Assembly: GCF_001186125.1 (NCBI RefSeq) | Contig: NW_014040525.1 | Span: 1 to 64,000, forward strand | Source of the DNA: Sphaeroforma arctica JP610 | Lineage: Eukaryota | Reading direction: 5' to 3' | DNA: 64,000 bases | Part shown: one piece after another, positions 1 through 64,000 of the stretch | How the letters are laid out: every line of letters begins with the position of its first letter | How positions within the stretch are numbered: the stretch's first letter is position 1 | Program-made: the position numbers and the translations under genes | The notes under the pieces: model-generated | The model's input: the letters and a program-made list of their open reading frames with translations, nothing else | Told to the model about the DNA's origin: nothing | Database searches by the model: none

Positions 1-425
1 ATGAGTGCGTGTGTGTGCATGACGCTTTCTCATCGCACTTCTTGCTAGTTCATACGTTTTTGTGTAGACTGGCATGTAAATTTATGTCATGATTTTTCAC
101 TGTAGAAAGTTGTTCGATTTAGTAGACTATGAGGAAGCATACTGGTTTAGATGATACATTCATGTCCTCAAGTCAAACATAAACAAGCATAACATTCACA
201 TGTTCTTGCTTCGTATTTCAACGGGTTCTCGTCCCATTTTGTAATCCAAACACGTAATCAATACATAAACGTGTAGAAGTGCAACCAAGTCACTAGCCAC
301 TACGTTCGTGGAAAAATCGTCTACGGCATTTAGAGTAAACAGCGAGAATACCTGCGAATTTTGTCTTTATTTACTATAGCATCGATTTCATTTCAACACT
401 TTGCTTTTAACTGTATAAATACCAT

Positions 426-1360
<935 letters not shown>

Positions 1361-2204
1361 CCTGAATATATGTACTTCTCTACGACGCTATGTTTGTGTT
1401 TAGAAAAACTGAAGCTGAACAATTGGTCACTGCATGTATTTATCAGATTTTTTTTAAAATCGCTTCTTCGCTTTCTTTGTTGTGTCACTCTGTGTTTATG
1501 TTTCAAGGCTTTCAGCTTTGGAGAGTTCGATCACCGTTTCCCATAAAAGGTAATTAGCATCTGCGTAGACTCCAATTGTATGCCTGATAATTATGGAATG
1601 ACCCAGAAATACTGGTCTTCGACAAACTGGAAAACTCTGATAACAAGAAATGATTTTGACATATCTGATTGATATTATAACTTTAAAATGAAATATAAGT
1701 GGTCATAAATTTTAAAATAAACAATTATCGGCTTGTTTTTCAAAACTAAATATTAACTGGTTTAAGAATAGCTCATTTATACATATCAACAAAGTAAACT
1801 GATTTAGCCAATAATAATTTATTAATTATAATAAAGCTCTTTATATTCGTAGTATTTAAATTGATCAACTTGATAGTCTAACTTATTCGATGAAGTTCAC
1901 TTCTTGGAACCTTCATTGATCAAAATATTTTTCGGGTATACCGGGGATAATTGATTTGTTATAAGCTCGAATTTTCAACCTGACCCGATTCCTCGATTAT
2001 TGTCCTTAATTTTGAACGTGCTTGGTGAGTTCATGAGAGTTGATTGCTGGCCGCCTGGTCCTGTGCAAACAAAAATTGGTCGTCACATGTGGGCCCCGGG
2101 AGTATCATTAGAACAGAACGCAGATATATAACCATGTCGCTGAAGCTTTAATTAGGTCTTTATATCTAAGTATAATATAACATTAAGGATTTCCCAGAAT
2201 AAAA

Positions 2205-2861
2205 ATGTCTGGAGAAGGAGATGTCGAGATGCCTGTGGCCGAGACCCAGGCCCCCGTCGTCGTCGAGACTGAGAAGATGGATGTAATGACCGCTCTTCAA
2301 ACCGTCTTGAAGAACGCTCTTATCCACGATGGGCTTGCCCGTGGCCTTCACGAGTGCGCCAAGGCTCTTGATCGCCGTGAGGTATGTATCGGAATCTGTC
2401 CATCCATTTAAAGAAATTATCTGTATTCATGTATAGATCGCATTGATGATTGAGCATGCCGCCCCAGGCAGACGGATCATGGTGATAACGCTCCTTTTCT
2501 ACAGTCTCTGAGTAATCTTAAAGTATATGAAATTATGCATGTACTTGCATCGTTCAGACATGCATCAGTTTACTAATCGATCACACTTTTATATTATAAA
2601 CAGGCCCATCTTTGTGTTTTGGCCGAGTCCTGTGACGAGCCCGCCTATAAGACTTTGGTGGAGGCACTTTGCGCTGAACACAAGATCAATCTCATCAAGA
2701 TTGACGACAACAAGAAGCTCGGAGAGTGGGCTGGTCTCTGCAAGATTGACCGTGAAGGTAATGCTCGCAAGGTCGTTGGTGCCAGTTGCGTAGTTGTCAA
2801 AGACTACGGTGTCTCCTCCGAAGCCGTTGATGTGCTTCAGGAGTACTTCAAGAACAACTAG
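2205..2861 (+). CDS. RPS12: 40S ribosomal protein S12 (eS12), exons 2205-2381 and 2604-2861, 144 aa
   Basis: [50 protein letters not shown]...[31 protein letters not shown] intron 2382-2603. Probable 5'UTR intron 2025 (GTGAGT) to 2197 (CAG). Confidence 0.97.
2436..2517 (+). ncRNA. Intronic box C/D snoRNA, U31/snR67-like (guide for LSU rRNA P-loop G methylation)
   Basis: Box C TGATGA 2444-2449, D' CAGA 2469-2472, C'-like GTGATA ~2482-2487, box D CTGA 2508-2511, short imperfect terminal stem. Guide TGCCGCCCCAG just upstream of D' is the reverse complement of the conserved LSU P-loop CUGGGGCGGCA. The D+5 rule selects the second G (E. coli Gm2251 equivalent). Confidence 0.85.
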
Positions 2862-3148
2862 GTTGTCGATCACATACCACTCCGCCTTTTCTCGGAACAT
2901 ATTCAGTTCTGAGTAACTACGATTGTATCGTGAAACGACTATCTGGATTTCAATCGCCACGCATTGGAATGTGTTCATGATTTATCTGTACTCTGCTGGA
3001 GCGCTTCGCAACAGTTTTTTTTATATTATTGTAAACAAGCGAGTTTATTTTAAGACAACGATTAGTGATCGAAGACTTGATTAAAGTTGCAACAATTTTG
3101 GTATTTCTTGTTACGGTGTTATGTAGTGGTTTTTCGAGTGCTTATATC

Positions 3149-3551
3149 ACTATGCAATAGTGTGTGTAGAGTGCCATTCCCTTCGATGAATGAATACTCA
3201 AGAACATATTGCTACACTGACTTTGATCTAGGCAGTTTAGCAAACATACCGTTTTGGTGTGGAGGATGTTAACAATAATCAAGAGCAAGACATTAGTTGT
3301 TGATTTTTATCTTGTCGTGGTCGAGAATGTAATGTATTATGGAGAATGTATTGCATTGTCAGTTCGATTCTGGCTTTGAGCGGTATTGTCCATCTGCTAT
3401 CTCAACTATACTGGCTATGCAATAGTGTGTGTAGAGTATCATCTTCTGTAGTAGATAGATATTCAAGAACATATTGCTAAAGTGATTTTTCTCTTGGGCA
3501 GTTTGAGGACATGCCGTTTTGGTATGGAGGAGACTAACAATAATCAAGAGG
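3149..3551. repeat. Diverged direct duplication (~135 bp; ~3149-3285 and ~3414-3551)
   Basis: Both copies share ctatgcaatagtgtgtgtagagt...caagaacatattgcta...ggcagttt...ccgttttggt.tggagga...taacaataatcaagag. Confidence 0.85.
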
Positions 3552-5158
3552 CGTACATTTAATATTATGCTCAAATGGGTGTTCATGTATGCTTAGTACT
3601 GCCAGTTAGGGAATTTTATTGATGCACAGTAAATCTGGAATAAAAGCTCTTCATTGATTGATTTGAGGTTTTCTATAAAAAATTAAGAATTGTAGTTTCC
3701 GCTTTGCTTTGCCATCGGTATCTATAGTAGTATGTTTAACACAATCGAGTTGAGGATCCAATTGCGGAGTGGACTTAGAATGAATTCTGTGGCATCTATC
3801 CCATTTGTTGTTGCATGCTTCGTTCAAATCTTACCGCGAAAAGAAATTATGGTCTGTTTAGCGTAGACATTCTGACCATATCATGTGCAGTCCCTGCAGT
3901 GGCATGGCCGCCTGCGAAGACATAAGGGTCGAAAACAACCGGACTTTCTGTCCTTGTTTTTAAACATTACTGAAACTGCCAAAGGAAGTTGAGGTAACAG
4001 ACCCGTTTTGATGCCCCAATGGTTTTATGTACGTGTTCACAAAACCTGCCACATACTAGTGTTAATATTAAATGCCCTACCATTGACAATGTATGCTACT
4101 GTTATGGCGTGGGGTCCCTCGAGTTAAAAAGATTATAAACGGTGGTTGGCTTCGAAAAATGAAAGTAGCAAGCTTCTACGATTGCATCAAACTGGTATTG
4201 ATCTCGTTTTCGTGCATCAAACTGTTATTATTCATATTGAGCTTACTTTCGTACACGTATGAAAATGGCAAACCTAGGTAGATATCCACGGAAAGCTAGG
4301 CTCCGAACCGAGCTATAGCTATGTACAATAGAAGATGCTTGCCATCACTAATCTAAACTCCAGGCGAGCTCATATGCCATTAAATTTATATGTAAAATAT
4401 TATCTTCAACATGTCACAGGAATAGTCGCAGAAATACCGATATGCATGCCTATCTTGAGACTTCATCGACAATAAATGCTGATGCAACTGTGTATATAAT
4501 ATACACTTGTTTTCACCTACACACACGTAAACAAGTCAATTTCGAAAATTGGAGAGAATACTTCACCCTACTAATATATATTCTACAAGCAGATTCAGAT
4601 AAACGAATTTGTAACCGTTGGCTGATTGACAATATGGAAGGACAAGGACATGTGGAGATATAGTTCAAAACCTTAGTCGCTACGCAAGCGATACAGTATT
4701 GTGACATAAACAGTTCAGAAGTCGACAATTTATTTAAAAGGTCATCGCACCTCCCGGGTTCGAAGCTCGAAGCTCGACACTCGACATCACGAGAACTATA
4801 ACTACGCTGATGCCTCCGCCTGGCTAAAGGCACTGGCACAACACATCATGTGGCCGGGGGCAGTGTATGTAAGCCGGTGGGGCACAACTGCACAAAGTCA
4901 CAACTTTTAACATTTATTTTTTTACAAAAATATGTTATGTATTCTAAAATTGGTCATGAATAAATAGATTTTATACAAAAGCCCATATAGATTTTTTTTT
5001 TCAAAAATTATATTTACTTTTATTTCACCACCGGAAAAAAGCATCGAGGTCCGAAATTGAAATATCTCTAGCTAGCTAACTCAGAACGAGAGCGGATGAT
5101 ATGTGTGTGTAACTCATTTGCACTTGCCAGAACAAGATCAGTACACTAGTCTGACATT

Positions 5159-5620
5159 ATGAGTTACGGTATGATGTGGTTTTCCTGTACTTCAACGAAG
5201 AGGACTATTGATTGTCTGCTTTAAAGTCCAAAACACACGACAGGCGTTGTTCGAATAGTTTACAGAGACGGAACAAATTTTTCGTGCGAGTTTAGTCAAA
5301 TATTTGTCCGGCCCTTTGATCGTACACTTTGAATTACGAACAAAGGATATGTACTTCATTACTATGTGAAACGATTATGAACCCGAAATCACTCTTCCAA
5401 GGCTATCCAAGCGTTTTACTTTCCCCTTTGAATCGAACTCAAACTATGAATAGAAATTGAATATTCGCGTTGTTTAGGAAAATCCAGCTCCTACATACGG
5501 ACTTGCTGTATCCGAGCATGAAAATTTGTATACTACATATATATGTATTTTGTATATACTTATGTACATTTGTGTAACAATCTAATAATATATTTGTGTA
5601 TATATATGTATATATATATA

Positions 5621-5654
<34 letters not shown>

Positions 5655-6164
5655 NNNNNNNNNNNNNNNNNNNNNNNNNNNNNNNNNNNNNNNNNNNNNN
5701 NNNNNNNNNNNNNNNNNNNNNNNNNNNNNNNNNNNNNNNNNNNNNNNNNNNNNNNNNNNNNNNNNNNNNNNNNNNNNNNNNNNNNNNNNNNNNNNNNNNN
5801 NNNNNNNNNNNNNNNNNNNNNNNNNNNNNNNNNNNNNNNNNNNNNNNNNNNNNNNNNNNNNNNNNNNNNNNNNNNNNNNNNNNNNNNNNNNNNNNNNNNN
5901 NNNNNNNNNNNNNNNNNNNNNNNNNNNNNNNNNNNNNNNNNNNNNNNNNNNNNNNNNNNNNNNNNNNNNNNNNNNNNNNNNNNNNNNNNNNNNNNNNNNN
6001 NNNNNNNNNNNNNNNNNNNNNNNNNNNNNNNNNNNNNNNNNNNNNNNNNNNNNNNNNNNNNNNNNNNNNNNNNNNNNNNNNNNNNNNNNNNNNNNNNNNN
6101 NNNNNNNNNNNNNNNNNNNNNNNNNNNNNNNNNNNNNNNNNNNNNNNNNNNNNNNNNNNNNATG

Positions 6165-6207
<43 letters not shown>

Positions 6208-6347
6208 TTATATATATGTATATATATATGATATATATATATGTATATATATATGATATATATAAATATATATGAATGTCTGTATGTATGTATTTATGTA
6301 TGTATGCATATGTCTATGTATTATATATTATGTATATATATACCTAA

Positions 6348-6378
<31 letters not shown>

Positions 6379-9300
6379 TATATATATGTACGTATATATG
6401 TTTGTGTGTATGTGTTTGTATTCAAAATCGCAGCCGCACAACTGACTCCTATCATTGCCATTTCAACAGGCGGGAATCCGTGGGTTATATCCCCCGATGA
6501 AAGGGCGACCATGGAGCGCACCTTTCAGAATATTGGTCCTTTGAATGGCAAGCTTTCGGGTATGTGAGAATTCAGGCCCTTTGTTTTGTTGTAGTCGAAC
6601 ATTGTGATGTTTATTTATTTGTGCCTGAACTGGACCATTTTGACACAAGGTTGAGCGCTTCAAATCCCTGTGTAAACACTTGTGTGTAGTTGTTGGCAGA
6701 CCAAACGGATAGTCCGCTCTAAGTATGCGTCTCATAACGCGGTCGATTTGCTCACTGGCTACAGCCAGTGTAGAACGTCAAATGGCGGGAACTCAAAAAA
6801 TCCGCAAACCTTAGTGTGTGATACAGTTTATGCAATAGTTCCTAGTGTTGCGTCGATCACTTCAGTTTCAAGCGCAAATACGTTTGATTGCTGCCCATAT
6901 AGCGGCATTTTATTAAACAACGCCTTCAAGATGCAGGCGCAAAGACCTTTGGTTCCGGCCTATGTAGCGGCATTTTATAAAAACTTCACCACATTCCAGC
7001 TATAAATGAGCTATGACTGCTTGTGCACTAAACTACCAGAAAGGTCCCGATAATCAATGTGCTTGTCAAGATACTTCCTTTCTACAAGCATACGTGCACA
7101 TCAACTGAGTGTCCCTCTCTGTCAGTGTGAAAAGAAACTTTATTTGCAACCCCTTAATCGATCTATTGTTGTATTGTCAACAATCTCTCAGGACCGATTG
7201 CGCGCACCTATTTTATGAAAACTGGACTGCCAAACCCCATTCTGGGACAGATCTGGCAGTTGTCCGATATGGACCACGACGGCAACCTGACACTCAATGA
7301 GTTCTGTGTGGCGATGCATTTGGTGAACAACAAATTGCAGAAGCGCATTGATCCTCCCTCGTCACTCCCGGATTCTCTCCGCAACGGCGGAGCAGGTATG
7401 AACGCACAGGACACTCAATAAGCTGGGGGTGTGCTTGATGTTGGTGTGTGTATGTACATTGTATTCTGATCAATGGCGAGCTATTACTTGGGGCATATTA
7501 TCATCCGTGTTATGTATGTAGGCTAGGGGCGTTTGGTCGGTGGAGTGCTGTTGAGTCGGCGACGACATGATTGGTGTTGGTGTGTGTATGTACATAGTAT
7601 TCTGATCAATGGCGAGCTATTACTTGAGGCATAGTANNNNNNNNNNNNNNNNNNNNGGCTAGGGGTGTTTAGGTACGGGAGTCGACATTGATTGGTGTTT
7701 GGTGTGTGTATGTACATAGTATTCTGATCAATGGCGAGAGGCATAGTATCATCCGTGTTATGTATGTAGGCTAGGGGTGTTTGGTCGGTGGAGTACTGTT
7801 GAGTCGGAGACACATGATTGGTGTTGGTGTGTGTATGTACATAGTATTCTGATCAATGGCGAGCTATTACTTGAGGCATAGTATTGTTGGTGCTATGTAT
7901 ATGGACTGGGGTGTTTGGTTGGTGGTGGGTAATTGATTCGGAGCTCCTTAGCTACACCCCCTAGGAGCATCTGCGCTGCTGACATTAATATGTGGCTCGC
8001 TACCCACTCATGTTAGCAGTGGCAATCTGTGTACAGCTACGTTTGCATACATAAGCGCACACAACCTGTAACCTCATTGCCTCTCCGCCATTAATTGACC
8101 TATTCCTACGGTGCTGTGGTGTTGTATGGGCCGGCTTCATCGCAACAGGTGCCAATGGCATGACATCGCCGAGCCCGATGATGAGTGGTGGCATGGGGGG
8201 CATGGGTGGTGGTATGAATGCTATGGGAGGAGGCATGAATAATATGGGGGGTGGTATGAGTAATTACGGGGGGGGTATGAATATCATGGGCGGTGGCATG
8301 CAGGGGGGCATGGGCATGGGTGGCGGCTATGGACAGGTACGTGTGTGTATAAATGTGCGCGCAACCAAGTTATGTAGACGTCGGTCTGTATTTATATTTG
8401 ATGTTTGTGTTGCTGGGGGTGTAATTGCTGGCATCAATTATGCCGCCAACGATATGCCTTTGTACTTCATTTCTGGCTTTCTACGCTCACATGCCGTGGC
8501 CTCATCCAAATCGCTCCAAACCTAATATGACGCCGAAGGCCGATACTTTATGTTTTCTTTGTGTGCTTTCTTTGCCCGAAATCCAATACTCGAGTAACAA
8601 TCCCGTTTTCCATAGCATTCCGCTGACCGATTCGAATCACATTTCCAATCCCATCCTAATCAAACTCATTCGGAAGCCACCATCTTCTCCTTCTGTCCCA
8701 ACAGGGAGGCATGGGGGGTATGGGTGGGGGCTACGGAGGTAGCGCAGGCATGGGAATGGAGTCCTCGGGTTTCGGCGGTGCAGGGGGTATGGGGGGAGGC
8801 TACACCGGCTCCTCGTACCAGGCACCGAAGAGTTCTGGGGGTGGGGGTGGGTCTCTCAAACCTATCGAGCACAAGATGCGGCTGAAGTACAACCAGGAGT
8901 TCAACAAGGCGGATGCCAAAAAAGTGGGCTATGTGACGGGGGTGCAGGCCAGGCAGATCTTCACGCGCGAGGCAAGGTTACCGGCCCAACAACTGGCACA
9001 GGTAAGCGTGAAGTGGAGATCACGGTAGAGTACAAGCTTGTTTGGTAAGTTGTGCGTGATCGTGACCATGACAAACTGGTACAAGGAAGCGTTTAGTGGA
9101 GAACATGGTACAGTATGAGCTTGTGTGGTATGTTGTGCGTGATCGTGATCGTGACCGTGACTGTGGCCATGTCTAGATCAGGATGCTATCTATCCGATAT
9201 TGTCATATGCATCTGTTTTGGATTTTTGGCTTCTGAACCAATTTTAGTATGTTTTTGATTCGTCTCCGATTCACCCCTAGTAATAATGTTGGCATTGATT

Positions 9301-10435
9301 CGGTTGCACCGACTGGTCGTGGTCCCAATATCGCCCATTTAATTTCCATTCTGACCCTCTAATGGCCCTCTATCGACCCTCTAGATCTGGAACTTGGCCG
9401 ATAAAGATCAGGATGGAAATCTGAACCGCGAGGAGTTTGCCATCGCCAAGCATCTGATGGCCGCTGTGGCTGAGGGCAAAAGTCTGCCGTCTAAGCTACC
9501 ACCGTTTCTGGGGGGCAAGAGTGTGCTTGACACGACCGGGAAAGACGGGCAGGTGGATGAGCGCATATCCAACTTCAAGCAGGTGTGCGAGTTTACTCTG
9601 AAGGATACATGTTAGTTGTGTCAGAGATTGCGTGAGTGTGTTGCGTTGTCCAAGTTGTCCTTGGCTCTGGGTTCGCGATGCGCTTGGTGCGTACGACCGG
9701 GAAGGATGATGTATAGTACCAAAGGTTGGTGTCACTTTATGTTGTGTATGGATTTATTGTGCAAATTGGTTGTTCTGTTCTGTGTTGGGTTACATGGGTT
9801 CTGGCCCATGTAGTATAAGAATATCCCCGTGAGTGACCTCTTCCGTTAGAAGTTCGGGCTCAGAGATATTCAAGATGGGTGTACGACGTGTTTCTTGTTC
9901 TCACACCTCCATAGTACTTTTTCGCATCCCGGGAAGTATTGTACTGGGGCTGCACTGTTTTTTTTGTTTTGTTTTTTGCAATATCTTCTCGGTCACTCTC
10001 GCGCAAATCACTAGATGTGTTTGTATATTGACTTGTACCCAAGCCAGGAGTCGTAGTTCATCGGCAATCGCAAATCCAAGATGCAGAATCCAGGCGGATT
10101 TTCGCATAATGTTACGATTGGAGTGCATTCTTATTATTATTCCACAACCAAATCCATCTAAAAATATTTATGATACATACTCGTATCAATGTATGTGCAT
10201 GCGATTCTGTATCTGTACTTAGCTTAATCACTTCGAAATCATACTTCTTCTCGAGTAATTAAAGGTAGCTGTGACATCGGTGTAGCGGTGTTTGACGTTT
10301 CGTGCTAACTTGCCCTCGTATCTCAATCCAGGGCCAAGACCTGTTGAACAAGAAGAAAGTGCTGATGGCGGAACAAATGGAGATGGACAAACAGGTCAGT
10401 TTCCTTCCTGTGATATATATATATGTATATATATG

Positions 10436-10478
<43 letters not shown>

Positions 10479-10480
10479 TG

Positions 10481-10530
<50 letters not shown>

Positions 10531-10741
10531 TAGTATAGTATAGTATAGTAGTAGTAGTAGTAGTTAGTAGTTACGTTAATTAACGTACGTTAACGCGGTA
10601 ACGGTAAGGGTAGGGTACGGTTAGTANNNNNNNNNNNNNNNNNNNNGAACTAAGAGGTAGTAGACGTAACTAAGTACGTTAGTTACCGTTACCGTTCGTT
10701 GTGTATATATATATAGTATAGTATATATATATATATATATA

Positions 10742-10774
<33 letters not shown>

Positions 10775-10775
10775 G

Positions 10776-10829
<54 letters not shown>

Positions 10830-13139
10830 ATATATATATGTATGTATGTATGTATGTATTAAATTGCACTGGAGAGGGTGTGTGTAAACAAAAGACAGCG
10901 TAGATCTCCCACACGCAGAGGATGTGAGATGATTCAAACTCTCAACTCAATCAGTCTCTAATCTGATGTTCTCTTACTTCATGTGCGTCATTCTGGTTCG
11001 TATTGTATCAAATCCCGAACGTCTGTATAGTATTATCAGCAAAGAAATGACCCGGCTTGTTCCTGTTTCCTATAGGCTTTCTTACAGCGTGACATGGAAG
11101 AGAAGCGTAAGCGCGACGCCAAAATGGCCCAGCAAATGGCCCAGGAACAGGCCAAGCAGCAACACATGCTACAGCAACAGCAACAGCAGGCACAGTATAT
11201 GCAGCAGCAGCAAAAGGAGCGCGAGGCTCAGATGTACGCCGAACGGGCCGAACGAGTGAAACGTGAGAACATGGAGTTGGAGATGCGACGCGAGTTGTAT
11301 CTGGACAGAGAGCAAGCCCTTGCTGAGATGAATCAGGTATGTTTAAGAGATGGGGGGGGGGGGGTTCTGGCCACTTGAGAGTGTATGTAGGATTTCGCTT
11401 GTCTATAAGTATACACACATTGAATATGCGTATCTCACAGATTTAGTTTGGAGCGTGCGGGTTTGTCTCTGGTGCACCCCAAGCTGGCTGATCCAAGAGT
11501 CGTGTGTACGCATACCTAGAGAATTTGTCCAAATTATTACGAACACACCCGAATGTGTGACCCTCGCCCCTTAGACCACCATACAGAGGCGTGGCTCGTA
11601 TTCTCAACTTACCTCCGACTGCACCGCTCTCTGTCTTCACACCTCTCATACATTCCTCCCAATCCATGCATCAGTTGATGATGAAGAAAACGCAGCTGGA
11701 CTCGCAGTTGTCGATGGCAAACAATAAGAAGCAGCAGATGGAGCAGATGATCCAACGGTCTGTAGGGTTTTTGTCGTATCTGGATTGTTTAACATACACT
11801 GAGTTGGTGGGTGTGTATTGCTCTTGTAGCGTTTAGGCTACCCTCTTATATCTCGAGTCATATCGTGGTTTTTATATATCCACCATAGAGGGATATTGTG
11901 GGTGGAGCGGATAGTACAACAGTTCGTAGCGTTGTTGTCGTTGACGTTTAAGGTGTCATGCATACACTCCCTTGACAGTGTATGTATCGTATGTAATATC
12001 CTGTTTAAATTGCCTAGAACCTTGTATGTGTGTGTTCGGATAGCTGCACTGTGGTGTACATGCCGGATGCGTCCGATCTCCAGCCCAGCGGCAGGCTGTG
12101 TCTTATAAGCTACGGACAAATGAAGCGCCTGATCTCGCTCCCACGCTGAGATAACGCCCATGCGCATGTGCCGGTGTCCTTGGAATACATCTGAATGTAC
12201 TGACCATAGACCTGTCAGCTCGTGTACGTTCGTAGTCGAAGTTTGAGCAACTGGCTATAATATGAATGAATGTAAGTCGGTGATATGTAACGTATCGTAG
12301 CGGATCAGCGCTCCAACCTCAACCTAAGTGATACCTCTAGATATTGCTGGAAAAATGTTTTTTGTGTTCACTAAAATCACCTGGAAGGTGATAGTCTAGT
12401 TATGTTGCAGGTGCCAATAGCCACCTAGACCTCTAACCGAAGCAAAGCACGCCTTGCTGTCTTCGTCATATCTCACTGTGGACTTTCACCACCTTACATG
12501 AGATGTTAGTAGCCTTACAGTTCTTTGTAGTACACGGCCGTATACGGCTACCCTGGATATCGGGTGCGTCTCTGACCTATCAGCGCTATCTCCTCTGTGT
12601 TGCAGGGGACAGGCAGCCAAGCAACAGGCTATCGCCGAGAAACAACAGGTGCAGGCACAGATTCAGCAGCACATGACATCGTTCCAGCAGCTAGAGCAGC
12701 GTTACAACGCAGAGATGGCCAACCTCAAGACCAAGCAGGACGAGCGCAACGCTCTCTCGGCGCAGCTGATTCAGATCCACAAGTATGTGTGTCTTCTAAG
12801 CCTAGCAATGTGTGTGAGAGGGATGAGCGGTCAAAGCATGGACCCCCACACACACACGCACGCACACATGCGCATTGTTATCTCTTGGCGGGTTGTTCTC
12901 GTGGGCCCTTCAGTATCCTCAATCTACGCCGTTTCTACACACACGCGCGCAGCCAATCTGCGAAGGCACGGGGGGCTATTGAGGGGTCTAAAGGTAAGGT
13001 GGACTCGGTCGCACAGGATCTATTGCAGAGTATCAATGCACTGCAGCAGTCGTTGGACCGCAATCGCCTGGAGATCAGCAATCGGCGACTCGCATTGCAG
13101 AAACAACAGGTAGCGTATGCGATGAGACAACTGGTGTAG

Positions 13140-13188
<49 letters not shown>

Positions 13189-13189
13189 C

Positions 13190-13228
<39 letters not shown>

Positions 13229-27739: not shown

Positions 27740-27971
27740 CAAGGACATAGGTAAGTTACCCACTACGTATCGTCCAGATCGAAAAGACCGTAAGGACCCT
27801 ATCGATAATAGTAATTTAGCGTTATTGTCGAGATCTTTGAAAGGAATTTGGTCAAATTCAAGGACATAGGTAAGTTACCCACTACGTATCGTCCAGATCG
27901 AAAAGACCTTAAGGACCCTATCGATAAGAGTAACTTAGCGTTATTGTCGAGATCTTTGAAGGAATTTGGTC
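27740..27971 (+). repeat. Near-identical tandem duplication (~119 bp period)
   Basis: caaggacataggtaagttacccactacgtatcgtccagatcgaaaagacc...aaggaatttggtca at ~27740 and ~27859. Confidence 0.93.
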
Positions 27972-28861
27972 AGATCATGCTTACTGCAAACTTACGTCAG
28001 AACCGATGGTTCGAAGCTGCGCAACAGAGTTTTAAGCCATCATCTTATAAGTATAGTAATTTGGAGAAGGCCAAAGCTGCTGTAACAAAGCTGAAGACGT
28101 GAAAGGAGCAGAGCGAGATGATAGTCCATCTGTTTTCAACAGACCCCCGCCCGGAACTGTTGGTATTCATCATGGTACCACCGGACGAAGGAACACCAGT
28201 ATCCCATTACCTCTGGGAATTGGACATGTAAGATTCGGTCTAATAAAGGCGATGCCAATGCCTTAGAATAAATAAACGCGTAGATAAATTCTATATCGTG
28301 TAAATATCGATATAAATAAACGAAATGAGACGTTTAATAAAGTTAGGTTTGCCTCGTGAAAACAGCAATACTCTGAGGGATTGTGAGGCTGAGACATTGC
28401 CTATATATAATCCTCTCAGTACTGTTTCCGCCGAAGGGTTTTTATTTAGTGTTTCGTTGTCGCTCTATTCTGGGGGCGAATCCGAGAGACTCATAAAATC
28501 CTATCTTTAGAAAAAAGAAATAAAAATAAAAATACTCTTGACGTCTTTAGTTATTGTCTTAACCAATAACTTGCCACTATCAAGAATTACCGACTTGGCC
28601 TTCATCAGACTGGCACATCTGGTTGGCTTATCGGAGGATCAACTAGGTAACGTTAATAGTCCCTAGAAACCTATATTCGGTTGAGCCATCTCGCTACCGA
28701 AGTATTCAGATATAAATAAAATTGGAAAGTAAATAAAGCTCTATTAATAGAACTAGGCCAACTCTTTTATGTTTGGTATTTTACTGAGGCCTTTTAATGG
28801 CCTCATCCAAATATCTGATATGTTAAATGGAAAAGGTTTAATTAATAAAACCATTAAAACC

Positions 28862-29167
28862 CATTTTAGGAAATTTAAGTTCCTCGTGCTATTAAGAGCA
28901 CATTTAGGAAACTTAAGTTCCTCGTACTATTAAGAGTACATTTAGGAAACTTAAGTTCCTCTTGCTATTAAGAGCACATTTAGGAGACTTAAGTTCCTCG
29001 TACTATTAAGAGTACATTTAGGAGACTTAAGTTCCTAGTACTATTAAGAGTACATTTAGGAAACTTAAGTTCCTCTTGCTATTAAGAGCACATTTAAGAG
29101 ACTTAAGTTCCTCGTACTATTAAGAGTACATTTAGGAAACTTAAGTTCCTCGTACTATTAAGAGTAC
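28862..29167. repeat. 8 x 38-bp tandem array with two near-palindromes per unit
   Basis: Consensus CATTTAGGAAACTTAAGTTCCTCGTACTATTAAGAGTA, counted eight times. Confidence 0.96.
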
Positions 29168-29187
29168 GTTTATACATAAAGTCTAAT

Positions 29188-29910
29188 GTGGAGGCCCGGC
29201 TTATTATAGACACCCATATGTCACCTGCTCAAACATATGAAATGTCACCCGACAAGTTGAGCATGTGTGTGTTGTGGGTACAAACAATCTTTTGCTCGGC
29301 TTTTCACCGAGAAGACCAAGTGGTATTGTGCGCAGGCATGCATCAATCTTATCCAGACAAGGTACGCGAGATTTCAATTGAAAGACCAACCTATTGTATA
29401 ATGAAACTCGCCGACCTGACATGGACTGAACTTTATCCGAGAGCAGATCAGACGTTTTCAAAACGTCCGATATCTGTAGTGAAATTAACACAGCCAAGTA
29501 AGAAGGTTGTGCCCAACACGAATGGAGGACCAGGGAATGGTCGAGACTCACATACGGGAGCGGGAAACAATAAAGGAAACAAAGGTGGAGATATAAAGGT
29601 GGCCAGAAGAACAAGCATGTGCAAGGTACTGGTGGTCACAAGAACAATGTCAACACCCGTGGGACCTTGGGCAACAAATCCGCTCAGTCAACAGAGCCTC
29701 CTAAGCCAAAGTATATGGAGATCAAGGATTGTGCTGGGACGGATTGTAGCTGGCGCATGACCCAACATGAGCCGAATGGACGCTGGAATGGCAGGCACGC
29801 GGAGAATTGTAAACATTTTATCGCGAAGTGTGCTGTGTGCTGACTGCGCAGGGACTAGGGGCTACCACAAGCATATGTGTAAGGTGCAACCGAAGGTAGA
29901 AGTTAAGTGA
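29188..29910 (+). pseudogene. gag: gag-like region with Gly/Asn-rich linker and Cys/His knuckle
   Basis: Lies directly upstream of the protease. ORF fragments 29188-29760 and 29619-29843. CADCAGTRGYHKHMC (C-x2-C-x6-H-x3-C) at ~29835-29880. Confidence 0.6.
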
Positions 29911-29925
29911 CAATCTTACCGGATC

Positions 29926-30354
29926 TTGGCACTGAAACAAAAGGATGCACCGCAAGATGGACGTGTCATTCTAGATGCACGAGTTAATGGGCATGAAATA
30001 AAAGCATTGTTAAATCCGGGCTCGCAAATTTCATGTATGTCATCGAGATTCTGTGAGATAACTGATGTAACTCGTAAATCAGAACCTACTATGTTTAAAT
30101 TAGCTGACGAAAGAGAGATTGCGTGTCGTGACATGGCGGTAGATTTGAGGTTTATCCACACCGATCAACGGACAACAGCTACAAAGGCGGTCGTCTGTAA
30201 TACTTTGCCCGACTATGATTTGATAGTGGGGATGGGGGATCTGTTGTCATTAGGTATAACGATTACCGGTTTACCGACAAGCATTGACCCACAAAAGGAT
30301 CAATCAGATGATAATCTGTTGATGCCTGTATACAAGCCTTCTAAGACTGTGTGA
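29926..30354 (+). pseudogene. Retropepsin-like aspartic protease (catalytic Asp appears as Asn)
   Basis: VNGHEIKALLNPGSQISCMS (cf. ALLDSGS) and YDLIVGMGDL (cf. DxILGxD). Confidence 0.88.
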
Positions 30355-30619
30355 GAGAGGATACCTCAATTTACAGAAAATCTAAAGGATCTTATCTGTG
30401 AGAATAACAAGATCAGAATCACTGACTGTACTCAGTTCTAAAACTGTGAAAGTGATAGTAAGTCAATTTATAGGGAAGCTAAAGGATCTTATCTTTGACA
30501 ATAACAAGATCAGGATCACTGACTGGGTTCAGTTTAAATCCAACAACGGACTCGTGAGCTTAGACCTGACAAAGTAGACTCTTCGAAGTTGAAATGTCCG
30601 ACGCGTAACTACGTAGCAT

Positions 30620-31400
30620 GGCGTCATGAACAGGTAGTTAGAGAACAGGTTAAGGCCTGGTTAGAAGATGGAGTTATTGCGGTAAATTACTAACTGACTC
30701 CAGCCAATCTAGAACTCTTGGCAGTAGACCAGTTCAGCTCAGATGGTACGTTAAAGAAGTTTTGCGTGTGCCTAGATATGAGTCCTATAAACGCTCTTAT
30801 ACCTGCACACAACTTTCAACTACCAAGAATTAACGAATTGCTGAGAAGAATGGAAGGGGCGAAGATATTCTCGACCATAGATGGAAGTATTTTACCTTCA
30901 CTTGGGATGGACAGCAGTATTCCTTCAAGGGTGCACCATTTGGTTTACATTTTTTACCAGTCTTCCTTCAGCAGATCATGCAGGACCTGTTTAGAGACAT
31001 GGACAATGTACAGGTATATATCGACAATATAGTGGTATTTACTAAAACCAAAGAGAAGCATGATAGAGTTATGCGTGAGGTTTAGCTAGGCTAAACAAGC
31101 ATAAGTTCAAAATCAACCGCAAGAAATGCCAGTTTGGCGTAAACGGGATTCAGCTGTTGAGATACTGAGTTTCCGGGGATGGCATTATGATCGACAGCGG
31201 AAAGGTCGAACACTTGTTAGACTGGAGAACCCCCACTACACGCAAGGATGTCAATAGCATGTGTGGATTCGTCAAGTTCCTGTCAGGCGGAGTTCCTCAC
31301 TTAGCAAGTTACCTTAAACCCTTCGGACAAACCCTTCGGACATTTACGTTGTCACGAGGGTAAATTGGGGGCATTGTGGACCAAAAAATGGTGATGATGC
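30620..31400 (+). pseudogene. pol: Ty3/Gypsy reverse transcriptase (disrupted)
   Basis: EQVKAWLEDGVI, KFCVCLDMSPINA, FQLPRINELL, GAKIFSTID, FTWDGQQYSFKGAPFGL, VYIDNIVVF (YIDD read as YIDN), KINRKKCQFG, LLRY*VSGDGI. Confidence 0.93.
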
Positions 31401-31419
31401 CTTTAAGCAGCTCAAAACA

Positions 31420-31822
31420 GTGGTTCAGAAAGCTCAAATAGTCCAGCCACCGAAAGATGGGATACCGTTTATGGTGGCTACATACGCATCCGACATGGCG
31501 TTGGGAGCCGTGCTGTATCAAATGATAGAAGTAAAACCGAGATACGCGCAGTTCTTTAGCAGGGCTATGAATTCGTCACAAATCAACTACCCGACGGTGC
31601 AACAAGAGCTCCTGGCTGTTGTAACTACACTCACTCATTTCAAGGACTACTTATACGGTACACACTTCAATGTACTGTGCGATCAGAAATCGTTGCAACA
31701 TTTAAAAGACATGAAACCCAATTCTCAGTTGGTCAGTCGATGGCACGATACAATCGCGAAAATTTTATTCAGCATAACACATTCCGGGAATACACAATTA
31801 ATTACCGGATATGTTATTCCGC
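31420..31822 (+). pseudogene. Ty3/Gypsy RNase H (disrupted)
   Basis: PFMVATYASDMALGAVLYQ, FFSRAMNSSQINYPTVQQELLAVV, YLYGTHFNVLCDQKSL, and after a frameshift HIPGIHN*LPDMLFR. Confidence 0.93.
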
Positions 31823-31864
31823 TTCGTACCGGACTTCAACAAGATGGTTCGGGAGTTACTAGCT

Positions 31865-32268
31865 ATGGATTAGATGGTCAATTCTAGATGGTTTAAGATC
31901 GCAGACGACATATATGGTCCGCATACCATTGACATGTTTTCAGCTCACCATAATGCGCGACTGCCACGATACCGGACTTTAGAACATCCAGAGGGTGATG
32001 CGTTTCAAATCGACTTAACAGATGAAAACGCATGGGCGAATCCACCGTGGTTGTTGATACCACAGTTGCTTAATTATGTACATATACAAGATGCTACCAT
32101 CACGTTTTGGGTTGTCCCTTAAGACATTCATATAAATGAGTTCCGCAGTTGCTATCAATGATACAATGTGAGCCCATATATGTGGATAGAGAGGTATATA
32201 CTTTCCTCTACCAAGGTACCTGTGTAGTCCAGAAGACGCCTTGGCGACATACAATAATATGTTGAATA
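31865..32268 (+). pseudogene. Dam-like DNA N6-adenine methyltransferase domain (DIRS-MT/phage-Dam type) embedded in pol
   Basis: MD*MVNSRWFKIADDIYGPHTIDMFSAHHNARLPRY...DAFQIDLTDENAWANPPWLLIPQLL...ITFWVVP, then in a shifted frame *VPQLLSM...KTPWRHTII. SAM-binding-like DMFS at 31931-31942 and catalytic NPPW at 32039-32050. Confidence 0.85.
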
Positions 32269-32808
32269 GATCCAGTTGGCATATCCAAATGGACACAATC
32301 CGAGATCTTCAAACGAAAGGTTGAAGAATCCAAGATGCCACTCTTGACACCTAAGTCTCAACATGAGGCTAGGACGACACATGCACCTGCAGCATGCGTC
32401 ACCGAGGTACAATCTGATCCTACAGAATCAACGAGGTACTCATCACTAGCGAAAGCATTCTACAGGAAGATATGTTCTGACAGAGCAACTACATACGAAG
32501 CCAAGACATGGTTACTCAAAGTTGATGACCGATTTTCCAGATGTATACGACCACGTAACTCAACTAGTGGACAAGGCGAATTCACAAGGTAGATCTTTCA
32601 TGCGAGATGGGACCAGACGAGTCATCAAGTCCAAGTGATGAAGCAGTGAAATCCTTTGACACAGCAAGTTCATCGGAGGAAGCTATTCTGAAGTGGCTAA
32701 GGCAGAATTCTGTGTTCAAACACATGGATAAGGTTAGGACTGAGAAACATTGCAAAAGGTACGTGATTGTACTTCTAAAATCTTAAGCGATATATAACTC
32801 AGGTTTAT

Positions 32809-33865
32809 CACGAATGCAACGACTGCGAAATTAACCGGATCAAGCGCTACGGATATGCTCCGTTGCGAAGCGTATCAGAAGATGAGCCGTGGTGCAGGGT
32901 TATCATTGACTTGGTTGAGCTACCCTCGTCCGAACACACGAAGGATAAGTATGTCTGTCACGTGTTTGATGTTGCTTCAAGATAAAACATATTATATCCT
33001 CTGAAAGATAAATCAACACAAACTGTGGCTGAATCTTGGCTGGCCAGTTATTGTATGTTCCGACAATGGTAGTGAGTTTATAGGGGATGCCATGACGACA
33101 CAGTTACTCGTTGCGGGATCATGCCATAAGATGGGCGTACCTTATAAGCCTCAGACACTAGATGCGAATGAGGTACGTCATAGAAAGATGAAGAGGTTCA
33201 TGCGTGGAGCATTGCTAGACGACGCTGACACGTGACCTTACTCAATCAACTGGGTACAGACACAAATGAACGAGACACCTGATTCAGTAATTGGTACAAC
33301 ACCCGCTCACTATTTCAAGGACCGTTATAGTGAATTACAAGTACTTTTCAACAAGAATTCTCAAGAAGATCATGTGTTACCATGGTTAGAGACGATGCGT
33401 CGTACCAGAGACGTCGTCTTTCCTTGTTTGAGAAAAATGAAGGATATCGCACTCAAGAAAAGACAGAAGCGATGAAATGACTCAAAGAAGACAGTCGAGT
33501 TTGAGGTAGGCGATATAGTCATCATCATGGCTCACAATTCCGACACAACTGTGCTTACGGCTAAATACATTGGACCATTCAAGATTTCAGTGCCCTTGAA
33601 GAAGAGCGGAACTTACGAGGTGAACAATGATGACGATTCAGGCGCTCTTAATATCGGATCACATCGCATTCCGATGATATAAATCATCCTTCGCCGCGCA
33701 CGTGAAGCTACTACACCTCATATCTTACGAAATTAAGAAGATTCTGTGGAAGTACAAGCATGAGGACATGACATGCTACACAACGGAGTTTGCAGATGGC
33801 GCACAATACGATCCACCTTCATCAGTATTTGATGATCCAGACGCATTGAAGGCTTTTAATAAGAC
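32809..33865 (+). pseudogene. DDE integrase with CxxC, DD(35)E core, GPF region and chromodomain-like C-terminus
   Basis: ECNDC...GYAPLRS...PWCRVIIDLVELP...YVCHVFDVASR...PLKDKS. SDNGSEF (D at 33062) to PYKPQTLDANE (E at 33170) has 35 intervening residues. Then IGTTPAHYF, EFEVGDIV...KYIGPFKI and YEIKKIL...FDDPDALKAF. Confidence 0.92.
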
Positions 33866-34773
33866 GTTTTGCAAACGTTGATGCGGAGGCTATCGTACCT
33901 ACAAACAAACGTTCTGATGTAGTCAAGATATATTTGCAGACATCATTCATTCTAAGGTTCAAAGACCATGGAATGTACATACCCCCAAAAGGCACTAAGA
34001 AACGTCCCATCCACCATCGGGGACCACAAGGACCTAAACCCAAACGTAATAGAGCAACCGTGTATCTTATAAAGTCTAAGTAAACTTTGTCTACGAGAAT
34101 ATAATATAAGCATTGAGGCCAATATATGATCGAAACCCGTTTCTTCCTTTAGCTTGTACAATTCATGTTAGCTTTTCGAGTATGTATGCTTCAAAACACA
34201 TATAAGCCAACATATGAATTTTAAAGCTGAGGAAGGGGGGGGAGGGGGGGAGGGGCTGTGTAAAATCAGCGGGTTCCTATAGTAGAAGCACATGATAAAA
34301 GTATATTATAAACGTACTAACGTTTAAGCGTTGAAACGCAATTGTAGATATTTGTGACTGCAAAACAATCAAATAATCTAGATTTAGATATATTGAAATG
34401 CAGAAAACAAACAAACAAACAAATAATCTGTTATTAGATATTTGTAATTGCATACAACAGAGGTCGGAGGCTCTGTTGATATTGATATTGTGGCTTTTCT
34501 ATAACGATATGTTTTCCACCAGAGAATATTGGGATATAATACTTAGGAGTCTCAGGTGAAATTGACACTTGATGACACATGTTATATTTCCGAATTCTCT
34601 CAGCGCGAGATAACCCACTGAGAAATGGGGCATGAAAATGACCCCCCCTAGCCAGCTGACTAGATGTGCCCGCCTATGCCTTCAATGGAATGGAGAGTTA
34701 GGTACCATGTGATGGGGCATAGGTGCAGACATTTAACTGTACCAACATTGTGTTTTTGATTTATTTTTAATTT

Positions 34774-35120
34774 TCTTAAGTTGGACTTAGAGTTATTTTA
34801 TTAGCAATTGCGATTGGAGAACTGCTTCAAAGCATTAAATGATAGGGGAAGGAAATATCTTGCATCCAATGCAATAAAATCTGATCTTAGATACTGATAC
34901 CAAATAAATCTAGTCTAGAGTGAAGTAGTGAGTAATTAGAGTGGAACTATATAGACAATAGTCTCAGTCTTAAATCCCCTAATATTTAGCTCATTGCCGA
35001 CGGCTGACGCTGAACTTAAATTACATTGTGTAAATTTACTTCTATATCATATATTCTTTTATGTTACGTTAACTTATTGGTATCGATAGCCAGCCTGGTT
35101 AGTCTGACTTATACATTATT
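34774..35120 (+). repeat. Copy 2 of the dispersed direct repeat (uninterrupted)
   Basis: tcttaagttggacttagagttatt...ccaaataaatctag...aacttaaattacattgtg...cttattggtatcgatagccagcctggttagt. Confidence 0.85.
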
Positions 35121-35128
35121 GGGATGCC

Positions 35129-37740
35129 TTGAATCGAATGTTTGCAGAAACATATTCCACGATACCGGAAATCAATCAGCATGAATTGACTAAGTGTGCG
35201 ACGTACCTGAAGGAGTTGCACGGCAAGTATGATGGGGCTGCCGGGTTCTCGAACTTTCCCAAACGAGGCTCGTCTTATTTAACTTTACTCTCAAATATAA
35301 GTACTCTGCGATGGCCGGTATCAAATGCTGTGACACACAGTGATCTCCCAACAGTGCATGTTGACGAGCAGTTGTTACTATTCCAGGACTGTGACGTTCG
35401 TGCCCGCAAGCATGCTGGGGAAGTGAAGGGTGGTACAAGAGACACCCCAATTATCAACTTCAAGCTGAAGCTCATCGATGCTAAAAGGCAGAGAACGAAA
35501 GTATGCGTGGTGTTTCCCAGAGTATTATTGGGCGACCAGTATTTTATGTTGCTGCTATGAATATGATACTTGAAAACTCAGCAGACCATCGGATGGTTTT
35601 ACGCCTGGCTGCATCGTCCAGTGAAAGTCTTCCTTGGCGTCCATGTTCGCATCTCTCTTCAGGATGAGTAGTAAGACATTTGAGTTCCGAGATGGATCAG
35701 TCACGCATGTTAATTGAGGAATTCAAGAAAGCGAAGGCTGATTGGATGATGTTGAAAGGGTTGTATGATGCACGAGGTCAAGCGAATATGATGGAAAAGA
35801 ACGGTGTGTAGACCGAGTTACAATTGCGTCACCAAGAATGTGGATCAATTCAAATTTTACGTTCGATGAGATGTCGACAGTTTTGACCGTGGATACACTA
35901 TGGAAACCAATCAAGAAGCGTTTGGTATCACTGATGTTTCGGGGTGGCACGAGGATGACGATGACAAGGTACTTGTGCAGTCGCTTGCACAAGATATTAT
36001 AAGTTCAGTCCCTATTGTGGTTATCCACGTTTTACAACACTTGGTAATGGGCAACAGACTTAAGATTGTGCAGGACCTCCGTACATATGGGCACTTCAAT
36101 ATGAGACTGGACATTTGTTGCACAAAGGAAGAGTACGTTAATCATATTATGGAATTGTCGCATACGTTGTTGACAACATGCGTTCATCCCCACACTGTAT
36201 TTAAACACCAAGCTGGTCTTCAGTTCCGCGGTATTCAAGTCAATGAATTATCATTTGATACAGGAAGGATATGTATACAGGAATTTGGAGTTTGCGTGTG
36301 AGATGGGGAAGGTGTCTGTGTCTCATGGCGAGACCCTCGTACAAAAGTGGTCTAATGGGATGCAACAAATGAATCCACGACTTTTACATTCAATGCCAAT
36401 TCCCGAAATCCCGGCAGATGACGACGATGCGCTCATGAAACACGAGGCACGTTTCCGTACTCATCACCCAAGTGCAACTGACTACAATGTGCTATTGAAC
36501 CACGAATTGCGTTCATTTCTCATGGCCCCTAAAAAAATGAATATAAACTGTGGTGATATGTAAATTGATTCTATTTTTTTTAAATCATGTGTAGAATACA
36601 TGTATCGGAAATATTTAGTTCAGCAGTTAAATCTTCAGGGTCCGATTTACTTGCAATTGAGTTTCGGTCGAAAGCCGATACGCCTACCGAGTATGCTCCA
36701 AGACTGACCGATGGCACTGATATAGTATCGCACTATCATTTGCTCCCATCAAAATCCTTCAACAGTGACATATTGGGCTTTCCATCTTGGATGACATAAA
36801 AAGGGAACCAAAAATTGTTTGTCGAGTACAGAACTATCGCTATGTCATCGAGCTCCAGAAGTACCACAGAGCATTCCACTTTCGCGATGCCACCACGTAT
36901 CTGGCACACCTGTACTCGAGACCAGACTTATCGTCTTGTGAACCGATTCTGCCACATGTCCTTGTCCGCGAATACTCTGATTTGGATATGCGTGGGAATA
37001 TGACAGAAATGGTGCTAGTTTATTATTTAAATTTGGATGTACAGTACCAAATAGGTACTTACGTCTGTATACTGGAACAAAAGCGAGAATCATCAAGACG
37101 TTACTACGTTGACTGCTTCTAGGCCAGGGTATAACAGTTTCAGTTTTCTTATTATTTACCAAAGACACGTATTTTCGGCCATGACAGAACTGGCGGAAAA
37201 CGTGACTGACCTCAAAACATCTGGCACAAAGTGACGTCGAATGAGTAAGCGACATGGTTGACTGGTCGATGTATGGACGCAATCAGCTGTTACGTGCACC
37301 ATATGTTGTTGTGAAAGTAGCGACGCGCGATGTGGACAGCGAGCGTACGTACATTAACGTTGATGGGTCGGTGCTGAAGATATAATACGGTGGGGAATTT
37401 TCATGGTCAATGTCCACCACGACGGCCACACATGTGTCTGTAACTTGCAGTCCGACTACAGATGTCGATCCAGTTTATGCAGCGAAATCGGTCTCACTTG
37501 GACCTAAGCCTAGTGAGAAACATTTGGAAACATCACAAACCTGTCTCGAGGACCTAACGAGGCTGGTGATATCGAACCAATTGTCATCAGACAAATTTGA
37601 CGTCCAGGAGGCATCGATCAGAACATGTTTCTGTTTTGGTCGATGCAAAGTCAAAGACATCCATAACAAGGTCTGATTTCCAGTAGAGACGGCTCGGGAA
37701 TATTTCAAGCTCGCCGGACTTGTGAAGTTCATTTTCGGCT
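35129..37740 (+). pseudogene. Degenerate protein-coding-like tract of unknown family
   Basis: Series of same-strand ORF fragments (35129-35560, 35900-36301, 36243-36563, 36587-36799, 36787-37122) with protein-like composition and no microsatellite-rich introns. No motif recognised. Confidence 0.4.
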
Positions 37741-37959
37741 ATGAGCATGGGTGGACCATTTTCACTACTTATGTATCACGTTCAGATTACTAAAATGGGA
37801 ACGCAGACAGAGTTTAAGAGTCGTACCGTTCACAATATGATGACATGCCATATCAATAACAACGACATCCTAGTACACAATATGATGATGAGAAAATTGA
37901 ATGTCGCTAGACTTAGGAAGAAGGGCATTTTAAGTTCCAGAATAATATGTTACTTTATC

Positions 37960-38488
37960 GTTACTTGTACGATATTAACCTGAAAATAAACTATCAAACT
38001 TGAATATCGGATTGTCATTTAGTGTCATACACGTCTGACGTAAAGGATGCATGATTAATGAAATATATTGTTACAAATATTTTCAATGCATTCACACACC
38101 ATCATCGACGATAGAAATAAATTGTAACTCAGCACAAATGATTATGGTTATGAAAGTGATGATTTTCGTTACATTCTCGATGATGACGGCTGGAATTGTT
38201 TCGTACTTTCAGCGGTTTAGTATTCGTTACTTGTACGATGCTATCCTGAAAATAAACTTTTAAACTTAGAATATCGGATTGTCGTTTAGTGTCATACACG
38301 TCTGACGTAAAGGATGCATGTTTAATGAAATATATTGTTACAAACATATTCAATGCATTCACGCACCATCATCGATGATAGAAATAAATTGTTACTCAGC
38401 ACAAATGATTATGGCTATGAAAGTAATAATTTTTGTTACATTCTCGAATATGACGGCTGGTATTGTTTTGTACTATCAGCGATTTAGA
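37960..38488. repeat. Tandem duplication, ~266 bp period
   Basis: cgttacttgtacgat...cctgaaaataaact...tcatacacgtctgacgtaaaggatgcatg...gacggctgg at ~37960 and ~38226. Confidence 0.93.
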
Positions 38489-40525
38489 TACATGCAAATT
38501 AAAGCTGATGTGTCTAGAATAAACGAATATTCTATCGTGTTGCAGAGAGCAATAGCCGATGTCACCCTAGTGCTACCACACGATGAACAGAGACAAAAAT
38601 CAATGGATCAGGTGTAAAATCATTCCCATCGTGTCCATCAGGAACGCATGGTAAACCAATCGTGGGCTGCGATGTTCATGGAGGTAACGGCGTCCAAACT
38701 CTGTGCTAGCTTTGCCATAACGGTGCCAGTGTACCGTTTTGGTCTGTTGTTGTGGGTGTTAGCATCAGATTGGAGTGAAATATATTTGAAAGGTTTCTTG
38801 TATACGTTTCGGATCGTATTATGATCTGCGACCCGTTTGAATTGTACATAGTGTCGACTGTGAGTATGTACTCATTTTGCTTGTACAGTTTCTGGAGTAA
38901 AATATCGACATGTCGACAGGGGTATTTACTCGTCGCTAGGTAGATTTGGGTCAGCAAATTGGGCGGCGAGCTTGCTGATAATGTCTTTTTTCTGCATGTC
39001 ATCGTTTGAGAGACAGCTCGTCATCTTTCAGGGCTTCGTCATATTCACGTAAAGGTCATCAGCGCTGGGAATGGTGGGCTGCTTAGTTTTTTTTTGTTTT
39101 TTTTTAGACGTCATATTTTGTAATCACAGTGCAAATGTTTAAGTCAAAAATCATATTAACAGAAATATACTAACATTGAGCGAGTTACTAAAATGTCTGA
39201 ATATAATAGGTTATTTATCGAGTTACTGATGACACGTCCAGGCATGTTCACAGATGCTTCAAACATGGTTCTTCTCTATGTATTCGCGGGGTCAAACATG
39301 ACAGGAACGTGTCACAAATCCGGTACAATCTGGTAGAAACTAGAATATGTTGAAACGTAAAAACCCGACAACGTCTAATTTATTAAAAACATAGCTGAAA
39401 ATAAGTGTGGTTTCTGCTGTATTTGCAAAAAAAAACCCCCCCCCATGCTGCATGACACAAGCGTCAAGCACCAGAATGCAGCTGACGTGTTGGGGTGCAG
39501 CGTGAGCACGATGCGGAGTTGGCGAAGGAGGTCGAAAAGAATATTCTGGACGACCGGTAACCAACACTGCTCTGATGGGTCGAATTCGACCCATCAGAGC
39601 ATAAATCACAGATTGATAACCTATAACAAATTCTCAACCAATCAGATCAATACAAGGTTAAAGCCATCGTACAGTTCGGTATATAACGGACCACGCTCTT
39701 TATTACCCTGTTTTATTGTACACAGTCAGTGTCGACCGTGAGCAGGATGCAACTGACGTGTTGGGGTGCAGCGTGCGCACGGTGCGGAGTTGGCGAAGGA
39801 GTTGTGCCATATATCGAAAAATATATTCTGGACGGCCGGTAATGTTTGGGTTTACAAAACATTAGAGCCTGTTTTGAAGATACCAAAGCTGCCTACACGA
39901 GGGGTCAAGCACGATGGGCAGCAGGCGTCCACAGATGATGTACTCCAGCAGTTTCGCGCAGCAGTTTCGCGCACAACAAGAGGACGAAGAACTGATACAT
40001 GAATCAAAAGCTCGAAAATGGGACAATTGAATAAAAAAATTACAAACAATAATGTTGATCAATGCCCATAGTCCTCGTAAATCAGGACAGAGGCATCAGG
40101 TTTATATTGGAAATGGTGGGACTCGAAATTTACATGCAAAGAAAGAAGGCAGTTTTGTGTTTGGAACACTTTTAAAGTGTTTTGACGTTTGGACCGGAAT
40201 TATGGGAACTAATGCTAATAAACCAGTAACTTTCGTTTTCGGACATTCTGGTGTTCAAAGAAATATTCCCATTATTTTTAGCAGTCTTGCACGCGATCTT
40301 GTACTGGCTTCCGCCGGATTCTTCTCGTGACTTGCTTCGGTGTTCAATTCCGCTTGTGCCTCGGCAGTTGCTTCGGTATTTGATTTCCTTACTGCATTCC
40401 TCGTCTATCTCTGCAACTGATTTATTGCCGTCCTTGGCACTTATCCTTTTCTATACCCGAGTCGTTGTCTTTCTCGGCACTCCGCTATATTTATATTATA
40501 CATATAAATATATATATATATATAC

Positions 40526-40613
<88 letters not shown>

Positions 40614-42717
40614 NNNNNNNNNNNNNNNNNNNNNNNNNNNNNNNNNNNNNNNNNNNNNNNNNNNNNNNNNNNNNNNNNNNNNNNNNNNNNNNNNNNNNNN
40701 NNNNNNNNNNNNNNNNNNNNNNNNNNNNNNNNNNNNNNNNNNNNNNNNNNNNNNNNNNNNNNNNNNNNNNNNNNNNNNNNNNNNNNNNNNNNNTATATAT
40801 ATATATATATATATATTTGCTTATATACATACACGGTTCTCCATTACAGTTTACACAGTTCATAACGCCCAATCCCTCACGACAAGGGTTAAGCCTTCAA
40901 TCCTACACATATGTAACAACTGGGCTTTTAATATTGCAGTTCTTGCTATACTGAGCTAGAGTGCACATCCTCGATTCGCGCTGTTGAAGGCTCGTTAACC
41001 TTGCTCATATTCGGTTCATTCGTTTGTTTCGTAGTACAGAACTACAATGCCCATATTGTGAGAAGAAGTCAGTGTTCAATCCGCACGTACAGATCTAAAG
41101 TCTTGAGCTGCAAGCAACTGACTGTTATGTGAGGCCTGTGACATTTATTTGATATGAGAACAGAAGTTCATCAGAGAATGGGCCGTCTTGTCATAATTGA
41201 TATTTAATTAGGTTGATGGTTGCTAATAATCCTTTACATGGGCGTGAGATAAGATAATCGGCAAATTTGATAACTACTATCTTGAACAACCTTATGAAGT
41301 TTATATGCTTCCATTTGATGTATGGTAATCGATAGTCGACAGGTGGTTGTGATTTCGAGAGAGTGCGCCTTATACTCTCATCAATTTTAGTCTCTCTATA
41401 AAATCATACTATATGCTATGACCGTTTAGAAGCTTGTAAATATGAGCGCATTTATGATATGTTGACAGAAACCCTTTACCTATAAATATCTAGGGGTAAA
41501 AACATCGTAAGCTGCTCCGATACAATTCCCCATCCGCCTATCGGTAGCAATGTTTGTGTATCACAAAATCCTTTATCAAAGGCTTAGGCCTCATGGTACC
41601 GGACTCGCTGCACAAAATGTTCTATTTATTTTTTAGGATCATTCAGAAACTCCAGATCACATTTATTCATAGAAGGGCTTCTGAGTATGGGTTTCCCGCT
41701 TTAATGGTAGTATTCTGCATCGAAGGCCTGAACTGAAACGGAATATGGGTACACACATAGTCAAGACGAACTACATAATCAGAGCACCACAAAGCACTGA
41801 GTAGAGATTCAACAGTGTATGTATAGCGTACAGGGAGTAGCTCACAACGGAAGAAAAAATTGTAGTAGCGTGCGAGCAGTACAGAATCAATGCAGTGAAG
41901 GCTTGTCTCCAGCCCCAGCAACGAAGTACAGTGAACACGGAAGGTGGGCATAGAGCGCACATACGGTACTAAACAATGAAAGGTGCAAGAACGTCAGATA
42001 GAGACCACGGCAGTGAAAACAACTGTGCGATTTATTGGCATTCGGAAGGATTAGACAAATTCGCTCGTCCACGAAATCTCACAACGTTGCTCTACGACCT
42101 GATTAAAGTCAAGATCCATTAATGGATTGTGCCCGTTTCAGCGACGGTTTCGATAGGCTATAAACCTGTTTTTATTCTGTTTAAGAACTGTTAGAACGAT
42201 ACGCGTAGGCGTATAATTGGAATACTTATTAGTTAATGAAAGCGGCTGAAGTGGTGTATTAAATGCCCACATGCGAGACCATTAGGGCCATGCGGGCGAC
42301 ATACTCTGTGACCTTGCAGTATCTGGACTACAAACAGACAAGAGGTTGTACGTAGTCATAGGTATATCGCTTCGAAATTAGCGCATTATTATATAGTGGT
42401 ACATTCTTCATATTTTGCTAGTGTCTCGACCTTTGTTCATGTATAGCCGTGTGAGAACAAGTGCAAACGCATGCGCCAGGTGGAACGGTAGGGGTGCCGT
42501 AGAGTACTCGACTATGATATGCTTATTGTCTGTGGTTATGTGTGCGATGCCTTCACGAAGTTGTACACCATAGCGCCCATCGTCCTATCCATGTCCGTAC
42601 TGGCGAGCTTGCTCTATAGCGGTGCGAGACAAAGTGTAAACGCAAGCGCCAGGAGGAACGGTAGGGGTGCCGTAGAGTACTGTGAACAGCAGACTGTGAA
42701 TTGCTTATTGTCTGTGG

Positions 42718-45321
42718 TTATGTGTGGGATGCCTCCACGGAGTTGTACACCATAGCACCCATCGTCCAATCCATGTCCGTGCTGGCGAGCTTGCTCAAGA
42801 AGTGAATCTTTCTATCCGGGGACAAGTTAAGGCCCTGGAATACCACGATTAAAGGTATCAGAAATTTGAACGACAAGTGTTGTGTATACGATAGTTAAAT
42901 AGTATAAACCGTGCCCACGAGTCTCAATATTGAGAAGCTCAATTTGGAAACAGCCATTGCAGAATTGTACTACATACCAGTACCGTGTTCAAAATACTTC
43001 CCCAGGATATTCTATCCTCTAAACTGAAATGCTGTTCTTAATTGTTCCCTATTCATATTTTGAGCAAAGAGTATCATCTCGTATGTAGTACATCTCTCCA
43101 CGACAGTAGTCCGGCACGTGTAGCGAAGCTCACACAAAAAAAGACTACATGTTCCAGGTGCATTCTCCGAGTGAGATAAAACAACATTACTGGCACGGTG
43201 GCGTGTAGCAACCTCCTAGGTATAGCAGATGAGCCTGTGATGTAAATGCATGTGCACCAAAAACGATGGAATATAAACTATGCCTATTTTGTAAATATGC
43301 ATGTATCCTACGCCAAATAACACAGACAAAGTATAGTACATGTTAAACACACCTCAACTAAAAGCGTAGATACATATGCGGCTGAAAAGCAAGCCTCTCT
43401 GGCAGTAGCCTCATCAACAGGATGGGTGCCGTTGCTGGCTTGCCACTTCTTAGCTTCCTCCTGAGATTGTACGCGAGTCAATGGAAGGTGACGATTAAAA
43501 TCAACTTACTTGAACCGCACGGTGTCACACAATGTCACGCACTATTCACATAAGTTTGCAGGGGTATGTGCGTGGCTGTGTCAGTACGACTAAGTAAGTC
43601 CAGTAGGAATGTGGTTAATCACAACATGGACACATCGTTCCTTTGAGCGAAAGAAAAGAGCAAATGATCATCCCATTTATGCATCGAACACGACAAACTT
43701 GGAAATCAGGAAACCGCAAATCTCGTCCGCATATGTGAAGTCAAAGCATAAAATCATCTACAGGTGCGACCCTCAAGGTTGGTAACATATATAACCGTAC
43801 GAATACATTTTGTGGGAGAATGAATATTCTATACAACAACGGGAATTCACTAACCAAAATAACTAGGACAGTAATATACATCGGTAACACCGAGACATTC
43901 ATACATCCACGCCTGATATCGATACAATAAGACCTTACCCATGATAGGGAATTGCAAATAGGAGCAGCCTTCTCATCTAGACAGGAAATGGGGTTCAGTC
44001 CATCACAACCCATGGTCTCCGCCGCACGGTAGAAATTGTCCATGGCGTAAAGGTCTATATCAGCTGGGACCTTCGGCTGTGTCAGATAAGTAAAGAGTGT
44101 TAGTTCACGGGCTGCATGTGTGTTGTAGTACAAGACTGTCAACAACAGCCAAGAAGATACGTGCTTATCATGTATTGTATTGATCATGGTGGCGTAAAGG
44201 TCTACTATATCAGCTGAAGTCTCCGGCTGTATCAGATAAGGAATGAGTTGCATGTGTATCGTAGTACTAGACTGTCAAGAACAGCCAAGTAGGTACGTGC
44301 CTATCATGTATTGTATTGATTATGGTGGTATAAAGGTCTACTAAATCAGTCGGGGTCTCCGGCTGTGTCAGATAAAAAAAGAGCTGCATGTGTGTCGTAG
44401 TGCAAGACTGCCAAGAATAGCCAAGAATATACGTGCTTAGCATGAATTGTTTTGACCATGGTGGCGTAAAGGTCTACTATATCAGCTGAAGTCTCCGGCT
44501 ATGTCAGATAAGGGAAGAGTGTCAGCTCACGTACTGAACGTGTATCGTGGGATACGGCTGTCATGATCAGTCAAGATTATATGCGTTCATCTTGTATTGA
44601 ATTGATCATGGCCGCGGAAAGGCCTATGTCAGCAGGGGTCACCCGCCGTGTCAGCTATGTAAATAGTGTAATTTTACGTACGTTATGTGTACCGTACTAT
44701 GAGGCTGACATTAACAGACAAGTAAATCCTACTACGCGCTTATCGGGATACACGTTGATTAACTTGTCCTGACAAATAATATATTGTAACTAATTCACGT
44801 GCGCATTCGTGTTATATTGGCAGGATATTATGCCTGGAGCAGCCAACCTGAAATGGTCGATTCAAATTGCACTGATACGTACAATTCCTAAACGGACAAC
44901 ATGTTGGCGAGTGTGCGCTTTTCGACCTTGTCTATGCTTTTAGATTTAAGTCACAAAATGCATGGGAATATAAAGCTGAGAATGAATTCAAGAATATTCG
45001 TTCTAGAGGAAGAAGTTTATAGATGTATACGTATACACACTTATGTATATACAAAGTGCACACGCATTCGGCGCTGATTGATGGAACATATCTGTGCCAA
45101 TTACAAGCGATCGCGAGCAACCTCGAGCGACGTCGAGTCAAACATCTACACCAAGTCAATTACACTCGGTCGACTGTATACACAAACACAAGACACAGAT
45201 ACCAAAGCGTATCTAGTGGCGCAAGGATGTACGACCGCATACAAAAGCACCCCACAGACTCACACAGGTATACATATTTGTATATACCCATACTCGCTCA
45301 CACACACACACGCACACACAA

Positions 45322-45354
<33 letters not shown>

Positions 45355-47964
45355 AACGCACACACCTGATAAACCCCTCGGATTGCACAAGGCTTTACAG
45401 CGCAATAAGAGTTCTTCTCCATCAGCTCACTCAAGTATAGCTTGCATTCGTTGTATTTGCCCGTGCCATATACGTGATATGTGCTGTTTTGTATCTGTAC
45501 CTAATGTGCAAACGGGGCGGGAAGTGTATGTATCCCAAATTAGCATTTCATTTTGCACACCAAGCCATCTGTAAGCAAAATGAGAAAAAAATCATGTAGG
45601 ATAGCTGGTACAGCTGAGTCCCCGAATATAATCGACATCACATGGTGTCAATCACAAGAGGTATTGAGAGACTCAGTTTTAATAAGCAGGGCACGGAAAT
45701 AAACTACTAGCAAGGCTTAGAATATAAGATATAAATGTATGTACACACACCGCATAATATAGACAAAGGGATAACGATTACATATCGAGGTAATATAACC
45801 ACTTTGTAATATAGCGGGTGCTGTATATTTCCAACCATGTGCTTATCTTGTTTAGTCCTACTTGACAAGGTAAATATTCAACCACAATCTGAATGATTTA
45901 AAAGAAATTTAATTACATATCCATATACAAATACATACTTATTTGTACACTCATATTCGTTTGATATTGATGTTCTATACCCACTCGAGGCTTCAATTCC
46001 GATCACTGTCATACACTGACTTTGAAAACCTACCTCCTGGTGTGAATTGTGCCAGAAGCAGGGATCTGAGAAGTGTGTCACACCGGGGCCCTTTTTGGCG
46101 GCAATTCTGTAAAAATGTTGCTTCTTGGCCTCATTTTTACCCCAGCCTGGATTTTGTGGTGAATGATTTTAGTATAGGTTACATTCTCGCTGCACAATCG
46201 GATTCGATATGACAAAGCGCTTCTTAATGGCATGTAGGTTAATTCATGGAAGTGATACAGTTAAACGACAGTATTAGGTTATACATAGTCTTGCATTTCG
46301 ATATATAGCCTTCAAATCAAAAAGTACAAAGTCACGAGGAAGGGCAAATAGAACACCCCACACACCGGAAGTGTAAGTATACAGATTTTATCCATTCGAA
46401 TTCATGTTTAACTCAAACAAACACAGTTCGACACACAAAAAAGGTCAAATAGGACACCTCACGCACCTAGAGTGTACGTTTTCAGGGTTTATCCGTTTGA
46501 ATTCATGTTCAACTCATACGCAAACAGTACATAAGAAATGACAAATAGGACACTTCACGCATCTAAAGTGTAATCATGCAGGTTTTATCTGTTGAGATTC
46601 ATGTTCAACTCCAACACACAAAGTACATAAGGAAAGATAAACAAGACACCCCACGCCCCTAATGAAAATTAGTGTGCAGGTTGTTCTCGCCCATATCCAT
46701 TTCCAAATAAGTACACATTGAATAACTCGCCCATATCCATTTCCAACAAAGTACACATTGAATAAATAAACTAACACACTCACACAGAGATACGATAACC
46801 TACACACCCAAGTATGAGTTGGTGTACAAGTTGTATTCGTTCAGCGCCATCTTTAACTCCGTAAAGTTTGGCAACGGCGCAGGTAGTGTCTGATAAGCAA
46901 TCTGAAATGACGCACCCCCCATGTCCAACGCACCCGTGATAGGAGTCCCTTTAGCACCAACCGCCAAACTGCATATGCATATTTGTGTGTTTGTGTATGG
47001 GTCTATGAGCAACGATAATTGAGGTTTGATAGCAGCCGCCATCGCACATACCGCAACACTGCATATATGTGTGCTTGTATGTGAGCGTACGAGCAACAAT
47101 AGTCGAAGATGGATGTATATACGTAATAAGGCAAGGTGGGTGAGTATATTTATATGCGAGTGCGATCTGCCAGAAATTGAAGATAATGATTGACAACAGC
47201 TGCGCAATGTAGGTATATGGATACCGCATTGTAGTACAATAACAGTTGGAATTGTATGTATAATATATAAATGCAGCTGCATTGTTGCGTACAAGAAGTA
47301 ATAATTGTATATCTGAGCAATACGCTTAAATTGTGCTAGAGAAGGGTTTGCGGGAGGAGAGCGAATCACAAAACTGACAGATAGAATACATACTCCCGAT
47401 GACGCTATGAACGAGTACACATGCTGTATACTTGGTCAAGGCATACGATAACCGTGCCAGCACCACACGCGGCCACACACAGAAATGTACAAGGGTACAG
47501 TTATTTCTTCTGACACGCACATTGATTCGAAACAACTAGACACAATCAAATGTATTCATATCATAACATTAGTACATGTGCACACAAATTCTACATTCAC
47601 GAGAACGGACTATCAACAACTTGGGTGCACGAAACGAGTCTGGCCATCATTGTCACAGATTTCATGAATATATTATACACATGAACGCAAATTACATGAA
47701 TCGAAAAAAAAAGAACATACTAATCGTGGATATAGGCTGTCGATATCCAGTCAAAAAGGGCCTCCTCCTCGCCCGTAATCGTTCTGGCCCATTTCCGGGA
47801 GGTGAATAGGAACTTGTTATCCTTGCTTTCCAGAATTTCGTGTACCTGAGGACAGTGGGTGCGGCCCCAACATTGTTTCCGAAGTAAATCAGGTGTCGAT
47901 CATCGGTTGTATGTAGGTGCCAAAATAAATTCGATAGAAAGTCANNNNNNNNNNNNNNNNNNNN

Positions 47965-48023
<59 letters not shown>

Positions 48024-48050
48024 CATATAGATGGATAGATAGATAGATAT

Positions 48051-48099
<49 letters not shown>

Positions 48100-50192
48100 T
48101 GACATATATGTAACAAGAACGAACAAGTACTCCTGAACAATACCATGTCAATACACGAAATAGAACCTTATCACACGTATATACACCAGGCTTTATGCTT
48201 TTTAAGGATTTTTCTTCATCAACAAAACACCCTCATAGTGTTAACATAAATGACTGAAGGGGAGGAGCAGACGGTCATGCACATGCGCAGAAATCACACC
48301 CTACACGCCAATACACCATAAGAACTCCCGTGAGACTGGTAATTCCTAATTCTACAATCCCATTTTTTATAAGGCAGTGTTCCCATACCAGTAATAATAT
48401 ACATAGATACGTGCGTGTGTTTGTATTGGCTTTCTGGTAAAAATCAGCTACAGTGGTCAATCCGGCTGTAACATACAATATATCCTACACTAATCGATAG
48501 CAAATCACAAAAACATCACAATACCAACACTCACCCGTTTCCATACACCCAGCGACTCTTTCACAGGCAGGATCCGCATGCCAGCAGTAGCATACATATA
48601 CACATGCGTGTGCTTGTGATGTCTCTCAGGTATCAAATCAGCCGCAAATACTAACCCGTCCGTAATGTACTTGCGGAAACCAGCTTGCGTTGCTGCATCT
48701 GCAAGCCCTGGTTGACTGCGGAACGATGCTGGTTGTCCAGCTAAGTCCTTGACCTGCGATATGAGGGGCAGTGCATCCTGTACGGAGAAAATCGTATGTG
48801 TTTATCTATCTGTTTATATAAGGCATAAATGTAGTCTATACTAGTGTATGCGTGACCATACGAGTATGGTAACTTCAAAGACAAAAACATTTGAATTTGA
48901 CTTGCATTGTTTGAGGTAGCGCATTCTGTTCGATGAGAAACACACAGTTACACACACAGTTACACACACAGAGACATACACACACACACACTTATATATA
49001 TATATATATATATATATAAGAAAAAGACAACACTCGCATAATAAAACTTAACTAAAATTAATANNNNNNNNNNNNNNNNNNNNNNNNNNNNNNNNNNNNN
49101 NNNNNNNNNNNNNNNNNNNNNNNNNNNNNNNNNNNNNNNNNNNNNNNNNNNNNNNNNNNNNNNNNNNNNNNNNNNNNNNNNNNNNNNNNNNNNNNNNNNT
49201 ATAATATTATAACATAAAGCGCACTCACATAGAAAACTCAGTGCATACATTATAATTGAATTATAGAATTGAACATCAGTCTCATCTACGATACAGACAA
49301 CCATTAATTTTCCGGAGGCATACATCGTGAGGTAAATTCCATCGGTAGACTTTGAATCGAGTGCCCGTTGAGCCACAGTCCACTATCACACCGTATCTAA
49401 CCCTTATGCTGGCGACGCTTGCTGTATAAAAACCGTAAAAATATACAAGCGATTAGACTGCGAGATATACTTCTGTATAGAACACACACACGAAAGTATG
49501 AAGAGCCAGTTCAATTAAGTAGAACCTTCGTGTGTTTTTCCCCTTTAGAATAGGTAATCTATGACAACTTGTAAACGTGCAACCGAGCATATGTACCCAT
49601 AAGTGTCCTACTATTCAGTGCTTGTCATTGTAGACAACGTATCAACAAACGTCATATTGTACGCACAGTGGCACACATGCTGTTAATGTACATTGTCAAG
49701 ACCCTGGAACTATCGAAACAGCCGATGAGAATTAAGCAAGTTACATAGCAACTGTTATCAAATGTTCGCAGAAATGAATACAATATTGTAAGTGATTCAA
49801 ACACGATGGCAATGCGCAAGTGGGTGCAGGTTTGCGGTGTATAACACACCACATCTATTGAATTCTGACAGCATTTTATTCACACAGTAGGATGGGTGTA
49901 GTACTCCGCACAAGACACAAACGATAAGTACAACAGCGAATACGTGATGTGACATTATCGGTTCATTGTCCTCTTGCAGATTAATCGAGTACGCCTAGTT
50001 CTGAACATAGATTATAAACGTGAGCATATCGGCGTATGTGCAGTGTAGATAGCTTCTGCCAAGCGTGTGACAGAGGTTAAAATGCCTTCTTACCAAGGAG
50101 ATACCACATGGACAGCAAATTTTATAGTGGAGACAAACAAAAACATACATTACATCTACACTTATTGAACTCTGTTGCAGTGTGTACGTATA

Positions 50193-50253
<61 letters not shown>

Positions 50254-50282
50254 GAGTATATACATGTGTATGTGTATGTATA

Positions 50283-50379
<97 letters not shown>

Positions 50380-50577
50380 GTACATGTATGTGTATGTGTA
50401 TGTGTATATGTATGTGTATGTGTATGTGTATATGTATGTGCATATGAATGCAGCACGATACTACGAAGTACCTGTTTTCTCCATCTGTCCCGATATTGAC
50501 GTCCCATCGAGTCGCACAGCAATGACACTGACCACTGTCAATAACAGAAAGGTCCACAACGAGCTCATGCTAAACAT
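42718..50577 (-). CDS. GDA1/CD39-family ectonucleoside triphosphate diphosphohydrolase (apyrase), multi-exon, partly in gaps
   Basis: Probable signal-peptide exon [18 protein letters not shown] (~50568-50472). ACR2 [12 protein letters not shown] (~48535-48600). ACR4 [14 protein letters not shown]...YNLYTNSYL (~46808-46966). LYAMDNFY...ICNSLSW (~43938-44075). [11 protein letters not shown] (~43355-43460). ACR5 [10 protein letters not shown]...HT* (stop 42718). ACR1 and ACR3 exons were not located. Confidence 0.88.
44040..44660. repeat. ~5 diverged tandem units (~140 bp) derived from an apyrase intron/exon acceptor junction
   Basis: catgg(tg)gcgtaaaggtcta(cta)tatcagctg...cggctgtgtcagataag recurs at ~44041 (real exon), ~44185, ~44321, ~44457 and ~44607. 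Confidence 0.88.
50188..50440. repeat. (GTATGT)n hexanucleotide microsatellite in an apyrase intron
   Basis: Seen directly in the sequence. Confidence 0.97.
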
Positions 50578-51621
50578 AGTGTTTGTATTAATCTTCTTGC
50601 TGGTCCCGTCTGCGTGTTTTATAACGTTAGTAACGTTAGTAACGTTAGTGTAACTAGACTAAGGCGTATCTGCAAGTGTAAATGCAGCTGTGGCTATATG
50701 TGCGTCCTATGTGCATACATATGTTGTTATTAAATACACACGTTTATATGAACAGACGGACTGTAACCATGCAGGGATTTAACCAATAGTATTAATAGTA
50801 GCAAAGTAAAAGCCACAGAAAATGCATAGAACAGCGCGTGTGGAGCTTTCGTGTAAATGTAGGCGTCATTGACTGAAGACGTATTAGTCATGGGCTCATA
50901 GGTCAGACTTCAGAGCTGAAGACAGATTAGTCATGGGCTCACAGGTCAGAGCCTCAGACTTCAGAGCTGATAGCCCGTATATTGGCCGTATGTAGCCCCG
51001 TTCTCGCTACGTACTGGCCCGGTGAACACCCCCCCCCCCCAGGGCCCCATCCCCGCCAAAAAAAATTAAAAAGGCCAACACGGATAAGAATGGATAAGAA
51101 AAAGTCAAAAAGCTAGAGCGAATGGAATACAATCAATACCTATGTACAAATAAAGTAAATACTAATAACAAACATACGTAAATAGTCCATAATCACCTCT
51201 TTCATTTTTAACATAAAAAGGAGGAAATACCAGGTATACGTATGCGTACCAAAATGTCATGAACTCCACTCAGGTGAGACTTGAAGAGTATTTATGAAGG
51301 AATAAAAGTGTAAGACCAAGCTTAAGCGGAGCAGTTTGAGGTGAATTGTTTGAGATGAATTTGGTTTTTAATAATCTCTCCCCGCCCCCACCTCCCCCAC
51401 ACACGTGTACACAAACACACACGCACACGTGTAAACACACACACACGCACACGTGTGCAAACACACATACACATACACACATACATACACACACACATGT
51501 GTGTGTCACATACACACATACACACACACATACACACCTATATACAGATATAGATATAGATATATAACATATATATATATATAAGTATGTATATATTATA
51601 TATAATATATATATATACATA

Positions 51622-51714
<93 letters not shown>

Positions 51715-51733
51715 TACTACACACACACACACA

Positions 51734-51768
<35 letters not shown>

Positions 51769-52702
51769 TATACATACATACATATTTAAATATTATATAC
51801 ATGTATATATATATATATGCACGCACACACACACGCATATATATATATATTATGCAAAGAAAAAGTATACACACTTGGTATATATATATATATTCATATT
51901 GTATTCANNNNNNNNNNNNNNNNNNNNNNNNNNNNNNNNNNNNNNNNNNNNNNNNNNNNNNNNNNNNNNNNNNNNNNNNNNNNNNNNNNNNNNNNNNNNN
52001 NNNNNNNNNNNNNNNNNNNNNNNNNNNNNNNNNNNNNNNNNNNNNNNNNNNNNNNNNNNNNNNNNNNNNNNNNNNNNNNNNNNNNNNNNNNNNNNNNNNN
52101 NNNNNNNNNNNNNTATATATATATATATACTTCAATTGTTTGTCCTAGTCACACAATTTATGTTCAGCATGAGTGTTTTATATTTGCTGCATATATCCGT
52201 ATGCGAGTTTAGTTGCGACTATTTTATATTTACATCTGTAGGCCTTTGTAAGAAGAATAAAAAGGGATTATGGTTCCATCAATAAAAAGGCAACCGGAAA
52301 AAACTGCAATGTCATGATATGGCGAAACTGGACGGCTAATCTTTAGACCATAGCTACATCCGGACGAACGGTACTCCATATTTTCATTACATTCGTACAG
52401 GCAATCGTGAACTATCCAATTTAACACAAGCGCTGTGTATGCATAACCAGATTGTGGAGTCGTTGTGGTGAATGTTGCGACAGTATGATCACTACTATGT
52501 AAGACCAAAGGCCTATGTAAAAAGTAAAGGCATGCTTAACATTCTAACGTGCTACTTTTGACCACCGAGCCGCTATTTGTCGATCGCTCTGCAAGGCTGT
52601 GCAGAAAGTATGGCAATTGAACTTGACTATTCTCGTTATGTAAATGTATTGTCTTGATGCATTATTTTAAACCGATTTAGGACTATAGCACGCTACTCCT
52701 CA

Positions 52703-54802
52703 TCAAATTGACCCTTCAGACACAGTCTCAGTGGATACACCCGATGGCTCCTTGTTGGGCGACATCTTAACTTGGAAGATATACTTCTTCTCCACACAGT
52801 GGTGGGATCCCGAATGGTTCTTTGGCAAAGTGTACGCCACAATGGACACGGGCATGTCATCACAGAAGGACTCCATGTGCAAATCCGGGACTCCGGGGAT
52901 ATTAACCACGTGCCACTTCAGCCAATCCACGTACATGCCGTGCATAGACAGTGTGTAGGTGTCGTCATTGTTATACGTAGTGTACATTTTCCTCTCGTCT
53001 TTGGTCATGCCTTCGGGCAGCATGTCGCTCCTGCTCAGACTGGGCGGTTCCTCACCTGGAGGAGTTACCATCAGCCTGTCGCATGACTCTTGCAAGGGAA
53101 ACGAAATTGCCCCTACTTCGCCTGTGTAGTAGTCTCCTAAGCTTACGGTTGAGCTGGGTTCAATCCGGTGCACAAAGGCCTTTACCAGTGTGAGCATCAT
53201 ACGGGCCCAGAAACCGAGCCTGAGATATTCGGGGGTCTCCACGCCCAGGTATACACAATCGTCTTCGGTGATGCCACTGAACTTTCCTTGTACCTATAAT
53301 AGTCAGTCGAATACAGAGCCAAAGCATCAGAAGCAGGCCACATAACTGAATCGGAAGCTGTTTTTCAATACACATATTCTCTTCTCCTTACCACCAATCG
53401 ATGTACAGTCTTATACAAGAGTGGGCCTCACTTACGATGGTACGATTTTGACTATTAAACTTGAAAATTTGCTTACATAGAAGACAGTGATACTCTCGCG
53501 CACAATATGATGAAGTATGAAACAAACCTGCTCTGCTATGTGGCACACTTCGACAGCCATTTTCCACCGATTATACAACATACATAGACGATGAAACACA
53601 ACACAGTCACTGTAGAGCGCGTATGATACACGCCACAATGCTTAGAAACACACGAGAATCACTCAAGCACAACACTAAACAAAGATGAGAATATCGACTG
53701 TATCTCAAAAGTGGTATACTGCAAAAATCGGTATATTGCAAATAGTCTACTCGTAAAAAGAAGTGTATCTTAAATATTATGTTGTCATGGTATGTGTGTA
53801 CTTTAACAAAAGAAAGTACAGCATGGGTAAATTTGTGCGACGATACACCGCTAAGCCAGAGAGCAAAAACAAGGTGGAGCAGCTGTGCGTTCACACCCTT
53901 GAAGGAATGTATGAAACAGAAAAGGACAGAAAGCGACGGGCCCTGTATGGACCACTTTTGCCTTCTATAACATATCATAAATTACCAATAACAGTCAATA
54001 TACAAATCCCCACCCTTATACTACAAATTGAAAACCGTACAAGGATGTACAATTGAAACAAAACAATCGAAATACAAAGCCTGTATCAGATACGAGGCTA
54101 ATGCCAAACTATATCTTGCCATGGAATAGCAAAATACTTTTTTTTACCTCGGTTTTGTATTAATATTCATATAATGTTCAGTACAAGCGCTCAATATACC
54201 TGTGACCGGAAAGCCCGCAAACTAATATTGCATATGACTAATAGACTACGAATGAAGTATGGCTATTTATTCAAACATGTACCTCGAAGAAAAATATTCT
54301 TTTATGTAAATGATAGCGCTTATAAGAAATGCGCTACGGATATCTTACATGTATTTGATCATGAGTGCATGTGAATCGAAAATTCGACAACATACAAACC
54401 AAGGATTCTATTCACTCATACCTGCAACTCGAACGTTTGCGTATTTCAATGAGAATAGCATTGCTCAAAATTAAAGTAGCATACAATCATTCATACCTGT
54501 AACTCGAATGTTCGTTTCTTCCCGTGAAAGTACTCGTGGTAGTCTTCCAACATATCCTCACACTTCATCTTGACATACATCTGACCCTTGAAATTTTCTG
54601 TATCTACAGGTACCGGGACCTCTGTATTTGCCTGTATTGGATTCCCATTTAAATCAGACAGACTAATAGCCTGCGACATTGTACTAGCACCATCATCACA
54701 GTTTGGCTTGAGCCTATCGTCGTCTATTGAATCCCCGTCAAATACCACTGAATCCCTCTCTTGTACTTCCTGTACTATCTGCTTCCTTTCGGCACTCATC
54801 AT
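52703..54802 (-). CDS. DUF1769-like uncharacterised protein, exons 54802-54497 and 53293-52703
   Basis: ANTEVPVPVDTENFKGQMYV...YFHGKKRTFELQ|VQGKF...YLG, ISFPL...DRLMVTPPGEEPP, YTLSMHGMYVDWLKW. In-phase GT-AG intron. Family recognised from remembered motifs, not a search. Confidence 0.8.
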
Positions 54803-55299
54803 GGTTAGTTATGTTTCCTGTGAATGTTTACTATCTATAAAATTAAGTGTAACTTTCAGCACATGTAGCGTTATTTATACAGATAGGCTATATTTCTGAA
54901 CAATTTTTATACAGATGATGTATTATTTCGCTGGATGTATGTATATATATTGTACTAATTAACAGTATGTGTATTGATTGTAAGCATAGGCTCATGCCCC
55001 AGGGCCCAGGGCCCAGAGCCTCAGAGCCAGAGATACAAACATGACTCAAATCACTATGTCCAATTTGTGTTGTCAATGGCATGAAGAATGGAGTTCATCG
55101 TATTGTGATTTTTAGAATTGTTTTCAAGAAGTTTGAAATATATATGGTTCGTTCAAATATGATAAATTGTACCAATACAAATGAAGAGGAGCAACGAAAA
55201 GTCACAATATTTTGTTCTGATTGGTTCCCTAGTAAGATAGTAATCATTGTTTATGTATTTGTGTGTGACTGTGTGTAGAACACTAGAACTGGTGACTCT

Positions 55300-55610
55300 G
55301 TACTGTTAGCTGTGCGAAAGTGGGAGTGTGGGACTCTGGGCTGTGGAGTTGTGGCCTGTGCGACTGTGTGAGTCTGTGAGATGAGAGTGAGAGACAGAGT
55401 GTGGAGACTGGAGTGTGGAGACTGGAGTGTGGACTGTGGACTGTGGAGACTGGAGGGGACTGGAGAGTGGGGAGTGTGGACTGTGAATGTCGAGGGTGGG
55501 CTGTGGAGTGTGGACTGTGGACTGTGGACTCAACGGAGTGTGGACTGTGGACTCTATGGAGTGTGGACTCACTGGGGAGTGGGGATTGGGGACTGTAGAG
55601 TGTGGAGTGC
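55300..55610. repeat. Low-complexity GTGGACT/GGAGT-type stutter repeat
   Basis: Seen directly; produces the SPQSTVHT pseudo-ORFs. Confidence 0.85.
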
Positions 55611-56564
55611 CGGATTCAGGGAAGGTACATAAATATATTTAAAATACTTATTTATGTATTCAATTTGTTGTAAATATTGGTTGTAGTTTTAAAAATAGAA
55701 CAATTAGTTATTATGTACAGTGTATACTGTTGTATTGTATTTTTATTAAAAAAATATAGGCTGGGGGCGCCTCTCTCTCAGAGAGTCAGAGGGCTGGGCC
55801 TGGGGCTGCCTTGCTCCACCAGCTGTGACTCTGTAAGTTGTCACTGACTCACTTGTGACTCATGATGTGAGTCTGTGAGTACATAATGTTTTTGACTTTT
55901 TGGAACTGCTTCGCTCCAATTTATATCAAACCCATCAAGGATGATTAGGACTTGGTGTATACTGCTGTTTTCATATTATTCCTGAAACAAGAATCGCAAT
56001 TCGGATATCATCGCAGAATCCGGGGTCGGAATTTTAGGTTTTAGTGTACAATAATATAAAATTTTAAATTCCTTGACAACGCACATAGTGATAGCCGTCT
56101 GAAAATTGAACATGAAATGGTTTTTCTTTTCAGAAGAAGGCAATGCAGTAAAAATAATTTAGGGGAAGACTCTGGGCGCCTGGCGGCCCTGGCGGCCCTG
56201 GCCCTGAGTCTCAGAGTCGTCTCTCAGACACTCATCAGACTTGAGGCTTGTACATCTGGCGCCTTAGCTCATGAGTTTTGAGTTCTTGACTCGTTACAGT
56301 CTCGCTATAGTGGCATAGCCCCCGAAAAAGAAACATCAGTCTTTAACCCGAGTTTCCTGACTCGTGTGAGACTCTAGACTCGGCAGGCCGACGGCTAACA
56401 GAGCTGACCCAGCTGAGCGCCTGAACTGCTGACAGCCCGACACGGTTTCAGCCTTTCAGGGTCTCTTGGGCCCCTGGCAGGGCCCGGGACAGGGCCCCTT
56501 AGGCCTGGGCCCTGGGGGCTGGGTGCCTGGGATTGATATTTACCGGTTACCCTGAGTCCGGCTA

Positions 56565-56830
56565 TGTGACGAGTGACGAGTATTTAACGAGTGACGAGTG
56601 ACGAGTGACGAGTGACGATTGACGACCGACGAGTGACGACCGACGAGTGACGAGTGACGACCGACGAGTGACGACCGACGAGTGACGACCGACGAGTGAC
56701 GACCGACGAGTGACGACCGACGAGTGACGACCGACGAGTGACGACCGACGAGTGACGACCGACGAGTGACGACCGACGAGTGACGACCGACGAGTGACGA
56801 CCGACGAGTGACGACCGACAAGTGACGAGA
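56565..56830. repeat. Tandem 7-bp (GACGAGT) and 14-bp (GACGAGTGACGACC) minisatellite
   Basis: Seen directly; more than 10 consecutive 14-mers. Confidence 0.96.
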
Positions 56831-58286
56831 CTCGATTCCTGTCGCTCTACTCTCTCTCTAGCTCTATAGCTAGTAGAGAGAGAGAGAGAGACTAGAGAGG
56901 GAGAGTGTGTGTGTAAGAGTTCAGACTTCTGTAGTTCAGTTTGACTTTCCAAAGATACCCCACACATGTGTTTGTAAACAAAACTCTTGCTGCCAAACTA
57001 TTCAGAGTTTCAGTAGCTGGCTAAATGGCTATATCCTCAAACAATAGATGACAATACATACAAGACACAATGCAGATTTAGTGAGGAAATAAAAACCAAA
57101 GATTGCAAGGTGCTCGTTTACCTTCTCAAAATGAACTTGTGACCTTCTCAAAATGAACTTCTGCAATAAGTACGCAAATATGTTGATAGTTCTCAAGCTT
57201 TGGCAAGCAACTGATCTGACGAGTATGTACTATTTGTCTATCAACAAATCTATAGCGTTTTATTACTCTTTGGGTTGTCGACGATCTCTCATATGTCACT
57301 TGTGCACCATCCATACATTATGCAGTACGTTACAAGGTGCATGATGTCTGGCATAAATCGGTTAAATTTTTAATTTAATTCACGGTCTCTGCATGACGTG
57401 CCACAGCAAGAGACGATCGCACCTTTGTCAAGCCGCATATTGCAATTCACCCCTTCTACTGCAAACTTTGGTATGTTACAAGCGGTTGTTTTATTTTTAC
57501 ATTTTGAGACGCGAAGACTTCAACACCAAGCCACATATGTGCTAGCGAGATATAGCATATTATCTATAGCCGGTGTCTCACTATCACGCCCATCCCATAC
57601 TTCTAATATCAAATCAATTTTCAGTCGGTACTATCAGGCTAGTTGCTTACCAATTCTCGCCATGTTATGCACCGACTGTGTTGATTAGCCGTCGAGGCTT
57701 TTTCAAAGTCTACCTCACAGCACATTCACAATATATTGTTGTGACGCATTATTATAAAGATACCATATATCGCCATCATTTGCTAGTTACGGTGTAATTC
57801 CATGTCGTATGGTAGACGAGAATACTCGCCTGAAATTTTTATCGGAATTGTTCAGTTGTTCAATAGTATTTTTATACCCATCTAAAAACGCCTGCCTGGT
57901 CTGGAAATACAAACGAACAACTGCAAGATACTTCCCGCTCACAACCTAAACAACAACTCGTACCCCAAGTCCATATCAGAGCCCAACCCAAGCGGATGAT
58001 GGCGGAAATATTCTTGCAGCCTCCTTCAAATCGGACCAGCATTGCAAAGATTCAAAAGCATAGCAATAACCATAAACATTCAACGCATCGGTCCGCTTGG
58101 AGAACTCGCTACCCGGAAAAATCTAGTTTAAATCATAGAGGGCACCTCTAGACGCACGTGTTCGGTACCACAAGGATGTGCCGTGTACTTCAGAACAAAG
58201 CCAATGGGCCGAAAACGCCAAGTTGATACAATAGTTCGCCTTTACTCTAATACTCCTGAAGCGTTGCACTTTGCCTCTCATGACTT

Positions 58287-58583
58287 CAGCGAGTGGGCCG
58301 GACGCGAATAAGCACGCGCGATCGTATTTACATGCCTTGAAAAATAGGCTCGCAAAATATCAGCGAGTGGGCCAAACGCGAATAAGCACGCGCGATCGTA
58401 TTAATATGCCTTGAAAGATAGGCTCGCAAAATATCAGCGAGTGGGCCGAACGCGAAAAAGCACGCGCGATTATGTTTATATGCCTCGAAAGATAGGCTTG
58501 CAAAATATCAGCGAGTGGGCCGAACGCGAATAAGCACGTGCGATCGTATTTATATGCCTTGAAACATAGGCTTGCAAAATATC
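58287..58583. repeat. 4 x 74-bp tandem array
   Basis: cagcgagtgggcc.aacgcgaataagcacgcgcgatcgtatttatatgccttgaaa.ataggctcgcaaaatat starting at 58287, 58361, 58435 and 58509. Confidence 0.95.
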
Positions 58584-59391
58584 GTATACCAACAGCCTTT
58601 GGTGATCCTCCTACGTGCTGCCATCGCTACCAATACCATAACCACCCAAGCCTGACAGTATCAATATCAACACCGACGTCTGTGAAGCAGGTTCGTGTAT
58701 GATGGTGACGTACCCTGATATGTGCTATGATCGCACAGCCGCCTAACCCACTGCGGACTAGCGCATGGCATTTAAGAAAATAATACTACGAAAGTCGCAT
58801 CCCTGTGCTGCGATCGCTACCACTACTAAATACACCCAACCATGTTCACGTCAATGTAAATACCGCCTGCTATGAAACATGCTGGATTTGTATCAGATGT
58901 CAATATAAGACCTTCCCGCGTGCTATGTTCGCACAATTCCGTTGCCACCCAAGCCTGAAGCCTGCCAGCCTCGAAGCAAGATCCGTGGCATGTCAAGCAG
59001 CTTGCGCGAGTCATACATCAATGTCTTGCAAGCAAGTTCGGGCCAAGTAATATATTTGTGATCAAGAACTCCTCCTTTAAACTAACAATCGCCGCAACCA
59101 GAGCCATTTTTCTCTCTCTAATTGTTGAACATGTTATGGGAAGGGGCTCGGGCAGAACAACACTGATAGTGCAAAATCTTCTCATATGCTGTCACCTAGT
59201 GTACCCAACCTCTCCAAAGTCACTTGTAATACCCTACTTCACGAGAAGAAAGCGAGTGCGAATGCCCATCAGTGATGATAGGGATCTAATAAGCGCTGAC
59301 ATTGCTACTACTACCGTGGCCACCACAGAACCCAAACATGTAAAATTCAATGGGGAGAAGCATAGTGGAGGTAATACTAATAGAACCCCAC

Positions 59392-61804
59392 TCATGAGCT
59401 ATCTTCGCTGCTGCTGCCATACCCACCCAACCCAGCCAATACATTACTGACTGCCGCCTCCGGTTTTTCAGACTTCTTCACAACTGCCGCCTCCGGTTTC
59501 TCAGACTTCCTCACAATACCCAACATAGCCCCTAAGTTAAACTTTTTCTTCATCACACTCTCCTTAGAACGAGGCGCATTGGTGCTCGCACTTACTGTAA
59601 CAATCTCAGGTATTATGTCAAGCTCGCTGTGATCCGTAATAGTATGTATTGCCAACCCGGGTTTAGCCTTTTTGGTCTTCGGGTTATCTGATTGGCCAAA
59701 AACAGGCCTTTTCCGAACATTTGATTGGCCCTCGTCCGAGTCGGATTCTGCCAATCTCTTGACTTTAACAGGTACAGCTGGTACCACAATATTATCGGCG
59801 GCACCGTCTGTGGCGGAAGTGTCATCCCCGGCACCTGTACTGTTGAAGATCTTGGCAATCTCCTCTTCGTCCCTCTTTTCCTGGTCTTGCAACTATGTGC
59901 GTGTGTGTGAAGGAGGGGGGAGAGACAAAGCCATAAGTCACAAGAGCATCGATTCAGCAACGGTACAATCATATCAAAGTATAGTATGCCCTCGCAAGCG
60001 TGAGATCATAAAGCAGGTACGAGTGTGTACTGCCAGTAAATGGTACAGCTTGTTTCATCACAATACAGTAAAAAAAGGGGCGAAGACTAAGGTACACCTT
60101 TAATCGCCTTCACCACACACACACGCGAGCGCATATATTCAATATACGCAATCAAAACACAAACGTTAGCCTGCACATACCTCTTTGACCAGTGCATCGT
60201 TCTTCTGCTGAATCAATTCGTTGACATCTACGGCCGCATTCCTGTCGTTCATGTCTCGGATCTCCTCGAGAGTATCCAGCATGTCCATCTCTTTCTTCGA
60301 TTGCTTCGTTCTGTTCTCTAAGGCCTGCAAAATTTATTATAACGGATAAATATTACTGTAAGTGGAAGATTATCATACCCAACATGTGCATCTCTTTCTT
60401 CGTTTGCTTCGTTCTGCTATCTAATGCCTCGGGATACGTCAGTACAAATACCTGCTATCCAGAGTGTGATTTTTTTAATTAAATATCCTACTGTAATTCT
60501 GAAATTCGACCTTGGTATGCTTAGGTATATGTAAATATGCATTAGTGTCATTTGTATATCACATTTACAACTGGTGTTCTCAGTAATGTGTCCTTACGCC
60601 TTTAACCTCACCGATATGCACGGTGACCACAAATATACTACTGGAGTTGGTAGCGAAGTATGAACTCGATACAATTATCACTAAGGTCACTGTAAGCACA
60701 ACTACAAAAAGAGAGGTGCAATAACACACAAAATATAGAGACAAGTTTTAATTGAAGTATGCAACCACGCACTTCTATCAACGTAATGTGCCATGCCCAA
60801 TCTTGGGCGCACGATATACCTTCATTGCATTATTCTCCTCTTCATCTTCTTTCTTCTTCTTCTTAGCCTCCACTTCATCTTCAACTTCACGCCAGAGCTC
60901 GAAATTACCTAAATCGTGTAGAAGCGAGTAACCCAATATACAATTGAGTATGTAAGATTCTTGAATGGAAGGTATCAAAAGATTCAGTGCTATAAACATT
61001 TCGGAGCCTGAAGTCAATGCAGAGATCGACAACCAAAAGTCCATTGGCGGCCCCATCGAAGTGACTGCTAGGGATATAACTGAGTATAAAATCCAGGATG
61101 CAACGCACAACCACATTCATCAAACAAACTTCATAACTACTTGAGGATGTGATATTTGTACTGTCATCAAATAAAAGACAAACAACTGTATACATAACAC
61201 CAGAATATGCAATATACTAGTGTCGATGCATATAAATACACGCATACATAGATACCACTGTGGCTAGTAGTCTCCCAGAGGACAGCACATGTACATACAA
61301 ACTGAAAAACGTACAAATATGATACATTATTCAAATGCAACTCATACATAAGTCGAGATTAATATATACACACACATACAGATGAAATGTAAGTATGTTT
61401 GTATGTATGTATGTATGCATGTATATACATATAANNNNNNNNNNNNNNNNNNNNNNNNNNNNNNNNNNNNNNNNNNNNNNNNNNNNNNNNNNNNNNNNNN
61501 NNNNNNNNNNNNNNNNNNNNNNNNNNNNNNNNNNNNNNNNNNNNNNNNNNNNNNNNNNNNNNNNNNNNNNNNNNNNNNNNNNNNNNNNNNNNNNNNNNNN
61601 NNNNNNNNNNNNNNNNNNNNNNNNNNNNNNNNNNNTATATATATATATATCGCAGCTGAATTTGAATATACATTTCGTTCCAGATGCGAAAACGTTATCA
61701 ACATTCGAACATACCTGGTCATTCTTCGGTTTCTTCTGACGAGGGATGATTGAAGGATCAAAATCCGGGGGGAAATACTTGTTCAGGACTTTACGTTCAG
61801 ACAT
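59392..61804 (-). CDS. YJU2: Splicing factor YJU2/CCDC94 (Cwc16 family); middle exon(s) missing, probably in the assembly gap
   Basis: MSERKVLNKYFPPDFDPS (61804-61715), NFELWRE...EEENNAMK (~60907-60820), ALENRTKQSKKEMDMLDTLEEIRDMN (~60325-60181), last exon 59892-59392 ending LGGYGSSSEDSS*. Confidence 0.92.
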
Positions 61805-62499
61805 ATTGCTAAGTCGGCTATGGTGATTTCTTGGAGAGAGTGGACTGAAAAAGTTGCCGTTGTGATTGCTACTCTACAATATATAGTCTATGCAACGTGG
61901 TCGAGAGTGCCCCGTGTGATCGTATGCAAATGTATGAAGTATGAGTATATGTATGTGTATTTACTACATTTATAATATATATACATATATAAATATATAT
62001 ATATAGATATAATAACCTCAAATGGCTTGGGTCTCTTGACCTCAATATACACTTCAAATGTATATATCCCCAAAATATGGCCTTTAAATAAATACACCTG
62101 TAAAAAATAAGGGCCGCGTCGTAACATGAAACACATATTATAAGAGTATTTTTTTCAAACAAAATGTAGGAGCTTCGGGACTCCTAATGAATTTTTGAGA
62201 CTCTTCGGTACCCTGAATTTTGGCGGGTCCCGATGATAGAGTCGTGATTCCAGAAATTCATATTGGGTTTTATTTCAGGGCCCAAGCCAGTGTTAATCGT
62301 ATATAACCAGGCCCTGATGATTTTTGAGCGTCATTATACATGGGTCATAATAAAATTGTCTCGTAATAAAATTGTCTATGTATATTCACGAACAGAGCAA
62401 AGTGTTTACGAATATACATAGACGATGACGCCATGAGAAAGTTCGAGAACATCGTAACAGAAGGTTTTCTGGGTCCGTGCCTTTCCCTCTCACTACGAG

Positions 62500-62910
62500 T
62501 GTTATAGTTATAGTTAATAGCCTAGGATGTTAGTAGTACAAGTTCGTTCGGGAATAGATAGAGATAGGTCCCGGCGGACTATAAAAACAGTCCACGTCCA
62601 GCGTCAGAGTTCAGACTTTCACTAAGAACATAAGGAACACAAGGACGACGAGGACTAAAGACTGCTTATATCGTAAACCTAAGAATAAAGCTACTACTAC
62701 CGAATTTGGGAATTTGGAATTTTTAGCGTCAAAACTGTGATAATCATTTTTGGGCCGATTTTTGGGATTTGGAGAAGAAGGACCGAACTCTAGGAAATTC
62801 GAGGGACCTTATAATATAAGCTGCTGAAGGGGCTCTTCAAGGATAGTCTCGACGAACATCGCTCAGCAACAAGGAAGTGTGATAACGGCTGTAACTTTGG
62901 TAGGACCAGG
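62500..62910 (+). mobile_element. LTR-like segment followed by a primer-binding-site-like motif
   Basis: Begins TGTTATAG and ends CTGTAAC(T), an imperfect inverted end. Contains TATAAAAA (~62580) and AATAAA (~62684). Followed by TGGTAGGACCAGG at 62898-62910. Confidence 0.5.
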
Positions 62911-64000
62911 TACCCCGCTATCAGTATGACTTTGTAGTACAGTCCTAGGATTAAAAGGACTTGGGCTCAGAAGACGTGCGGACGTGCTAACGTGGGATTT
63001 ATCCCAGTGGATCAAACGGCGTTTGGAACGGGTTATTTAGTAGAAACTCACTTTGTGGGAAAATTAAGGGCCTTTTTTTTTTAAAAGCCCAGGGTTGCTT
63101 GTGGCTCCGCTTTTGAACCTTCGCAAACGTTAGGGATAATATTATTTATTTCAAAAATGGCAAGTATATGTTATGGCTCTCATAGTCGCTGTAGTGGTTC
63201 AGGAAATATTGATGGGAAGAAGTGGTCAGTAAATTCCCGTTTGAAGCTTGGGCCAAGTGAGTTGACAATGGAAGATATGTGCTGAGTCAATTTGGGCCGG
63301 TGTTGACAAAACACTGTTACTATCGAATGTTCCATATATTCGCTTGCTGACCTACTAAGTAGAGTACCCACCTCTGTGGTACGGATCGGGTCTGCGCCGT
63401 GTAGTGCCGCGAAATGGGTTAGTGCAGAGTACGAAATACCGAGAAGGACCAGGTTATCCGTCATAGCAAGGATGGAGGTAAGCCAATGCCGCACCAGACC
63501 ACGGATGAGTTCGGTATGTGTTGGCTAGCCTGGATCAGAAGTATCATAGTCGGAACCAACAAGCGCGATGATTTGGTTTGAGCCGATATTTGGAAGTAGT
63601 ACTTCAACAGCGTGATTAGCCGAAGTATGGGGAACATCTGTTGATGTGTCAGCTACGGGTGAGGGTACGGTGGTTCTTCGACATGCTGGAGAAAAGATCC
63701 AAGGTGTTCGTGGAGGGTCCAGATACCGTGGAAGTCGTGGCACTCCTGTAATTGCTGAAGGAGGTCAGAGCCAATGGGCGGCAGTTTCGGGCCTACCAGG
63801 ATGCGTCGAATCAGTTGTTGGATGCAGGTAAAGTGGCTGGTAGTGAACTTGTGGCTACCGGGGCAGACAGGGCAGAGACAGCCGTCGGTGCGGTAGTCGA
63901 GCAATGTGAACATGTACGTATTCGTTACAATCATAGCACAGAGCCGGATTGGTGTAGACTCGAAGCAGCGATTGAAGCTGTCGTGTCTGGCTGTGTCTCG

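Follow-up and report, generated by a model that had tools for sequence, protein, structure and literature searches.

The window, i.e. the whole 64,000-nucleotide stretch of Sphaeroforma arctica DNA that was analysed, contains a Ty3/Gypsy LTR retrotransposon which we assign, with a probability of about 95%, to the DAM-LTR class. In this decayed element the order is protease (PR), reverse transcriptase (RT), RNase H (RH), methyltransferase (MT), integrase (IN), GPF module, tail and polypurine tract (PPT); the Pol order of Ty3/Gypsy elements (PR-RT-RH-IN) is found, with the MT inserted between RH and IN. The DAM-LTR class was named, and its first identification claimed, by Fernandez-Moreno et al. 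in a preprint of May 2026 (bioRxiv 10.64898/2026.05.21.726589). The RH-MT-IN architecture is thus real, and it was known before: the original prediction, which had been made from the letters of the window, hinted at novelty, and the architecture is catalogued in that preprint. The window element adds one more member to that class. In two relatives, the proteins P0002 and P0005, Dam, an LTR-type RT and an integrase lie within one open reading frame (ORF), and the window is collinear with both of them from protease to tail.

A six-frame Pfam scan of positions 25500-36001 matched PR, RT, RH, Dam and a weak integrase core on the + strand, in this order, and the three - frames gave no Pfam match. 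The parts of the window copy are as follows.

26437..29910, + strand: Gag-like region (label based on position), broken and split by two nested insertions; from translations
27025..27479, + strand: nested 455-nt TG...CA insertion with the 5-nt target-site duplication ATGAC, solo-LTR-like, of another family
28227..29208, + strand: nested 982-nt TG...TA insertion with the 4-nt target-site duplication GACA and a 38-nt tandem array (family D17)
29974..30234, + strand: aspartic protease, catalytic Asp substituted; Pfam gag-asp_proteas E 0.0069, collinear with P0005
30598..31327, + strand: reverse transcriptase of Ty3/Gypsy type, frameshifted, YxDD broken; RVT_1 E 2.7e-7, tblastn with P0002, tree
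31393..31822, + strand: RNase H, frame switch near the C-terminal HIPG; RT_RNaseH E 1.3e-23, RT_RNaseH_2 E 2.5e-23
31868..32277, + strand: N6-adenine methyltransferase domain, DxF and NPPW kept, with stops and one frame switch; Pfam Dam and our own profile
32280..32700, + strand: poorly conserved linker; 33% identity between P0002 and P0005
32700..33680, + strand: DDE integrase with zinc-finger part, D-D(35)-E core and GPF module; rve E 0.0038
33717..33878, + strand: chromodomain-like tail, degenerate and lacking the cage Trp; weaker for the window copy alone
34229..34255, + strand: polypurine tract; the TG behind it, at 34257, likely begins the 3' LTR; from the sequence
34774..35120, + strand: repeat of 25546-25835 (72% identity), plus 26382-26411; perhaps what is left of an old LTR pair

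The Gag-like region (26437..29910) had no Pfam match and is labelled by its position only. A Cys/His knuckle-like motif closes it immediately upstream of PR, and its reading resumes across the target-site duplications of the nested insertions, of which that at 27025..27479 shows a high summed contig depth (a value that is not a copy number). Downstream of the MT, the integrase, GPF motif and PPT follow on the + strand just as had been predicted (rve E 0.0038, GPF at about 33572, purine tract at 34229-34255). The zinc-finger CxxC of the integrase can be observed at 32815-32826, and its catalytic residues, read from the sequence, are D 32908, D 33062 and E 33170 with the spacing D-35-E. The region is 45-66% identical to P0002 when calculated in windows, and the rve match of P0005 has an E of 5.9e-9. 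An upstream match to 34257-34773 was searched for as the LTR partner and was not found, the flank repeat being partial (72%). No matching LTR pair, primer-binding site (PBS) or outer target-site duplication was resolved around the element; the PPT and the TG are present. The 64-kb window holds no tRNA gene for a PBS comparison.

The window copy is dead. PR, RT and RH have each lost catalytic acidic residues by substitution, and the frame that starts at 31778 contains 26 stops in 696 codons. The earlier reading, according to which only point stops interrupt this frame, does not hold: when P0002 and P0005 were mapped onto the window, frame switches were located at about 31777 (just before the CAC with which that reading began), at about 32105 (within the MT), more than once in 32350-32780, at about 33030 and at about 33717. 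Owing to the switch at about 32105, the residues VVP that had been assigned to the domain are out-of-frame text. The remainder of the reading from 31778 was borne out, and HIPGIHN*LPDMLFR...HTIDMFSAHHNARLPRY...DAF...ENAWANPPW can be followed in one frame.

The Pfam comparison proposed for this domain was only partly favorable, as PF05869 (Dam) was matched with an E of 2.6e-5 and 24.4 bits but below the cut-off of 28.1. This E was obtained with a 164-residue piece (0.0018 in the long frame), and it just misses the E of 1e-5 used for the Dam (PF05869) screen of the preprint (bioRxiv 10.64898/2026.05.21.726589). The Pfam Dam score is below the cut-off also in P0002 and P0005. A profile built from homologues matched the window MT with an E of 4.6e-34. 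A HMMER search with the MT yielded 1881 proteins with E values up to 0.001, and an integrase lies behind the MT in 17 of the best 150 matches. Among 20 clade rows, the catalytic motif reads NPPW in 17, NPPF in two and CPPW in one (P0005), i.e. NPP[W/F] in 19/20; the window MT keeps NPPW, and the DxFA motif is kept among the MT rows. P0005, in which CPPW sits, is otherwise an intact ORF.

The domain had been regarded as integral to Pol, and this proved right for reasons other than the point stops, namely the intact single-ORF relatives. Protein searches for intact RH-MT-IN ORFs found P0002 and P0005, both single open ORFs with the same order: RVT_1, RH, Dam, H2C2 and rve in P0002 (1376 aa), and PR, RT, RH, Dam and rve in P0005 (1400 aa). 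A search for longer proteins with the MT piece retained 3 of 54 candidates, P0002 (66% identity) and two DIRS-like proteins; a second search of this kind retained 2 of 169 and added P0005 (69% identical to P0002). Since P0002 and P0005 share the order, we consider the MT to be built in and not a nested DIRS piece. Between these two proteins, identity is 67% in the MT (91/136), 62% in RT, 72% in RH, 88% in the RH-MT link, 58% in the integrase core and 33% in the MT-IN linker. The MT is thus as conserved as RT and RH and the linker much less so, as would be expected of a domain under selection.

The RT phylogeny, which had also been proposed as a check, was a quick tree of 92 of the 184 extracted rows in which search matches, not GyDB or Repbase entries, served as references. 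As anticipated, the window falls on the Gypsy side, away from 26 DIRS-like rows (SH-aLRT 100). It belongs to a 12-row clade (99), every row of which has an MT and an integrase and which includes the Abeoforma protein P0010. This clade is nested in a 48-row group (95) that also holds 29 MT-less rows, many of them chromodomain-bearing, and seven more MT-plus-integrase rows, so that MT-bearing and MT-less rows are interleaved. An MT was found in 9 of the 120 RT-RH relatives listed, which indicates that close relatives within Gypsy manage without the domain. Among named relatives, the nearest are the Abeoforma whisleri proteins P0006, P0009 and P0010 (EukProt), which account for three of the top ten relatives whose names were checked. 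The MT tree (83 of 157 rows, 142 columns) is weakly resolved overall, with 8 starred branches of 80; in it, the window joins P0002 and P0005 (99) and then the Abeoforma rows (90), and 50 DIRS-like rows form a separate group (87). Additionally, an AU test did not reject the grouping of 29 RH-MT-IN MT rows as one clade against 30 DIRS-like rows (p-AU 0.61; the test excluded P0180, which has a long branch, as well as P0248, P0050, P0070 and near-duplicates within clusters), so that a single capture is allowed, not demonstrated.

The element most likely comes from the ichthyosporean DAM-LTR lineage of the preprint, which was defined in Pirum, Abeoforma and Sphaeroforma and is stated to lack chromodomains (bioRxiv 10.64898/2026.05.21.726589). 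The kinship is that with the Abeoforma rows (RT clade 99, MT group 90), in a comparison that contained no named Pirum or Sphaeroforma row. The kinship of the element, by itself, also suggests an ichthyosporean host. The Ty3/Gypsy RT, the DIRS-related Dam in Pol, the DDE integrase and the NPP motif are common to that lineage and the window. However, whereas the main text of the preprint describes the ichthyosporean DAM-LTRs as being without a chromodomain, the tails analyzed here match chromodomains below the Pfam cut-off, and we therefore assign the window element to the lineage by kinship only. The DAM-chromovirus-like clade of Chlorophyta in the same preprint also combines Gypsy, Dam and chromodomain in a single element, but it is green-algal and its chromodomain is recognizable, whereas that of the window is degenerate; moreover, the window RT groups with Abeoforma and metagenomic elements, away from the plant and chlorophyte rows. 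DIRS1-type elements (RT-RH-MT, tyrosine recombinase) likewise carry the MT directly behind RH, and their MT is homologous (P0003, P0004 and most of the 150 best matches). Unlike them, the window has a protease, a Gypsy RT, a DDE integrase and a PPT, and no tyrosine recombinase was found in 25500-36001.

With regard to the C-terminal tail, the predicted chromodomain likeness holds at the level of the lineage and is only weakly supported in the window copy. Pfam Chromo did not match the tails of P0002, P0005, P0010 or the window at E 0.01, and for this reason we take the stated lack of chromodomains in the preprint as a threshold effect. The tails were scored, with 500 shuffles each, by a profile that combines 49 chromodomains of elements lacking the MT. 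The other lineage tails (11/11) outscored at least 499/500 shuffles, the Abeoforma tail of P0010 reaching 34.3 bits (0/500 shuffles as high) and that of P0009 7.4 bits. In the family of the window, the scores were 6.0 bits for the window tail (4/500 shuffles as high), 6.4 for P0005 (6/500) and 0.7 for P0002 (137/500). With a chromo profile of five sequences, P0002, P0005 and P0012 received no score. HHalign against chromodomains gave 98.6% for all 14 tails, and 34.9% (E 4e-4, 0/100 column shuffles) for the three family tails only.

A structural model of the P0002 tail (pLDDT 84) has three strands, with a helix at the C-terminus; its alignment of 13 rows included one canonical chromodomain, which may bias the model. 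The rows listed by Foldseek for this model are nearly all chromo or chromoshadow domains, at E 0.02 or worse, and the top VIA match is a chromodomain with a middling Z of 7.5 (rmsd 2.2, 57 aligned). Atlas gave Chromo 0.91 for the P0002 tail, whereas for the window tail unnamed phage proteins came first and Chromo (0.87) stood at rank 18. A phmmer search of PDB sequences with the P0002 tail returned nothing relevant. According to an excerpt of PMC3350952, the aromatic cage of chromodomains is formed by Y24, W45 and Y48. W45 is Phe in 3/3 family rows and Trp in 10/10 other rows, and only P0019 among the rows has the Y48 loop, i.e. the third cage position. In view of the loss of these positions we reject a canonical methyl-lysine-reading chromodomain, and the chromatin-reading function that had been proposed for the tail was an overstatement. 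From the models and profiles, the tails of the DAM-LTR lineage appear to represent a cryptic chromodomain, further decayed in the family of the window and unlikely to read methyl-lysine, and we predict that the tail is a relic of chromovirus ancestry. No earlier report of a cryptic chromodomain in this lineage was found in the main text of the preprint or in a narrow literature search.

The fold of the MT was examined with a model of the P0002 domain built on a 61-row alignment (pLDDT 91). Foldseek gave only three matches at E 0.001 or better, all of them PCIF1/CAPAM, the cap-specific adenosine N6-methyltransferase (best E 1.7e-4). In VIA, PCIF1 was again first (Z 10.5, rmsd 3.1, 133 aligned), followed by DIMT1, ErmE and KsgA at 8.5-8.9, E. 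coli Dam (Z 8.3, rmsd 3.7, 113 aligned) and T4 Dam (Z 8.1); many RNA and DNA amino-methylases lie at Z 8-9. An excerpt of Iyer et al. 2016 (PMC4738411) puts the DIRS MTases in the PCIF1 clade and judges them likely inactive; PCIF1 is not mentioned in the main text of the preprint (bioRxiv 10.64898/2026.05.21.726589). The likeness is limited to the catalytic core, at 13-15% identity and with no sequence-level match: the MT profile found five matches among PDB sequences, all at E 0.23 or worse and none of them a methyltransferase, so that the link to PCIF1 is one of fold only. As the closest solved fold, PCIF1 points to RNA, hybrid or single-stranded substrates. Such a substrate could explain why expression of a DAM-LTR Dam in dam-minus E. 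coli gave no gain of 6mA in the preprint. The label of N6-adenine DNA methyltransferase, which the original prediction had used, was accordingly right as to a DIRS-type N6-adenine MT, but "DNA" was an overstatement in view of the PCIF1 fold, the negative E. coli assay and the verdict of Iyer et al.

We see even odds that, in active copies, the MT methylates adenines of the element's own hybrid or single-stranded intermediates and that the host maintains the mark. Gypsy transposition involves a Gag-Pol particle, in which RT and RH copy the RNA, and an integrase that inserts the cDNA. The MT lies in the Pol ORF of P0002 and P0005, and by general Gypsy biology Pol would be packaged with the RNA, the MT thus travelling with RT. 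Judging from the likeness to PCIF1 in fold and from the negative result in E. coli, the substrate would be single-stranded cDNA or an RNA:DNA hybrid rather than double-stranded DNA in bulk. After integration, host AMT1 would maintain 6mA at ApT, as the preprint leads us to expect, and methylated new insertions, kept transcribed by host enzymes, could escape from silencing. The preprint likewise proposed that RNA-DNA intermediates are methylated, with subsequent maintenance by AMT1, and the self-marking with 6mA suggested in the original prediction is also its model (bioRxiv 10.64898/2026.05.21.726589). In A. whisleri and S. arctica, 6mA and expression were reported there to be higher for DAM-LTR insertions, and DAM-LTR copies were richer in 6mA than other LTRs. 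The enrichment of 6mA on these insertions is a correlation.

The same fold could belong to an RNA methyltransferase like PCIF1, placing m6A or cap-adjacent m6Am on the element transcript and thereby stabilizing it or hiding it from RNA surveillance, with the DNA 6mA resulting from transcription and host AMT1. PCIF1 is top in both Foldseek and VIA and prefers RNA as substrate, relatives show weak Pfam PCIF1_WW matches (e.g. P0018, E 5.3e-4), and the clade assignment in the excerpt of Iyer et al. (PMC4738411) agrees. However, the 167-residue model corresponds to no more than the catalytic core of PCIF1, a chain of roughly 480 residues (TM-score by target 0.22), the best Pfam family is phage Dam, and the preprint tree derives the domain from prokaryotic Dam (bioRxiv 10.64898/2026.05.21.726589), and we hold this explanation to be unlikely. 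Similarly doubtful is a domain that is catalytically inert and was kept as a nucleic-acid-binding or scaffold module beside RT-RH. The negative E. coli test of the preprint, the verdict of likely inactivity in the excerpt of Iyer et al. 2016 (PMC4738411) and the CPPW of P0005 speak against self-methylation and in favor of such a module, while the retention of NPP[W/F] in 19/20 clade rows and of the DxFA motif, and the higher 6mA on DAM-LTR copies than on other LTRs, argue against it. Clearly less probable than either is the Dam-like methylation of double-stranded DNA, at the finished cDNA or the insertion site, that had been envisaged at the outset: it would agree with the Pfam Dam family match, with the Z values of E. 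coli Dam (8.3) and T4 Dam (8.1) and with the 6mA enriched on insertions, but E. coli double-stranded DNA gained no 6mA and part of the target-recognition region is missing from the DAM-LTR Dam (bioRxiv 10.64898/2026.05.21.726589). Methylation of hybrid or single-stranded intermediates is thus the reading that we prefer.

It is very improbable that the architecture arose by nesting or assembly, as a DIRS fragment in a plain Gypsy element or as two adjacent elements. The element does hold two other nested insertions, and no contig listed spans the whole stretch; nevertheless, the intact ORFs lie on other contigs and have the same order, the RH-MT linker is 88% identical between them, the RT is that of Gypsy and stands apart from the 26 DIRS-like rows, and no Phage_integrase match occurs in the six frames of 25500-36001. 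At the family level, a nested DIRS fragment and two adjacent elements are both refuted by P0002 and P0005. Regarding public reads, 20 of the 24 runs listed contain all or part of the stretch, 15 of them with half of the words or more, in 8 studies; no RNA run is listed among those that contain it. The contigs of 4/4 runs cover 30/30 bins of 25000-36500, and among the pieces listed none spans the element. None of the 15 contig joints listed (15 of 55 joints) skips the MT, and the window copy itself may still contain a misjoin.

A joint reading, which we put forward only tentatively and consider unlikely in its entirety, would have Dam as a PCIF1-type methylase acting on RNA or RNA:DNA hybrid in the particle, with a single capture of the MT in a chromovirus-like Gypsy clade, in which a cryptic chromodomain was retained and the MT was repeatedly lost. 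The window copy adds little alone, since the class was reported in May 2026 and the copy is dead. Its relatives P0002 (NPPW) and P0005 (CPPW) are two intact natural ORFs that can be used as test material, and the PCIF1-like fold suggests that RNA, hybrid and single-stranded substrates be included in assays of the domain, the function of which has been a question ever since its discovery in DIRS elements. The preprint can be corrected in that a lineage related to the ichthyosporean one appears to carry a cryptic chromodomain. What makes the DAM-LTR class interesting is that such a transposon may itself deposit a chromatin mark of the "active" kind.

The decayed Ty3/Gypsy element lies downstream of exon-like ORFs that resemble an EH-domain, coiled-coil and SH3 protein, a putative intersectin or Pan1-like protein. 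These ORFs and the other features annotated in the window are as follows:

782-1387 (-), exon encoding triosephosphate isomerase, matching Pfam TIM at E 1.2e-65
about 8000-23300 (+), exon-like ORFs with microsatellite-rich introns
25094-25277, tandem array of an 11-nt unit
27025-27479, solo-LTR-like insertion with a target-site duplication, nested in the element
28227-29208, solo-LTR-like insertion with a target-site duplication, nested in the element
35108-36563 (+), several ORF pieces, all broken and 129-150 aa long
37958-38487, direct duplication of 264 nt
44043-44722, tandem array of a unit of ~140 nt

Both nested insertions are at high depth, a summed contig depth that does not give a copy number, and the one at 28227-29208 contains about eight 38-nt tandem units. 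The broken ORF pieces, which are located past the repeat flanking the element, are at background depth, and no Pfam match was found for them as far as 36001.

Among the homologous proteins, the intact relative P0005 (ORF of 1400 aa) carries CPPW in place of the methyltransferase (MT) motif NPPW. The metagenomic polyproteins P0050 and P0070 (2.1-2.4 kaa) have the domain order (protease)-EEP endonuclease-Dam-RT-RH-integrase zinc finger, and their RT forms a very long branch in a quick tree of 92 of the 184 extracted rows. They are reminiscent of the odd Euglena elements in bioRxiv 10.64898/2026.05.21.726589. Additional metagenomic elements of the RH-MT-IN order were also identified (P0019, P0036, P0037, P0045, P0051, P0179, P0180, P0186 and P0194); most of them have a canonical chromodomain, and those with an RT interleave with MT-less elements in the same tree.
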